From an uncultured virus (IMG/VR IMGVR_UViG_3300037245_003208) (Duplodnaviria > Heunggongvirae > Uroviricota > Caudoviricetes), in IMG/VR virus record IMGVR_UViG_3300037245_003208: DNA of 64,000 nucleotides; one strand, written 5' to 3'. Positions 1 through 64,000 of the stretch are shown piece by piece. Within the stretch, counting starts at the first letter, position 1; every line of letters starts with the position of its first letter. Under the pieces are notes generated by a model. It was not told the origin of the DNA. It did no database searches and saw only the letters and a program-made list of their open reading frames with translations. Both the position numbers and the translations under genes were made by a program.

Positions 1-613
1 AAATAGCATCTAAATTCTCACCATCTGTTGCAACATCTCTGCCATCTATGTAACCAATTGTTGTTAAATTTCCTGTTATGTCCAATCCTGCGTTTGCTGT
101 AAGTAATTCTCCAACAGTCAATCTGTGAGTCATAGATATGTCGCCAGCAGCAGCAATAGTCATGCGAGTAGTGTTATCTGTGCCAAATAGTAAATCTTTA
201 GCATCCTTATGAACTACTACTCCTTGTTCTACGGAATTAAGTCCAACATATAGACCATTTACAGAATCGCTATTTCTCCAGTAGGTAAAGCATGCCCCAC
301 TATCAGGGCGCTCAAAAATTGCTTGAGCAGACGAAGGGCCATGCGTATGCAAGTAGGCTAAAGGAGCATCAGTACCGACACCAATAAAATCAAACAAACC
401 TCTAAATGTGATATTATCCCATGAAGCTCCATTGTATTTCTGCCACTGGTTTACAATGCCAGTAACAATGCGTCTACGAACAGTGTCAATGGGAATATTA
501 TTTCCAGAAGTGTGCAGCATTTTCAAAGAAGCTTGCATATTATCAACAATATATGATCTAAATGTTGTTGTAGATGTTTCTGTGCCGTTGGGTCTGTTAA
601 AATCTATTGCCAT
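1..613 (-). CDS. Tail fibre/receptor-binding protein, 5' part (runs off the window start)
   Basis: Hand-translated ORF absent from the track. ATG at 613 after an AAGGA RBS: MAIDFNRPNG...FIGVGTDAPLAYLH...DLLFGTDNTTRMTIAAAG...YIDGRDVATDG, typical fibre-shaft motifs. Directly follows the tail-tip gene. Confidence 0.75.
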   Translation of the reverse strand, partial: MAIDFNRPNGTETSTTTFRSYIVDNMQASLKMLHTSGNNIPIDTVRRRIVTGIVNQWQKYNGASWDNITFRGLFDFIGVGTDAPLAYLHTHGPSSAQAIFERPDSGACFTYWRNSDSVNGLYVGLNSVEQGVVVHKDAKDLLFGTDNTTRMTIAAAGDISMTHRLTVGELLTANAGLDITGNLTTIGYIDGRDVATDGENLDAI

Positions 614-624
614 TTTTTAATTCC

Positions 625-3600
625 TTATTGATATCCAACTACCCTGTACGAAAACTTCTGCTCTGTTAATAATGGTTTTCCCTCAATATCCCATGCACGT
701 ATTCTGCATCCTTCTGGATTAGCCTCATCCCATTCTTGAGCATTTAAAACAACTGGTACAGTTCCTATGGCTTCAGGGCCTACTGAAATTACCTCAACAA
801 AATCTTTAGCAAATTCAATGTATTTTCCAACGCCCTGCTCATATAAAGCAAAATCTTGATCACTTGTCAAGGGGATTGAGTAAAGCCTCACATCGTCCAG
901 TTTTCCATCTCCAGTATAGCTGCTTGAACTGCCTCTTCCACCAATTGCTGGAAATATCCCATTTGAACTAATGCCACCTGATGCAAGTGTTTGAGCAACT
1001 CCATTAATATAAATTATTAAATTATAGGCATTATCCAAAACTGCTACTATGTGATAAAATTTACCATGTTCTAATGGAGTGAGAGCGTATTCAGAAGTGC
1101 CATTCACTCTTACATTTACGTAAGGATTTGCACCGTCCTGCCCTAAAATTGCTAATTGGAAATTATCCCCACCACTGTCTAACATCGTAAAATAGCGTGG
1201 ATCTGCATCAGATGGAAATTCATTAATAAGTAACCACATGGAAACAGTCATACCTGCAGAAATATCTACAAGATTAGTTGGAATGGTAGCATATTGATCA
1301 TTTGAGCTGTCTAATGTTAAATCCTTATAATTGACTAAGCCGCCATCTGTGAATGCAGAACCAGTTGCATTCACCAATGTTCCATCATTGTTATTCCCAC
1401 TAAAATCTTCCACAGTTGTTGAATCATCATCTAATTTCCACCACCCAACTAAATCATCTTGAGGAACAGCAGCTAAAATTCCATTTCCTGATTCTTCAAC
1501 TTTGTGCGAAGCCAAAGTCAATGTATTGTTTTTAAGTAACGCCAACCTATCATCTGATTCAGGAGTGAATTTTATTTTACTTTGGATATATCTAAAAGTA
1601 AAATACATGAATGCTGTAATATTGTCACCATCAACGTCAAAAAATTCAGCAGTTTCTCTAACACCTTGAAGATGTGTGGTTAAGCTAACTACTCCACCAA
1701 TGGCTGCCTTAGTAACAGCAATTGAAACCGTTGAAGAATCTAAAAATGAATCTTCCTCGCTCCCATCATTTTCAATTCTTTCACCGTCAGCTTCATCTGA
1801 ATTAAATTCAAAATAATCAAATTCTTCTTTTGAATATGACTCAACAGATGGCATGTAAATTGAATTATGAGGAACATCATCAAAAGTAGCAGCAGCTCCC
1901 CACCACTCATCAAAAGACATGTCCAGATTAACCCCCATAATTAATTCAACATCTTCAGTAATCACAGCATTACTATATTCTATTCTGTAACGTTCCCAGT
2001 AAGCATATCCATACAAGGTAGCAGGTTCGTCGTACCCTGTTCCTGAAGTATGTGGACTTACACAAATAAACGTTCCAATGTCTAATTTTCGCATGTTATT
2101 TGTGTAAGCATTTTCACTAACATCACCACTGAATAAATACATTATTTTATCTTTAACGCAGGAACTTATAAAATACGCTCCTGCACCATCTGAAAGTATC
2201 TGCTCCCAATCATGGGTTAACATATCAAATATCCACAGATCATCAAAGTGATCTGTTGCATTTGTGTGTCCACCAAACATAATTATTTTATTATTAATAA
2301 GTTCTGCAGATGGGTATCTGCGCCCATCAAATGGACTGGCACTGGATTGCAGTGTCCAAACATCTGTTGACATGTTATACGCATAAACAGCATTAAGAGG
2401 AATAGAAGCATCTTGTCCACAAACACAGTACACGTATTTATCCTTATATGTTACGAATCCAAATCCATATAAAGGAGCACAATCAGTTTTCTGTGTCCAA
2501 GTTGAAGTAGCAATTGCATATTCCCAAATCACATTTAAAGTTGTGGTGGTGTATCCTCCAATAATATATAATTTACCATCATATATTCCACCCCCTGCTG
2601 AACTGGTTGCATGCTGACCTGTTAACGTACTCCAAGTGTCTGTGGCAATATCATAAACTTGAAAATAGTTGCGCGTGGTTCCGTCATAACCCCCGTAATG
2701 ATATATTTTACCATTGCCATCTGGAATTAACAGACCTAAGCCAGTTGCAAAAGCACCGCTATCTAATGCTTCCCAAGCATCTGTTGCAATATCATAAGAA
2801 TAAAAATCAGATAAATAAGTCTCACCTGAATTTTGCCCACCATAGACATACATTTTTCCATTATATTCACAACTACTTGAAAGTCTTCGTGCAGTGGCTC
2901 CAGGTGTCAAGTCTTCCCAAATGCTTTGGGAAACACACTCATTTAATGGGTATTCAATATTCTCACCCCATCCTGCAGGATTATCATTTTTAACAACATT
3001 ATACCATTCTTTGTTCAGTACAAAATTTGGGTCTTGTTTCACTTCTACTGTTTTACTCACCACATTTCCTAAATTTCCCTCAACATCTACTGGTTGGATA
3101 TAGTAAGTAAACATGCCAGATAAATATTCAAAAAAATTGGTAAATGTCCCATCCTTATCACCAGTATCCACAGCAGTATCAAATGACCCCGTTTCCTCGC
3201 TTCTTTTAATTTTATAATGGCTGACAGGGAGCAATGTTTGGGCATGTTCAGCAGCTTCCCAGTCCAGCAAAATGTTGTTGTTTATTGTCTTAATATTAAA
3301 TGCAGTTATTACTTCTGGTTTATAAATATACTGCTCACTGTGTGCTGGTATTGATTCATTTGCCCCGTCTTTAGCAACCACTCCAACTTTGTAAATACTG
3401 AAACCTTCAACTGTTCGAGTAGTTAAATTCAGCTTAGCAAGGAATGTAGTTCCTGAATAATCGTCCGTAGATGGGTTTGCACCACTTAAAGTATCTAAAA
3501 CAATCATAACATCATCACGGTAAAACACTAAATCGTATGTGAGTACTGGGTATGAGGTTTTTACTGGTTTTTCCCATTCAATTATTAAGTTATCTGCAGT

Positions 3601-6600
3601 TCTTTTCACTTCCAAATTAACAGGAATATTAGGAACGGTGATACTGGCATCAGTCGATATTGAATTAGAAGACACAATATTGTTTGCATTTTGAACTTCT
3701 ATTTTATATTCGTAAGTGCCTGATTCTAATAATTCATTATGTGAAAATTTTGTATCTTTTATATTTATTCCTAATTCAACATCTTCAATGGATATTTTGA
3801 ATGACAAGGGCCAAACATCTTCTACAGAATCCCAAAATAAATTAGTTCCAATGGTTGTTAAATTGGCAGTTAAAGTTGCGGGAGCGGACAATTCGCCTAC
3901 CACAAGTTCTATTTCTGTCCATTCTGCTGAAGTCTGGTTCCATATATCCACACCTCTGACTTTGCAAGTATATGTTCCTGGGTTTAAATATTTTTTATAT
4001 GTGAAAGCATCCCCTGACACATTGACAGTTGAGAAAATTTCAGTTTCACCTTCATAAATGCTGACATCGTATAATTGCACCCATATTGTCTCAATCACGT
4101 CCCATTGTAATTCCACTCCTGCAACCACTCTTGAAACACTCACATTGGCAACGTTTGTTGGGATTTCTGGTTTTCCTAAAAATACTATGCTTGTGCCTGC
4201 ATCATTTTTCCCGCCCAGCCCAACTTGCTCCACTTTAAAATAATAAGTGACATCTAAAGTAGAAAGCAAGTCTGAGGGAACTGTGAATTTTGGAGCGTCA
4301 ACAGTTCCAGCAAGTACAAATCCTTCATCCTCTTGCTGACTTATAAATATGTTCCAACTTGAACCCAGACCACGCCATGTTAGCTCAATAAAAGCAACAC
4401 CCACGCCACTGGATAATTGCCATTTCTCAGAGGCTACTAAATTATCAATATAATTAATGTTTGCTGGAAACTCTTCGATAGTAGATACTACAAAGGCATC
4501 TGCATATGAATTTTCATCATAAGTGCATCCAGTTATTTTAAAATACAGTCCATCAGCCCTCTCAATATTGGCAATTCTAACAGGTTTTGCTGCCAAAGCT
4601 TTATCTGGAAGTCCTAAAGAATAAAGTGGTAAAGTATCTGTAGGAATTATTTCTGAATAACCCCCTTCAATCCATCCATTAATTAATTGCACAGTGGTTG
4701 TATTCACACCATCATGAATAAATTTAATATAATTTATTGTGAATACATCTGCATTAGAAATCCCCAAATTAAATTTTAATGCTGATATTAAGGCATTCCA
4801 TTCATCGTTTAACATTCTCCCAGAAGTTGCTTGAGCAGTAATGCTGGTTATATCTATTAGGAACTCTGTAGGAGTGCCCACACTGGGAGAACTTCCTAAT
4901 GGCAATGTCACAGTATTGGAAATGCCTTGCTTCCGTTCAAAGCTGAATTTGCCATCCCAGCCACTGCCTGCTGTTCGCGTAACACTTATAGCAATTTGTG
5001 GGTAATCCCCACCATCCAGAATTCCCCTATTAATGGCATCAACTAACGAATCAAAAACAAGATCGTATTCACTGGTGGACGATGTTAGAATATTGGCAGC
5101 AAAAACAGAGGAACCAAAATTTTCCCAACCGCCCCAGAAATCAGTTTTCCAATACAAATCATTCCCATCAGTTTTCTCTTCAATTGCAGGAATTGTGTAA
5201 GTTCGTAATAAATCTTGATCAAATAAAATAGTAATTATGGAATCATCTACATAAGCTTCTTGCAATCCTACAGAAATGGTGAAAAATTTACCTGACCAAC
5301 TTGTATAACCATATTCATCACCATCAATTACAATGCCACCAGTACTTGGAGTGTCAACATCTATAACTTCATTTACAGGTATGATTCTTTCAAAATTAAC
5401 AATTACAGGCGTATCTGGAGCATAAGTTTCAGTAAGGGCAGTAACTAATGTAAAAACAGCACCACTCCAGCTTGTGTAGAAATAAGCAATTTCATCATCA
5501 GTTCCTTCATTCAATGTCACACTTCCATTTGGAGGCATGTTGTCATTGATTGTATTGGCTACTTCTAATGCTAATTCACCTTCATCTGCAACTGCCACCA
5601 AATTTTCATTATTGGAAAAATTACAGGTATAAGAAGTATTAACTGAATGAGAATCAAATCTAACTTCTAATCTGTAATCTTTGGTATCGTCCAGCACAGC
5701 AATATCATCAATTATTGCTGTATGTTTGGTAACATCAATTAATCTTCCACCCGCAGTTAGATTTTCTGTTCTTGATTTACCAAAATAAACAACATCACCT
5801 ACTGAGCACCCAATTCCATCTATGGCTGTTTCCCACGTAATGGCATCCTGCACAGCATTAGTCTGATTCAGAACATGGGTAGCAAAAGCCTTTGCATGCT
5901 CTTTTGATTTCACTGTTTTTAAGACAAACTCTGCTTTGTTCAGAACAGCACCCTCTGCTAAATTAACACTGTCACGAACCAATAAACCAGTACGTTCATA
6001 ATTATTGTCAGCATCCCAGTACCACACAACTACAGCATTTGCTTTTTCTGCATCTCTTATATATGTTTTACTGTAAGACCCTTTTCTGATATTTCCGTCA
6101 GAGAACATAGTTTTTGGAATTGTGGGCCTGCTTATGTTAACACCCCATTTAGTTCCTTTTTGAATTATTAAAGCTCTGCAAGTCCTTCCAATTTCATCAA
6201 GAATGCTTCGCAGAGTGTACTGCTCATCCACGTACCATGATATTAAATATCTGTAATAATCAGGTTCAAATGCATGCGCGTTTTCATTGAGAAGAGAGCA
6301 ATGGTAAGCTAATTCATCAAATTCTTCTAAAAGTATATCACTTTCAAGAACCCCTGATTTTCGTATAAAATAAAGTGCTGCCCATGCTGGACTGTTCAAT
6401 GGGAGTTTTCCCATTGAGGCATTTAAAGTATCAAAAATTCTGGAACCCTCTAATTCTACTAAAGGCGCAGACATTGAAGAAGCAACTGCTTTGAATTTTA
6501 GTGCAAGCAAAGAACAGCCAGGATATGCAAAAGGACTATCAATTACTTCCTGAACATAATCAAAATACAGCGTTGTTTGGTACTTTGATCTGTCCTCTGC

Positions 6601-8442
6601 AGGAACGGATACATCTACTGGAGGTTCAGCATATCGCACTTTAAATGAATAAATTGAACCTTTATTCAAATTAGTGAATGTTTGTTTTTTCCTAAAAGAA
6701 TTAGTGCTTGCTTTGGTAACAGAAGTTGTTGAGGTGTCTACAGGAACACCATTTTCATACATGGTTATTTCGTAAGTTACAGTGTGGTCTATATATGCAC
6801 CATTATCATTTATTTTATACAATCCATTTGGAAATGTTAAAACAACAACAAGAGCATCCACATTTTGACTCTGAGTTTGGGATGATGAATAATCCACACC
6901 GTATTCAGCCCATTGCAAGAATTGAGGTTGTTTTTCTGCTTCACCTGCCCAGCTTAAAAATGGCCCACATTTTAATGCACTTCCCCAAAATGAAGAATCC
7001 ACAAGCGATGAAAATGGGTTTTTGTCGAGGTATCCGTAACTGGTGGAATCTATTTCGTAATTTACTTTAAATTCCCATTCACCTTCTTCTGGAAACACAA
7101 CACCTAATTCGTAATTTAAAGCACGAGTGGCGTTTATTGAAGAATAGTAACTATCATAATGCTCCCATGCAGAATCTCCCACTTTACGATAATGTACAAC
7201 AATTTTAAAACGCATTGCTGTTATGTTTTCATAAGGCGGACTCGTCCATGTCTGCCCCTCAAAAGTGTATGTTTGCTCTGTTGTTTTGCATCCAATAGTT
7301 ACAATACGGTCACGATCGCCACTCCCAGAGTGCCTGGTTATCTTGGGGTGGTACGTGATCAGTTGTCCTCCCATGGGTAAAGAAACTTCAACCTTGATAG
7401 CCCGTATTCCAGAACCAGTAGTGAACAGATAAGTGCTATCACTGTCATCAAATTCATATTTAGAAGATAAAACATTTGCATTTTTACTTCCGTCAGGAAC
7501 ATATAAAGAGGACGTTTCAGATAAATAAGTTATCTCATCATTAACATCTTTATCCAAAACACTGTTTGAAAATTGTGGAGGAATTGTCAGAACTTCATCA
7601 CTGTCAGGGTCATTATAATAAGTGTCTATAGACTGCAAAGCGTTGCCGTAGTTCTCTGCTAATATCCCATCTATCCACAAATAATTCCAAAGCTTTCCTT
7701 CTTTTTCATAAGCCCCTAATTGAATGTTATCTGTTCCTACCAAGTACAGGAGATTTAAATATTGATCTTGTGCTTCAATATCATCTGTAACTTCACTCAT
7801 TCCCAGTGATCTGTGACCACTTATCAATATAGGGGCAAATTTTGTTGTTCCCAGTAATTCAGGAATTGGAGTTCCTTCAACAGCATAATTGGTAGCTGGG
7901 CCATAACCATAATTTCGTGTTATTGGGCCCATTGTTGGGTCTGATGTGGCAACATCCTCAGTAATTGGCGTTAAAGGAAAAACAGAATCAATAATCATCG
8001 ACCCAGCCCATGTTGCTCCAACAGTTAAAGCTGTTCCTGTGGCAAATGCTGTCCAGCCACTAAGTCCCATTTCAAGACCAAAACCAAACATACTTGGCCC
8101 TGAAACAAGTTGACTTCCAGGCCCTAAAAAATAAATAGCTGCAGCGGCAATTGCTATTTTAGCCACCAAATTTAAAGTATTGTTTGGATCGCCACCTCCC
8201 ATAATAGTTAAATTGTATGCAATAAAACTCCCATGCGGCACTAAAGTATTTGGAGGTACAGGAACACCATTTAAATTATAACAAACTTCAATCCCTGCAA
8301 TAACTGGCATGTCAGAAGTGCAGTAATTGGCCACTGTTTTATGGGATTCAAAATCCACAATTTTCTCCACGGCATCAAAAGGAGTTAGTGGATTTGGAAT
8401 GAACAATAATTTAATTTTGTCTTTAGGCAGTTTTAAAAACAT
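625..8442 (-). CDS. Central tail-tip/host-specificity protein (lambda I+J-like) with FN3 repeats, Kelch propeller and LamG domain
   Basis: 2605 aa. J-like motifs (EGTPIPELLG, FPNGLY, YPGCSLLAL, ANAVVVWYWDADNNY, GCSVGDVV), FN3-like repeats, about six Kelch repeats (MYVYGG..YDIATDAW) and a LamG motif (LVGWWKLDD...GKLDDVRLY). Confidence 0.88.
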   Translation of the reverse strand: MFLKLPKDKIKLLFIPNPLTPFDAVEKIVDFESHKTVANYCTSDMPVIAGIEVCYNLNGVPVPPNTLVPHGSFIAYNLTIMGGGDPNNTLNLVAKIAIAAAAIYFLGPGSQLVSGPSMFGFGLEMGLSGWTAFATGTALTVGATWAGSMIIDSVFPLTPITEDVATSDPTMGPITRNYGYGPATNYAVEGTPIPELLGTTKFAPILISGHRSLGMSEVTDDIEAQDQYLNLLYLVGTDNIQLGAYEKEGKLWNYLWIDGILAENYGNALQSIDTYYNDPDSDEVLTIPPQFSNSVLDKDVNDEITYLSETSSLYVPDGSKNANVLSSKYEFDDSDSTYLFTTGSGIRAIKVEVSLPMGGQLITYHPKITRHSGSGDRDRIVTIGCKTTEQTYTFEGQTWTSPPYENITAMRFKIVVHYRKVGDSAWEHYDSYYSSINATRALNYELGVVFPEEGEWEFKVNYEIDSTSYGYLDKNPFSSLVDSSFWGSALKCGPFLSWAGEAEKQPQFLQWAEYGVDYSSSQTQSQNVDALVVVLTFPNGLYKINDNGAYIDHTVTYEITMYENGVPVDTSTTSVTKASTNSFRKKQTFTNLNKGSIYSFKVRYAEPPVDVSVPAEDRSKYQTTLYFDYVQEVIDSPFAYPGCSLLALKFKAVASSMSAPLVELEGSRIFDTLNASMGKLPLNSPAWAALYFIRKSGVLESDILLEEFDELAYHCSLLNENAHAFEPDYYRYLISWYVDEQYTLRSILDEIGRTCRALIIQKGTKWGVNISRPTIPKTMFSDGNIRKGSYSKTYIRDAEKANAVVVWYWDADNNYERTGLLVRDSVNLAEGAVLNKAEFVLKTVKSKEHAKAFATHVLNQTNAVQDAITWETAIDGIGCSVGDVVYFGKSRTENLTAGGRLIDVTKHTAIIDDIAVLDDTKDYRLEVRFDSHSVNTSYTCNFSNNENLVAVADEGELALEVANTINDNMPPNGSVTLNEGTDDEIAYFYTSWSGAVFTLVTALTETYAPDTPVIVNFERIIPVNEVIDVDTPSTGGIVIDGDEYGYTSWSGKFFTISVGLQEAYVDDSIITILFDQDLLRTYTIPAIEEKTDGNDLYWKTDFWGGWENFGSSVFAANILTSSTSEYDLVFDSLVDAINRGILDGGDYPQIAISVTRTAGSGWDGKFSFERKQGISNTVTLPLGSSPSVGTPTEFLIDITSITAQATSGRMLNDEWNALISALKFNLGISNADVFTINYIKFIHDGVNTTTVQLINGWIEGGYSEIIPTDTLPLYSLGLPDKALAAKPVRIANIERADGLYFKITGCTYDENSYADAFVVSTIEEFPANINYIDNLVASEKWQLSSGVGVAFIELTWRGLGSSWNIFISQQEDEGFVLAGTVDAPKFTVPSDLLSTLDVTYYFKVEQVGLGGKNDAGTSIVFLGKPEIPTNVANVSVSRVVAGVELQWDVIETIWVQLYDVSIYEGETEIFSTVNVSGDAFTYKKYLNPGTYTCKVRGVDIWNQTSAEWTEIELVVGELSAPATLTANLTTIGTNLFWDSVEDVWPLSFKISIEDVELGINIKDTKFSHNELLESGTYEYKIEVQNANNIVSSNSISTDASITVPNIPVNLEVKRTADNLIIEWEKPVKTSYPVLTYDLVFYRDDVMIVLDTLSGANPSTDDYSGTTFLAKLNLTTRTVEGFSIYKVGVVAKDGANESIPAHSEQYIYKPEVITAFNIKTINNNILLDWEAAEHAQTLLPVSHYKIKRSEETGSFDTAVDTGDKDGTFTNFFEYLSGMFTYYIQPVDVEGNLGNVVSKTVEVKQDPNFVLNKEWYNVVKNDNPAGWGENIEYPLNECVSQSIWEDLTPGATARRLSSSCEYNGKMYVYGGQNSGETYLSDFYSYDIATDAWEALDSGAFATGLGLLIPDGNGKIYHYGGYDGTTRNYFQVYDIATDTWSTLTGQHATSSAGGGIYDGKLYIIGGYTTTTLNVIWEYAIATSTWTQKTDCAPLYGFGFVTYKDKYVYCVCGQDASIPLNAVYAYNMSTDVWTLQSSASPFDGRRYPSAELINNKIIMFGGHTNATDHFDDLWIFDMLTHDWEQILSDGAGAYFISSCVKDKIMYLFSGDVSENAYTNNMRKLDIGTFICVSPHTSGTGYDEPATLYGYAYWERYRIEYSNAVITEDVELIMGVNLDMSFDEWWGAAATFDDVPHNSIYMPSVESYSKEEFDYFEFNSDEADGERIENDGSEEDSFLDSSTVSIAVTKAAIGGVVSLTTHLQGVRETAEFFDVDGDNITAFMYFTFRYIQSKIKFTPESDDRLALLKNNTLTLASHKVEESGNGILAAVPQDDLVGWWKLDDDSTTVEDFSGNNNDGTLVNATGSAFTDGGLVNYKDLTLDSSNDQYATIPTNLVDISAGMTVSMWLLINEFPSDADPRYFTMLDSGGDNFQLAILGQDGANPYVNVRVNGTSEYALTPLEHGKFYHIVAVLDNAYNLIIYINGVAQTLASGGISSNGIFPAIGGRGSSSSYTGDGKLDDVRLYSIPLTSDQDFALYEQGVGKYIEFAKDFVEVISVGPEAIGTVPVVLNAQEWDEANPEGCRIRAWDIEGKPLLTEQKFSYRVVGYQ

Positions 8443-8833
8443 AATATCCCATTATTTTTAAAAAATTAGAACTTCTGATATCTTCTCTAATTGTGCACAT
8501 TTGTGGCTTTATATGCAATATCTCATTATTTCCGATGTAAATGCCAATATGATTCACGACATTAGGAATGCTTCGTATATTATTCATAGCAATGATACAA
8601 CCAAATTCAGGCTCGTTAACAGGTTCCCATTCATCAACTTCTTTTTTAAACCCATCAGTAATGGCACTTATATTGTAACAAGAATGTCCAAATTCCTGTA
8701 TGGTTATTCCAAAAACTTCTTTATAAAACAAAGTCACAAGACCCAAACAATCGCACCCATTAAAATCTCTTCCCATGTCTTTAAACGGTATCTGTATGAA
8801 TTTCTTAAGAACATCCATGTCATATTTTACCAT
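8423..8833 (-). CDS. NlpC/P60 tail-assembly protein (gpK-like)
   Basis: GRDFNGCDCLGLV and HIGIYIGNNEILH NlpC/P60 motifs; located between the L-like and J-like genes. Confidence 0.9.
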   Translation of the reverse strand: MVKYDMDVLKKFIQIPFKDMGRDFNGCDCLGLVTLFYKEVFGITIQEFGHSCYNISAITDGFKKEVDEWEPVNEPEFGCIIAMNNIRSIPNVVNHIGIYIGNNEILHIKPQMCTIREDIRSSNFLKIMGYYVFKTA

Positions 8834-9876
8834 TGAATGAAATCTCCTATTGCTAATGCTGGGAAGCCTCCAAAATATGGAGCATTGTGTAACTTATTCC
8901 TGCATGTATCAAGTGATCTATCACATGTCAACACTTTCCAATTATCTGCATCTGTTAATGGATTTTCTGCACTGTTTAAATTAACTTTAGCCTCATACCA
9001 CTCATCATTCCACCAACAATACTCCTCTTTTGTGTAATTACCAGCAGCCCATTCCATTGCTTCCCAGGAAGCGCTCATACTTGCACGATCACTGTCAATA
9101 GAATCCTGTGGCTTAATATCAGATAATGCTCTATAAGGTTTGAAAGGGTCATTAACTGTTGGACGGTCAAATACAATTTGATATTCATAATAACCTCTGT
9201 CAGCAAACCAAATGTTTTCCCCAAATCTGCAACGTCTCCCTTTGAATTTTTCATATCTGCAAAACATTTTGTAAATATTATCTTTTAATGCCCTTTGATT
9301 GTACGGATTTTCAGCTCCCAGAGAAAAAGACATCCATGTATCGTCAGTGCCGCTGGTCATAACAGTATAGGTATGTGTTGGAACATTTCGTTCATTTAAC
9401 TCAGCATTGTGAACCACACGAATAGTAACTTTAGCATTTTTAAATCCTGCATAAGCATCCGCATAAGATTCCATATATCCATTAATGTTGCTTATTTTTA
9501 AAACGGCTGCAGGAACTTCACCTGTATTAGCCTCTCCAACCGCATCAATGTCAAATGGGAAACGAGTATACAAGTAACCATTAGTTGTGGGGTATGTTAG
9601 GTTTTCTAAATACTGGGATTGGCATACTCTGAGGATTCCTGCTTCTTCCCAATTAATAGGGTCGTTTGGTGGGTAAACTAAAGCACTGGTGTGGTCTGTT
9701 TTAGATGCATAGGAAATCCCATCATACTCAACAGTGTTGTCAATTACATAATCGTGATCAGTAATCCATGCAGTATATTTTAGCAAGGGTGCAAGGTTGA
9801 TGTCAATTAAAACAATCCATGCTCCTAAGTCTGACAGTGCATTTTTCTTGGTGCATAAAGATAATGGTAATCGCAT
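8827..9876 (-). CDS. Minor tail-tip protein (gpL-like) with inserted CBM5/12-like modules
   Basis: RFPFDI..GEVPAAVLKISN, Cys pattern C-x8-C...C-x6-C and a terminal FGGFP, as in gpL-like proteins. Confidence 0.85.
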   Translation of the reverse strand: MRLPLSLCTKKNALSDLGAWIVLIDINLAPLLKYTAWITDHDYVIDNTVEYDGISYASKTDHTSALVYPPNDPINWEEAGILRVCQSQYLENLTYPTTNGYLYTRFPFDIDAVGEANTGEVPAAVLKISNINGYMESYADAYAGFKNAKVTIRVVHNAELNERNVPTHTYTVMTSGTDDTWMSFSLGAENPYNQRALKDNIYKMFCRYEKFKGRRCRFGENIWFADRGYYEYQIVFDRPTVNDPFKPYRALSDIKPQDSIDSDRASMSASWEAMEWAAGNYTKEEYCWWNDEWYEAKVNLNSAENPLTDADNWKVLTCDRSLDTCRNKLHNAPYFGGFPALAIGDFIQW

Positions 9877-10241
9877 TATTTTTCCTCAATCTGTAATCCT
9901 TTTAAAGCAACTCCATGGTTGCTTATAAATTGTTCTTCTGGAAGTTCCTCAGCAGAAAACATCACTGTATAATCATTGTAAATAGAACCTCCTGATGTAG
10001 TGGGGAAGAAATCTGTGTAACTGAAACTGCCCCCTATATTAGCATCAAAAAAAGCAACTAACGTGTTGTATTCTTCAATAGTCAAAAAAGCCCAACCAAG
10101 TGACCATATATACCTACCACGAGCACCTGCTTTTCGTGAATAGACATAACCCTTTTCAAAATTATCTCTAATCTGGCCTTTAATTCTTTGGCGTGTGGAC
10201 AAATCCCAGTCAGGTTTTTTAATAACATCAAAATCAGACAT
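9876..10241 (-). CDS. Distal tail protein (gpM-like)
   Basis: 121 aa directly after the tape measure; FEKGYVYSR..WSLGW..LVAFFD..GGSFSY pattern. Confidence 0.75.
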   Translation of the reverse strand: MSDFDVIKKPDWDLSTRQRIKGQIRDNFEKGYVYSRKAGARGRYIWSLGWAFLTIEEYNTLVAFFDANIGGSFSYTDFFPTTSGGSIYNDYTVMFSAEELPEEQFISNHGVALKGLQIEEK

Positions 10242-13200
10242 TAAAATACTCCTTGAAGGTTTCTTCTAAAATTACGTTTATTTGTTGCTGCAGCTTCAAG
10301 CACCACATCCAATATTCTGTTATTCTCACTGTCAAATTTTGTGTTAATTTGGCTTCTGGTAATTGGAGTTCCTGTCTTATTAATAATATTCACAGAAACT
10401 TCCCCTGGCGCACCACCTACAGGAGCCAGAGCTTTCATTTGTTCCTGAGTAAAAATACCTTCTCCCTTTTTAGCAATGATGGGAACTTCTTCTGCAGTAA
10501 TTCCACCTGTATGAAATCTTGGAGCATTGTCAAAAATGGAAGGGTCAATTGTTCTTGAAAAAGTAGGTCTGCCACCAACAACCATTCCACTATGCCCTCC
10601 ACCAGTTACCATTCCTCCACCTGTAATAGACGTGAACCACTCAGCCTTTTTCAAAGCATTTAAAATAGCAGTTTGAACAATTACACGACCTAACCATTCT
10701 ATTGTGGAGATCGCAAAATCTTTCATAGCCTCTTCTGCTGTTTTCGCACCTTTTGCAATATCAGCTAAACCAGATGTGATTCCAGTGGCAATAACATCTG
10801 GAGTCTGTTTTTGTATTTTGTCCCAGGCACTTCGTAAATGTTCAACTTCTTTAGTAGCATTTCTCATGCCCTGTGTAGTATTATCCACAGCCTTTTCAGC
10901 TTTCTTAACTTTCAATGAGGCTGTTTCAAAAGCATGTGCAAATGCTTCAGGAAATGCTAACCAAAGTGCCTCTGTTTCTTTCAATGCTTCTTTTTCAATT
11001 TTTAAACGGTGTACTGCGGCATCACGTTTAATTTTAGCAGAATCTAAAATCGCCTGATGCTCATAACCCATTTCAGATGCTAATCTCTCTTTAACTTGAA
11101 GCAGCTTCATGTCTTCCCAGGCACTGACAGATTCTGCCCCTTTTGCAGCAATATCTTTTACCGCAGTAAGTTCTGCTTTTGCATTTTTTATCTTAGTTTT
11201 TAGAGTGGCTTTCTCAGTTTTAGCTTGGGTTTTTAAATTATCTTTAAATACTTTCAGTGCGTTTTTAGCTACATCAGTGTCGTGCTTCAAAGCAAGTAAT
11301 TTTCTTTTATTCTGAAACTCCACAAATTTTGCTGACTTAGTTTTTTCATTTCCTTCTTCTAATTTAGCATATTTCTCAGCCAGTGCTTTGTATTCTTTAT
11401 CTTTATTAGTGTATATTTTATCAGCAAGTTCTTTATCTATTGCTAATTCTTTGTTAGCCCTGTTCTCACTATCAGTAATTTGTGCTTTTTTAAGAAGAGC
11501 TTCTTTTTTATGCACTTCTTCAGTAAGAGCCAATTTAGCATTCAACAACTTTAATTCTGATTTAAAAGCAGCTTCTCTTACCTTCTTCTCAGCACCTAAA
11601 TTTTTACTGGTCTTTGCTTTTTCTGCATAAGCAATATCACGAGCATATTGTTTGTACATTGGAATAGCTTTTGTAGCAATGTAAACAATAGCTTCTTTGG
11701 TCAATCCAAGCTCTCTTAATTTCTCCCCATTAGCATCTTTAATGGCGCGTAGAGTCAATCCCTGCGCTCTCTGGGAATCGTAATTTGCTTTTATATATAA
11801 TTGGTACGTCTTGGCTAAGTTATCCAACGTTTTTGTTTCATTTTTAAATTGTTTTGCTGGAGATGTTTCAGCAGCCCCTACTTCACCTAATGCTTTCTGT
11901 TCCGCAACATAGCGAGCACGGGTACTTTCTAACACTTTTAAATTCTCTACATAAGCTTTATGATATCTTTTAATGTTCTCTACAGCAAGATTTGCTGCTT
12001 TTGCTGCTGCTGTTATTTCTGTGGTTTTTAAAAGTTCATGCACAGCTTCAAAATCATTCCCAAATTCATTTAATTTGTCTTGCAATTCTGGATATTCCAC
12101 ACCTAATCGCTCTATTGCTGCTCTGTAAGCTGTAACATGGCGACCACCTTCAGCATATTTAGTTTCTAATTTTTTTAAATTTGCACTGTGTATTTGCAAA
12201 GCACTGGCAGTGGCTAACTGAGTTTCAATTTCTTTTTCAGTAGTTTCAGCTAAACGCTGCTCTGCGGTAGTAAGGGCAACTACTGCAACACCTAATGCAG
12301 CAATGGCACTGACAGCAGCAGTTACTGGCCCCACAAAAGCCATAATTCCCGCAAGCAATGGCCCTAATGCTGCTGCTGCAACGCCTCCTGCAATGCCCAA
12401 TCCATAAATTGCAGCAGTAACCAAGCCAATGGTGGTTACAGTTCCTCCAATATCAGAATTAACAAAATCAATCATTAGAGCTAATAAAAGTCTTCCAGCA
12501 TCAATAACAGCTCCCATAGCCCCAGCAACCCCTCGCTTTCCTACTGCCACTGACAAAACACCTGCCCTGTCTTTTAATTGCTTCCATCTAACAGCCAATC
12601 CTTCTTGCTGCTTTGCTGACATTTCTGCAGAAGTTCCAACTTCATAAACTCTTTCAATTGCTTCTTCAAATGCTCCTGTATTTATTGATTTGATTAATAT
12701 GGAGATTGCTTGAGCTCCCCGCAATCCAAATAGTTGATATGCTTTAGCCATATCAACTAATCCTGTTTCATTATCTATTAAAACGGGTGCTAAATTTTCT
12801 AAAGCTTTTTCCAGACCGTGAGTTTTTGGTGTTATCTGATCTAAGGCAATTCCATATTCATCAAATGCTGCACGTAATTTGCTGCTGGGAGCAACTAAAC
12901 GAGCAAGCACCTGTCTTAGCCCTGTTCCAACAGAACTGGCTCTCATTCCATTGTTAAACAGGGTCATCATTCCTGCGGATACTTCTTCAATACTTACATT
13001 TGCCTGGGATGCTGCAGAAGCCACATAGTTAAATGCAGTTCTAAATTTATCAATAGTTGCTTTTGATTTGTTAACAGCATTTGCAAATATGTCAGCCACT
13101 CTTCCTGATTCAACTGCCTCCAATCCAAAAGCACGTATGGATGTTGTCATTAAGTCAGTAGTGCTTAACATGGTTGACAATGTACCAGTAGCCAAGGTAG

Positions 13201-13720
13201 TAACAGCGTCAAGAGAAGCAATTGATTCTCCAGCAGAGAAACCAGACTGAGTTAATAAAACCATTCCTTCTGCAAGCTCTGTGGTGGAGAATTTGGTGAT
13301 TGTGGCAACATACTCCATCTTGTCACCCATCAGTTCCAACTGAGCATTTGATGCTCCTGAAATGGCTTGCAGGTTCTTTAATCCTTGATCATATTCCATG
13401 ATGACACTCAGGCCGTTAGTCATGGCCTGAGTGAGTCCACGAATGATAAGAGCCGCCCCACCGTAAGAGGCTACGGTTTTCATGGACTTTAACAAAGAGT
13501 TCATGGCTTTGGAATATTTATTAACTGTGACTGTTCCCTTTTTTTGCTCCTTTTCCACTTTTTTGGTATTGTCAGCAACACTTTTAGAGGCTTTTTCCAG
13601 ATTTTTCATATCTTTGACAAGCCCATTAACAGTGCTGCGGAGCTTTTGCATTTCTTTAGCAAAGCTTTCGTGGACTTTTGCAGTAAATAAGGTTCCCAAT
13701 GTTAATTGCTTGTCAGTCAT
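10241..13720 (-). CDS. Tail tape measure protein (TP901 family)
   Basis: 1159 aa. TP901 core (TKFSTTELAEGM, ADIFANAVNKS, VGTGLRQVL), hydrophobic Gly/Ala stretch, coiled coils and C-terminal PRFHTGG..EVPIIAKKGEGI. Confidence 0.95.
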   Translation of the reverse strand: MTDKQLTLGTLFTAKVHESFAKEMQKLRSTVNGLVKDMKNLEKASKSVADNTKKVEKEQKKGTVTVNKYSKAMNSLLKSMKTVASYGGAALIIRGLTQAMTNGLSVIMEYDQGLKNLQAISGASNAQLELMGDKMEYVATITKFSTTELAEGMVLLTQSGFSAGESIASLDAVTTLATGTLSTMLSTTDLMTTSIRAFGLEAVESGRVADIFANAVNKSKATIDKFRTAFNYVASAASQANVSIEEVSAGMMTLFNNGMRASSVGTGLRQVLARLVAPSSKLRAAFDEYGIALDQITPKTHGLEKALENLAPVLIDNETGLVDMAKAYQLFGLRGAQAISILIKSINTGAFEEAIERVYEVGTSAEMSAKQQEGLAVRWKQLKDRAGVLSVAVGKRGVAGAMGAVIDAGRLLLALMIDFVNSDIGGTVTTIGLVTAAIYGLGIAGGVAAAALGPLLAGIMAFVGPVTAAVSAIAALGVAVVALTTAEQRLAETTEKEIETQLATASALQIHSANLKKLETKYAEGGRHVTAYRAAIERLGVEYPELQDKLNEFGNDFEAVHELLKTTEITAAAKAANLAVENIKRYHKAYVENLKVLESTRARYVAEQKALGEVGAAETSPAKQFKNETKTLDNLAKTYQLYIKANYDSQRAQGLTLRAIKDANGEKLRELGLTKEAIVYIATKAIPMYKQYARDIAYAEKAKTSKNLGAEKKVREAAFKSELKLLNAKLALTEEVHKKEALLKKAQITDSENRANKELAIDKELADKIYTNKDKEYKALAEKYAKLEEGNEKTKSAKFVEFQNKRKLLALKHDTDVAKNALKVFKDNLKTQAKTEKATLKTKIKNAKAELTAVKDIAAKGAESVSAWEDMKLLQVKERLASEMGYEHQAILDSAKIKRDAAVHRLKIEKEALKETEALWLAFPEAFAHAFETASLKVKKAEKAVDNTTQGMRNATKEVEHLRSAWDKIQKQTPDVIATGITSGLADIAKGAKTAEEAMKDFAISTIEWLGRVIVQTAILNALKKAEWFTSITGGGMVTGGGHSGMVVGGRPTFSRTIDPSIFDNAPRFHTGGITAEEVPIIAKKGEGIFTQEQMKALAPVGGAPGEVSVNIINKTGTPITRSQINTKFDSENNRILDVVLEAAATNKRNFRRNLQGVF

Positions 13721-13722
13721 GA

Positions 13723-14043
13723 TTAATCCTGTAATACTTTAAATGAAATTTGACCGTAATTAATACCATTGTCATTAGCCGCATCAAACACAATTAGATA
13801 AGGTTTATGTGTTCCTACTGGGAAAGTTGCTAATTCCCCAACTTTAATATAAACTTCCCCGTCAACTCCAGTATCCCAATCAAATGCTTCTGCATCTTCA
13901 GAGCTGTCAGCAAGAATAATACTGTTAACAACTAATTGCATTTTAGTAACATAGTCCAAAGCCACAAAAACTCCTTTGAACGATAATTTTTTGGGAATTA
14001 TGTTTTCTCTTCCTTTGTATATAGTAACTGCACTCTTTCCCAT
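13723..14043 (-). CDS. Small beta-rich virion-module protein
   Basis: 106-aa ORF with a GAGG RBS, within the tail operon. Confidence 0.55.
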   Translation of the reverse strand: MGKSAVTIYKGRENIIPKKLSFKGVFVALDYVTKMQLVVNSIILADSSEDAEAFDWDTGVDGEVYIKVGELATFPVGTHKPYLIVFDAANDNGINYGQISFKVLQD

Positions 14044-14054
14044 TTAGAACCTCA

Positions 14055-14477
14055 CTATGCGCCCTGTAAAGTAATGCCAATGCCATTAATGATCAAAGGA
14101 GCACCATCAACAGAAGTAAGTTCTGAAGCTGGTTCAATCCATTTGACAATTGGGTCATCTGTTTCACTCTCCATAAAAATAATGGCTCCAGCAGTAGGCC
14201 CAATTGGGCCACCACTCGCTGTCCATGTAGCATCATCAAAAACTAAAGTTGCACGATTATTCGTGTCATCCTCAGTTAGAACTGGATTTGCAAGTTCTTT
14301 CGTATTCTGGGTGTAGCCATTTCCTGTTGCCAATTCATTCGCACTGACATCCGCATAATTGTGATGAGCATCAGGGTCAAAAGTAAACCCAGTATTCATT
14401 AAAATAATTTTATAGGTAACTCCATCAATGTAATCTAACAATTTGTGAAAAAATCTGTTTGCGTAGGCTGAAGCCAT
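14055..14477 (-). CDS. Putative virion structural protein
   Basis: YKIILMN..FDPD..YADVSANE..GNGYT..DDATWTASGG motif, common in phage tail regions; AGGAG RBS. Confidence 0.65.
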   Translation of the reverse strand: MASAYANRFFHKLLDYIDGVTYKIILMNTGFTFDPDAHHNYADVSANELATGNGYTQNTKELANPVLTEDDTNNRATLVFDDATWTASGGPIGPTAGAIIFMESETDDPIVKWIEPASELTSVDGAPLIINGIGITLQGA

Positions 14478-14491
14478 TTTTAATCTCCTTA

Positions 14492-15874
14492 TTATTGAAT
14501 TTCATAACCTCTTACATCATTAATTTTATATTCTTCAACATCCTGAATTAAAGGATTCACAATGATTCTTAAAATTCCCATGTATTCAGACGATGCAACC
14601 GTGATGATTTTTACAGTGTCCTCAAAACCTGACGAACTTCCCATTGTTTCAGAACTTGCTAAAATAAGTTGCTGAATGTCGTCAGTGAGTATAAATGCTG
14701 TCAATAATTCCTCAGTGCTCAATAATTCCAGAATGTGAGCATTGTCTGTAAACACTTCGCCTTTAATCACACTCTCTGAGCTGATTAGGCGCATCGCAAC
14801 AACATCATCTGTGAGAATTGCCCCATATACAAAAGATTCTGTACTTACGGCATTGATTAAGGTAATATCATCATTAAGTACCTCACCAACAATAATGGAT
14901 TCTTCACTACTTACGGAAAGTGCGTTAATGTCATCAGTTAATGTAACTCCCTGTGTGAAAGTTTCTGAACTATGGACATAAATGTCATTTATATCATCTG
15001 ATAGCACTTCTCCAACAATCATTAACTCTGACCCACGTAAAGTAGCAACTGTTACATCGTCCTCCAGGGAAACTACATTTGTGGGAAGAAAATAAACTAC
15101 CTGCGGAACACGAGCAAGCAGTCCATAAGGATTGTCATCAATTAACGCTACCTGTTCTGATTTTAAATTTTGACTGAATCTATAGGTACAATCAATTCTC
15201 CCATAAAATTGGGAATTCAAAACATCCCCAGGAGCGCACCCTATTCCAAGTATGTCTCCTGCAGTACTGGCCCCTGCTGTCCCCGCTGCTCGCGAAGCGT
15301 AGTCCATTTCTTCGCCATTTAAATATAAACTTGGAAGTATGCCACCACCCCTGTAATTATACGAAACAGCAAATTCTGAGGCATCTTGCAATAGATCAGC
15401 GTTGGACTGAGCGTCACAATCAGTTCCATAAGTAGACTCTGTGAATTTTAACGCTCCAGTATTTAAAACAGTGAAATATTTATTGGCTTGCCGTGCCAAA
15501 TTCTGCACAGCATCGCTATCAAAATTTTCAACGTTCTGAAGAAACCCTTTTACAAAATGGTACTCTCCGCTTGAATTAATTAATTCAGGAGTTGCCAAAG
15601 TCTGAACTTGTAAATTATCCAGTCCATCATAAGACAATCCTTTCCCGCCCCACAATGTATGTGCAGTTTCCGTGCGAAGTAAATTAATGGAAAATGACCC
15701 ATAATCATGAATTACAGAACCCGCACGTTCCCAAAAAGGAAAAACAAACAAAATATTGGAGCTGTTAATTCCATATAAAGATTCGCAATTCTCAGCAACA
15801 GCCCGCTTAACTGCAGAAAGTCCACCCCATTGACTGGGCTTCTGTTTCCATAATTTTCTAAGAAAGCGACTCAC
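14492..15874 (-). CDS. LamG-like domain plus ~22-aa repeat virion protein
   Basis: N-terminal LamG-like features (FPFWERAG, LYLNG, FYGRID); C-terminal repeats of the type LxDD(I/V)....SSEE. GTG start. Confidence 0.6.
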   Translation of the reverse strand: MSRFLRKLWKQKPSQWGGLSAVKRAVAENCESLYGINSSNILFVFPFWERAGSVIHDYGSFSINLLRTETAHTLWGGKGLSYDGLDNLQVQTLATPELINSSGEYHFVKGFLQNVENFDSDAVQNLARQANKYFTVLNTGALKFTESTYGTDCDAQSNADLLQDASEFAVSYNYRGGGILPSLYLNGEEMDYASRAAGTAGASTAGDILGIGCAPGDVLNSQFYGRIDCTYRFSQNLKSEQVALIDDNPYGLLARVPQVVYFLPTNVVSLEDDVTVATLRGSELMIVGEVLSDDINDIYVHSSETFTQGVTLTDDINALSVSSEESIIVGEVLNDDITLINAVSTESFVYGAILTDDVVAMRLISSESVIKGEVFTDNAHILELLSTEELLTAFILTDDIQQLILASSETMGSSSGFEDTVKIITVASSEYMGILRIIVNPLIQDVEEYKINDVRGYEIQ

Positions 15875-16255
15875 TTAATTAATCTCCGTTTGCTGGGGAA
15901 CTCCAATTAATGAAGCTGTGAAACCATAATCAATAGCTTTTAATTTAAATTTTGAAAATTTCGATAATGGTACTACTCCTAAATGATACGTCCCTGCTGA
16001 AGCTGGAATTGGGATTCTTGACACATATTCATCCTGTCCATAGATTATATCATCCATGCTTTTATTTTCCCATAATTCACACTTAGCTGCAGAGGATGGT
16101 TGTGAACTGACAACCACAAACATGTCAATATATGCATGCCCATTTGCATCATTGTCATTTACAATGCTTGCCCCTGCTGAAAAAGAATCTGCAGATATTG
16201 CATCTGATTCCTGGTATTCTATTGCAGCATCGTATGTTATCTTAACATCAGCCAT
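15875..16255 (-). CDS. Small virion-module protein, paralog of the N-terminus of 17220..19085
   Basis: 126 aa; shares ISADSFSAGASIVNDNDANG, CELWEN and LSKFSK.KLKAI..GFTASL.GVPQ with the 621-aa protein. Confidence 0.7.
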   Translation of the reverse strand: MADVKITYDAAIEYQESDAISADSFSAGASIVNDNDANGHAYIDMFVVVSSQPSSAAKCELWENKSMDDIIYGQDEYVSRIPIPASAGTYHLGVVPLSKFSKFKLKAIDYGFTASLIGVPQQTEIN

Positions 16256-16289
16256 TTAAAACCCCTCACTAATTAAACAATTGCTTTTA

Positions 16290-17219
16290 TTATGATAATG
16301 TTGTTTGCCAATTGGTTCCATTCATTAAAGAATGATACCCCTCATTTCCTGATGTGGACACTGCAGTTACAACATATGTGTACGTGCCAAGAGACAAGCC
16401 CTCATGCGTGTAAGAAGTTGTTTCAGAAGTATCTACCAATGTTAAAACTCCTGTACTTGTATTATAACTGTATATATTGTAATAATCTAAAACAACATTA
16501 TTAGCAGACCTGTCCTCCCATTCAATCAATACAGAAGTTGAACTTGCTTCTGAAGTCATGATATCTTCTGGCATGTTTGGATATTCTAAATTTGCTGCAA
16601 TGGTTTCATTATATGCTGTTAATTTCCAATCACACGTAAAATACTCAGGTTGATCTTCATCCCCAATATCTCTACCAGCCATGTCCCCATTTGAATGGTA
16701 ATGAATATTCCATTGCTTGCTTTCCAAATCTGATTCATCATAACTATTCCACACATTAATAAAATTAACAGCACTTTCAGTTCCAACATCTTCTCGTGAT
16801 ATTAATATAACCGCGGCTCCAGTTATAACTGTTATTGGGGTATCGAAAGTAAAATCGTTAAAACCAGATATTATATCTGAACCATTAATATTTATATACG
16901 CAAGTTCAGACACTAATTTTAAATTATCAGTTAAATCAACAGACCACACAGATACACGATATGTGAGAGCGCTCAAATCCCCATTAGGTGTTAAACGGAC
17001 ACTTCCACCACACACTTTCCTTGTTTCACCTGTCCAATACATTCCTCTATATGAATTTCTATTGCCGCCATTTCCAACATTAGCTTCACCATCCCCAACT
17101 GGGGACACGTATTGATCTTCCACTCAGGAAGGTGGGGGTGGTGAAGTAGCAATCCAAGGATTGCCTGCAGCCCCAACCCTAACAGGCGAACCAGAGGAAT
17201 TTATAACCATGTTACCCAT
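16290..17219 (-). CDS. FN3-containing virion protein with an in-frame TGA at 17124-17126 (track ORF 16290..17123)
   Basis: GGAGG-CGTAA-ATG at 17219 opens 31 codons, then TGA, then the in-frame 277-aa track ORF, which ends in an FN3 domain (YTYVVTAVSTSGNEG). Confidence 0.65.
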
Positions 17220-19085
17220 TTACGCCTCCGTAGTTGTTGAAAAGATGGATACTGTATCAATCCTACCATAATAACTTGTAGCTCCTGCCGCAGAACCAGC
17301 CGTAAATCTAAAATTAGTTCCTTCTGTGGCTCCTGAAAATGTTATTGCCGCAGTTTGGACAGTTCCGCCATTTATTCTAAGTGTTACTTCATTTGCAACA
17401 TCACTCCACGTAAATTCAATTAAATGCCAGGTATCTTGGGTTAATAAATCAGTAGATACAGCAGCATCAAAATAAGCACTTCCATCAGTAGTCCTGAACC
17501 TTAATCTGTCATCAGCTTCATGCAATAAACAAAATGCGTGGTAATCTGCTGCATCTGAGAACAAGTATCTGTATTGACGGGATGTTTGTGATTGTTCTGG
17601 GTAAAGATAAAAACTAATTTTTCCAACCCCATAATCAATATTTCCACTTGTCTGTATGTCAAAATAATCATCAGCCCCGTCATTTAGCAGAGCCCCATCA
17701 GCACCTGAATCATGATCTTCTGCATGAGTCATTCCAGTAATTGATACTGTACCAGAACCAGTAGATAACGGATCACCATCATCTTCTGACCCTGCGATAA
17801 ATGCTGTTAATGTTGAAGAGCTTTCTTGGGTGGAATTATTTACAACAGAGGAGCCTGAAAAGGATTCAACATCAACTCCACCAGTTGTGGCTTCCCATCC
17901 ATCAGTAGGCTGTGTGTACCCAATTGTTGGAGTATCACCACTATTAATAGTGGAGGCCAGAGTAAATACTATTGTATCAGTACCATCACCACTTGAATAT
18001 GTCATAACATCAGTAGGTGTTGATAACGTAAATCCAGCACTTCCTCCTGAACCTGCTTCTACATTTTCTGAAAATACAAGAGTTATTGTGTCTCCTGAAG
18101 TTGGAATGGTTGCACTTACTAAAGTAGGTGCAGCAGATGGGTCTGCAGTGTATTCTCCTGTGCTCACATTAAATAAACCCTCTGCGGATTTGTAAAATGT
18201 GTGCCCTGATGTGAGGGCGCAATGCCAACCTACAGAACTTGCTGATGTTGGGTCAGCGGCTTGTATTGTTGGTGGTGCTCCGTCTGCCTGGTCAACCCAG
18301 GTATACCCCCCAGTAGCTTCGTCATATGATTGAACTTGATTATCCGCTGGAGAATTTGTAGAATTCATTTTTATGGCTGAAATGGAGTTGTCAGCAATAG
18401 TTCCAGCAGAAGGAACGGCCCAATCAAAATCGTCATTGTCAGCATTGTAAGTTAGAACGACCCCATCAACTGTTGGCAATGTATCATACGATAGAAAATA
18501 CTTCACAGCAACATCAAAATATGCAAATTGTTTTCCAGATAACCCTGTTATACCAGACAAATATCTTAACTGCCCATCTATTGTTGGGATTGATGTTCCA
18601 CTTACAAAATCTAACGGGCCTGAGTTAACATTTCCTTCAAAAGTGTTTTCACCAGTAAAAACATTATCTCCCGCCTTTGTCACATCACCTTCAAGTGCAT
18701 CACCAACAATCTCAGGTAATTGGGGGACGCCCATTAATGAAGCTGTAAAACCAAAACCAATGGCCTTTAATTTATATTTTGAAAACTTTGAGAGTAGCAC
18801 AGAACCTAAATGAAAAAGTCCTACTGATGTTGGAATTTCAACACTTAAAGAAAATTCATCAGAACCGTAAACAGAATCATCAGTACTGTTATTTTCCCAT
18901 AATTCACATGAAGCAGCAGAAGGCGGAGCACCTGTGACGACAACATACATATCTATTGTGTCATAACCATTCGCATCATTGTCATTTACAATGCTTGCTC
19001 CTGCTGAAAAAGAATCTGCGGAGATTCCTGCACTTGCTTGATAAGTTACAGATGGTGCGTATTTTTGCTTTACTTCATTACTCAT
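17220..19085 (-). CDS. Modular fibre/adhesin-like protein (duplicated N-domain, SwmB-like repeat, LamG-like C-terminus)
   Basis: 621 aa. APTLVSATI..GDTITLVFSE..VVNNS is SwmB-like; DTWHLIEFTW..LRING..YYGRID is LamG-like. Confidence 0.7.
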   Translation of the reverse strand: MSNEVKQKYAPSVTYQASAGISADSFSAGASIVNDNDANGYDTIDMYVVVTGAPPSAASCELWENNSTDDSVYGSDEFSLSVEIPTSVGLFHLGSVLLSKFSKYKLKAIGFGFTASLMGVPQLPEIVGDALEGDVTKAGDNVFTGENTFEGNVNSGPLDFVSGTSIPTIDGQLRYLSGITGLSGKQFAYFDVAVKYFLSYDTLPTVDGVVLTYNADNDDFDWAVPSAGTIADNSISAIKMNSTNSPADNQVQSYDEATGGYTWVDQADGAPPTIQAADPTSASSVGWHCALTSGHTFYKSAEGLFNVSTGEYTADPSAAPTLVSATIPTSGDTITLVFSENVEAGSGGSAGFTLSTPTDVMTYSSGDGTDTIVFTLASTINSGDTPTIGYTQPTDGWEATTGGVDVESFSGSSVVNNSTQESSSTLTAFIAGSEDDGDPLSTGSGTVSITGMTHAEDHDSGADGALLNDGADDYFDIQTSGNIDYGVGKISFYLYPEQSQTSRQYRYLFSDAADYHAFCLLHEADDRLRFRTTDGSAYFDAAVSTDLLTQDTWHLIEFTWSDVANEVTLRINGGTVQTAAITFSGATEGTNFRFTAGSAAGATSYYGRIDTVSIFSTTTEA

Positions 19086-19147
19086 TTCTCGTTTTTCCTT
19101 ATATTTTATCAGATGAAATTAAACCATCTTTTAAACAAATTAAGTAG

Positions 19148-19483
19148 TCACTGCATGAGATTGGTGGGAGCTGGCGGTTTCACGATTATTGTTTTAATTT
19201 CGTTTGAACTATCAGATTGAAGTTCACATGCATTGGCTCGCACAACAAAAATGTAAACTTTACATGAATCCAATCCCGTTATGGTGCAATCCGTTTCTGA
19301 ACCTGTCCACGCAGCCGTATTATAATTAAAAAGTTGGCCCTCTTCTGCTTGGTATACAGAATAACTCTCAGGTGTGGGTTCATTTTCATCCCATGAAAGA
19401 TTTGCATCCATAGCCAAACTTACATCATTAAGAAGAAATAAAATAGCAATGGCACACAAAAATAATTTAATTAAAAATCTCAT
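19148..19483 (-). CDS. Signal-peptide-bearing single fibronectin type III protein
   Basis: MRFLIKLFLCAIAILFLLNDVSLA signal-like sequence, then LSWD..YSVY..TITGL..YIFVVRA..SDSSNE. Confidence 0.8.
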   Translation of the reverse strand: MRFLIKLFLCAIAILFLLNDVSLAMDANLSWDENEPTPESYSVYQAEEGQLFNYNTAAWTGSETDCTITGLDSCKVYIFVVRANACELQSDSSNEIKTIIVKPPAPTNLMQ

Positions 19484-19522
19484 AATATCTCCTTTTTGAA
19501 TTGCAGTAGTTAAAAATTTACA

Positions 19523-19936
19523 TCACTTCTTCACTTCTCCTGGAGCAAGACTTCCAACTCCTTCTTTCTGATCAATGCCCAATTTCACACCCCAGTGACC
19601 CATCATTTTCTGAGTCAACTCCTTACGTTCTTTATGAGTTAAATGCTTATAATCTTCTGGACTTCTAAAAGACATGTCATTTTTAACATCATCTTTTTCC
19701 AGAGTGTGACCATGGAGTGTTATTAAAAACTTACGTTCTGCTACTTTATCTTTCAAGTAATCCTCAAACATGCCAATTACTTGGCTTTTTGTATATCCCC
19801 CATTAGCATACGATGTCCTTAATATGACATTTGGTGCTATGGCATATTCTCTGCTAACGGTGGTGATGATTTCTCTGAGGGAATACTGTCTACCTTTCTT
19901 TGAAACTTTTTCAGTATTCCCTCGTTTAGCTTTTTT
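19523..19936 (-). CDS. Tail assembly chaperone frameshift extension (T part of G-T)
   Basis: The -1 frame from A_AAA_AAG (19936-19930) stays open into the track ORF 19523..19771 (MFEDY...). Confidence 0.85.
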   Translation of the reverse strand, partial: KKAKRGNTEKVSKKGRQYSLREIITTVSREYAIAPNVILRTSYANGGYTKSQVIGMFEDYLKDKVAERKFLITLHGHTLEKDDVKNDMSFRSPEDYKHLTHKERKELTQKMMGHWGVKLGIDQKEGVGSLAPGEVKK

Positions 19937-20301
19937 TCTGTTTCTGCATAATTAGCCTCATAAACAATATCTATAATTGTTGCTAATTGAGGTAACGTAA
20001 TCTCATTTAGTAAGCTTTTAACTTCCTCATCCTCGTTAATAACATGTGGAAGTATAAGCGAAACATTGTTTTTAATTGCATTTTTAGCAAATGAGGCCAT
20101 TGCCATATCACTTACAGGTGTTGGCTTTCCTTCATCGTCCATAGTAATTCCCATGAACTCTGCGAATATCTGCTCAACTAAATCTGTCATGTCAAGAAAC
20201 CCACCCAAAGCGACAGGGAGTATTTTTAAATCTCTCAATGTCTCCCTGCCAATGGGTACAATATGTGTTGATGGGTTTATGTTTTCTAAAGATTTTTCCA
20301 T
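19837..20301 (-). CDS. Tail assembly chaperone (gpG-like)
   Basis: 154-aa acidic helical ORF right after the tail tube gene; contains a slippery heptamer. Confidence 0.85.
   Translation of the reverse strand: MEKSLENINPSTHIVPIGRETLRDLKILPVALGGFLDMTDLVEQIFAEFMGITMDDEGKPTPVSDMAMASFAKNAIKNNVSLILPHVINEDEEVKSLLNEITLPQLATIIDIVYEANYAETEKKLNEGILKKFQRKVDSIPSEKSSPPLAENMP
19877..19936 (-). promoter_or_regulatory. -1 programmed ribosomal frameshift signal
   Basis: A AAA AAG, a 6-nt spacer, then a perfect 12-bp stem GAGGGAATACTG/CAGTATTCCCTC (19912-19923 with 19877-19888). Confidence 0.88.
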
Positions 20302-20337
20302 TTGTACTTCTCCTTTAGATTGTAAATCTGTTAAATG

Positions 20338-20982
20338 TTACGCCTGACCCAAATTTGCTGCTGCTTCAAGAGTTGCCAAATCTCCAAACACCAAAGCACC
20401 AAGAGGCATTAAATCCCACACATCTGTAGTAATATCAGCATTACTACTGGATGCATCTGAAGCTTCAAATTTACAAGGCATACTCATTTCACCTTCATCA
20501 GACATATTCAATTCAAAACTTGAAGTTACCTGACATCTTGGGAGGATAGCAACCATGGTCAAAGCACCATCAGGAAAAACAAACCATGCTTCCATTCTCA
20601 CGTAAATAGGAGCTACAGGACTTCCAAATCCCACAGAACCAGAAGAAGCAGAAGCTGCAGTGGGTGTTTTACCCAGAGCAAGTTCAATGTTCTTTGGAGT
20701 AATCTCGTGCAAAGCACCCTCAAACGAAACTGCTGATTTTAAAGGCACAACCTTATTTAGTCTTTTAGGATACCCAGATTCAATGTTGTAATATTCCTGT
20801 GCCAGATTCATTTTGGTTCCTGTTAATTTTCCAATTGAATTAGTAACGGTAATTTCAGGATTTACCAAACTTATAAGTTCTTCTCCAGAACCTCCCCCAG
20901 CTTTCCAGTCCGCAAATACACGTATTTGTGCAAGTCCTAAACCAATGTTATCGACATTAATTGCTACAGGCCCTGTACTCAT
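20338..20982 (-). CDS. Major tail tube protein
   Basis: 214 aa; NIGLG..IG...FEGALHEITPKNIELALG..CKFEA tube-like pattern; position before the chaperone. Confidence 0.8.
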   Translation of the reverse strand: MSTGPVAINVDNIGLGLAQIRVFADWKAGGGSGEELISLVNPEITVTNSIGKLTGTKMNLAQEYYNIESGYPKRLNKVVPLKSAVSFEGALHEITPKNIELALGKTPTAASASSGSVGFGSPVAPIYVRMEAWFVFPDGALTMVAILPRCQVTSSFELNMSDEGEMSMPCKFEASDASSSNADITTDVWDLMPLGALVFGDLATLEAAANLGQA

Positions 20983-20986
20983 AATG

Positions 20987-21184
20987 TTACTCCTTTTCAG
21001 TTTTAAAAATATTGATATGCTTACACCATTTCGTAAGACATGTTATTTTACAAACCCCTTCAATTTCTAAAGAAACTGCTGGGATTGTAGTGCCACTCTG
21101 CAATCCAAATTTAAAAATCAATTTCCCGTTTACTAATCGTATTAATTTTTTACCGCAATTTTCACACTTTAAGAAATCAGACAT
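20987..21184 (-). CDS. Mu Com-like zinc-ribbon protein
   Basis: LKCENCGKKL...ITCLTKWCKHIN pattern, resembling Com-family Zn ribbons. Confidence 0.65.
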   Translation of the reverse strand: MSDFLKCENCGKKLIRLVNGKLIFKFGLQSGTTIPAVSLEIEGVCKITCLTKWCKHINIFKTEKE

Positions 21185-21623
21185 TGGATACCCATTTTAA
21201 TGTGATTGTAAATACTTTATAACGTGTTTTATCCATGGTAGTAAGCTCGTCACTAATAATAATATCTCCAAGCAATGCTAATGCGCCTATTGGAGTAAAA
21301 ACTGTCTTAGCTTCGTTAACATCATAAAAAGGAATGTGCCTCGTACCTCCCTTAGTATTCAGTAAAGCAAGAACAGAATCCCTTAACTTACTGAGCTCTA
21401 ATCCCTCATTATCCCTGCGTGTGCATATGTAAATCAAAACATTGGCATTAGTTATGGTATTCACTATCTGACTGCCTAAAACTACAGATACCCATTTTGA
21501 CAATGCTCTCTCAGAATATACTACAGTTTCACCTAATTTTACTTTAACAGTCAGGTTGTCTTTAAAATATTTTTTTAAAGACATCTGTAAATTATATTCA
21601 CTTGCATTTGCAGGTAAAGCCAT
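21177..21623 (-). CDS. Putative tail terminator
   Basis: Size (148 aa) and position before the tube gene. Confidence 0.5.
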   Translation of the reverse strand: MALPANASEYNLQMSLKKYFKDNLTVKVKLGETVVYSERALSKWVSVVLGSQIVNTITNANVLIYICTRRDNEGLELSKLRDSVLALLNTKGGTRHIPFYDVNEAKTVFTPIGALALLGDIIISDELTTMDKTRYKVFTITLKWVSNV

Positions 21624-21634
21624 TTAAATGCTCC

Positions 21635-22168
21635 TTAATACCAACTTTGTTTCATACGTACCCAGGATACTTGAACTCTTCTTGGATATCCTGTTTTCCA
21701 GTATTCCTCACGAGTCAATTTCCATAAGGGCCGTGAAGGAACAAATCCCAATCCGTATTCTAACACTCTTCCAATCATTTCAATGCTTTTGGCTTTTAAA
21801 ATCCTGCTACCACTTCCATACATTGCAGGCATTATCCGTGATTCTGTTTGAGCTCCCTCTCTTATCCCAACTGAAATAGCATTACCTCTTCTATTCCTGA
21901 TAGAAATACCTTTCTGCAAATCTCCAAAAAGCTTCCAATAAATATTACTGCTTGATACTTTAGCTTTCCACATAGCATAATCGTTACTTAATTTTGGAAA
22001 TGTACTGGCATAACGATTGGAAATTATATTCCTGTTAATCAAACTGTAGTAATCCATTGAATGGACTTTAGGCAACCGTGCTACTTGCGCATAAACCTCT
22101 TTCTCATATCTGGTCACGGCAGCTAAAAACTTATCAATTTCTTTTAAGTTTAAAGTAATATCCATCAT
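21635..22168 (-). CDS. Neck/tail-completion protein (HK97 gp10-like)
   Basis: Basic; VLEYG...VPSRPLW motif. Confidence 0.7.
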   Translation of the reverse strand: MMDITLNLKEIDKFLAAVTRYEKEVYAQVARLPKVHSMDYYSLINRNIISNRYASTFPKLSNDYAMWKAKVSSSNIYWKLFGDLQKGISIRNRRGNAISVGIREGAQTESRIMPAMYGSGSRILKAKSIEMIGRVLEYGLGFVPSRPLWKLTREEYWKTGYPRRVQVSWVRMKQSWY

Positions 22169-22773
22169 GGGCGTGTGTCCAATCCCAAACTTGCCATATG
22201 CACATTATCGTACCGTTTTCTTTTCACAGTCTCAATAACATACTTATCATCACCATCATGCAATCTATCACCTATTTTAATTCCTATTACTCCAGATATG
22301 TACAATTCCATTCCATGATCTTCAAAAGTACCTATATCATCAACTATTGATTCTTGATCACGCAAAGATTCTGTTAATAATACAGGTTCACTTAAAGTAA
22401 CCTCAGTCCATTCTATGGCATCATCATACTCATTGCCATCGTCCTCTTCTGAAGGACGTTCTATCTTAACACTTCCATTTGTTTTTAAAAGAACGCATTC
22501 AGATTTAATTAAGGCATTTTCAACATACTCAGGATTCTTGGCAGTAATTATATATTCACGTCCGTCCACAAAAATAACATGATCTCCCCCCAAAATGACT
22601 GAATCATATGGAACTACCAATTTTAAAAAATTGAGCACTATAAATGGTTTAGTTGCCTGGGAGTTTATTATGACTTCCCCATATTCTGAACCAACAGTAA
22701 CACTGTTTCGTGCAACAGTGTATGACATTCCCATTTCTGTGAATATTTCTTTTAAATCAGCACCAAGAGACAT
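22165..22773 (-). CDS. Head-closure/stopper-like protein (apparent tandem beta-barrel)
   Basis: Two similar halves (ILGGDHVI..GREY and IKIGDRL..DDKY); position. Confidence 0.55.
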   Translation of the reverse strand: MSLGADLKEIFTEMGMSYTVARNSVTVGSEYGEVIINSQATKPFIVLNFLKLVVPYDSVILGGDHVIFVDGREYIITAKNPEYVENALIKSECVLLKTNGSVKIERPSEEDDGNEYDDAIEWTEVTLSEPVLLTESLRDQESIVDDIGTFEDHGMELYISGVIGIKIGDRLHDGDDKYVIETVKRKRYDNVHMASLGLDTRP

Positions 22774-23201
22774 TATAACGCCCTTCCAAAAATATCATAT
22801 TCAAAGCCATTCCCAGCATAAGTGCCAAAATTATTCTCAACATTGATGTCACCAAAAGCACTGGGATTGTTTTCAACCGCTTCCAGAAAAGCAGCATCCA
22901 AAGTTGGAATTAATTTCATTAAATTATTAAACCGCTGCTCAAGATGGACTTTAGCATATTTAAATTTCCTGCTGTAATTTTCTGCTACAATATGTAAAAC
23001 GTGTCTCTTTGCTCTTTTGATGAACCAAATCATTTGAAAAGGGTCAGTGCATGGCAAACTCCACGCAGATAATTCAGCTAAAGTAGCAAGAATCGCCTCA
23101 TCATAATATTCATCTTCAATATCTTCTGAATAATCTGGTAAAGTAGCCTCTGCTAACTCCTGCAATGCTGCGTTATTTGCTATACTGCTTGGTACTGCCA
23201 T
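22773..23201 (-). CDS. Head-tail adaptor
   Basis: 142-aa helical acidic protein located after the capsid genes. Confidence 0.5.
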   Translation of the reverse strand: MAVPSSIANNAALQELAEATLPDYSEDIEDEYYDEAILATLAELSAWSLPCTDPFQMIWFIKRAKRHVLHIVAENYSRKFKYAKVHLEQRFNNLMKLIPTLDAAFLEAVENNPSAFGDINVENNFGTYAGNGFEYDIFGRAL

Positions 23202-23228
23202 GACTGACTCCTCTCACGTCCACATTGG

Positions 23229-23534
23229 TTATCTTCTACGGGTTCCTGGTGGTCTTTTAGGAGCCGCCTTCTTAGCTGCTTTTTTAGTGGTCGTGGCTGT
23301 AGCAGCCTCAGTTTTTGAAGTTTTGGCGGCTGGCTCCTTGGCATCCTCTTTTTCATATGTGATTACCGTGACAGTGGGACAGCCATCCTCTGCTTCTTTG
23401 CAGAGAACATCCCAGTGCGGGGTATTCTCTGCAGTGTAAACATTAGGCATAAGACTTCCCTTACCTGCTCCAGGAAGTCTTAAGCTGTTATGTAATTCTA
23501 TCTCTTTTGGATATTTCATCGCGTATTTCTCCAA
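23229..23534 (-). CDS. Hypothetical protein with a Lys/Ala-rich tail
   Basis: ORF between the major capsid and the adaptor. Confidence 0.55.
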   Translation of the reverse strand: MEKYAMKYPKEIELHNSLRLPGAGKGSLMPNVYTAENTPHWDVLCKEAEDGCPTVTVITYEKEDAKEPAAKTSKTEAATATTTKKAAKKAAPKRPPGTRRR

Positions 23535-23548
23535 ATTGTATCAAAAGG

Positions 23549-24823
23549 TTATGAAGTTAAAGGAGCAACCTGTAATTGATAAATTGCGTCCTCTTGATAA
23601 AGAATTGGAAGCCCTTTGTCCTGTGCTCTGACAATAACTACTTCAGGGTCAAAAGTTTCATCTTTATCAATTTTACAACCATAAAATGCATTGTTACCAA
23701 AAGGAGCCTGCTCATACGCAGCAATATTCTCACCCTCAACAGTAGTTGCAAGCATAGTGAACCTGTTATTTGGAACAAAATTAACAAGCTGTGTAACTAT
23801 AGTTAGCTGAGGTGGAAATGCTAATGCGCCACCAATTGCTGTTATAGTCAAAACACCTGATTCAGCATCAACCGCAGATATAACTGTTTTGACCCACTTG
23901 CCTGTGCGAATGTTGAAAAGTTTAACTGCTCCAATTTCAAAATCAGTAGCATTGGCTACAGTTACAGAAGTGGAGTCAATCGCAACATTCGTAATTGCCA
24001 TGGAACGGTTTTCATATTTCTCATCATAAACAAGGATGTCATCCAAATCCAAAATTTTAACAATTTCAGATTTGTTTATTCCAAGAATAGGGTCACGTTT
24101 TCCTTTATAAAGTTTACCGTCTCCCCATTTATCTTTAGATAGTAAATCCCTGACCGCAGAATCTGCCGCCATGTAACCTAAAGTTTTACGTGAGCAAATA
24201 CCAAGATTGGCCTTACCGCCGCACATGTCTGCAATTTCCTGCTTACCATCCTGAATATTACCAAGAATATCCCTGGTAGTTTGATCAGCGCCAGTCCAGT
24301 AAGACCCTGAAGATAGGGTGTCTTTCAAGTTAGCAGGAATGCCGTAGTCAACAGATGCATGGAGCCCGCCTTTTTTTGTTACGTAAGTAAAACCACCTTC
24401 CATAATCATTTTGGCAAACATCCATTCCTTCCTGCGATAACACCTGTTGGACAAACTTCTCATATTCCTTGCCAAGGTCTGCTTGGCTTTTTCCTTTTTG
24501 GCAATAGATGCCTGATTGGAGCCAATATTATTAAGGAATTCTTCATCAAATTCCATAATATCTCCCCAGAATGCGGCTTTAGCCTCATTATCAGAAGCGC
24601 CAAGTGGTGCAGTTTTTTCAGTAGTTGCGCCAGGAGCCTTGAATTTAGACATCCCTCTGCTTCCCTGATAGGACTCCCACACAATCAAATCAGAGTCTGC
24701 CTTGTTTTCCTCAAAAAGATTCTGCAGAACAAATGATGGGTCTGCAGTAAATTTTTTCATCAGTTTCCGTAATGTCTCAATATGCATATACTGAGCACCA
24801 CTGCTTCCAGATGTTAATCCCAT
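23549..24823 (-). CDS. Major capsid protein (lambda gpE family)
   Basis: RRKEWMFAKMI..G, VDYGIP, DILGNI and DPEVVIVRAQDKGLPI are Phage_cap_E-like motifs. Confidence 0.9.
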   Translation of the reverse strand: MGLTSGSSGAQYMHIETLRKLMKKFTADPSFVLQNLFEENKADSDLIVWESYQGSRGMSKFKAPGATTEKTAPLGASDNEAKAAFWGDIMEFDEEFLNNIGSNQASIAKKEKAKQTLARNMRSLSNRCYRRKEWMFAKMIMEGGFTYVTKKGGLHASVDYGIPANLKDTLSSGSYWTGADQTTRDILGNIQDGKQEIADMCGGKANLGICSRKTLGYMAADSAVRDLLSKDKWGDGKLYKGKRDPILGINKSEIVKILDLDDILVYDEKYENRSMAITNVAIDSTSVTVANATDFEIGAVKLFNIRTGKWVKTVISAVDAESGVLTITAIGGALAFPPQLTIVTQLVNFVPNNRFTMLATTVEGENIAAYEQAPFGNNAFYGCKIDKDETFDPEVVIVRAQDKGLPILYQEDAIYQLQVAPLTS

Positions 24824-24853
24824 GCTATATCTCCTCTATAAATATATTAAAAA

Positions 24854-25561
24854 TTAAACAAAAGTTGCTGTGGCAAAAACAGTTTCCCACTTAGCTCCCA
24901 ACCACTGCAGTTCAAGCACTTCATCCAAAGCATTGAAAGTAGCCACTTCAGGTGCAGATGTAACGTGATTGGCGATACTCAGAGTTACAGTAGCAGTAGC
25001 CTCAGACATGACAAAGAATTTTCTCTGCCCCACATACAGGCCGTCTGCAAGAGTTGCTTCAAAGGTTACGGAACCATCAAGCAAAGTGGGTCTTTTTAAC
25101 GATGCTGCACCCGCTTCTGTTAAAGTTTCTTCAGATTTGTATGAGTCTGTTGGGCCTGCTACAAAAATAGCTGCTCCCATTTCAACAGCACCAAGGTCAA
25201 GAAGACCCTTTCCGTCGTTATCTGCAGCATTGGGAATCATTTCAGTGTAAACGCCAAAATTACCTAAATAAAGAAATGACTGGGCATCGCCATCATAAAC
25301 ATCAGTATCTTTTCCAAGAATACCAATGGCAGGGAAAGTACCATCATAGTACTCATATTTTTTTGAGGTGGTGTTATACTGCATCAAACTTCCTCCAGGA
25401 ACAATACCTTCCTCATCCCTGTACTGATCAGTGGACTCTGCCACTACGATTGACCCACTCTGAAGAATTATTTCACGCGGTGTGAAAATCAGAGTGTTAA
25501 AGTCTACCTGAAAACCCCTTTTGATATAAGGAGCATCTTTACTGTGTACTCGCTTAGACAT
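24854..25561 (-). CDS. Head decoration protein (gpD-like) with C-terminal extension
   Basis: VPGGSLM..YEYY..AIGILGKDTDV; directly upstream of the capsid gene. Confidence 0.7.
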   Translation of the reverse strand: MSKRVHSKDAPYIKRGFQVDFNTLIFTPREIILQSGSIVVAESTDQYRDEEGIVPGGSLMQYNTTSKKYEYYDGTFPAIGILGKDTDVYDGDAQSFLYLGNFGVYTEMIPNAADNDGKGLLDLGAVEMGAAIFVAGPTDSYKSEETLTEAGAASLKRPTLLDGSVTFEATLADGLYVGQRKFFVMSEATATVTLSIANHVTSAPEVATFNALDEVLELQWLGAKWETVFATATFV

Positions 25562-25564
25562 TAT

Positions 25565-26794
25565 TTACGCCTCCTCAGACTTGAAATTAATTGAATCAAG
25601 AAGCTCATCAACCGCCCCGTCAATTTTCTTTTCAGCAAAATTGGCTGGATTGGTTTTATTAGAACCATTGTTAACTCCACCAATTACTGATGTGTCTGCG
25701 GTGTCTGCAAACTCTTCCCATGTTTTTAATTCTTTATCCAGAGCGGCAGTAAAAGCTTCAACGTCAAACACACCGTCTTTTTTGAAACTTTTAAAACTGA
25801 CCAGTCTCCGCACTCTGTCACTGTAAGATTTTCCAAGATTCATGTCTGAGAACTTCTGAAGATAAATTCCTTCAGCTTCATCTTTATGATCTTTAGATTT
25901 TAAAGTTTCAGACATTTTGAAACTTTCTGTTTCCATAACAGTGATTTTTGTGGTTAATTTTGTAATCATCTCAGTTAATTTTGAGATTGCTGAATCATCA
26001 CCTTCAGGGGTATCAGAATTTTTAGCTGCTTTTTGAGCTGCTGCAAATTTCTCGCCACCAAGAGTAAGAATTTTTTCAAAGAGTTCAGGGTCTTTTTCCT
26101 GAAGCTCTTCAAATGTTAATTTCTTAATCACGTCATCCTCCTCATTATTTTCATTAATATTATTATCAGCTCCACTAAACTCTTCAGTAAGCTGAATGTC
26201 TATAATTTCACAATCAAATTCTTCCATGTTCCCAGAATCTGATAGATTGCCAGCTTTGCTTTCTGTGTCAGAATCAGCTCCCCACACACATACAGAAGTT
26301 TCTCTATAAAGACTTTCACGAAAAATTGTAGCAGGGCCACGCAATGTGAAACCATTAACTTCTGCTTTTGCACCTTCTGAAAGTCTTTCTATCTTTGTTG
26401 GGCGTATGCTGATACTTGCCTGATAAGGGAACCCATCATCACTATTACTAATAAATTCATTAGCAACATCATTATTCAAATATTTGAAATCGTCCTCATT
26501 AATGTGCAAAGAATAGTCATCCTGCAATACCAATTTCCCTGATGAGCCTATTTTATCTCTCACCCAATGCTCATTCAATACTGGGAATCTTTTACCTTTA
26601 AACTTGACCCCAGTAGTGTCTACTACAAGCTTGTCGTAGTACCAATGCTTCATTGGTTTTCCTGAGTGAGCTTTCATTGTGAGTGTTCTTTTGCCATTTT
26701 CATCAGCAGCACTAAGAACTACAGGAGAAGTGTTATCAATAGATTCTGTAAAATGCAATGCTGCTTTTGGTACTTTTGTTAAACTTTTAATCAT
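25565..26794 (-). CDS. Prohead protease/scaffold
   Basis: PVLNEH...IG, GFPYQASI and ETSVCVWGAD protease motifs; helical C-terminal scaffold. Confidence 0.85.
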   Translation of the reverse strand: MIKSLTKVPKAALHFTESIDNTSPVVLSAADENGKRTLTMKAHSGKPMKHWYYDKLVVDTTGVKFKGKRFPVLNEHWVRDKIGSSGKLVLQDDYSLHINEDDFKYLNNDVANEFISNSDDGFPYQASISIRPTKIERLSEGAKAEVNGFTLRGPATIFRESLYRETSVCVWGADSDTESKAGNLSDSGNMEEFDCEIIDIQLTEEFSGADNNINENNEEDDVIKKLTFEELQEKDPELFEKILTLGGEKFAAAQKAAKNSDTPEGDDSAISKLTEMITKLTTKITVMETESFKMSETLKSKDHKDEAEGIYLQKFSDMNLGKSYSDRVRRLVSFKSFKKDGVFDVEAFTAALDKELKTWEEFADTADTSVIGGVNNGSNKTNPANFAEKKIDGAVDELLDSINFKSEEA

Positions 26795-26798
26795 TTTA

Positions 26799-27161
26799 TC
26801 ACCCTCTCTGTCGTTTTTCTGTAATGTTTAAATGGCCCATTATAGTTATGATATTTTCATCCAAAGTATCCAGTTTAGTGAACAATTTTTTAACGGTTGC
26901 TGACTCTGCTGTTATTCGTTCCTGAATTCCCACTCTGTGCTGATTGCATGTAGCATTATCCACTAAATTGAGGCCACCAGTGGGTTTAAAAATAACACAT
27001 TTAAGTAAATCTGTTTCCTCTTTCTGCTTTTTAATATCCTTTTCCTGATTCCTAATTGCGTCTTTCTGACTCTTATGATAGTATTTCAATGTCATAAAAC
27101 CTCCAATGCTCATACCTAACAAAGTTATCACTGAAATGATATCCTTAATAGTCCAGATCAT
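26799..27161 (-). CDS. Single-TM coiled-coil protein (possible holin-like)
   Basis: N-terminal hydrophobic helix followed by a coiled coil. Confidence 0.5.
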   Translation of the reverse strand: MIWTIKDIISVITLLGMSIGGFMTLKYYHKSQKDAIRNQEKDIKKQKEETDLLKCVIFKPTGGLNLVDNATCNQHRVGIQERITAESATVKKLFTKLDTLDENIITIMGHLNITEKRQRG

Positions 27162-27171
27162 TTAATGCTCC

Positions 27172-28830
27172 TTACAAATTAAGTTTAATGGGTCTACGTC
27201 TTCGCTTATATGTGTTCTTAACCGTTTTAGACGATTTAGTACTTTCAGATTTTTTACTTTCTTTGGGCTTCTCCCCCTCTACAGTGTCCTGCAGAACTTC
27301 CGCATCCACTCCATTTTCATATGGTAGTTCTGGGTAAAGTTCTTCTTCCTCTGCGTACTTTCTACGCTGACTCGCATACCCGCTTATCCCTATTCTGCGT
27401 GATGTTTCTTTCCTGGACAAACCAAGTGAAGAAGAAACTGGGCCGTGTTTAACGCCCATCAATGCTTTAACTCTTCCTTCAAGATCAATTAATTCTGATA
27501 CAGGATAATCAATATCTATGAAATGTTCAGGATGCTTCTGGTGCGTTTTAAATATGGGTTTTCTATTTTTAAAACCCACACATCGTTGATAGGTTATTAA
27601 TTCTGGAAAAGTGCCTATTTTAGATTTCAAATAAAAAACACCTGACCAAAAATCAAATTTCCAAAAACGATCAAAATAGGCAATCTCATCAGAAGTTCTA
27701 TCTGTCATTGGGCCACGAGTAGCCTTGACTGAGGCAAATGTTCCATTGGCATTCCCAGTTAAAACATCAGTAGGTTCATTTAAACCTGATGCGATCATAT
27801 TAAGAATGTCTGTGTCTTGTTCATTGAGGGTAGGCAACTGTGGACTTTTTACATCTACTTTCATTCCTGCTGGCAAGACTAAAGAACCACCAGCTTCTTT
27901 CTTAGCATAAATACCTGTCTTTTTTCTATCCTCGTCAGATAGGGCAAGCCACTGTCTAAACTTGCGAGGGTCTTCTATGGAGAATATCCACAAGTAAGCT
28001 CCTGCTGACTTTTTATGATCTATTTCATATTGTTTAAGAGATTCGTAATGATTTAACCATTTAATTGTTGTTTTGAGATATCCAACAGCACGGCGAGTTA
28101 TGAAGGATTTATCCCAGTTAACTATGAATTTTCGATAACCACCTAATTTCTTTAATTTGGGGTCAGATAACTTACGATTTTGTTTATTTGCTTTGAAAGA
28201 TTTATGCTTTACTACCAATGCCCTCATGGCAGGGTAGCGGGCAATAAAAATGGAAGGGATTTGCTCTATAACATTATCTTCTTCATCTGTAATATTATAA
28301 AAAAGGGGCATTTGTGTTTTTGTGGGGTGAAATATAATACCAGTATCATCATCACCGCCATCATCCCCACTGCCCCCTATTTTAGAAGGGTCTACAAAAT
28401 CAACTTCTACAAATTCATCGTCGTGTACTGTCTGACATAGAAAAAGTTCACCTTCAATAGCTCCTCTTCCAACATACTTTGGTAAAAAATTAAATAATCT
28501 GTTACGTTGATCATAGGTAATCTCATCTAAGACATCTTGAACTTCGATATTTTCTGAACTTTCATGAAAACCATTACCTGTAATACGTCCCTGCAAACCA
28601 CGAACGGAAGTGTTTAAATGCGGGCTGTCCTGAAATTTCTCCCAGCACAGTTTCTGCAATGCTCTGCGGTCGTACTCGCTTGGTTCGTCAGTGAGGGAGA
28701 ACCCATCTGGGTCAACTTTGGTAGGAAGATTTGAATTAATGGACATTGGCATTTTAAATGAAATTGACGAAAGTGCTTCGTCAGATAAATTCATAATTTC
28801 ATCTTCAATGCTTTGTTTTTTTTTGGACAT
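27172..28830 (-). CDS. Portal protein
   Basis: 552 aa after terL; IEGELF, VDFVDPS and IASGLNEP..LTG...TFAS portal-like motifs. Confidence 0.85.
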   Translation of the reverse strand: MSKKKQSIEDEIMNLSDEALSSISFKMPMSINSNLPTKVDPDGFSLTDEPSEYDRRALQKLCWEKFQDSPHLNTSVRGLQGRITGNGFHESSENIEVQDVLDEITYDQRNRLFNFLPKYVGRGAIEGELFLCQTVHDDEFVEVDFVDPSKIGGSGDDGGDDDTGIIFHPTKTQMPLFYNITDEEDNVIEQIPSIFIARYPAMRALVVKHKSFKANKQNRKLSDPKLKKLGGYRKFIVNWDKSFITRRAVGYLKTTIKWLNHYESLKQYEIDHKKSAGAYLWIFSIEDPRKFRQWLALSDEDRKKTGIYAKKEAGGSLVLPAGMKVDVKSPQLPTLNEQDTDILNMIASGLNEPTDVLTGNANGTFASVKATRGPMTDRTSDEIAYFDRFWKFDFWSGVFYLKSKIGTFPELITYQRCVGFKNRKPIFKTHQKHPEHFIDIDYPVSELIDLEGRVKALMGVKHGPVSSSLGLSRKETSRRIGISGYASQRRKYAEEEELYPELPYENGVDAEVLQDTVEGEKPKESKKSESTKSSKTVKNTYKRRRRPIKLNL

Positions 28831-28923
28831 AATAAAAAGTACCTTTTATTTTTCAATAAAAACTAACTGCTTATTACGTCCAATATAATTCTACTTAATA
28901 GTTGTCAAGGATTATTTACTTAT

Positions 28924-30888
28924 TTATTCAGGCGGGAGGTACATCAATTCAAAACTTTTTGAAAAACGCGGTCTAAAATGGATAGCTTGTAAATTTTGCA
29001 TTCCAGCAATTCCCCAACCAGACCCATAAACAGAATCATCCTGTATTCCATTCTTCTCAAATTTCACAGGAGAACCAAACCATTTTTTGAAAGTATCATG
29101 ATCAAAAGTTTCAAATTCCTCTGTTAAAATATCAGGGCCTTTAGCTCCATGAATCCCAACAGAAGGGGCTTTAAAGTGACCAGCATCTAATGCATTGTAC
29201 ATGGTTTGAAACATTTCGTGCTGTTTTAAATAACCTGGATGAACTGCAAGTAAAGAAATTTCTCTTTCCTCGCACCAATTTTTCAAATCCCATGCCCTGT
29301 ATTTTTCTAAACCAATGGCATCCACTCCATCAAAAATATCACTGTACTCATCTATAAGAACTTTAACCACATCAAGATCATGGTTATCAATCTTAGCAAT
29401 ATGGAGCAAAAAATACAGGTACTGGACTCTTTGCCCCGCTTCTTCTGTAAGTAATTTTGGGTCAACTAAGCTATTTGGTAATCCTTTTAATAGAAGAGTT
29501 ACAATAGTGTTTGCTTTTTGTTCTACAGCAAGTGAATCTCCAAAGTCAATGCCAACACCTAAAGCCCAGTTAGTTTTGTACATGTCTGTTAATCTCTGGA
29601 GCACCTTGGGATCAGGAATAGTGGGAGAAGTGCCTTCTAAGCTGTACAAACTGTCAATACTTCTGCATGTGCTTTCTATGTCCCCAATTTCCTCATTGGT
29701 GTCATTTGTAATTCTACTAATAACAGACATACGATCTTCCAAAGATGCTATTTTTACATCTGCGTGTCCATTAATGTCTTTGAGGTCTTCATTCAAATCT
29801 GCCACACGTTTCATTTTTTTAATCAGGGCATCGTTATTCCCAATACGCCCATCAGTTCCAAAATAACGCATGCCGTAAATTAGGGGCATTGAAAATACTT
29901 GATGCCTCCCAGACTCCCAAGTATTCTTGAAATATTGAGCAAAACCTCCCAGGCTGAATTTTGCAGCATAATCAGATAACTGGCGCTGTGTCATGTTTGG
30001 ATGCCAGTAATCTCTGTAATCTGCATCTTTACTCTGTCTATGTGAAAAAAAACAAGATTGTAGGATTTTGTCTTTCCATCCCAAATATAGCTTGGAATAT
30101 AAAAGATGTTGTTTGGACGATACCGTGCTGTCAATAGTTCCCAATGCATTTGTTATGTTTCGTATGGAACCATCTAACTGCTCAAAAAATGAAGGATTTT
30201 TCATATCAAAAATTTCTGAAAAAGTATAACCAGTGATGTTAGAAACAATACCTGTGGAAGTTGACATTGGACGAATGAAAGAAGTTATTTCACCCTTTGC
30301 ATTTCTTATGCGTATTTCTTTTTCCTGAACATTTTTACGGCCTCCAACCTGCTCAAGTAATTTTGGGGATTTTAAAACAATTCCTTGCATTATGCTGAAA
30401 TGTACAAATTTGGACTGGTCTTTGTTGTTTGCACCAAGCATAATCATTTGGCGCTCAAAGCAAAAGAATTTCCACAACTGTATCAAACACACTAAAAAGG
30501 ATTTACCCTCTCCACGCATCCAACACAAAACAATTAATGTGTAAAAAAACACACCATCGTACATCTGTAAAGCTTCTCTGACTATATCCTTTTGCTCCTC
30601 CCACAGATGATTATAAGGACGCCCTGTTTCTGGATTGACAATAGTAGGAAGCTCCCCCATGTAATATTCTTTATGGACTTTATTTATTTCAATGGACACA
30701 ATTACATTGGTTTCCACCCACCATATAAATCCATTAGCCCCATCTTGGTAATCTTTGGGATTGTAGGCTGCTGTTTGAATTCCATCCCCAGCACGAAGGT
30801 TCTTGGTTACTGGAACTTGGACTGCTGGATTTACTATACCTGAATTTCCTATACGAGGCCGTTTACGTCTGGGAATTCGTGCAATCAT
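28924..30888 (-). CDS. terL: Terminase large subunit
   Basis: HLWEEQ (Q motif), Walker A WMRGEGKS, ANNKDQS, nuclease GVGIDFG and DDSV. Confidence 0.9.
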   Translation of the reverse strand: MIARIPRRKRPRIGNSGIVNPAVQVPVTKNLRAGDGIQTAAYNPKDYQDGANGFIWWVETNVIVSIEINKVHKEYYMGELPTIVNPETGRPYNHLWEEQKDIVREALQMYDGVFFYTLIVLCWMRGEGKSFLVCLIQLWKFFCFERQMIMLGANNKDQSKFVHFSIMQGIVLKSPKLLEQVGGRKNVQEKEIRIRNAKGEITSFIRPMSTSTGIVSNITGYTFSEIFDMKNPSFFEQLDGSIRNITNALGTIDSTVSSKQHLLYSKLYLGWKDKILQSCFFSHRQSKDADYRDYWHPNMTQRQLSDYAAKFSLGGFAQYFKNTWESGRHQVFSMPLIYGMRYFGTDGRIGNNDALIKKMKRVADLNEDLKDINGHADVKIASLEDRMSVISRITNDTNEEIGDIESTCRSIDSLYSLEGTSPTIPDPKVLQRLTDMYKTNWALGVGIDFGDSLAVEQKANTIVTLLLKGLPNSLVDPKLLTEEAGQRVQYLYFLLHIAKIDNHDLDVVKVLIDEYSDIFDGVDAIGLEKYRAWDLKNWCEEREISLLAVHPGYLKQHEMFQTMYNALDAGHFKAPSVGIHGAKGPDILTEEFETFDHDTFKKWFGSPVKFEKNGIQDDSVYGSGWGIAGMQNLQAIHFRPRFSKSFELMYLPPE

Positions 30889-31298
30889 TAATAACGCCCC
30901 ACTATTTCAAAATGTCCAAGATCATCCAAACCAGTAACTTTTTTGTTATCTCTGATTTCCACATCTTCACGCCATTTTCCACCCCAACGTATTTTAACAC
31001 CAAAAGCAGCACCAAGTCCAACAATTAAACCAGCCATAAACACATACCTGTCTCTATTTTCATAATCTATGGGGTAGGGGTGAACATCAATGGCAATAGA
31101 TGGCTTTATATTGTGTTCAGAATCAGGCCATTTTTTTGTACTGTCACCTTCCTTAAATTCTTTATTTTGCTGCACTTCACCTCTGAATCCACAAGTAACA
31201 GCAACATCCATAATCTTCAGTACAAAAGTGATTATGACGTACCAGATTGGAACACACGTTTTTATATTCTCTGTTGAGCGTTTCCCTAATTTCCACAT
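30888..31298 (-). CDS. Endolysin, M15 L-Ala-D-Glu peptidase family
   Basis: GFRGEVQQ, SEHN..AIDV, IRWGGKW and DDLGHFE; AGGAG RBS before ATG 31298. Confidence 0.9.
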   Translation of the reverse strand: MWKLGKRSTENIKTCVPIWYVIITFVLKIMDVAVTCGFRGEVQQNKEFKEGDSTKKWPDSEHNIKPSIAIDVHPYPIDYENRDRYVFMAGLIVGLGAAFGVKIRWGGKWREDVEIRDNKKVTGLDDLGHFEIVGRY

Positions 31299-31309
31299 AA
31301 TAATCTCCT

Positions 31310-31483
31310 TTATGATTTTCCAGGTCTTCTGGAAGTAGGCATTGTGCCTGTTGCAGTAGTTGGCTGACCGCCCTTTTTCCAACATTTGGTGCACAATTTA
31401 TCAAGGGTGACTCTGTAACGAGGAACATATCCACCCACAGGTGCATCATGACAGCATCCACATAGTTTTATTTCCTCAGACAT
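31310..31483 (-). CDS. 57-aa Cys-rich (Zn-finger-like) protein
   Basis: Hand-translated MSEEIKLCGCCHD...LCTKCWK; AGGAG RBS and overlap with the upstream stop. Confidence 0.6.
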   Translation of the reverse strand: MSEEIKLCGCCHDAPVGGYVPRYRVTLDKLCTKCWKKGGQPTTATGTMPTSRRPGKS

Positions 31484-32082
31484 TAAAAGCTCCTTTTAGT
31501 TTTGCGCTTCCGTCTCATAGCACTTGGACTGCTCTCTATAGGAGTCATAACAGGGCTTCGTGATGCCCCTATTGGGGGCGCTGGAACACCTATAAAATTG
31601 CCCAGTCCAATCGTTTTCCAAGTGAATTCAATAGTTTTTATAGTTTCTCGTATCTCCTTAAATATTGGATTAGCTCTGCGTGTGCCTTTAATGTCCATCT
31701 CAATGACCTTGTCAACGCCCATTTCTGCTATCTTTAAAGATATTAAAATTTTATACAGGGGGATGAGATCAAAACCTATTCTTAGCAAAATTGCTTCTTT
31801 TTGTTCAGGTGCTTGGGTTTCAGAGGCTTTGAGAACTACTGAGTATACCTGTGCAATATAACGACGCATCACATCACAAGGCTGTCCTATATCTTCACAA
31901 GCGCAGTAGCGAAATCCAGGACATTCTCGCCCATTGCAGTCTTTAACCGCATCCCATGCAAATATTTTTACATTGTTTTCAAGTTCTCCTCTACCTGTGC
32001 TTAATCCTCCTATAAGATTTGTCAGTTCTTCAGGAAGCACAACAACATCTGCCGCTTTTTGATACTTGTTAGATTCTACCAT
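31483..32082 (-). CDS. Probable terminase small subunit (P27-like C-terminus, Cys-rich N-terminus)
   Basis: KGTRRANPIF...WKTIGL resembles the P27-family NP motif; lies upstream of terL. Confidence 0.6.
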   Translation of the reverse strand: MVESNKYQKAADVVVLPEELTNLIGGLSTGRGELENNVKIFAWDAVKDCNGRECPGFRYCACEDIGQPCDVMRRYIAQVYSVVLKASETQAPEQKEAILLRIGFDLIPLYKILISLKIAEMGVDKVIEMDIKGTRRANPIFKEIRETIKTIEFTWKTIGLGNFIGVPAPPIGASRSPVMTPIESSPSAMRRKRKTKRSF

Positions 32083-32085
32083 ATT

Positions 32086-32277
32086 CTACTCCAATTCAAC
32101 TTGAACAGCCAGCCATTCAGGAATTTCAATTTCAAGTATGTCACCAATTTCAATTGACTCTGCATCCTCTTCAAAAGATATCTGAGATATTGGCAACCAA
32201 TAAAGCTCATCACCCTCACCCTCAATACCTAAAGCCAATGCTGTTTTTGCTAAAATTTCCACATTATAAACATTCAC
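32086..32277 (-). CDS. Small acidic protein
   Basis: WLPISQI...IPEWLA motif, common in phage small proteins; AGGAG RBS. Confidence 0.7.
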   Translation of the reverse strand: MNVYNVEILAKTALALGIEGEGDELYWLPISQISFEEDAESIEIGDILEIEIPEWLAVQVELE

Positions 32278-32292
32278 AATGATTCTCCTTTA

Positions 32293-32511
32293 TTAAAGAT
32301 CCACCCATTCAGGATTTCCCATCAAGACATCCAAAGGAACCCCCAACATCTCTGACACAGCTATGCGAATATTAATTGTTGGGCATGTGTGAACAGTTTC
32401 CCATTTATGAATTGTTTTTTGAGACACACATAGTTTCTTACTTAATTCAGTTTGTGAAAGTCCCTGCAATTCTCTGTGCTTTCTTAAATTTTTTCCAAAA
32501 GTTGATTCCAT
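32293..32511 (-). CDS. XRE-family HTH regulator
   Basis: FGKNLRKHRELQGLSQTELSKKLCVSQKTIHKWE. Confidence 0.9.
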   Translation of the reverse strand: MESTFGKNLRKHRELQGLSQTELSKKLCVSQKTIHKWETVHTCPTINIRIAVSEMLGVPLDVLMGNPEWVDL

Positions 32512-32541
32512 ATTTCTCCCCTTCAAAATTTTTTCATTTCT

Positions 32542-32919
32542 TTATTCATCGCCACGATTCCGCGTGTACGTTTTAGTTACTGACCAACATTTTCCAGTGG
32601 CCACATCAGCTTCGTTCTGTACCTGGGGAACAGTTCGTTTTTTTGACAAGGAATCCTGCAGCGCCTCCCACTTCTCTACCATTCCTAAATCAAGTTCTAT
32701 TTCAGATTTATAGATGCCGTACATTTCTTTAATAATTATGAGCGATGCAATTCCTAATCCAAAACACAAAGCAATTGCAACATACTGAATAAATCCAGCT
32801 TTAGTCGTTACAGAGATACCTGTGAGACATATCAAAAAACACAAACACAGTAAAAGCATGGACAGCAAGTCCGTTTCAAACATTGCTATATAAAGTGCAG
32901 CTTTGTCAATTTTAAACAT
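32542..32919 (-). CDS. Two-TM membrane protein
   Basis: Two hydrophobic segments; AGGAG RBS. Confidence 0.6.
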   Translation of the reverse strand: MFKIDKAALYIAMFETDLLSMLLLCLCFLICLTGISVTTKAGFIQYVAIALCFGLGIASLIIIKEMYGIYKSEIELDLGMVEKWEALQDSLSKKRTVPQVQNEADVATGKCWSVTKTYTRNRGDE

Positions 32920-32935
32920 CGTAACTCCTTTTATA

Positions 32936-33262
32936 TTAGTTCTTACTCACTTCCATTAATATGAATATGATCATAATAACTATTAAAAATAGGGCTCCTG
33001 CAGCCCCTCCACCAGAGTCTTTAACTACTCTCATTGGAGGAGGTGTTGGGGGAGGTGGATACGGATGAGAACAGTCAAGCTGTGGAACACCTCCTGTGGT
33101 AGGAGCCATTTCCAATTTTACAACATCACCGCACTTCAATGTTAGTTGTGGAGGGAACATTGTTCTTGGAAGCATTAAACGTTGATGTTCACCGTTTATA
33201 AATGTTGTGCAATTGACTAAATCTCTGTAAGTTTCGTTTATGACAACTTTAAGTTCTCCCAT
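32936..33262 (-). CDS. Pro-rich protein with a C-terminal TM anchor
   Basis: PPPPTPPP linker and a hydrophobic C-terminus. Confidence 0.6.
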   Translation of the reverse strand: MGELKVVINETYRDLVNCTTFINGEHQRLMLPRTMFPPQLTLKCGDVVKLEMAPTTGGVPQLDCSHPYPPPPTPPPMRVVKDSGGGAAGALFLIVIMIIFILMEVSKN

Positions 33263-33349
33263 TTTTAATCTCCGTTTGCTTTTCAGTATGTTTATACCAT
33301 TCAGCTTACAAAATTGTTATTGCATTTTTTAGAACTATTTGCAATGTTT

Positions 33350-33733
33350 TTATGGAGCAATTCCTTTATCCCATTCCACATGCTCATTATTTCCATATCT
33401 GACAATCCACGCATCGTACCCCTTTTTGTCTTCTTCAAACAAGACTTTCAGTATTTCATTTAATAACCATTTTAAATGATGGGCTTCAGAAGTTCCATTA
33501 TGTCGCCACAATAAAACAAGAATATGCACTCTGAGACTGTTGAACGAATCTTCAGATTTTCCTGTTTCTTTTGGGGCGGCGGCAATAACCTCTTCAAACA
33601 TTTCGTGCATTTTTGTGAGGGCTTCAGCCTCACATTTATCTTCTTCTGAATAACCAGGGCTTGGAAGCCATAAGCTTTGTATTCTCAAAGCAGCCTTAAT
33701 AGCTTCCATGGGTGTTGACACTTTCTCTTCCAT
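33350..33733 (-). CDS. Hypothetical protein
   Basis: ORF in operon with RBS. Confidence 0.6.
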   Translation of the reverse strand: MEEKVSTPMEAIKAALRIQSLWLPSPGYSEEDKCEAEALTKMHEMFEEVIAAAPKETGKSEDSFNSLRVHILVLLWRHNGTSEAHHLKWLLNEILKVLFEEDKKGYDAWIVRYGNNEHVEWDKGIAP

Positions 33734-33734
33734 A

Positions 33735-34046
33735 TTAGTTTCCTCTCCTTATTAATTTCACATCACGGCCTTGGTAGATTTCAACAAAGTTAGGAGGTTG
33801 GTTAACTGGCTCATTATATCTGTCCAATTCTATACCTAAATAAGTGAATCTTGGAAAAGTAGAAACAAGATGTGCAGGATTCCAATTAACACTGGCAATT
33901 GATATTCGCACGTCGTTGGCCTCAATTATGTCAGTAACTTTGTAAGCTCCTTCTTCACTCCCATACTTTTTACACAAGTCTTCCTTATCCACATTCGCTC
34001 TATCCTCTATTTCTGAAAATTTTTTAAGAAACTCATTTCTTGTCAT
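33735..34046 (-). CDS. Hypothetical protein, paralog of 35493..35789
   Basis: Shared E.LKK..EI...DIIE...RI.I...PR..Y.G pattern. Confidence 0.65.
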   Translation of the reverse strand: MTRNEFLKKFSEIEDRANVDKEDLCKKYGSEEGAYKVTDIIEANDVRISIASVNWNPAHLVSTFPRFTYLGIELDRYNEPVNQPPNFVEIYQGRDVKLIRRGN

Positions 34047-34048
34047 TT

Positions 34049-34369
34049 TTATTCTCTCCTATTATAAAAATATTCATAATCTTCTAAAGTCCAAGTATCG
34101 TCAAAAGGCTCATCATTTAAATCTTCATCATCACTATAATCTAATTTCCTTTTTAAATTATTAACATCTAACAACACATCCATTAATGTTTCGTCCTGGG
34201 TGAGCCAGCCTTCTGATTTTAATTCCATTTCCAAAACATCAACTGACAAACCATCCTTTTTAAATAAGCACTTAGATGAGACAGGGAAGTTTTGGATTTC
34301 ATGCTTGTAAGCAGACCATGGTGTGCAGTTTATTCCTCCTTTTCTTATACGCTGCCTTAGTGTGCTCAT
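34049..34369 (-). CDS. Hypothetical protein
   Basis: ORF with GAGG RBS. Confidence 0.6.
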   Translation of the reverse strand: MSTLRQRIRKGGINCTPWSAYKHEIQNFPVSSKCLFKKDGLSVDVLEMELKSEGWLTQDETLMDVLLDVNNLKRKLDYSDDEDLNDEPFDDTWTLEDYEYFYNRRE

Positions 34370-34391
34370 TTAAATCCCTCGCAATTTCATT

Positions 34392-34844
34392 TCATTCTTC
34401 ATCTAAGGCCGCATTAATCTTTTTTCGCATTTCTTTTGTAAGTTCGTCCTCATCTTCTTCAAAAAGAATACAAAGGGGATTGGCCATGATTTGTTTTAAC
34501 CAGTTAGCCTCTGTCTTATTTAATTCTATGGTAAATGTCATTATATCCTCCTTCACAATATCCTTGCAATCAGGCTTGTGCTGACACATAGTGCACATCC
34601 CATTCAAATCCCCTTTGTAATCACCAAAGCAGGGCATGGATTGACAATTATCACAATAAGTCAGCCCACACGGGCATTCTATTTCTTCTTCTAAAGTGCA
34701 TTCATAACCACCGTATATGGCATCAAAATCTAAATGGCCGCAGTCTTTTGCACTCCCTGAACCACAATTTGGACATGGTGTTTTTGATTTATCTAAAACC
34801 ATAGACATCTTATTTAACTTAGTCATTATATCCTCCTTGGACAT
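34392..34844 (-). CDS. Cys-rich Zn-binding protein
   Basis: Multiple CxxC motifs; the start may be at an internal Met. Confidence 0.6.
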   Translation of the reverse strand: MSKEDIMTKLNKMSMVLDKSKTPCPNCGSGSAKDCGHLDFDAIYGGYECTLEEEIECPCGLTYCDNCQSMPCFGDYKGDLNGMCTMCQHKPDCKDIVKEDIMTFTIELNKTEANWLKQIMANPLCILFEEDEDELTKEMRKKINAALDEE

Positions 34845-35491
34845 TTTTCCACAGCTTCTTTAACTCTATCCATAATGCCATCAAATGGTTCGTCATATGC
34901 CTGAATAACAAATGGGTATATGCCGTCACAGTTTTGAAACAAAACATCCCCATTAGGAAACAAACCAAGTCTTGTGGGTACTTCATATGTTTGACACTTA
35001 TTGGTGCATGTCCAATCATCTTTCTTAGCACGGCCCATAGGATGTATAATATCATCGCCTTTTAATCTCATCCCATCAGGGTATGCATCCTTTAACATTT
35101 GCAATTTGTGCACATCTTGGTATTTTTTATGGTGAGGAGTTCCGCTGACCACAAGGAACATTTTATTGTGTGTAAGGAATGCAACAAATTCCCACATTAA
35201 CTCATTACTTATTGTTGTCCAACTACCGTTTGATATGCAAAATCTTGGAACATCTTCAGGAATCATATCAATAAACCACTGGAACACTGGCATGTTGATT
35301 GAAATCTCGCCACCATAAAACCCACATGAATTAATCATGCTCCAGTCTATTGTGCTAATAAATTTCTCAGTTTTCTCAATGTCTAAAATTTCCTTTTGTT
35401 CCATGTCACAATCATACATGCAGAAGGGACAATTCAAATTGCACTTCAAACTTGGAATAAAACTGAAATCTATTAATTTTTCCTGGGGCAT
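34826..35491 (-). CDS. Radical SAM protein
   Basis: CNLNCPFC (CxxxCxxC), FYGGE, ISNG, PMGRA and a short C-terminal Cys cluster. Confidence 0.9.
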   Translation of the reverse strand: MPQEKLIDFSFIPSLKCNLNCPFCMYDCDMEQKEILDIEKTEKFISTIDWSMINSCGFYGGEISINMPVFQWFIDMIPEDVPRFCISNGSWTTISNELMWEFVAFLTHNKMFLVVSGTPHHKKYQDVHKLQMLKDAYPDGMRLKGDDIIHPMGRAKKDDWTCTNKCQTYEVPTRLGLFPNGDVLFQNCDGIYPFVIQAYDEPFDGIMDRVKEAVEKCPRRI

Positions 35492-35492
35492 T

Positions 35493-35789
35493 TTATATTC
35501 CTTCCTTTATTAATATGATGCGTTCATTTTGCTCAATATGTGATAATGCTTTTTTTGCAAACGGAGCATTAAGCTTTGTCATTTTCTTTCCACTGTACAA
35601 ACATCTTGGACGTCCTCTGTCCATCCATGTCATTTGCTCAATTAATATCCTCAAAGAATCCAGTTCAATAATGTCACCCTTTTTGAATGGATTGTTTTCT
35701 GTTGCATGTTGTGCATAGAGGGCAGATTTTTCTTTCTCTGCCTTTGCATCAATCTCATTTATTTTTTTGACTAATTCTTTATGCTCCAT
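35493..35789 (-). CDS. Hypothetical protein, paralog of 33735..34046
   Basis: Start MEHK after an AGGA RBS. Confidence 0.65.
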   Translation of the reverse strand: MEHKELVKKINEIDAKAEKEKSALYAQHATENNPFKKGDIIELDSLRILIEQMTWMDRGRPRCLYSGKKMTKLNAPFAKKALSHIEQNERIILIKEGI

Positions 35790-35799
35790 TTTATTTTCC

Positions 35800-36741
35800 T
35801 TATTCCCAGTTATATTCGCGATACAATGCTTCAATCAAAAAACGATTCCAAAATTTCCTATTTACTTTTTCTGGATAATTACTATATTTAGTTAATTCTT
35901 CAATATAATCAATGGCCTCCTCAAGAGCAGGAGCAACAACGGATAAATAATCTAATTCACCGCGTTTGACCTGTTTTAAAAGTTTTGCATTTTTTAAAGG
36001 AAACTCAATTGTTCCTTTTGTGTAAATACTAATGAGTTGAGTAGCTGCTCTCAAAGCATGTGAAATTGCTTTCCAGTCAATTCCTTTGTTTTCTTTAGCC
36101 AATTGTGCTCTATGTCCATAGTCATTGATAAATCTTTTTATAATATCAGAGCAGTAACCTATCTTACTTGTTCCCTGGAGCTTTTTCCCACATACCTGAT
36201 AAAACACTTCGCCATTCTGCTCAACAAAATGAACGTGCTCAGGAAGAGGTAAACTTTCCCAAAAAGTTTCCATTTTCTGATCAGGGCGTAAATAACTAAG
36301 ATAGGTCAAAACTTCTTCAGCACTTGCAATCCTGCTTCCTTTGATTCCATACTTTGCAGCCTGTTTTCTGCAGTACCCCACAAAAGCTTTAAGATTCTTG
36401 GTATAAAACAAATGCCTGTTCTGCACTATTCTGTTCCAGATATCTGATTTTTCAAGTACCATATTATCAGGAGCATGCAACATATCAATAGCAGCAGTTT
36501 CTCCTTTACAACACAATTCTAAAAAATAATGGAATGAATAAAATTCTGAATCTACATCACCTTTCGTATTTTTGGAAAAATTATTTCCTGTGGATTCAGA
36601 AAAGTGTTTGGGAATTCTGTTTAATAAAATTTCTTCTTTTGTGGGTAAAAACACTCCTTTGAAATCTTCATCTGAATCAGGTGTATTTGTTCCATAAAGA
36701 TGACTCCCAAATTTCATTTTTACAATGATTTTATGATGCAT
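35800..36741 (-). CDS. Pol-beta-type nucleotidyltransferase (RlaP/Nuc-transf family)
   Basis: FGSHLYGTNTPDSDEDFKGVF and DWKAISHALR motifs. Confidence 0.88.
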   Translation of the reverse strand: MHHKIIVKMKFGSHLYGTNTPDSDEDFKGVFLPTKEEILLNRIPKHFSESTGNNFSKNTKGDVDSEFYSFHYFLELCCKGETAAIDMLHAPDNMVLEKSDIWNRIVQNRHLFYTKNLKAFVGYCRKQAAKYGIKGSRIASAEEVLTYLSYLRPDQKMETFWESLPLPEHVHFVEQNGEVFYQVCGKKLQGTSKIGYCSDIIKRFINDYGHRAQLAKENKGIDWKAISHALRAATQLISIYTKGTIEFPLKNAKLLKQVKRGELDYLSVVAPALEEAIDYIEELTKYSNYPEKVNRKFWNRFLIEALYREYNWE

Positions 36742-36742
36742 G

Positions 36743-37168
36743 TTATTTTTCTCCTTCGTGAATGTTTCCAGTTTTCTCAAAAGTTAAATCTGGATAATGA
36801 AAAGGAACTCTGTGTTTTGTTTCTACATTTTCCACCATGAAAGCACCATCTATAAAAACAATTTTTCCTCTTCCTAAGTGAGTTATTCCTTTACAATCTG
36901 GATCAGCACTTATGGCAATCCAATATTCATAAATGCCTAAATCATCTTCATACAAATCGTTCCCATTTTTGTCAGGAACACCAACATGCCGCATCCAACT
37001 GTGTGTAAACTTCTTGTCTGTGACAGCACGAGTTATCATTTTATCATATGCCATGAAACCTAAGCCTCTTTCTGATTCATGAGGTTCAGAAAAGCACATC
37101 TTACCAACTCTTTTATTTGTCTTAGCATCTAACCGTGAAATATAACATCTTAATTTTATATCATTCAT
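36743..37168 (-). CDS. YopX-family protein
   Basis: IKLR...VGVPDKNGNDLYEDD...GNIHE. Confidence 0.85.
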   Translation of the reverse strand: MNDIKLRCYISRLDAKTNKRVGKMCFSEPHESERGLGFMAYDKMITRAVTDKKFTHSWMRHVGVPDKNGNDLYEDDLGIYEYWIAISADPDCKGITHLGRGKIVFIDGAFMVENVETKHRVPFHYPDLTFEKTGNIHEGEK

Positions 37169-37190
37169 TTTCCAAACCCCTCCTTATTTA

Positions 37191-37445
37191 TTATTCCTTT
37201 ACATTCACATAATTTTTTTCATCGTATTTTCTAACAACCAATTCTCGACCATCGTCTAAAATTATTGATCCTGTTATTTCTCCGTGCCCGCAACAACTTG
37301 CCAGCGTTTTTATATTAGCTGCGTTTAGCGCTGCAATAATATGAGCTATGCAATAATCAATACCTTGCAACCTCCCGTTGATTGGCATAGGAACTTGACA
37401 AGAAAACTCTCCTGGTTTGCAGCATTTTTTTGGTTTCATTTTCAA
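37191..37445 (-). CDS. Hypothetical Cys-rich protein
   Basis: IDYCIAHIIAALNAANIKTLASCCGHG, a recurrent phage motif. Confidence 0.7.
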   Translation of the reverse strand: MKMKPKKCCKPGEFSCQVPMPINGRLQGIDYCIAHIIAALNAANIKTLASCCGHGEITGSIILDDGRELVVRKYDEKNYVNVKE

Positions 37446-37759
37446 AACCTCTCCTTAATATTTTCAAGCATTAAAACCATTTTCCTAATCCAAGTTTTCA
37501 CAAATTCAAAACATTTTTTATAAAGGGTTTTCTTAGGTTTAAAGTCCATGTCCAATGGCTTACTGATAATCATGTTCAAACACTCTGGTTTTGTAATTAA
37601 TTTAATTCTATGTCTCTCCAGATTAAGACCTTTTGATAATTGCTGCATAACACTTTCAAGTGCTTGTTTTTCAATTTGCTCAAGTTTACAATTTTTACCC
37701 CAGCATCCTGATGATTTAATTCTTAATCTTAGTTTTATTTCTGCTGTCACTGAATCCAT
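37442..37759 (-). CDS. Hypothetical protein
   Basis: ORF in operon with RBS. Confidence 0.6.
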   Translation of the reverse strand: MDSVTAEIKLRLRIKSSGCWGKNCKLEQIEKQALESVMQQLSKGLNLERHRIKLITKPECLNMIISKPLDMDFKPKKTLYKKCFEFVKTWIRKMVLMLENIKERF

Positions 37760-37764
37760 TTTCT

Positions 37765-38013
37765 CTAATCTCCTAAATCTTTAAAAGTTATTTCATTAGG
37801 AACTTGAACATTCTCATATGTTGTGCAAATTGCTTCCAAAATCTTTTTACCCTTAATATAGTATTTTTCAGAAATTGTCCCATCATCAAATGTATGTGTT
37901 TTCCAATCACAGTGTTTTATTTTTTGAGCTTCTGATAAATGACCTATTTTCTCATTTAACGCTTCCTCAACTTTTTCAAATCTGTTTTTTAAAAATCCCC
38001 CAATAAACTTCAT
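37765..38013 (-). CDS. Hypothetical protein
   Basis: ORF with AGGAGG RBS. Confidence 0.6.
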   Translation of the reverse strand: MKFIGGFLKNRFEKVEEALNEKIGHLSEAQKIKHCDWKTHTFDDGTISEKYYIKGKKILEAICTTYENVQVPNEITFKDLGD

Positions 38014-38384
38014 TTCTAAAATCCCTCCTTATTATTTAATTTTTGTTAAGTACCTTTATATAACATCCATGGTATAAGTACAAGCTGTTTATTAACCCCT
38101 TATTTACATGATTAAGCCGTGTGCAATTTCAAAAACAAATATGGCCCCATGGTGCTCTGAAACACAAATGGCTTAATCAATTATTCTACATATGATTAAG
38201 CCATTTTCACTGTTTTTGAATGAAAGTTGCCGGACAAATTTCTAAATCTCTTGCAATATTTGTGTTTTTATTTTTTATTTCTGCTTTGATCTTCAGTTCT
38301 TAATATGATTAAAGCAGGAAAATGAATCTCCCCGTATACAGACTTTTAACTTTTGTTCCCTGGGACATTCATTTCTTAAAAACA

Positions 38385-38753
38385 TTATTTTACACATAAT
38401 TCCTTTGGTTTGCAAACACCTCTTGTAGTTCCATTGTAATCACTCTCCCCTTTAACCTTGTAAAATGCAAAAGGTAAGTGTGCTGTGTGGGTGATTTCTT
38501 TATCCGCTGCTCCTTTAAGAACTGCAGAACAATCCCAGTAATGATTCGCTCCGCATCCCTTTGGATATGCAAGTCCATATCCACAATCACAAAGGCTGTG
38601 TGCTGCATAATGTAATTCATCGTCAGTAAAAATAGGATTCTCTTTCATTCGTAATTTAAATGCAGCACTCTTTTCTTTAAAATATTGGGAAATGATTTCA
38701 TTACTTGCTTCTACTTGTGCACTGGCTTCTTTATATTGCTCTTCTGTAATCAT
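38385..38753 (-). CDS. Hypothetical protein with Cys/His cluster
   Basis: CDCGYGLAY..WDCS..HT motif; AAGGA RBS. Confidence 0.65.
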   Translation of the reverse strand: MITEEQYKEASAQVEASNEIISQYFKEKSAAFKLRMKENPIFTDDELHYAAHSLCDCGYGLAYPKGCGANHYWDCSAVLKGAADKEITHTAHLPFAFYKVKGESDYNGTTRGVCKPKELCVK

Positions 38754-39027
38754 TTAGTCATCCTTTATATAGTTGGTGGGTGTTTAATATCTACTTACAC
38801 TGATATCATTTATTCCCTTTATTATCCAGAACTAATTTGTGATGTTCCTAAACGCAGTCAAGTATTCATTATCTGTTATTGGTGGACGGTAATTGGGGAA
38901 TATATACTTCAAGGGTATAGAAAAAAACGTGGTGGACAATCCGTTACTGTATATCATACCCCTCCCCCCATAGATAGATGGAGTGGGTGGGTATCAGGGC
39001 AACAACCCCAGGGGGTATGGCTATGCG

Positions 39028-39063
39028 AATAATAGCCCAATATACATATATTGGGCTATTATT
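39028..39063. repeat. Perfect 17-bp-arm inverted repeat
   Basis: AATAATAGCCCAATATA-CA-TATATTGGGCTATTATT. Confidence 0.95.
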
Positions 39064-39605
39064 GATTATTTGATACAAATGAAGGCAATAGTAAAGAAGG
39101 GGCTGAAAATTCTGGTGCTGTAGTCATGTGCGCTCTTATCAATTATCCCCCTGAGTGCATTGTTATGCAATGGTATGAATAAACACAATAGTAAGCTGAT
39201 ATGGTATGTATATAGTTAGATTGATTGTATAGGAGTACATAAGCAAGTAAGAAACTTTATATACAATAGATATGTATAATAGATATACATATGATAAGGA
39301 GTTACTAAGAACCTATTTAGATAGGTAGAAAAGAATATTATATATTATTATAGTACATGGTAGGGGTAATATAATTAAATTGATTATGGATAGCTTTATA
39401 TTGATTTTAGTTATTGTTAATTACTTTATGTTCTAATTATGTTTTTTTTTATTTGTGAATGAATTTGTTAATATATTTTTTTATAAATAGGATTTAAGAG
39501 GAGTAAATTTTTATAAGGCAATGTGATTCGTTTTTTGTGGGGTTATGGTGGTATGGCATGACAGTGGTAGGCAATGAATGTAAATGATGCCGTGTGGTGA
39601 TGGTG

Positions 39606-39767
39606 TTACTTAGCTGTGAATAAATGTTTCATATCATTGTATACGTTGTTAATAATTTCTTCTTGTGCTTCAGGTGTGAAAGAATCAAAGTCAGGTTCAA
39701 TGTTCTTAATGATGGTGGTTGCAATAGTGTTCTTGATTGTTTGTTCCTGAGTAAGTTGTTTTTCCAT
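39606..39767 (-). CDS. 53-aa hypothetical protein
   Basis: Hand-translated MEKQLTQEQTIK...LFTAK; AAGGA RBS. Confidence 0.6.
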   Translation of the reverse strand: MEKQLTQEQTIKNTIATTIIKNIEPDFDSFTPEAQEEIINNVYNDMKHLFTAK

Positions 39768-39787
39768 TTTGTGTTTCCTTTGTTTGT

Positions 39788-39807
39788 GGGGAGTTTTTAC
39801 ACTCCCC
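39788..39807. terminator. Intergenic hairpin
   Basis: GGGGAGT-n6-ACTCCCC between small genes. Confidence 0.5.
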
Positions 39808-39814
39808 TTTATTT

Positions 39815-39970
39815 TTATAAATTTTCAAAATCTTCCATATCTTGCAATGTTATTGTTATTTTGTCTTTTCTGCTTGCTCGTTCTTTTTTAGTTTTTTCAA
39901 GTCCCGCTAAAAATGATTCAACTTTTTTCTGTTCTTTTTTATTGAAGATGTTTTTAATTTTTTTAATCAT
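39815..39970 (-). CDS. 51-aa basic hypothetical protein
   Basis: Hand-translated MIKKIKNIFN...DFENL; AAGGA RBS. Confidence 0.55.
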   Translation of the reverse strand: MIKKIKNIFNKKEQKKVESFLAGLEKTKKERASRKDKITITLQDMEDFENL

Positions 39971-40210
39971 TTTATTTTCCTTTTTAATTTGTTTTTGATT
40001 TAATTTATTTATGCGGGTTTTTTAAAAAAGATGCAAATAAAAAGTTGTCATTTGTTAATTATTTTTTAAAAGTGAGTAAAAAGAAGATTGTAAAAAATAA
40101 CCGGGATTACATAAAAATGATATCTTTTGAGTGGATTTTGAATAATTAATTTATTTTTCACGATTTTATTTTTCAGATTTGAAAAGAGGTAAAAATAAGT
40201 TTTTTATGTC

Positions 40211-40243
40211 AAAAGAGAGCTTATTTTTAGTAAGCTCTCTTTT
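40211..40243 (-). terminator. Intrinsic (bidirectional-type) terminator
   Basis: AAAAGAGAGCTTA/TAAGCTCTCTTTT, just downstream of the minus-strand gene ending at 40249. Confidence 0.75.
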
Positions 40244-40248
40244 AAAAA

Positions 40249-40431
40249 TTATGAAAACGAGTAAAAAGAAGTATTATATTCTTGAAACTGTTTAGCTCTC
40301 TTTTTTCTGCAATGCTTATAAAGCCTGCCTGACATAAAAACAGCATAAAAAGAAAAGTGAGGTAAATTAAGTTCCTGTATCCTGATTTCATACCATTTTA
40401 AAACTTTATAGTTTATTCTTATTGTTGCCAC
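40249..40431 (-). CDS. Hypothetical basic protein
   Basis: GTG start after a GAGAGG RBS, within the track ORF. Confidence 0.55.
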   Translation of the reverse strand: MATIRINYKVLKWYEIRIQELNLPHFSFYAVFMSGRLYKHCRKKRAKQFQEYNTSFYSFS

Positions 40432-40444
40432 GTTTAAGCCCCTC

Positions 40445-40624
40445 TCATGCTGTTTTTGCAAGTGATTTAAAATGCAAGTAAATAGCCCTTAATAGATAAG
40501 TAAATTTATCCTGTTTTTTGTAATTGTTCCATTTTAGTTTTTTATAATGGTGTACATTGTCCGCACTGGATAAAGCATGTATTTTAATAAATTGGTTTAA
40601 TTTTTGATCAATTCTTTTGCTCAT
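40445..40624 (-). CDS. 59-aa basic hypothetical protein
   Basis: Hand-translated MSKRIDQKLNQ...LAKTA; AGGA RBS. Confidence 0.55.
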   Translation of the reverse strand: MSKRIDQKLNQFIKIHALSSADNVHHYKKLKWNNYKKQDKFTYLLRAIYLHFKSLAKTA

Positions 40625-40626
40625 TT

Positions 40627-40815
40627 TTATAAATCCTTTTTAATTTGGTCTATTGTCTCAGACAGTGTTTTTGCAATTACATCATTAACACTTAAATAAT
40701 TACCCATTCTTATCCATAATTTCATTTCTAAAAAGCTTTTACTAAAAGATTTGAATAGCTTATATCTTACATATTTTTTACTTTTAGTATAAAACTTGAT
40801 TGTAATTTTGCTCAT
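40627..40815 (-). CDS. Hypothetical basic protein
   Basis: GGGGGTG RBS. Confidence 0.6.
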   Translation of the reverse strand: MSKITIKFYTKSKKYVRYKLFKSFSKSFLEMKLWIRMGNYLSVNDVIAKTLSETIDQIKKDL

Positions 40816-40845
40816 TTTTCACCCCCTTTTAATTTTATTTATTAA

Positions 40846-41049
40846 TTAATAACGGTCAATGTTTATGGTTGCATAATATTCAAGTAAACAACCCCATTGA
40901 GCAAGTCCTGTTACTATTGAGCGCAATATAAAAATAATGGTATGCGGTACTATTCCCAACAAATTATAATCCATTGTGTAGGTAATAACGCCGTCAAAAT
41001 AAATAATACTGAGTATTATCATTGTTAATATTATTAATACTTTTTTCAT
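40846..41049 (-). CDS. Small membrane protein
   Basis: Two hydrophobic stretches; AGGAG RBS. Confidence 0.6.
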   Translation of the reverse strand: MKKVLIILTMIILSIIYFDGVITYTMDYNLLGIVPHTIIFILRSIVTGLAQWGCLLEYYATINIDRY

Positions 41050-41097
41050 TTTTTATGGCTCCTTTCCAGGGGTTATTAGCCCCTGGGGGTTAATGAG

Positions 41098-42168
41098 TTA
41101 AATAGCAATGTCATATTTTAGATAAGTGTTATAAACGGATTTAAGCATGGTTTTATCAAAATTCTGCTTATCAAAAACAAGTTCTTTTGTTACTTGTGCA
41201 TTTTTTAATTCTGCAAAATATTTATTAATTTTTATCTGAGTTACTTTTCCATTTTTTTCATGTGCTTTATATTTTTTGCTGATTTCGTAACTCCAATGTA
41301 AATTAAAACGGTCTTGTAAATGTGCAGGATTAAAAGTAATTGAATCTTTAATATTTTGCTCACTGGTGCAAGATTGCGAATGTTTCCGCTCATGTACTTT
41401 GTGTATTTTTTCAAACAAAACTTTGATTTTTTCTTGGTCTTTTGTCTGTCCAGTTATTTCATTGTTTTTTAATAAGCGGTCAATAAACTTACTATTTGCA
41501 GCCATTTTTAATATTGGTTGCTGATAATTGATAGTTTGCGCATCATCAATTAAAAATGAAAAATCAAATTTGTGAGTCAGGTTTAAAATCTGAATATAAT
41601 TGATAAGATGATTTTTATAAATCTTGATTTTTAATATTTTAATACCTAATATTTTTGATATTTTACTCATTTTGTAATTTTTAATGAAGTAAAAAGAATA
41701 TATTTGTTTTAATAACCTGTAATCAATAACCCTTAAGTCAAGATCAATTAAAACTCTTTTGTCTAAACGTTTTATAATGTACCTATGTAAATCACAAAGT
41801 CTATGCAATGACTTAACCTGTTTTTTATCTTCAATTTGCAAATGTTCATTTTCAAGACTTTCAAAAGTTTCACTGTAACGGCCTGATTTTCTGTTTTCAT
41901 CTTTTAAACAGTCATTGAATACTTTAAATATATAAGCTTTTACATGGTTTTTATTTTCTGGATTACTTGAAAACAAAATGTTTTTAAGTTTTTGAGGTAT
42001 TCCATTTTTAATTATTTTTTCAATTGAGGTATTAACAATATCATTCATGTTTATCATTTTTTCCGTTTTTGACTCACTGTATTTTTTTGCAGTTAATAAA
42101 GTATAAAATTTTGTAATTTCTTCATTATTCAATTTTACATTTTTTATTTCAGTAATTTGTTTTTTCAT
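41098..42168 (-). CDS. ECF sigma-factor-like protein with a ~160-aa C-terminal extension
   Basis: Region-2-like KAYIFKVFNDCLKDENRK and region-4 HTH-like IYSFYFIKNYKMSKISKILGIKILKIKIYKNHLI, at ECF-like spacing. Confidence 0.65.
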   Translation of the reverse strand: MKKQITEIKNVKLNNEEITKFYTLLTAKKYSESKTEKMINMNDIVNTSIEKIIKNGIPQKLKNILFSSNPENKNHVKAYIFKVFNDCLKDENRKSGRYSETFESLENEHLQIEDKKQVKSLHRLCDLHRYIIKRLDKRVLIDLDLRVIDYRLLKQIYSFYFIKNYKMSKISKILGIKILKIKIYKNHLINYIQILNLTHKFDFSFLIDDAQTINYQQPILKMAANSKFIDRLLKNNEITGQTKDQEKIKVLFEKIHKVHERKHSQSCTSEQNIKDSITFNPAHLQDRFNLHWSYEISKKYKAHEKNGKVTQIKINKYFAELKNAQVTKELVFDKQNFDKTMLKSVYNTYLKYDIAI

Positions 42169-42376
42169 TTTTTTAATCCTTTTATTAAAGAGTTAATTGT
42201 TTTTTATTTTTGATTCTAAATAAAAGTAAGTATTTTTTGTAAAATTAACAACTATTATTTTCATTTATTTATTATTATTTTCATTTACCGAATGTTATTT
42301 ATTATTATTTATATTTTTTATTTTCGTGCAGATCATTAATTTTTAATATGTTTAAGCATGTTTTTATTTTTCAAAA

Positions 42377-42593
42377 ATCTGAAAACATACTTTTATATTT
42401 TTTCGCACGTTTACATTTTGAAAGAAGATTTTTTATATTTTAAATTTTTATATGTCAAAAATATAAAAATATCTGAAAACATACTTTTATAAATATTCGC
42501 ACGTTTCTATTTTAAGTAACGTAAAAGGCTTTTTAGATTTTAAAAAGATAAAATAAAATCTGAAAACATACTTTTTAAATTTTTCGTTCGTTT
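42377..42593. repeat. Three 36-bp direct repeats (promoter/operator-like)
   Basis: ATCTGAAAACATACTTTT-n7-TTCG(CA/TT)CGTTT starting at 42377, 42471 and 42558. Confidence 0.92.
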
Positions 42594-42609
42594 ATTTAGT
42601 AAGAACAAA

Positions 42610-43380
42610 AACAAACAGTTTTAAAAGACAACGCTCAACTATTACTGATTAAATCCCATTAATGGTTGCGCCTTGTGTTGTGGTGTGTAGTGTGCCACAC
42701 ATGACAGTATTACTGACTCACTTCCTGAGTTAACATGCTATGTAACAGGCTAAAAAGTTGATTTAATATGATATCAACCAATAGCTATGATTAACACTCA
42801 TGAAAGGTTTTAATTTCATGTTGCTGTAGTAGTTATTATTTTTCAGGTTCTGCAATGGATTTCATTTACCTGTTTAATATACAAAGCATTGAAACAACTA
42901 TTATCTAATACATGCACGTTTAAAAATTGCTATGATTGCACTAATAATGCAACCGTTAACAGTGTAATGAACTGTAATTTGAACTGTTAACAATAATCAA
43001 TTTATTCTATTTAATTTATTTAAATTGGTTATATGAATCAGATTACTAAGCAAGTGTTAAAAATAATAAATAGTTTTTAACAAAAACAATCTATATAATA
43101 AGGATATTGCATACTGTAATTATATGGATTTAAAACTTTAAAAAGTATGCAACAAAGATATATTTAAAGTCGTAAATTTAGATATGCTTTAATATTGCAA
43201 TTTCTCACCCCGCCTGCATTGTGTGACCAATCCAGGCACGGGAAATAATGAGAAATTTTTGCATTCAGATTAATGGGATTGCGAATAGCGGTATTATGGC
43301 AATGACAATCTTTATTGACTTTAAAACGTTTCTGCAAATAGCAGTAATCTTGCGATTTTAGATTTTAAATATATCTTTCT
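42610..43380 (+). ncRNA. Putative large ornate structured RNA (~770 nt)
   Basis: ORF-free in the track. More than 12 nested helices plus long-range pairings 42652-63/43269-80, 42791-98/43053-60 and 43154-68/43364-78. G-U pairs favour the + strand. Confidence 0.75.
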
Positions 43381-43423
43381 ATTCTTTTTAGTTTCCATTT
43401 AAACCCATAAATGGAGAAAAATC

Positions 43424-43585
43424 ATGAAAAATAAAATAGGAATGAAAATTTTCAGATTATTAAATAAACCTGAAAACAGAAATATTGTTGTGGATATTTG
43501 TTTCATTAAATATCCATTTATTTTCCTATATGACTTTGGTACACAGAAATATGAAAGTGTTGCCATTGCCACATTGAATGTTTAG
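43424..43585 (+). CDS. 53-aa hypothetical protein
   Basis: Hand-translated MKNKIGMKIF...ATLNV; its GGAG RBS overlaps a hairpin at 43394-43415. Confidence 0.55.
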   Translation: MKNKIGMKIFRLLNKPENRNIVVDICFIKYPFIFLYDFGTQKYESVAIATLNV

Positions 43586-43645
43586 AAATTAAGCCCTTAT
43601 GGGCTTAAATGGTAACTAAAAAATAAAACAAATAGGAGAAATATC

Positions 43646-44491
43646 ATGGAATTTTCAATAGTAAAAAGAACTGATATTAACTATAGTGACAGCCAACCCA
43701 GGCAAGTTTTTGATAAAAAAGAAATTGCACAAATGGCTAAATCCATGGGAACCCGTGGATTTCGTGGAGCTGTTAAAATCAACAAAAAAGGCATGGTTCT
43801 TATTGGTGGTGCTCGTAGACTTGCGGCTGCTGAGATTGCAAAAATAACAGATATCCCTGCATTAATATTTGATGATATTAAGGATGAGAAATCATTATTC
43901 ATGGAACAAATTGCAGACAATTCAAACAGAGTTAATCTGACATTGCAGGAAACTCTTGATGCGTATACCAGGGGAATTGAACTTGGTTCAACCACTGGTG
44001 AACTTGCAGCATTATTGGGAAAAACAGAAGCATCTGTTAAAAAAGAATTGGCATGGTTAAGTTTACCTAAAGATGTAATCAAAGCGGTTGATACTGGTAG
44101 TTTCCCCCGTGCTGGACTTGCAGAAATTGTGAAATTCCCAGCTAATAAAGTGGAAAAAGCTTTCGCAAAAGCTGCTAAAGGTACTAATGTCAAAGAAATT
44201 TCTGGAATTCTTAAGAACTACTCAAAAGATCTTTCAGAGTCCAAAAAGAAGAAAGCAGAATTAAAGAAGGAAACACCTACAGCAGCAGAAAAACGTGAAA
44301 CAAAAGCAGCCAACACCAAAAAGCGTCAAGCCTGGACTACAGCACATGCCAAAATTACAGGATTTGAAAATCTTCCTACTGCATTTGGTAAGGCTGACAT
44401 TGGGAAATTCGCAGACGAATTGAAAGCATCTGCTAAAATACTTCAGGACATGATCGTGGAAATGGAAGCAAGAAAAGCAGAATTAAAATAA
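43646..44491 (+). CDS. parB: ParB/Spo0J-like protein
   Basis: QPRQVF, LIGGARRLAAA, DNSNRVNL and an HTH (ELAALLGKTEASV). Confidence 0.88.
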   Translation: MEFSIVKRTDINYSDSQPRQVFDKKEIAQMAKSMGTRGFRGAVKINKKGMVLIGGARRLAAAEIAKITDIPALIFDDIKDEKSLFMEQIADNSNRVNLTLQETLDAYTRGIELGSTTGELAALLGKTEASVKKELAWLSLPKDVIKAVDTGSFPRAGLAEIVKFPANKVEKAFAKAAKGTNVKEISGILKNYSKDLSESKKKKAELKKETPTAAEKRETKAANTKKRQAWTTAHAKITGFENLPTAFGKADIGKFADELKASAKILQDMIVEMEARKAELK

Positions 44492-44493
44492 TA

Positions 44494-44552
44494 ATTATCA
44501 GGAAATTAAAAGCCATTAATAGAGGGTTAATGGCTTTTCGAATTTTGATAAT
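44494..44552 (+). terminator. Long hairpin after parB (terminator or RNase III-like site)
   Basis: AAAAGCCATTAA/TTAATGGCTTTT inner stem with an ATTATCA/TGATAAT outer stem. Confidence 0.6.
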
Positions 44553-44591
44553 AAATAAAGTATAAATATAATAAAAGGAGACTTTTACAAT

Positions 44592-44789
44592 ATGAGAAAA
44601 TTATTCAAATTTTCAGAAAAATCAGAAAAGAAATGTCAGGGTTGTGATACTAAATTAAAAAAGAATCTCATACACAAAAAACCTGACGCTGACAAATGTT
44701 ATAAATGTTTCATGTCTGGGAAAATGACAAATCAGCAGAAACGAAATGAAGAATTTCGTAAAATGGGCAAAGGTGTTAAAAGTGTTTGA
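44592..44789 (+). CDS. Small CxxC Zn-finger protein
   Basis: CQGC...CYKC; AGGAG RBS. Confidence 0.7.
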   Translation: MRKLFKFSEKSEKKCQGCDTKLKKNLIHKKPDADKCYKCFMSGKMTNQQKRNEEFRKMGKGVKSV

Positions 44790-44880
44790 CCGTTATTAAT
44801 TATTGATAAATAAAGTAGCAATTTGACTTTTGCGCTTATTTATGATTAAGTAATATTTTACAATACTTGAAAGGAGAAAA

Positions 44881-45108
44881 ATGGAACATGTATTTGTTTT
44901 ATACTCTCAAGCAATTTTGGATGACCATTGGAGCAAGATTTGGTATTGGAGAGACGTGACCACCTGGCTTCCTACAAAAGAAATCCTAATGATGTTATTG
45001 CGAGTATTCAAATACATTCCTGTCAGAATCTCAGAAAAATCTGAGTTCTTTCACAAAATCAGGGATGTTACTGGACACCAGCATACGCTAAAAAATAAAT
45101 TAGATTAA
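44881..45108 (+). CDS. Hypothetical protein
   Basis: AGGAG RBS; TTGACT promoter-like element upstream at ~44823. Confidence 0.6.
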   Translation: MEHVFVLYSQAILDDHWSKIWYWRDVTTWLPTKEILMMLLRVFKYIPVRISEKSEFFHKIRDVTGHQHTLKNKLD

Positions 45109-45299
45109 ATAATTAGTTACACGAACACCGCTTTTTTAGTCATAAAGATTCGTTAAATTGTACCTAAAAAAGGAGAAATATTATGAGATTGGGATTCGCA
45201 TTTTCTGAATAAAAAATCAGAATCTTAATATCCCTAAAAACAACTAAAAATACACAAACATTCGATTATACGCTTTTGATGCTTAAATATGTGAGAATT

Positions 45300-45336
45300 A
45301 AAAAGGCGCAGGACTTTATGTTTTGCGCCTTTTTTG
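45300..45336 (+). terminator. Intrinsic terminator
   Basis: AAAAAGGCGCA/TGCGCCTTTTTT. Confidence 0.7.
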
Positions 45337-45372
45337 TATTTATATATTGAGAAACTCAAAAGGAGAAATATT

Positions 45373-45444
45373 TTGAAAAACTGGTTATGGGCTGTTTATT
45401 GGTTTTTTATGATAAGTACAGTACTGTTAATTTCAGCAATTTAA
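45373..45444 (+). CDS. 23-aa hydrophobic peptide
   Basis: AAAGGAG RBS, TTG start: MKNWLWAVYWFFMISTVLLISAI. Confidence 0.5.
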   Translation: MKNWLWAVYWFFMISTVLLISAI

Positions 45445-45456
45445 GGAGACATAATT

Positions 45457-46227
45457 ATGACAAATGAAATATTTAAAGATTGGTATTGTTCTTGTGGAAA
45501 AAAATATGTTTCCAGAATTACACTGCAATCACTTAATTGTAAAAAATGCGGAAAATTTCTTTATTCTAAGAAACATAGACCAGAGTTGGGCCCTGAGGAA
45601 AGAAATTTCCAACTATATGAATATGAAAATGAAAAATTCCGTTCTGATGTTGAAATCTATCCATTTTCAGCGGAAGATTACCATTCAAACATAGCTAATA
45701 ATTTTGACACGGATGTTGCTTATCCCGTGTACGTAGCCAACTGGAACAATTTTGAGAAACTTTCAGAATACATTGAACATCACAACATTGGTCACATAGT
45801 TTGGTCTGATCAATACGCTATATGCGGGGAATGTTCTGGTGTTGTGGAAACAGATACCTGCGGAGAAAGCAACTTCAGAGTACTGGAATGTGAAATAATG
45901 TGCATGGGATGTTTAAAAGAAAACCCAGAAACAGTTATTGACTGGTGGAAAAATGAAACCACACGAGCAATTCCCTCTGATCTGATTGATGTTATTGAGA
46001 AAGAAGGGTTTAGCTGTGTTGAGAATGATGAATGTCCTATTTATGCGAGTGGGCTTCATAGAGGGGATAACGACACCCCTGAGAAAGCCTTGGAAAATCT
46101 GATAGATTCCTTAGATTACAAAACTGTTAACGATTTTTCTTGTGATTATGATTATATTTTTGCAATCACAGATTTCAACATGTTCACTGTTAATTTTACT
46201 GTAATGGTGAGAAAGATTGAGGAGTAA
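45457..46227 (+). CDS. Cys-rich acidic early protein
   Basis: Several CxxC motifs; AAGGAG RBS. Confidence 0.7.
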   Translation: MTNEIFKDWYCSCGKKYVSRITLQSLNCKKCGKFLYSKKHRPELGPEERNFQLYEYENEKFRSDVEIYPFSAEDYHSNIANNFDTDVAYPVYVANWNNFEKLSEYIEHHNIGHIVWSDQYAICGECSGVVETDTCGESNFRVLECEIMCMGCLKENPETVIDWWKNETTRAIPSDLIDVIEKEGFSCVENDECPIYASGLHRGDNDTPEKALENLIDSLDYKTVNDFSCDYDYIFAITDFNMFTVNFTVMVRKIEE

Positions 46228-46229
46228 TA

Positions 46230-46508
46230 ATGGGGCAATTAATTAAATTCCCAGAAATGGAATATTTCTATTGCGAAGAAAAAGCGCTCCAGGGATTATT
46301 AGAAATCCTGGGGGATGAAGAATCCTGCATGATTGATGCAGATATTAGAGTAAGCGGGAAAAATGATGTTCCCACAGTACTTGCACATATTAACGGCCAT
46401 ATTATTTTAACAAGTATTCTGATGTTTGATGGAAAATGGAAAACTGGATTGGCTAAAGTCCTTTTAAACAAATTTAAAAATTCAGGAATTAATTTCACAC
46501 TTCATTAA
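46230..46508 (+). CDS. Hypothetical protein
   Basis: GAGGAG RBS. Confidence 0.6.
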   Translation: MGQLIKFPEMEYFYCEEKALQGLLEILGDEESCMIDADIRVSGKNDVPTVLAHINGHIILTSILMFDGKWKTGLAKVLLNKFKNSGINFTLH

Positions 46509-46520
46509 TTAGGAGAAATT

Positions 46521-47396
46521 ATGAGATGCATAATCACTTTTACTTTACTTCTTGTATTTGGGACAATATCTTATGTAAGTGTACTTGCTTTAAGTGAGTT
46601 CCTTTCTACAGGTGCTTTGGGGTATTTTATAGGAGCAGGTTTAGAGATGGGTAAATTCACATCTATTATTTACATTCACAGAAATTGGCATAAACCAAGA
46701 AAATATTTTTATATTCCCATAGTTGTTTTAATAGCAAGTCTGACAACAGCAGAGGTTATTGGTTATCTTTCGTATAATCATATAAATTCAACATTGGATT
46801 CCAAAAGCTCAGAAAAGAAATTAATATCTCTTGATAAAGAGAAAATGTTCCTAACAAAACAGATTGAGCTTGTTGAGAAGAATTTGTCAGAACTCCCAGT
46901 TGGATTTGTTAAAAGAAAAGAAGACGCCCGCAACAAAAAAGAGTATAAGGATAAAATTTCTCGCATAACTTCTATAATGCAAAAGGAAAGAGAGCTGTTT
47001 TCTGATATGAAAACTGTAATTGCTGGTGGCCCTGTATATGCCACTGCGGAGATAATGGGTATCCAACCAGAAAATATATCAAGATTTTTCATAATCCTTC
47101 TGGTTCTTGTATGGGAGTTACTGTCAACTTACATGATAGTTGCTTTTTCAGCAGTCTGGGAGCCTGCAAAAAAAGAGCCTGAAATAAATAAACTCCCCGA
47201 AAAAAATCCAACAAGAAACGAAATATTAATTCGTTTAAAAGAGGAAAAAGGGCTTACTTCTGGACAAATAGCACAAATTACAGATCGAAAACAGATTAAA
47301 ACTGTTGAAGCTTGGATAAAAAATGAGTCTGAAATACCCATTAAGGCTTTAGAACAAATAATGAAAGTTGTTAACAGTAATAAAGAGGGGAAATAA
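46521..47396 (+). CDS. Multi-TM coiled-coil protein with a C-terminal HTH
   Basis: Three N-terminal TMs, a coiled coil, a further TM, then LTSGQIAQIT..KTVEAW. Confidence 0.65.
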   Translation: MRCIITFTLLLVFGTISYVSVLALSEFLSTGALGYFIGAGLEMGKFTSIIYIHRNWHKPRKYFYIPIVVLIASLTTAEVIGYLSYNHINSTLDSKSSEKKLISLDKEKMFLTKQIELVEKNLSELPVGFVKRKEDARNKKEYKDKISRITSIMQKERELFSDMKTVIAGGPVYATAEIMGIQPENISRFFIILLVLVWELLSTYMIVAFSAVWEPAKKEPEINKLPEKNPTRNEILIRLKEEKGLTSGQIAQITDRKQIKTVEAWIKNESEIPIKALEQIMKVVNSNKEGK

Positions 47397-47397
47397 C

Positions 47398-47799
47398 ATG
47401 AGAAAGCAATCAGTTAAATTAACAGACAGGGAAACCAAATTCTCACAAAGTCACAGAAAAGAAAAATTTGCAGGTTTTGATCGCGGAATAAAGGTTGTTG
47501 ATAATGAATTTAATGTGTTTATAGATTGCAGAATTTATTGGACAAGTACCTTTAACACTTGTACTTGCTGTTTGTGGATTAGTGGAAAAAATGATTATAT
47601 TAATGCTTCTGGTTCCGCTGGTGGGTATGGGTATGATAAAATCAGTGCTGCAATAGGAGATGCAATTCATAACGCAGGTTTTGACCTTGTAAAAAGCGTC
47701 GATGGTGTGGGAATAGATGCAGCAAAAGAAGCTTTAATCCTGATAGCTAAAAAAGTTTCTAAAAAAAGAAAAGTCCACTTGATTGAATGTTACGGATAA
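47398..47799 (+). CDS. Conserved-looking phage hypothetical protein
   Basis: GSAGGYGYDKISAAI motif, recurrent in phage early regions. Confidence 0.7.
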   Translation: MRKQSVKLTDRETKFSQSHRKEKFAGFDRGIKVVDNEFNVFIDCRIYWTSTFNTCTCCLWISGKNDYINASGSAGGYGYDKISAAIGDAIHNAGFDLVKSVDGVGIDAAKEALILIAKKVSKKRKVHLIECYG

Positions 47800-47834
47800 A
47801 AATAAATAAATTAAAAACAAAAGGATAACAGAAA

Positions 47835-48524
47835 ATGACTTCATTCAATAAGAGAAACAAAGCTGAAGTAATGGCAGGGGTGAAAGAGACTGTTGTTAAA
47901 AGTAAAATAGTGGGTTCGTCCACTGTTGAATACTTTACAGAAACTCACAGATGTGTGCGATACCATGAAACAGATGTGGTGCGGGAGAATCTAAAAACAG
48001 GGGAAATTACATTAAACTCAGATGGATGGAAAACTCCAACCACTAAAAAACGCATAAACGATTTTCAAAACATCATAGGAATTTTTCAAGAAAAAGGAAT
48101 ATGGTATTGTGTAAAGAACAAACGATATAACAATCTACACAAAAACATGCCTTTTTATGATGGAATAAAATTCACAAAACGTGGGAGATGTTTAAAAATT
48201 AAGAAAAATGAAATTAATAAAACTGCTGAAATCCTAAAAATGATTGATGCTTACTGTGATAAACTTAAAAAAGAAGGGTATCCAGAACCATCCACAGGTG
48301 ATTGTTTCATATGCACAATAGTGTCGCATGAAAACATTTTAAAAAATACAGAGCACATTAAATCCCATTTAAAAGAGAAATATATCCATGGAAGTTTTAT
48401 CACGTTAACGTTGCTAAATGCTGGCTATAAGCAATCACAAATTCCATATGTGTCACGAATTGATGATTTTGTGCTCAGAGCAGTGAGAAAGATATTCAAA
48501 CAAGTTTATGGAATTGCGGTCTAA
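47835..48524 (+). CDS. Conserved-looking phage hypothetical protein
   Basis: YHETDVV..ITLNSDGWKTPTTKKRIN motif. Confidence 0.7.
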   Translation: MTSFNKRNKAEVMAGVKETVVKSKIVGSSTVEYFTETHRCVRYHETDVVRENLKTGEITLNSDGWKTPTTKKRINDFQNIIGIFQEKGIWYCVKNKRYNNLHKNMPFYDGIKFTKRGRCLKIKKNEINKTAEILKMIDAYCDKLKKEGYPEPSTGDCFICTIVSHENILKNTEHIKSHLKEKYIHGSFITLTLLNAGYKQSQIPYVSRIDDFVLRAVRKIFKQVYGIAV

Positions 48525-48544
48525 CAAATACAGGGAGAAAAACG

Positions 48545-48850
48545 ATGCCAGAAAGCACAGCTTTATTATTGAGAATTTCCAGTGGGAATATTTCTAAATA
48601 TGATTTTAATAAACTTATGAAAAAACAACCTGAACCTCCTTTTATCTGCGCAGTGTATGAATTTGGAGTAATCATAAGCATTGTTGAAAGTTCTGAGCTT
48701 GAAGAGCAGGAAATAACTCTTTTAGGATTAGGATTTTCCAAGGAATTCATAGCCACCTTAGCTTTAATAAGCACTGAAGAGGAATATGAGTTTATTCAGA
48801 TTGACAGGGATAATCATCCCGTGTCCTTTTTACCCACATACAATTGGTGA
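48545..48850 (+). CDS. Hypothetical protein
   Basis: ISSGNIS...IDRD...LPTYNW motif. Confidence 0.65.
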   Translation: MPESTALLLRISSGNISKYDFNKLMKKQPEPPFICAVYEFGVIISIVESSELEEQEITLLGLGFSKEFIATLALISTEEEYEFIQIDRDNHPVSFLPTYNW

Positions 48851-48947
48851 TTATAATGAACTGGAAAGATAGAATTTGTTATTTTGCAGCGCTCGCATTT
48901 GCGGCTTTTTTAATTTACAATTTCCCATGTTAAAAGGAGAAATAATT

Positions 48948-49415
48948 ATGAAATGTATTATTTGTGATGGAAAAACAGCGAGTGGAGATGTATGTGCGCA
49001 TTGCAGACAGTTCTGTCCACTCTGCTGCATATGCACAGAAACTAACACCTGTAACAGGAGTTTTTGGGACGTTGTTAGACATGAGGACGGAGCTGTGGTG
49101 GGGTTTACTTGCACGGCATTCTCTTATTCTCTTAATCCTGAGAAACCTCTAACTTTAGAAAATTTGAAAAAAGAAATGGAAAAATTCATATTTGCAGGTT
49201 ATGGGGAAAAAGAGGACGATTCATTCGATGAGGATGAGATAAAAGTCCTTCAAAATTTTCTATACCATCTTATTGAGAAACCAGCAAAAGATGAAAAAGA
49301 AATCCACATCACAGCGAACAATCTAAAGCAGGCCCAAGAAATTTTAGATGCTTTGACGAACACTCATAATAATAAAGCTGAAAAACGTAAAGCTGAGTGG
49401 AAATTAAATCCATAA
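48948..49415 (+). CDS. Cys-rich hypothetical protein
   Basis: AAAGGAG RBS before MKCIICDG. Confidence 0.65.
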   Translation: MKCIICDGKTASGDVCAHCRQFCPLCCICTETNTCNRSFWDVVRHEDGAVVGFTCTAFSYSLNPEKPLTLENLKKEMEKFIFAGYGEKEDDSFDEDEIKVLQNFLYHLIEKPAKDEKEIHITANNLKQAQEILDALTNTHNNKAEKRKAEWKLNP

Positions 49416-49427
49416 GGGGGACATAAA

Positions 49428-49835
49428 ATGTCAATGAAACAATGGGAAATATTAAAACAAAAACCAATTACGTACAAGCAAAGAGTTAAAAATTTACTAT
49501 ATTACAAAGCTGTGACACTTCGTTGTTATGCTTTCATTTCACCAGAAATATTGGCAGATGTTGACAGGCACTCAGAAGAAGTTTGGAGGAAATTCTGCAA
49601 AGTGTTAGAACGTGCTGATATGTTCTACTCTCCCACAGATGAAAATATTTGCCCACAGTGTTATATTAATTACAGCGGAAAAATACCATGTGAACCCTGC
49701 GTCTGGGGAGCTCTTTACGGAATCTGTAAAAAAGATGGGAGTGCCTACAATAAGCTTCTCAGTGATTTTAAATGTGAGTATTTATTTGATGTTTTAAATA
49801 GCCAAAAAATTCTAAAAATTATAGGTGGTTTATGA
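49428..49835 (+). CDS. Cys-cluster hypothetical protein
   Basis: CPQC..CEPC...GIC. Confidence 0.6.
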   Translation: MSMKQWEILKQKPITYKQRVKNLLYYKAVTLRCYAFISPEILADVDRHSEEVWRKFCKVLERADMFYSPTDENICPQCYINYSGKIPCEPCVWGALYGICKKDGSAYNKLLSDFKCEYLFDVLNSQKILKIIGGL

Positions 49836-50008
49836 TTTATGCTGAAGTAATACAAAACGCAAAAACAGTCAGAGAAATAACTCATCCAATCATTGCAGAA
49901 ATTGCAGAAAAATTCAACAAGGGACTTCATGATGTTTTCTCAGACATTTTAAAACATCATGGAGTTATTTATTTACCTGATCTTTCAACACTTTTACAGG
50001 AGAAATAA
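49832..50008 (+). CDS. 58-aa hypothetical protein
   Basis: Hand-translated MIYAEVIQNAK...LLQEK; ATGA overlap with the upstream stop. Confidence 0.55.
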   Translation: MIYAEVIQNAKTVREITHPIIAEIAEKFNKGLHDVFSDILKHHGVIYLPDLSTLLQEK

Positions 50009-50009
50009 T

Positions 50010-50756
50010 GTGAAAAAAATAAAATCAATAATCTGGCCTCGTATCAATGTTGTTAAATTATTCAAATTTGATGAACTTTCCAAAGAAGTCCAAGAAGAAC
50101 TTTACGAAAAAGCCAGGTATGAAAATGTTGAATATTGTGACTGGCACGAGGGAGTGACAGATCAGGCATTAGAAAAATTAGAAGAGTATGGTTTTGAGAA
50201 TTCTAATATCGCTTTTTCAGGTTTTGGAAGTCAGGGAGATGGGGCATGTTTTGATTGTGGTTCAATTAATATTGACGAATACCTAAATAAGCATCCAGAA
50301 AAATATCCAATCGCTAAAAAACTGTTTGATCGTTATTTTCTTCCTCATATTTATACATCCACCAACATCACTAATTCCCATTATAATCATGAGAAATCAA
50401 GGTACGTCCACTTGGATTGTGAAACATTTGACATAATCGCAGAAATGCAAAATTCTGTCCTATTCCGAGATGTTATAAGTACTCATGAATTAGGGTCATT
50501 TATTGAAGATGTTCTATGCAGTGTTGAAACTGTTTTAGAAGATGAAAGGCACGAATTATCCTGTGAAATTTATGCAGACTTAGAAAAAGAATATAACTAT
50601 CTCACAAGTGACCCTGTTCTTAAGGAAAAATTTGACTGGTATTGGTACGATGAAACAGGAGTAGAAATTTCAGAAATTGAATACATTCTGCCATGGAAAA
50701 CCAGAATCAAAAAGTGGTTAAATAATAAACTTGCAAAACTTGTTAACATATGGTAA
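50010..50756 (+). CDS. Conserved-looking acidic phage protein
   Basis: FDELSKE.Q, FSGFGSQGDGACF and LEKEYNYLTSD motifs. Confidence 0.7.
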   Translation: MKKIKSIIWPRINVVKLFKFDELSKEVQEELYEKARYENVEYCDWHEGVTDQALEKLEEYGFENSNIAFSGFGSQGDGACFDCGSINIDEYLNKHPEKYPIAKKLFDRYFLPHIYTSTNITNSHYNHEKSRYVHLDCETFDIIAEMQNSVLFRDVISTHELGSFIEDVLCSVETVLEDERHELSCEIYADLEKEYNYLTSDPVLKEKFDWYWYDETGVEISEIEYILPWKTRIKKWLNNKLAKLVNIW

Positions 50757-50776
50757 CAAATAACATATGTTAACAA
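50740..50776. promoter_or_regulatory. Palindromic operator candidate
   Basis: TTGTTAACATATG-n11-CATATGTTAACAA, overlapping a TTGCAA promoter-like sequence upstream of the RHH gene. Confidence 0.7.
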
Positions 50777-50796
50777 TTAAATGTAAGGAGAAGTCA

Positions 50797-51033
50797 ATGA
50801 AACAACCCAGACCCAAAAGAACAAGACCCACAAGCAGTGGAAAAACTCCAAAGTCAGATAACGCCAAAACAACATCCATAGCAATCAAACCTGAGTTTTT
50901 GAAAAAAGTTGATGCTGTTGCCAAACACGAAGACGTGGACAGGTCACGAAGTCAATTGGTGAATCGCGCCCTTAAATATTATTTCAAACATGAATTATCA
51001 GATATTATTGATGAATTGGGAATAGTCATATGA
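50797..51033 (+). CDS. Ribbon-helix-helix regulator
   Basis: TTSIAIKPEFLKKVDAVA...RSRSQLVNRALKYY. Confidence 0.85.
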   Translation: MKQPRPKRTRPTSSGKTPKSDNAKTTSIAIKPEFLKKVDAVAKHEDVDRSRSQLVNRALKYYFKHELSDIIDELGIVI

Positions 51034-52457
51034 TTGAAATAATTATCAGCAATGAAATCGTAATTAACTCACCTCCCATGGAAATTATTCCAGATATATT
51101 GGAGAAATTTTCCATTCCTAATCCAAAATGGAAATTCAATAACAAGCACGGATACTCTAACAACGAAGTTACTCAATCTTATCTATGTGCTGAGCATGAT
51201 GATGAGGAAGATATCTTATACGTGACTCGTGGGTGTTTTAACAGACTGGCTAATTTTTTGGAAACCAGGAGATTAAAATTTAAAGTAATTGATTCTACTG
51301 ATAAAGTTAAACAATGCAATTTTAAATTTCACGGGAAATTAAAACCATACCAGAAAAAAGCTGTTAAGGCATTTAGGAAATGTGAAGACGGAGTGCTCCA
51401 TGCGGCTACAGGATCAGGAAAAACAGTGATATCACTTGCTATTATTGCAGAAAGAAACTGCCCTACTTTAATTGTTGTTCATACCACAGAATTAGTCAAA
51501 CAATGGATTGAACGAATTAATCAATTTCTCAATATTCCTGTGAGCGAAATTGGGATTATAGGTGGAGGTAAGAAAATAATTAAAAATGTGACTGTTGCCA
51601 CCATTCAAACATTGTACAAAGTTAATAGGGATGTTTGTGAATATTTTGGTCATTTAATAATTGATGAATGTCACAAAATTCCATCGAGAACCTTCCAAGA
51701 AGGGATTTTTCCATTCAATTCTAAATATTTTTTGGGATTGACTGCCACACCATACAGAAGAGATGGACTTGAGCAATTAATATTTTCTACTATTGGAGAA
51801 ATTGTTCACACTGTTGATAAAGGTGCTCTGAAAGCAAATAAAGATATTCTCATACCTCGTATACATATGAGAAATACTGAATTTGAAATTAAACCTGTTA
51901 AAAGAGGTAGAGTTGTCAGCCTGCCCACAATTGATTCAGATTATGGTATTATCATGAAACAAATATCTGAAGATCATGAAAGAACAAAACTTATTTGTGA
52001 GGATGTTATAAACAATTTACATACAGGTATGTGTTTAATTATTTCAGACAGGAAACATCATTGTGCGAAATTTCATGAAATGCTCACAAAAAACGATGTG
52101 TATTCTGAAATGTTACTGGGGCATATGAGTGACGTGGCACGAGAAAAAGTCACTGCTAAAGTCCAGGCAAATGAAGTTCCTGTTCTGATTGCAACTGCTT
52201 CCTTAATTGGTGAAGGATTTGATTGTAAATATTTAACTAATTTATTTCTAACAATGCCAATTAAATTTAAAGGGAGGTTAACTCAGTACGTGGGAAGGAT
52301 ACTAAGACCTGATGGAAATAAGGATAAAATCCCGCAGATTTTTGATTACGTGGATAAAAACATAAGCTATTTTAATTCCACTGCGGCCCAAAGATTAAAG
52401 GTATATGGGAACGAGTTCCCATTAGCTGAATTTCACAAACAACATAAGAAACAATAA
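51030..52457 (+). CDS. Superfamily 2 DExH helicase
   Basis: LKPYQ, ATGSGKT, DECH, LTATP, EGFD and QYVGRILR. Confidence 0.95.
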   Translation: MIEIIISNEIVINSPPMEIIPDILEKFSIPNPKWKFNNKHGYSNNEVTQSYLCAEHDDEEDILYVTRGCFNRLANFLETRRLKFKVIDSTDKVKQCNFKFHGKLKPYQKKAVKAFRKCEDGVLHAATGSGKTVISLAIIAERNCPTLIVVHTTELVKQWIERINQFLNIPVSEIGIIGGGKKIIKNVTVATIQTLYKVNRDVCEYFGHLIIDECHKIPSRTFQEGIFPFNSKYFLGLTATPYRRDGLEQLIFSTIGEIVHTVDKGALKANKDILIPRIHMRNTEFEIKPVKRGRVVSLPTIDSDYGIIMKQISEDHERTKLICEDVINNLHTGMCLIISDRKHHCAKFHEMLTKNDVYSEMLLGHMSDVAREKVTAKVQANEVPVLIATASLIGEGFDCKYLTNLFLTMPIKFKGRLTQYVGRILRPDGNKDKIPQIFDYVDKNISYFNSTAAQRLKVYGNEFPLAEFHKQHKKQ

Positions 52458-52486
52458 CTTTATAATGTCATAAAAGGGGAAATATT

Positions 52487-53641
52487 ATGAGTAAGAAAAT
52501 ACAATTTTACAGTTGTCCTTATTGTGAGCATATGGAACTGTTTAGCTACGATATTTGCAGAGCATCTTTAATATGTGGTAACTGTAAAGAAGGCTTTGTA
52601 ATGGGCAATGAAGCGCTCAGGACTATGCTTAACAGAATATACCGTGCACGCATTGTAATTATTGGGATGATTGATGATGCAGATTGTGAATACACCCTTC
52701 ATCGTAGGCATTATGGCACAGGTAAATTTATTTTCACTCTTGTGGATTGGAATGGTGATTCCATTACTGATGAGGGACTTATTATTCGCGAACGAACTCT
52801 CACTTTTACTGAACTTAATCAATTGATAATTGACACTTTCAAAGATGAAAATAAAAAGGATGAGTCAGACACAGACAAACTCACTACTGCAATACTTGGA
52901 GGTGATAAAATGAAAATTGATGTGAGGTTTAATCAATGCGGTTGCGGTTTCATGGAAATGTTTAATTTTAATGCTTATGGACAGGTAGTAAAATGTCACG
53001 ATTGTAGCGCTAAACGCACCATTAAAGGGTCTGGGGAAGCTGAATATTTTACAGAAGGTTTGCATATTAACCACGTAATTGATGACTGTGCAACAACATA
53101 CAAGTTGAGATGTACTTCAAACAGGAACATATCATTTTTCAACTTAATAAATGCTGAAACTGGGCGCTCCTTTTCCTATGCAGGAGAACTGGGACTTGGA
53201 ACAACTAATATGTATGTGTCTCCTGACGAATTGAATAAACTTATAATTGACCTTTTTAAATATTTGGAGGAACCTGTCGAAAAAAAGGAAACTCATCCTG
53301 AGAAGTATTTAATGAAGAAGGTTTCCAGTTTGACATTATCGTATAACGAAATATACAAAACCTGCTTTAAACAAGTAGAAGATGACCCTGCATTAAAATT
53401 ATCCCATGAAAAGTTACTAAGGGGTATCTTGGGAAATAATAAAATTAACAAACTTCCCATAAAATTACCTACTGATTTAAGCAGTTATTGTTTGGAGGAC
53501 GCATTAAACTGTGTTGAGGCAGCACATAACTTCCATGAAACAACTTATAAGGAATTATGGTCTTTGAATGTTCCTGAACAAATACACACTGCTTCTGCAA
53601 CTCCTGTTAAAACAACTGCCACAGACGAAGAAGACGAGTAA
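52487..53641 (+). CDS. Protein with a tandemly duplicated Zn-ribbon domain
   Basis: Two homologous units, each ending ELN.LIID.FK. Confidence 0.65.
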   Translation: MSKKIQFYSCPYCEHMELFSYDICRASLICGNCKEGFVMGNEALRTMLNRIYRARIVIIGMIDDADCEYTLHRRHYGTGKFIFTLVDWNGDSITDEGLIIRERTLTFTELNQLIIDTFKDENKKDESDTDKLTTAILGGDKMKIDVRFNQCGCGFMEMFNFNAYGQVVKCHDCSAKRTIKGSGEAEYFTEGLHINHVIDDCATTYKLRCTSNRNISFFNLINAETGRSFSYAGELGLGTTNMYVSPDELNKLIIDLFKYLEEPVEKKETHPEKYLMKKVSSLTLSYNEIYKTCFKQVEDDPALKLSHEKLLRGILGNNKINKLPIKLPTDLSSYCLEDALNCVEAAHNFHETTYKELWSLNVPEQIHTASATPVKTTATDEEDE

Positions 53642-53645
53642 CGTT

Positions 53646-54551
53646 ATGATTGATTTAAGTCATTTTAACGTAACAGATTATCTTGATTCCAAAGGAATTT
53701 ATTACCGTTCAGAAGGTAAGAATATTCAACCAGGGTGGGTAGGAATTGATTGTCCATTCTGCATTGATCAGGACAGAGGTCAGCATTTGGGTATCTCAGC
53801 AACTGGTGGGATATCCTGTTGGCGCTGTGGAGCCCGTGGTAATGTTTATAAACTCATAAAATTATTGGACGAAGGAAAACGTCCAACTGCAATAATTGAG
53901 AAATACAGTAGCAAAATAATCAAATTAAATCGCACCATAGGAAAACGAACAGGTCTGCAATCATTGGAATTTCCTTCTGATTTTGGAGATTTGTCTGAAA
54001 ATTTTAAAGATTTTTTAATGGATCGTAGATACGACCCAGAAATAGTAATTCCTAAATATAAATTACAGGCTGGAGGTTTCCTTGGAGATTTTCCTTACAG
54101 GTTAATAGTTCCTTTTTATTCTCATGAGAAATTATTAACATGGATTGGAAGAGATATTACAGGAGGAGCAGAAATACCATACCTGCCTTTGGGAATTGAA
54201 AAATCAGTAATTCATTCCAGTTATCTTGTTTATAATATTGAATTTGTTAGGGATGTTGCAATCGTTGTTGAAGGTGTATTTGATGCCTGGAGAATTGGAG
54301 ACGGGGCAGCTTCCATACAAGGATTGGAATTCACTATTGAGCAATTGCAGTATTTTAAAAGATGTAAAAAAATGTTCGTGTTGATGGATGCTGGAAAAAA
54401 CGAGGAAAAAGTAGCAAAAAATCTGGGAAATGAGCTGAGTTCATTTGTTCCTGATGTTGAAATAATTAGATTAAGTGAGGGCGACCCTGATGATTTAACA
54501 GAGGCAGATGTTAAGAGTTTGAGAAAAGATTTATTAACCACTTTTTATTAA
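53646..54551 (+). CDS. DNA primase (Zn finger plus TOPRIM)
   Basis: CPFC..H...CWRC, RLIVP, GRDI, VVEGVFDA and MDA...DPD. Confidence 0.9.
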   Translation: MIDLSHFNVTDYLDSKGIYYRSEGKNIQPGWVGIDCPFCIDQDRGQHLGISATGGISCWRCGARGNVYKLIKLLDEGKRPTAIIEKYSSKIIKLNRTIGKRTGLQSLEFPSDFGDLSENFKDFLMDRRYDPEIVIPKYKLQAGGFLGDFPYRLIVPFYSHEKLLTWIGRDITGGAEIPYLPLGIEKSVIHSSYLVYNIEFVRDVAIVVEGVFDAWRIGDGAASIQGLEFTIEQLQYFKRCKKMFVLMDAGKNEEKVAKNLGNELSSFVPDVEIIRLSEGDPDDLTEADVKSLRKDLLTTFY

Positions 54552-54565
54552 AAGGGAAAATTAAA

Positions 54566-55159
54566 ATGGAATTAGCTATAAAAAGAATCAATGAAGATGC
54601 AGAACAAATTGAGCACTGGGAATTGTATAATGGGGTACAGGTAGTCCCCACTCATAAAAAAGATCCTGCAATTTCAAATTTTTCCAAAAATACAAGAAGA
54701 CAATATCTTGTTCTTGAAATGATCAGAGCTGCTTTTACCAACGTGGAATCCATGGATGTGGAGGTTATTAAACAGGCTGTATTCATCACACGATTAGGAG
54801 TTACCATTCAGAGAAGGTTAGTGGGTTCAGAAAAAATAAAACTGGCTCCACGTGCCTATGAAGTGTATGCAGGTGTTCTTAAAAAGCTGCAAAAGGAAAT
54901 GGAAAATCGTTTTCCAGAAAGAACCATGACACCATTAACTGTGGGAAATATGCTGCTATATTTTGTTACCATGGAAATTGAAAATGGGTCAGAAAATAAC
55001 AGAAATATGTGGAATTATTTACTGGCTCAATTGGTGAAAACTTTTAACATGATTCAGGACACTTTTCCAGAATACAAAGATAAACCGCAATGGGAAAGTC
55101 ATTTTGCTTTAAAAGGTGAATTCATGGGGAAGACTTTCTTGAAAATAATTAATGCATAA
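54566..55159 (+). CDS. Hypothetical protein
   Basis: ORF in operon. Confidence 0.6.
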   Translation: MELAIKRINEDAEQIEHWELYNGVQVVPTHKKDPAISNFSKNTRRQYLVLEMIRAAFTNVESMDVEVIKQAVFITRLGVTIQRRLVGSEKIKLAPRAYEVYAGVLKKLQKEMENRFPERTMTPLTVGNMLLYFVTMEIENGSENNRNMWNYLLAQLVKTFNMIQDTFPEYKDKPQWESHFALKGEFMGKTFLKIINA

Positions 55160-55177
55160 GGTAAACACAGGTGAAAT

Positions 55178-55390
55178 ATGATGCACACAGTCCCATGCAA
55201 CATAAAACGTAAGGCAATTATAGAAGGTGAGGTGGTTGAATATGACGCATGCTCACAATATAAACGTGAGCCCTTGTATGGAAAAAATATATTCACATAC
55301 ATTGGCAAAGGGGTGATTCACTCTATTGATAATGTGCCCCATAAAAGAATAAAACAGCTTCATTTCTGGAGAAAAATATCTGAAAGGTAA
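55178..55390 (+). CDS. Hypothetical protein
   Basis: ORF in operon. Confidence 0.5.
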   Translation: MMHTVPCNIKRKAIIEGEVVEYDACSQYKREPLYGKNIFTYIGKGVIHSIDNVPHKRIKQLHFWRKISER

Positions 55391-55394
55391 GGTT

Positions 55395-55628
55395 ATGTGC
55401 GAACTTGAAATATCTTTAGTGGTTACAGCCAATGTAAAACACCAAGCAAAAATAGCGAAGGACAAAGGGCTTGTTAAAATTATAGTGCGTTCTTTTTATT
55501 GTAAACATTATTTACCAATTGAGAATGTTTTAATTGCTGATTTAAATGATGAATTGCAATATTTCAAAAGTGATGAGGCAGTTACCCGCGATAAAATTGA
55601 GTATAGTCTGCTTCATCTATTAAAGTAA
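55395..55628 (+). CDS. Hypothetical protein
   Basis: ORF in operon. Confidence 0.5.
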   Translation: MCELEISLVVTANVKHQAKIAKDKGLVKIIVRSFYCKHYLPIENVLIADLNDELQYFKSDEAVTRDKIEYSLLHLLK

Positions 55629-55648
55629 CTGTTAAAGGATTATTAATC

Positions 55649-55903
55649 ATGAAATTTATAAAAATTCATCCAGAAATAGTAAAATTAGCACTTCATGACC
55701 CTGTTATAGATGCAACAATCTGCAAATTTGACACTCCTATAAAATTTAACCATTTAAACAAAACCACATATATTACAATCTTGGAGGAAATGGTAATTAA
55801 TCAAACAGCAGTAAAAATGGCAATGGTGAACACTATTACCAAATTTTTAAAAAACAGGAAGAATACTTATAATGAAACTAAACGAATTGTTAGAAAAAAT
55901 TAA
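55649..55903 (+). CDS. Hypothetical protein
   Basis: AAGGA RBS. Confidence 0.5.
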   Translation: MKFIKIHPEIVKLALHDPVIDATICKFDTPIKFNHLNKTTYITILEEMVINQTAVKMAMVNTITKFLKNRKNTYNETKRIVRKN

Positions 55904-57191
55904 GGCCAATCCCAGTACCAATGAGAAAATTAAAATATTGGAAGGAAATAAAGATTTCCCACTTCTTAAAATGTTTTTCAAACTTGCTTGCGACCCTGAT
56001 ATTGTATTTTACATTAAAAAAATACCCCCGTACAAAAAAACGTTAAGGAAAACAGATTTGGAAAGTGGCATTCCATTACTCATAAACTTGGCAAAGAGAA
56101 ATCTTACTGGAAACAATGCCAAAAAAGCTCTTGGAGAATTACTGGGAGGTTTGACAAATAACGATGATAAGGTAATTATCAGAATCATTAAAAAAGACCC
56201 TGATTGCGGTGTTGGAATTACAACTGTAAATAAAATATGGCCTGATTTAATTAGGGTGTGGCCTTATCAAAGATGCTCTGCTCATAATGAGAAAAATTTA
56301 ACAAAAATAAACTGGCCTGCTTTTGTTGAACGGAAAGCAAACGGAATGTTTATTAATACAATTGTAACTCCTTCTGAAGTTACCCATCTTACCAGGGAAG
56401 GAAAACAACTGCATTTACATGCTAATTTTAAAACGTTATTAATTGAAATAAAATCTCCTTATGATAAAGGTTTTGTTATTTTAGGAGAGGGGGAAGTCTT
56501 ACATGAGAACGGGCACATGTACCCAAGAAAAAAAGGCAACGGACTTTTGAGTAGATCACTGCACAAAAATTTAAGTCCTGAGATAGCTAAAAATGTAAGA
56601 TTATCTGCATGGACAATTATTCCTTTGCAGGATTGGAAAAACGGCCTGTGTGAAATTCCATACAAAACAAGACGTAAAATTTTAAGACATTTAATTCTTC
56701 ATAATGGTTTAGCATATGATAAAGTTAACTTAATTCATCAAGCCTGCGCAGAAACAGAAGCAAAAATGCGTAAATTTTTTGACAGAATGATTGAAATGGA
56801 GGAAGAAGGCGCAATAGTAAAAAACCGCATGGCAATTTGGAAATCAAGAGGAAAAACACCCTCTCCTGACGAAGTGAAAATAAAAATTCCAAAAGAATGT
56901 GAATTGGCGTGTGTTGGAACTTACCCACATAAGAAACATCCAGACCTTATTGGAGGTTTGGAATTAGAAAGCTCTTGTGGAAATGTAAAGGTAAATGTAG
57001 GTTCAGGACTATCCAAAAAAGATAGAGAAAAATCAGAAGATTATTGGATTGGGACAATAATAACTGTGTGGTTTGCACATGTAATCACTTCTAAACAAAA
57101 AACCACCCATTCCTTATATGAACCAAGAATGGTTGAGGAAAGATTTGACAAAAGCGAAGCTGATGATTTGAAATACATTCAACAATTATAA
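55872..57191 (+). CDS. lig: ATP-dependent DNA ligase (T4-like)
   Basis: STNEK N-domain, motif I ERKANG, EGE, EGAIVKN, KIK, VNVGSG and SLYEPR..RFDK. Confidence 0.92.
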   Translation: MKLNELLEKIKANPSTNEKIKILEGNKDFPLLKMFFKLACDPDIVFYIKKIPPYKKTLRKTDLESGIPLLINLAKRNLTGNNAKKALGELLGGLTNNDDKVIIRIIKKDPDCGVGITTVNKIWPDLIRVWPYQRCSAHNEKNLTKINWPAFVERKANGMFINTIVTPSEVTHLTREGKQLHLHANFKTLLIEIKSPYDKGFVILGEGEVLHENGHMYPRKKGNGLLSRSLHKNLSPEIAKNVRLSAWTIIPLQDWKNGLCEIPYKTRRKILRHLILHNGLAYDKVNLIHQACAETEAKMRKFFDRMIEMEEEGAIVKNRMAIWKSRGKTPSPDEVKIKIPKECELACVGTYPHKKHPDLIGGLELESSCGNVKVNVGSGLSKKDREKSEDYWIGTIITVWFAHVITSKQKTTHSLYEPRMVEERFDKSEADDLKYIQQL

Positions 57192-57208
57192 TAGAAAGAA
57201 GGTGAAAA

Positions 57209-57652
57209 ATGTATGGACATTTAACCAAAGATCAAGCAGAGAAAGTGGCAGTAGTTGGAAATAATGTGCTTGAAATGGCTATATTAGTAATACAGGAAAC
57301 GGAACCAGACGAAAAACATGCTGAAATATATGACAATTACACAGATTCTCAATGGGATGCTATAAGATTGTGGGAACAAAGAATGGTAAAAATATTTAAG
57401 AATGTTGTTGAAGATATTAAATTTGATTTAGATAATAATAATTTCAAAACACCCAAAAAGAAAGAGCTTGAATCATTTGTACATAAGAACGGCTGTCCTG
57501 ATTGCGGCGAAAACGACATTTCTTATGAAAGAATGGATAATGAGCTCGCATGTCACAATTGTGACTGGGATGCGTGTTTTAATTGTGGTGAAAGGACTTC
57601 AAAATGTCACTGCAGACCTGTTAAAGGACTTAAAAAATTAAGAACGTCCTAA
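57209..57652 (+). CDS. Zn-ribbon protein
   Basis: CPDC..CHNC..CFNC. Confidence 0.65.
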   Translation: MYGHLTKDQAEKVAVVGNNVLEMAILVIQETEPDEKHAEIYDNYTDSQWDAIRLWEQRMVKIFKNVVEDIKFDLDNNNFKTPKKKELESFVHKNGCPDCGENDISYERMDNELACHNCDWDACFNCGERTSKCHCRPVKGLKKLRTS

Positions 57653-57691
57653 TTATTAATAGGTAGTTATTTCAGTGGTTTAAATCTGTGC

Positions 57692-57873
57692 TTGACATGC
57701 GTTACTTATTGTGATTTAAATGCTGTGAACCCAGCAATATTTACCACACAACAACATTAAATAGTACAAACACAAGACCCGTTTATGGGAGCAGTAAGTG
57801 AAAGTCAACAATGTTGTTGTTTTAACGTGGTTGGGTTCAGCTTACATTTATTGCTCACATAAACGGGTTTTTT
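57692..57873 (+). promoter_or_regulatory. Sigma70-like promoter plus structured leader/attenuator
   Basis: TTGACA at 57692. A 24-bp stem (57777-57800/57845-57868) is followed by a T run, and its loop is complementary to 57726-57758. Confidence 0.75.
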
Positions 57874-57891
57874 AGTTTCTAAAGGAGAAAT

Positions 57892-58257
57892 ATGAAACAT
57901 AAAATTTTTGAAGGGTTCGCAGTAGAAAAACTATATGACCGTTATTTAAATTACCACGAGGCAATGGTGCTGCGATGGTTGATAACAAAACAAATGGCTG
58001 AAGAAAACAAAAAAATAACAGATCGCACAGAACACTTTCCATTCCTAAAATTTAAATATACGGAAATATGCAGAGAATTCCCCCTCCTCCATATAAGGCA
58101 AATAGGGCGGGAAGATGGTGCATACAATAGAAAAATAAACAAAATCTTAAAATCATTAGAAGATGCGCAAGTAATAAACGCAATTAACTTCAAGGGCAGT
58201 AAAGGAACACATGTGTATATAGGTGTGGATATAGAAGCATGCAAAGACCTTGAATAA
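57892..58257 (+). CDS. Winged-helix protein, paralog of the initiator N-domain
   Basis: EGFAVEKL...LNYHEAMVLRWL...KYTEI..FPLL. Confidence 0.7.
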   Translation: MKHKIFEGFAVEKLYDRYLNYHEAMVLRWLITKQMAEENKKITDRTEHFPFLKFKYTEICREFPLLHIRQIGREDGAYNRKINKILKSLEDAQVINAINFKGSKGTHVYIGVDIEACKDLE

Positions 58258-58283
58258 GCACTTATAAATAGGAGATTAATAAT

Positions 58284-58637
58284 ATGTTACATGATGTATT
58301 TGGTTACTCACAACCAGAACTGCTGGCGTTAAATATAAATCTTAAAGCAGCAAGTCTTTTAAGATGCATAGTAAACACACTCCCATCCACGGATGTTGAA
58401 ATAAGAAAAGGAGTGTTTGAATTTTGTGAAGTTGTTAATTATGAAGAAATACTTGAAGCTATTCCCGTTACTTTTATAAAGTCCAAACCTGTAACAGAAG
58501 AACAGGCATATAAAGAAGTGGCTGAACTATTAAAAAATTTAGAAGACAGTAAAGCTATAACCATTATTAAAATTACCTCAACATGTGCAACGATTCAAAT
58601 AAACTGCGATACTCATACACAATTAACAGGAATATAA
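58284..58637 (+). CDS. Winged-helix protein, paralog of the initiator N-domain
   Basis: FGYSQPELLALNINLKAASLLR...NYEEILEAIP. Confidence 0.7.
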   Translation: MLHDVFGYSQPELLALNINLKAASLLRCIVNTLPSTDVEIRKGVFEFCEVVNYEEILEAIPVTFIKSKPVTEEQAYKEVAELLKNLEDSKAITIIKITSTCATIQINCDTHTQLTGI

Positions 58638-58647
58638 GGTGTAAACT

Positions 58648-60204
58648 ATGGATAGTAGAAGAATACGCTTCACGCATCAGCAATTACACGACCATGGATT
58701 ACTTATGTGGGATGGCATTGTTTTAAACTGGATTTTGGACTTCGCACAATCAAAATACAAAAAGAAAACTTGCAAAGATGAGGAAGGCAGGAAATATATA
58801 TGGATATTCTACACCCTTGTAGCAGAGCAATTGTTCATAATGCATGACGAATATAAAGTCCAAACCCGCGCAGCACGAAAAAAACGAGTTAGAATAATAA
58901 TGGACAGATTAACTGACAGTGGGGCACTTTTAAAATGGGTAAAAAAAGATAGAAACGGAACACACACATTCTTCCACATCAACACCAAAATGTGCAATGA
59001 TTTACAAAAAATAAAGAAAAGTGATCAGACTCAATCATATGATAAATGTCCTATGGAGGAGGCAAAGAAAAGAGATCAACAGCGACCCTATAGGGTCAGT
59101 GGGGTCGACCAAATAAGGTCAGCCATAGACTTAAATACAAATACACTATTACTTAATAACTCTAAAGAGTTATTTAACGGCCTCCAATCTTCTGACGAAG
59201 ATTATGAGGATTCTAAAAAACAGAATCCTCTTGTAAAAACTTTAAATTCTTCACAAGGGAAAAATACTAAACACAAACATAAATCCTTGTCTAAAGAAAT
59301 TCCCCTCACCCTTGTCAGAAATAAAATTAAACGCCGTGCCCGTCCCATTGTTAAAAACTCACCCATACGGGAGACTTTAAAATCAAAACCAATGACCCTT
59401 AGACCTTGCTCATTGAATTCTACTGCTCCCACTAATACAAACACCTTGACCTCTGAAAAAAGTCTGCGTGAGGACGCATATAGTCGTCTTGGGGGGAAAT
59501 CATATTCTGAAGCCTATGCAATCGTAAAACCTTACATTGATTATTGGATTAGTAAGGGACTTCCAAAATTAAAAGGACTTCCAGGCGGTACTAAAACATA
59601 TCAGAAAGTCATAGGCGCTTTACTAAAACTAATCAATGGAACAATGTTTAACGGTTTGGTGGAATATGAACATGTAAAAAATACCAAATTGGATTTCAAG
59701 GACTGGGTGATTGCTGTTGATAACTGGTATAAAATTGTGACAAGTATTAAATATGAGCCTGTAAATAAATCCAAAATAAAACGAATAAATATACATAATT
59801 TTATTTTGAGTGACAAGTCAGGATGGTCACAATTTCTTGTATGTATTGCTGGGGATATGAAAAAGGTTAAAACAACTAAAATAGTTCCTTGCATCAATCC
59901 TAAAACTTTAGAATTTTTATCCGAAATGTTTAATAAACCTTTAAGTGAGGTTGAAGTGAATTCAGTATCTCTGTTCATAAATCGTATGGAAGATTGGTAC
60001 AAAGATATGCAATTTGCTTCATTCGTTGATAAGGAGCCAAAGGTAAGGGCAAAGCGTTTATTTGAATCTTTGCAGGAGGGTTGTAAAGGCAATCCAAATT
60101 TTTGTAAATCAGATAATGTGTTTAATGAGTCCGTGAAACATTTCAAGAGTTATGGTATTGTTCATGAGAAAATAGACAAATCTCGTTATGCTCATGGATT
60201 TTAA
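58648..60204 (+). CDS. Putative replication initiator protein
   Basis: N-terminal wHTH (FTHQQL..GL..WDGIVLNWILDF, YIWIFY), a low-complexity linker with palindromes and a C-terminal helical domain; lies upstream of a DnaB-like gene. Confidence 0.65.
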   Translation: MDSRRIRFTHQQLHDHGLLMWDGIVLNWILDFAQSKYKKKTCKDEEGRKYIWIFYTLVAEQLFIMHDEYKVQTRAARKKRVRIIMDRLTDSGALLKWVKKDRNGTHTFFHINTKMCNDLQKIKKSDQTQSYDKCPMEEAKKRDQQRPYRVSGVDQIRSAIDLNTNTLLLNNSKELFNGLQSSDEDYEDSKKQNPLVKTLNSSQGKNTKHKHKSLSKEIPLTLVRNKIKRRARPIVKNSPIRETLKSKPMTLRPCSLNSTAPTNTNTLTSEKSLREDAYSRLGGKSYSEAYAIVKPYIDYWISKGLPKLKGLPGGTKTYQKVIGALLKLINGTMFNGLVEYEHVKNTKLDFKDWVIAVDNWYKIVTSIKYEPVNKSKIKRINIHNFILSDKSGWSQFLVCIAGDMKKVKTTKIVPCINPKTLEFLSEMFNKPLSEVEVNSVSLFINRMEDWYKDMQFASFVDKEPKVRAKRLFESLQEGCKGNPNFCKSDNVFNESVKHFKSYGIVHEKIDKSRYAHGF

Positions 60205-60216
60205 AAGGAGTTAAAA

Positions 60217-60453
60217 ATGTTTATTTTTATATTTGAAATATTAGTACATTCTTTATTTTTAATGTCTGGAGTTGGTTTAATGTTTGTAGGAATTTTAGAT
60301 TTGTGGAATATGCCAACTGCGCTGCTTGCAACACATCCAATAAGTGTTTTACTCGCAGGGGCAGTTTTATGTGGATTATATATTACATTAGTGTCTATTA
60401 GTGGATTCATTAAAACTTTTATAAAACACAATAAAAATTATAAGGAGGAGTGA
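60217..60453 (+). CDS. Two-TM membrane protein
   Basis: Hydrophobic; AAGGAG RBS. Confidence 0.65.
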   Translation: MFIFIFEILVHSLFLMSGVGLMFVGILDLWNMPTALLATHPISVLLAGAVLCGLYITLVSISGFIKTFIKHNKNYKEE

Positions 60454-60665
60454 TGAGCATTGTTAGAGACAATCTAATGACCAAAGAACACTACACCCCT
60501 TATTGTGGAGATAATGCTGGATGTTATTTACCAAGAACATATTTTGATGGTGAGCAATTCGTTTGCGGGCACTGCGGATGGAAGTCTGAGTTCCCGAAGA
60601 ATTTTATTGATAGTTATCGCCTTAAATGGGGAATTGTAAATATGAAATATCGAATTAAAAGGTAA
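60450..60665 (+). CDS. Small Zn-binding protein
   Basis: YTPYCG...C.....F.CGHCGW. Confidence 0.65.
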   Translation: MMSIVRDNLMTKEHYTPYCGDNAGCYLPRTYFDGEQFVCGHCGWKSEFPKNFIDSYRLKWGIVNMKYRIKR

Positions 60666-60672
60666 AAATATT

Positions 60673-60852
60673 ATGCCTCAATGCAAAGATCAAGATAATT
60701 GTGAAAATGTTTTAATTGGTGGTTGTTATAAATGCAAAAGAAATATTAATTTGAAAGATTGTTTTGTAGAAGGTAAACCACAAGTTTGGGTTAATTACGA
60801 ACCTGATGAGCATGGTTGCATTTGTGAAACTAAAAAGGTGAATAAAAAATGA
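60673..60852 (+). CDS. 59-aa Cys-rich protein
   Basis: Hand-translated MPQCKDQDNC...CYKCKR; its stop overlaps the next ATG. Confidence 0.55.
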   Translation: MPQCKDQDNCENVLIGGCYKCKRNINLKDCFVEGKPQVWVNYEPDEHGCICETKKVNKK

Positions 60853-61127
60853 TAATAGGCGTAGCAGTTAAACAAGGATGTGTATTTATCTGTTTGCCAA
60901 AACCCAACAGGCATCATGACTGCATTAATTATGCTGTTGAAGTTCTTGGATTGAAACCGCCCATAGGTGCTTATTTTGATGGGCAGGGATTTTACACAGA
61001 AGAAGGCCATTTTTTAAATAGAATCCAAGCTTACAAACATGCATTAGAAAACAATCAAATTACAAATCGTCAAAAAACTGGAAATGGGTATAACGGTGAC
61101 AGTTTATTCAGTGAGGATTTGTGGTAA
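60849..61127 (+). CDS. Conserved-looking phage protein
   Basis: RHHD..QGF....FLNR..A......Q...LFSEDLW motif. Confidence 0.75.
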   Translation: MIIGVAVKQGCVFICLPKPNRHHDCINYAVEVLGLKPPIGAYFDGQGFYTEEGHFLNRIQAYKHALENNQITNRQKTGNGYNGDSLFSEDLW

Positions 61128-61145
61128 AACAAAAGAGGTGATAAC

Positions 61146-61523
61146 ATGTTTAGAAAATTTTTATGTTTTATAGGATGGCATACATTTAAATGGTCACTAA
61201 AGGAACATGGTATAGATATTCCAAAAGAAGCTAAATGCAAACATTGTCAAATAACTTATGGGAAAATGCAAAATTTAAAATTTGACGGTAGAAATGGAAA
61301 TGGGTATCAACCATTACATGAAGCAAACCCAAACACCTCAACATTCATATTGGATGCGCAGGAGGACAAGCTGTATCACATGTGCATTGATAAAGTACAG
61401 AGCAGGTGTCATTTAGAACACAATGCTGGAAGGATCATCTATCATCTTTGTAAAATCATAAATAGCAGCGATGCGGAAACAAGAACTAATGCACAGAATG
61501 TTGTAAAAAATATAAAAATGTAA
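61146..61523 (+). CDS. Hypothetical protein
   Basis: GAGGTG RBS; C..GWH..CKHC. Confidence 0.6.
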   Translation: MFRKFLCFIGWHTFKWSLKEHGIDIPKEAKCKHCQITYGKMQNLKFDGRNGNGYQPLHEANPNTSTFILDAQEDKLYHMCIDKVQSRCHLEHNAGRIIYHLCKIINSSDAETRTNAQNVVKNIKM

Positions 61524-61532
61524 AAGGGTAAA

Positions 61533-61733
61533 ATGAGCTATATCACTGCAAACATACAAAAAGTGTCAGACAAATTAATCAGTGGAGAGAAATTAAGATT
61601 TGTTGAATGTTATATTCGTTTTGAGGACATTGCAATACCAGGGAAAATCCCAAATCTGATGAAATATTGTAAAGCTGCAGGGGTAGTGGAATTCATTGAT
61701 ATAGGAGATGAGTGGTGGGTTGAGAAAATTTAA
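61533..61733 (+). CDS. Hypothetical protein
   Basis: ORF in operon. Confidence 0.55.
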   Translation: MSYITANIQKVSDKLISGEKLRFVECYIRFEDIAIPGKIPNLMKYCKAAGVVEFIDIGDEWWVEKI

Positions 61734-61750
61734 AAAGGAGATTAATTATA

Positions 61751-62143
61751 ATGATTATAAAAATTGGTGATAGAATGCTTATAACCACTGATGAATTTTT
61801 TACGGCTCCTGACGGCCTTCAATACAAATCAGTAGTAGGTACTGTGAAGGCTATTCACGATGCTGAAAATGTTCTTGGAATAAAAACAAATGAAAAATCA
61901 ACTAACTGGTACATTGAAATAGGAAACATGATTGTAGCAGGTTGCCAAGTACATTATGTTATTAAATCCAATATTGTTAATTGTAACCACGTTAAGGATA
62001 CTTCCTGGGGTAAAGAAGGAGTGCGCGAATTTATACGTCCTTCTATGATTTATGATGCAGATATTTGTTTAGAAACCCCTAAAAAGGAATATGTGATTAG
62101 TAGCGATTTTGGGGATCAGAAAGATATTTTTATTGGTGCGTAA
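61751..62143 (+). CDS. Conserved-looking phage protein
   Basis: ITTDEFFTAPDG.QY...STNWY..IGN..VAGCQVHY. Confidence 0.7.
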   Translation: MIIKIGDRMLITTDEFFTAPDGLQYKSVVGTVKAIHDAENVLGIKTNEKSTNWYIEIGNMIVAGCQVHYVIKSNIVNCNHVKDTSWGKEGVREFIRPSMIYDADICLETPKKEYVISSDFGDQKDIFIGA

Positions 62144-62160
62144 CTAAAAGGAGGATTGAT

Positions 62161-62382
62161 TTGGAACTCACACAGGAAGAAAAAGATGTAATAATTGCGG
62201 GACTTCAGATGCGAATGTGTTACATTGAAACAGGGAATCCGCTGTTACGTGCATGTGATGTAAGAAATGAGAATACTAATAAAGTTTCCAGATTTCAAAA
62301 ACATCAACACATAATGCCTCTGTCTACCCACCAAATGAAAATAATAATAACTTCAGAAGAACTAATTAAAAAACTCTTATGA
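62161..62382 (+). CDS. Hypothetical protein
   Basis: GGAGG RBS, TTG start. Confidence 0.6.
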   Translation: MELTQEEKDVIIAGLQMRMCYIETGNPLLRACDVRNENTNKVSRFQKHQHIMPLSTHQMKIIITSEELIKKLL

Positions 62383-63926
62383 AACTAACAAGACGATCTG
62401 TAAACTCCACAGAAGAGAAACGGCTATTGACAGGTTTAATTGTTTCGCAGGAAGTTTGTGAAGCCGTTATTCCTAAACTTGATTTGGAATATTTTGAAAT
62501 TAAAAGAATCAGAGAAGTTGCAAAATGGGCAATTGTTTATTTCAAGAAATATAATAAACCAGTAAATACAGACATAATGCCTATTTTTAAAAAATTTCAG
62601 CACAGTTTTGAAGCTGCAGAAAAAGAGTCTCTGGAAGATTTGTTACTAAATATTTCTGAAACCTACAAACAGCAAAAAGGTCATTATAATTCTGAATACG
62701 TTGTTGAAGAATCCTTACAATTTATTAAAAAAAGATTCTTGGAAATTAAAGTTGCAAATGCTCAAATTCTTCTTGAGAATGGAAAAATCAATGAAGCAGA
62801 GCAGGAGTTTCAAACTTACGAAAAATTTGAAAAAGAAACATCCGCATGGGAACGTCCATTCTCCATGGAGGCAGTTGACAACACTTTTGCCAGAGAAGAA
62901 GAAAGTGTTTTCACTTTACGGGGTGATATTGGAAGATTTTTAGGCTCTATGAAGACATGCTGGCTTGTGGCAATTCACGGAGCTTATAAATTAGGAAAAA
63001 CAAACGTATTACTGGAATGGTGTTTATATTCTGCAATTGATTTAAAACAACCCACTGTTTTATTTTCCACAGAAATGCAAAAGGAGGATATTTATTCAAG
63101 AATGTACAAACGATTACTGTCTTCCTGTGATGGAACTGACCCATGGGTAAGGTATCCTGTGTTTGATTGTGAACTTAATCAAACAAACGAGTGTCAGCAT
63201 AAAAACAGATCTTGTTTTGTTGCCCCTCCTGATAAACCAACACATATGCCTGGAGAATCTTACCAACCTTGCACATATTGCAGAGATCATAAAGAAGGTG
63301 CATATGTTGAGGAAGGTGTGGAAACTCGTCACTATAAAGAGTATAAAATGAGCACCTGGTTCATTAAAGAAAAACGGCCCATGTTCAATAAAATGAATGT
63401 TAAAGAAAAAGTGAAAGTTGTTGAACGGTTCTATGGTCGTTTATTGTGGGTGAGAACATATTCAAAATACACTGCCAATGTTGAGCAAGAAATAACAAAT
63501 GATTTGAATATGCTGGAAAAACATGAAAATTTCATTCCAACGATTATAGGAATAGATATGGCTGATACTTTATCTCCTGAACCTGATTCATCTTCAGAAG
63601 GAACAAATAAAGAGGACAGAACATGGATAGCATTGGCAGCACTTGCACAAAGCAGGAAAGCACTTGTATTCACACCAACTCAGGTTACTAAATCTGGTCT
63701 TAGTAAGTCCACACAGGGCACAGAGGAAGTTGCCAGATGGTCGGGAAAATTAGGCCATGTTGATATGTATGTGACCTTGAATCAAACGTCTGATGAAAAA
63801 GCAAAAGGAATTATGAGATACGGGTTACTGGAGCACAGACATAAATTTTTCCTACCTGCTGCCACATGTACAGTGCTTAACAATATTGGAGCGGGTCAAG
63901 CTTTTCTTGATTCTTATTTAGATTAA
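62379..63926 (+). CDS. DnaB-like replicative helicase with a Cys-rich insertion
   Basis: Walker A GAYKLGKT, FSTEM, IGIDMAD, TPTQ, HVD and LNQT..EK. Confidence 0.85.
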   Translation: MKLTRRSVNSTEEKRLLTGLIVSQEVCEAVIPKLDLEYFEIKRIREVAKWAIVYFKKYNKPVNTDIMPIFKKFQHSFEAAEKESLEDLLLNISETYKQQKGHYNSEYVVEESLQFIKKRFLEIKVANAQILLENGKINEAEQEFQTYEKFEKETSAWERPFSMEAVDNTFAREEESVFTLRGDIGRFLGSMKTCWLVAIHGAYKLGKTNVLLEWCLYSAIDLKQPTVLFSTEMQKEDIYSRMYKRLLSSCDGTDPWVRYPVFDCELNQTNECQHKNRSCFVAPPDKPTHMPGESYQPCTYCRDHKEGAYVEEGVETRHYKEYKMSTWFIKEKRPMFNKMNVKEKVKVVERFYGRLLWVRTYSKYTANVEQEITNDLNMLEKHENFIPTIIGIDMADTLSPEPDSSSEGTNKEDRTWIALAALAQSRKALVFTPTQVTKSGLSKSTQGTEEVARWSGKLGHVDMYVTLNQTSDEKAKGIMRYGLLEHRHKFFLPAATCTVLNNIGAGQAFLDSYLD

Positions 63927-63945
63927 TAAAAAGGAGTAAAAATAA

Positions 63946-64000
63946 TGGCAAAAAATAAACTACTTAAACATTTTAACTCCAGTGACTCTGATTACTTCAC
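63946..64000 (+). CDS. 5' fragment of the next gene
   Basis: AAAGGAG RBS, then ATG GCA AAA AAT..., open to the window end. Confidence 0.5.

Follow-up and report, generated by a model that had tools for sequence, protein, structure and literature searches.

In a novel siphovirus-like phage, the strand switch at which minus-strand structural genes give way to plus-strand replication genes (42168/43424) may be a divergent transcription-control region. Tandem phage-specific promoters, probably read by a sigma-like protein encoded next to them, would drive the parB/replication arm through a structured leader. We put this reading forward tentatively, as a whole that is plausible rather than probable, and see in the case a clearly framed hypothesis, short of a discovery. 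All features lie within a 64,000-nucleotide window, the whole stretch of DNA that was analyzed, and their positions are collected in Table 1.

Table 1. Features at and around the strand switch, in window coordinates
Feature	Position	Strand	Basis or remark
67-aa hydrophobic small ORF	40846..41049	minus	directly downstream of 356-aa gene
356-aa orphan ORF	41098..42168	minus	ATG start; first gene of leftward arm
AT-rich region upstream of 356-aa gene	42169..42362	strand-neutral	GC about 14%
Bipartite element copy 1	42363..42422 (core 42377-42412)	plus	direct repeat and profile
Bipartite element copy 2	42457..42516 (core 42471-42506)	plus	direct repeat and profile
Bipartite element copy 3	42544..42603 (core 42558-42593)	plus	direct repeat and profile
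Bipartite element copy 4, diverged	42889..42921	plus	pattern scan; inside structured stretch
ORF-free self-complementary stretch	42610..43400	plus and minus both fold	folding against shuffles
Inverted-repeat module	43385..43622	plus	26-nt arms 43385-43410 / 43597-43622, 92% complementary
53-aa ORF	43424..43585	plus	ORF call; GGAG 8 nt upstream
ParB-like gene (ParB_N and HTH)	43646..44491	plus	PF02195 E 1.4e-7; phrog_3264 E 1.2e-17

The two arms are separated by a gap of 1,255 bp (42169–43423) that holds no ORF of at least 60 aa under translation table 11, table 4 or a TAG=Q reading, the last of which changes only the 53-aa ORF, extending it to 63 aa. A recoded gene in the gap was rejected on the table 4 and TAG=Q results, and a tRNA or tmRNA was rejected on search. 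GC content is 14–19% across 42100–42599, and the AT-rich region contains a short tandem repeat with a period of 20 nt (42253–42300). No outstanding sigma-70-type promoter lies upstream of the 356-aa gene (18 promoter-like sites, 15.5 expected), and no host-type promoter was identified for it. To the right, the ParB-like gene is the first long gene of the replication arm, which also comprises a helicase, a primase, a ligase and a DnaB-like helicase. To the left, a GC hairpin (41066–41086) precedes the 67-aa ORF and abuts its ribosome-binding site. Neither this ORF nor the 53-aa ORF has a match in Pfam or PHROG.

Between the 356-aa gene and the self-complementary stretch lie three direct, non-palindromic copies of a bipartite element, as the first-pass annotation had reported. 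Each is 60 nt long; the copies are 94 and 87 nt apart, 75–77% identical overall, and built from an 18-nt block (perfect in all three), 7 variable nt and an 11-nt block. The bipartite pattern has three matches against 0.00 expected (100 shuffles), and the uniqueness of the repeats in the window is observed directly, with a three-copy profile finding only copies 1–3 (E 1.8e-10 to 2.8e-9) ahead of a next-best site at E 0.77. We add a diverged fourth copy about 329 nt beyond copy 3, missed by this profile and keeping the 18-nt distance between blocks of the others; a pattern defined after copy 4 was seen gives four matches against 0.03 expected.

Spacer and flanks of the repeats vary and conservation is confined to the two blocks at a fixed distance, which matches the prediction for a promoter. 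The element is laid out as TGAAAAC, 17 nt and CG(C/T)(A/T), flanked by A/T tracts. Two studies give group 4 (ECF) sigma promoters an AAC-containing −35, a spacer of about 16–17 nt and a CG-containing −10 (PMC4598750, PMC3426412). As putative promoters, the repeats fit this group 4 layout, and the ECF-type AAC/CG elements proposed at first pass hold up as a lead. A sigma-70 reading was rejected because the TTGACA/TATAAT pattern is not fitted; sigma-54, sigma-70 and sporulation-type readings of the blocks were dropped on comparison by eye, the conserved positions not coinciding; and a CRISPR-like array was rejected on the internal variation of the repeats and their spacing of 87–94 nt. The perfect first block, at 18 nt, exceeds the length needed for a −35 element.

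All four copies point rightward, away from the 356-aa gene, and none lies upstream of it. ECF sigmas usually, if not universally, have a promoter copy at their own gene and a co-transcribed anti-sigma gene. Here there is no sign of autoregulation, since every copy faces away from the gene, and the ECF-style autoregulation suggested earlier is not upheld. The earlier remark that no obvious anti-sigma gene is present stands as a lead: a domain search recognized no anti-sigma domain in the 67-, 62- and 59-aa ORFs downstream of the 356-aa gene. As same-orientation, promoter-like elements heading a phage arm, the repeats resemble T7 A1–A3, a set of strong host sigma-70 promoters that all face the same way and open a long operon, with roughly a polymerase footprint from one to the next. 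Unlike A1–A3, they depart from the sigma-70 consensus. Their spacing of 87–94 bp would permit polymerases to bind side by side. Across the other intergenic gaps, a search for a shared promoter motif found only the Shine-Dalgarno AAAGGAG to recur. Since a single locus in the 64 kb carries the motif, the regulon of a phage sigma would here be very small; the window leaves out about 25 kb of the 89-kb contig.

The 356-aa gene, whose coordinates were borne out together with those of the plus-strand 53-aa ORF, probably encodes the phage's own promoter-recognition (sigma) factor. Residues ∼13–210 are most likely a very diverged sigma-70-family region with sigma2 and sigma4. The leads to this sigma-likeness come from a protein language model and from weak structural comparisons. 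In the Atlas feature search, matches scored 0.95–0.96; six of 30 carry a Pfam family, and all six are sigma-70 families. Nine of ten Atlas structure rows are sigma-factor clusters (TM 0.23–0.30 by query, up to 0.51 by row). Foldseek placed ECF sigma L on top, with 19 of the 45 listed rows from sigma-containing entries and every E at 0.88 or worse. An unbiased fold search of 48,161 chains put unrelated helical proteins on top and sigma-related ones in three of 50 rows. Aligning to RpoE with hhalign gave one stretch (residues 75–126 on RpoE 69–120) at a probability of 0.2%, and the AlphaFold models are poor (pLDDT 33.6 from the single sequence, 37.3 from a two-sequence alignment). The sigma2/sigma4-like character claimed at first pass survives as a lead for the first ∼210 residues, and finds no significant match to a sigma family by sequence, profile or structure.

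Sequence relatives are few. A search of about 15 billion proteins returned a sole homologue, P0002 (354 aa, 47% identity), encoded on a 9,843-bp NCBI contig; word-indexed searches, run both with one sequence and with a profile, gave nothing beyond the protein itself (P0001) and P0002, and tblastn found no relatives of either in a phage collection or of P0002 among plasmids. Pfam, NCBIfam, PHROG and PDB sequences yielded no match to the 356-aa protein, and at E up to 10 neither P0001 nor P0002 matched a sigma family in Pfam or NCBIfam (Sigma70_r2 and Sigma70_ECF undetected). A terminase-small-subunit identity was dropped (phrog_891 E 0.0093, no stretch passing). Identity to P0002 by segment is 39.8%, 46.0% and 50.7%, residues 211–356 being the best-conserved part. 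This part has no Pfam match and no SnoaL-like extension, and Atlas gave no usable relative for it.

The same results bear on the possibility that the repeats are unrelated to the 356-aa protein. They would then be promoters for a host alternative sigma or operators of another phage regulator, and the protein a helical DNA-binding or structural protein of another kind. Host polymerase normally transcribes early phage arms unaided by phage factors, which counts for this account, as do the facing-away of the elements, the failure of Pfam, NCBIfam, PDB and hhalign to give a significant sigma match, and the three rows in 50 of the unbiased fold search. We nevertheless think it unlikely: the Pfam-bearing Atlas matches are all sigma-70, the Atlas structure rows are nearly all sigma clusters, and the position of a sigma-like gene beside unique ECF-type elements would have to be a coincidence.

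Phage sigmas that serve lytic development are known to have diverged far from their bacterial counterparts (PMC9429907). One such protein is phiEco32 gp36, acting with gp79, a small diverged lytic-phage sigma by which host core polymerase is turned toward a promoter motif specific to the phage (PMC12276001). The 356-aa protein is like the gp36 type in being a putative diverged sigma with its own promoter class, but has an extra conserved C-terminal domain of ∼145 aa, and the motif is found at one locus rather than across middle and late genes. By tblastn, nothing in the phage collection resembles it in sequence. ECF41 sigmas carry a regulatory domain fused at the C terminus, lack an anti-sigma and act on one target transcript (PMC3426412). 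The candidate would share with ECF41 and similar groups a sigma2-sigma4 core extended by a large C-terminal part, the lack of an anti-sigma gene, a very small number of targets, and a bipartite promoter that has a spacer of ∼16–17 nt and a CG/TG-containing −10 (PMC3426412; see also PMC8999054). In contrast to ECF41, the 356-aa protein has no detectable Pfam sigma or SnoaL-type domain, its C-terminal domain is unlike any known one, the sigma-like gene has none of the elements upstream of it, and the setting is a phage and not a cell.

Beyond the repeats, starting about 20 nt past copy 3, the ORF-free stretch shows a directly observed excess of self-complementarity. Folded against shuffles, 42610–43400 has a plus-strand z of −6.41 and a minus-strand z of −5.21, compared with −0.07 to −2.90 for ten 791-nt windows of the phage on both strands. 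An 18–24-bp long-range stem (43154–43177 with 43355–43378) closes a domain around a GC-rich hairpin (43199–43257). The first-pass annotation had described a structured RNA on the plus strand; the strong folding holds, whereas its assignment to RNA and to that strand is weakened by the minus-strand folding and the lack of an Rfam match. A wobble-versus-mismatch strand test gave 43:25, without a decision between strands. Because both strands fold well, the structure may reside in the DNA itself, as inverted repeats; a leader RNA and a separate RNA are the other candidates for the stretch.

This behavior of the two strands counts toward a serious rival, in which a replication origin or other DNA-level site occupies the gap. 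The repeats would be iteron-like sites for an initiator or another DNA-binding protein (possibly the sigma-like HTH protein or the ParB-like protein), the zone of 14–19% GC would be an unwinding element, and the many inverted repeats would function at the level of DNA rather than RNA. At least three direct repeats do adjoin an extremely AT-rich zone, directly upstream of the replication arm, and a perfectly conserved 18-nt block suits a protein-binding site. The sign of the GC skew also switches around 38–42 kb, a change that tracks gene orientation and need not indicate an origin. Iterons are usually packed about two helical turns apart, far from the 94, 87 and 329 nt found here, and bipartite copies whose spacer varies in sequence at fixed length have a promoter-like property. 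No DnaA-box-like 9-mer (at most one mismatch) occurs in 42169–43423. Partition sites of the parS type are usually palindromes near parB; the repeated elements are direct and not palindromic, and the other inverted repeats of the gap are not copies of one site. We consider an origin improbable on balance, about as much so as repeats unrelated to the protein.

Under the promoter reading, a long mRNA leader suits the stretch better than a separate RNA gene, because no terminator-like site was found between it and the parB-like gene. The first-pass annotation had treated it as a discrete RNA, against which speak the absence of a terminator before the downstream genes and the presence of copy 4 inside it. 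We find it very unlikely that the tandem promoters give rise to a separate large non-coding RNA spanning 42.6–43.4 kb, which would bind the sigma-like protein through the C-terminal domain of the latter, as partner, decoy or guide. What speaks for such an RNA is the exceptional predicted structure in stem-closed domains, a conserved, basic C-terminal domain with no assigned fold, and the lack of a recognizable anti-sigma domain nearby. The basic charge says little, since the full-length protein has a pI of 9.6 and basic proteins are expected in an AT-rich genome. 6S RNA is one precedent for a structured RNA working with a sigma. The combination of dCas12f, guide RNA and sigmaE is another (PMC12259090). 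Unlike 6S, the stretch has no Rfam 6S match and at ∼800 nt is far larger; unlike dCas12f-sigmaE, the window has no Cas12f-like gene. Across the whole window Rfam gave no match at gathering score, GOLLD and ROOL also being unmatched by the stretch, and the best hit within 42100–43700 (E 0.85) is an unrelated snoRNA model. No other 3′ end is visible, and the folding of the minus strand and the 43:25 strand test weigh against a discrete RNA too. Slightly more doubtful still is a phage-borne sigma-RNA module, in which the C-terminal domain would bind a multi-domain RNA of ∼0.8–1 kb from its own tandem promoters, the RNA being a scaffold, decoy or guide that times and places the sigma on host polymerase.

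At the far end of the stretch, the ribosome-binding site of the predicted 53-aa ORF appears partly buried in a local hairpin (43392–43401 with 43408–43417; −9.1 kcal/mol, z −2.6), its GGAG lying in the 3′ arm, in agreement with the earlier description. The inverted-repeat module encloses this ORF entirely, and the window 43380–43630 has z −4.85.

Considered together, these observations are consistent with a model in which a sigma2 and sigma4 module in the N-terminal ∼210 residues is fused to a conserved domain of ∼145 residues, and in which this domain, in place of a separate anti-sigma, would modulate the sigma-like protein. The repeats would be same-orientation non-sigma-70 promoters, three about 90 bp apart and a diverged fourth 330 bp on, with the neighboring sigma-like protein as the best candidate to read them. 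Rightward transcription would start about 7–10 nt past the second block of each copy, and transcripts would cross a structured untranslated leader of ∼0.8–1.0 kb to reach the small ORF, the parB-like gene and the replication genes. The leader might hide the ribosome-binding site, affect how stable the RNA is or serve antitermination. That the sigma-like gene, the repeats and the structured stretch work jointly, with the first paired to the second, is something we infer.

Relatives of the locus were sought widely. Neither blastn of 41000–44600 against phages nor searches with the 356-aa protein, ParB, P0002 and the alignment in viral, metagenome and genome collections found any. Three loci (L020–L022) were rejected, a nearby nucleotidyltransferase being the only shared gene, and two more (L081, L233) contain unrelated duplications. 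Only chance matches came from scans with the 17-mer core (14 loci), the two-copy tandem pattern (86 genome and four viral loci) and the GC-rich hairpin (25 loci), and likewise from the bipartite pattern (one viral locus and at least 122 metagenome stretches, 101 loci of the latter being checked). The nearest record (G001), with 100% identity, is a fragment whose end falls at window position 39602, short of the locus. Of the sequencing runs listed, one DNA run (X1, with the label marine sediment metagenome) contains the stretch and may be where it came from; no RNA run is listed.

Few phages would be expected to open their replication arm with a kilobase of such exceptional predicted structure. 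Should the 356-aa protein prove to be a sigma factor, it would found a family of which two members are known in a space of about 15 billion proteins; its fused domain would be new, and its promoter class could be recognized from sequence. Were the sigma-RNA module true, it would join 6S RNA and dCas12f-sigmaE as a third type of RNA-sigma partnership. As a sigma factor with its promoters, the locus would offer a small transcription module, possibly an orthogonal one, and a way to approach the timing of gene expression in a phage lineage that is uncultured.

The annotation in the window is that of a siphovirus-like phage, and the record of the sigma-like protein places these 64 kb in an 89,136-bp contig. 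The genes of the two arms run in opposite directions; the switch falls between 42168 and 43424, close to a change in the sign of the GC skew. Among intergenic motifs, AAAGGAG, a strong Shine-Dalgarno, predominates. The sole sequencing run listed as containing the stretch is a DNA run labeled marine sediment metagenome, possibly its source. The 2,605-aa tail protein resembles central tail fiber J over residues 522–936 (phrog_31, E 1.2e-53) and has another domain with a match to phrog_12615. Further along the minus strand, a radical-SAM/4Fe-4S-like protein, whose Pfam match (E 3.7e-5) falls short of the curated cut-off, adjoins a "nucleotidyltransferase" with a strong match to phrog_388 (E 7e-94), and the two may form a nucleotide or DNA-modification pair. 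Relatives of the nucleotidyltransferase, 48–53% identical, occur in three viral contigs (L020–L022) otherwise unrelated to the window. The leftward arm also contains a second large ORF-free gap, of 852 bp with G-rich and C-rich patches, which has no excess predicted structure (z ~ -1.1, both strands) and no Rfam match; a public fragment (G001), 100% identical to the window, stops in this gap, at 39602.

Features of the window and of the locus at the switch of gene direction
Feature	Coordinates	Strand
Tail, tape-measure, capsid, protease and terminase genes	625 to ~31 kb	minus
Tail protein	625-8442	minus
Radical-SAM-like protein and nucleotidyltransferase	34826-35491 and 35800-36780	minus
Second ORF-free gap	38754-39605	
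GC-rich hairpin	41066-41086	
Sigma-like gene (356 aa)	41098-42168	minus
Gap between the 356-aa and 53-aa ORFs	42169-43423	
Tandem repeat, 20-nt period	42253-42300	
Bipartite elements (60-nt direct repeats)	starts 42363, 42457, 42544	
Structured stretch	42610-43400	
Fourth promoter-like copy	42892-42921	
Inverted repeat pair I2	43385-43410/43597-43622	
53-aa ORF	43424-43585	plus
parB-like gene	43646-44491	plus
Helicase, primase, ligase and DnaB-like genes	from ~51 kb	plus

ORF calling recovered both the 356-aa and the 53-aa ORF of the first-pass annotation, which are separated by 1,255 bp. This gap contains no ORF of at least 60 aa under table 11, table 4 or TAG=Q, and searches for tRNAs and Rfam families in it returned nothing. 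The three copies of a bipartite element described earlier are confirmed (three occurrences of the pattern versus 0.00 expected). What the copies share lies mainly in two blocks, one of 18 nt without any difference among the three and one of 11 nt, with seven variable bases between them; the flanks are merely A/T-rich. A profile of the three copies finds no further one in the 64-kb window, where the next best match has E 0.77. A looser pattern, set up after a half-site had been noticed, gives four matches versus 0.03 expected, the additional copy lying on the same strand with the same 18-nt block distance.

The elements read TGAAAAC, 17 nt, CG(C/T)(A/T), and a TTGACA/TATAAT reading does not fit. 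In two published accounts, group-4 promoters have a -35 AAC motif (PMC4598750) and a spacer of 16±1 bp with a -10 of CGTC or TGTT type (PMC3426412), a layout that the elements fit. Two conserved blocks at fixed distance, A/T-tract flanks, a single orientation and ~90-bp spacing suit tandem rightward promoters; that the repeats are instead regulatory sites unrelated to the 356-aa protein seems to us improbable. We assign a similarly low likelihood to an origin of iteron type or another DNA-level site, for which the AT-rich zone, the adjoining replication genes and the two-strand symmetry of self-complementarity would speak, but the repeats are widely spaced and bipartite, and the gap has no DnaA-box-like 9-mers (≤1 mismatch). 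Such 9-mers number 42 in the whole window, versus 24.9 ± 4.5 in shuffles, and are scattered through coding sequence.

The stretch proposed to encode a structured plus-strand RNA does fold in excess of expectation (z -6.41, 20 shuffles per strand), but the minus strand does so too (z -5.21), and none of the features analysed distinguishes the strands, or RNA from DNA. In the ten completed 791-nt background windows of the phage (of 13 planned; both strands, 14 shuffles each), z ranged only from -0.07 to -2.90, including the gap at 38790–39580 (-1.1). The excess of self-complementarity is thus genuine and confined to this locus, with its peaks at 43100–43299 and 42500–42799. The two minimum-energy folds contain 24 and 19 G-U pairs, and in strand-neutral purine-pyrimidine stems G·T versus A·C is 43:25, near the composition-based expectation. 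Since 41900–43800 has no terminator-like site and the stretch itself contains the fourth promoter-like copy, it is better explained as a long structured leader than as an RNA gene in its own right; it may instead act at the DNA level. The partnership between sigma factor and RNA that was first proposed is speculative, and we consider it very unlikely.

At the far end of the putative leader, the 53-aa ORF does have its GGAG buried in a hairpin, though one of modest stability (-9.1 kcal/mol, z -2.6). The 26-nt inverted repeats enclose this entire ORF, and 43380–43630 folds with z -4.85. Upstream of the sigma-like gene, within a 14%-GC region, lies the tandem repeat, with 2.4 copies and 82% matches; an operator, an UP-like element and mere low complexity are all possible readings of it. 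On its other side, the gene is followed by an ORF for a 67-aa hydrophobic protein. The GC-rich hairpin (7-bp stem), located after the stop codon of the former and before the ribosome-binding site of the latter, may couple or gate expression of the two.

The 356-aa protein is probably a sigma factor. Its sigma2/sigma4-like character is suggested by language-model and weak structural leads, but it has no match in Pfam, NCBIfam or PHROGs, and a profile of two sequences matched no PDB sequence even with E values of up to 10 allowed. ESM Atlas feature scores were 0.95–0.96, and all six Pfam-bearing hits among 30 belonged to sigma-70 families; nine of ten Atlas structure rows were sigma clusters, covering residues ~13–237 with TM by query of at most 0.30. 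AlphaFold models were poor (pLDDT 33.6 and 37.3). With the latter, ECF sigma L was the top Foldseek row and 19 of 45 rows came from sigma-containing entries, all at E of at least 0.88. Alignment to RpoE orthologues with hhalign was insignificant (probability 0.2%), its sole aligned stretch placing residues 75–126 on RpoE 69–120, which we take to fall at region 2.3–2.4.

An exhaustive phmmer search of 1.84 billion representatives found one homolog, P0002 (354 aa, 47% identity, E 2.5e-81), encoded on a 9.8-kb NCBI contig. Identity climbs from 39.8% over residues 1–110 to 50.7% over residues 211–356, which argues that the C-terminal domain is under selection; residues 211–356 resemble nothing known. 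In scans of viral, metagenome and genome collections, neither the gene nor the repeats nor the structured stretch yielded a relative. One candidate, a 93-bp tandem duplication between convergent genes of an unrelated 87-kb viral contig (L233:4975–5160; two copies, 98% identical), was rejected as a chance match to the two-copy pattern, the contig having no sigma-like gene and no similarity to the window.

The anatomy of the locus is real and unusual, and its interpretation as a phage sigma with cognate promoters is plausible but unproven. In our preferred but tentative model, to which we give rather less than an even chance, the phage's own sigma-like factor would read the adjacent promoter cluster, which would fire rightward as tandem promoters and launch the parB/replication arm through a structured leader. 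As described in PMC3426412, ECF41 carries a regulatory domain fused at the C-terminus, lacks an anti-sigma and has what is essentially a single target transcript, a precedent that makes a one-locus regulon and an extra domain less odd.
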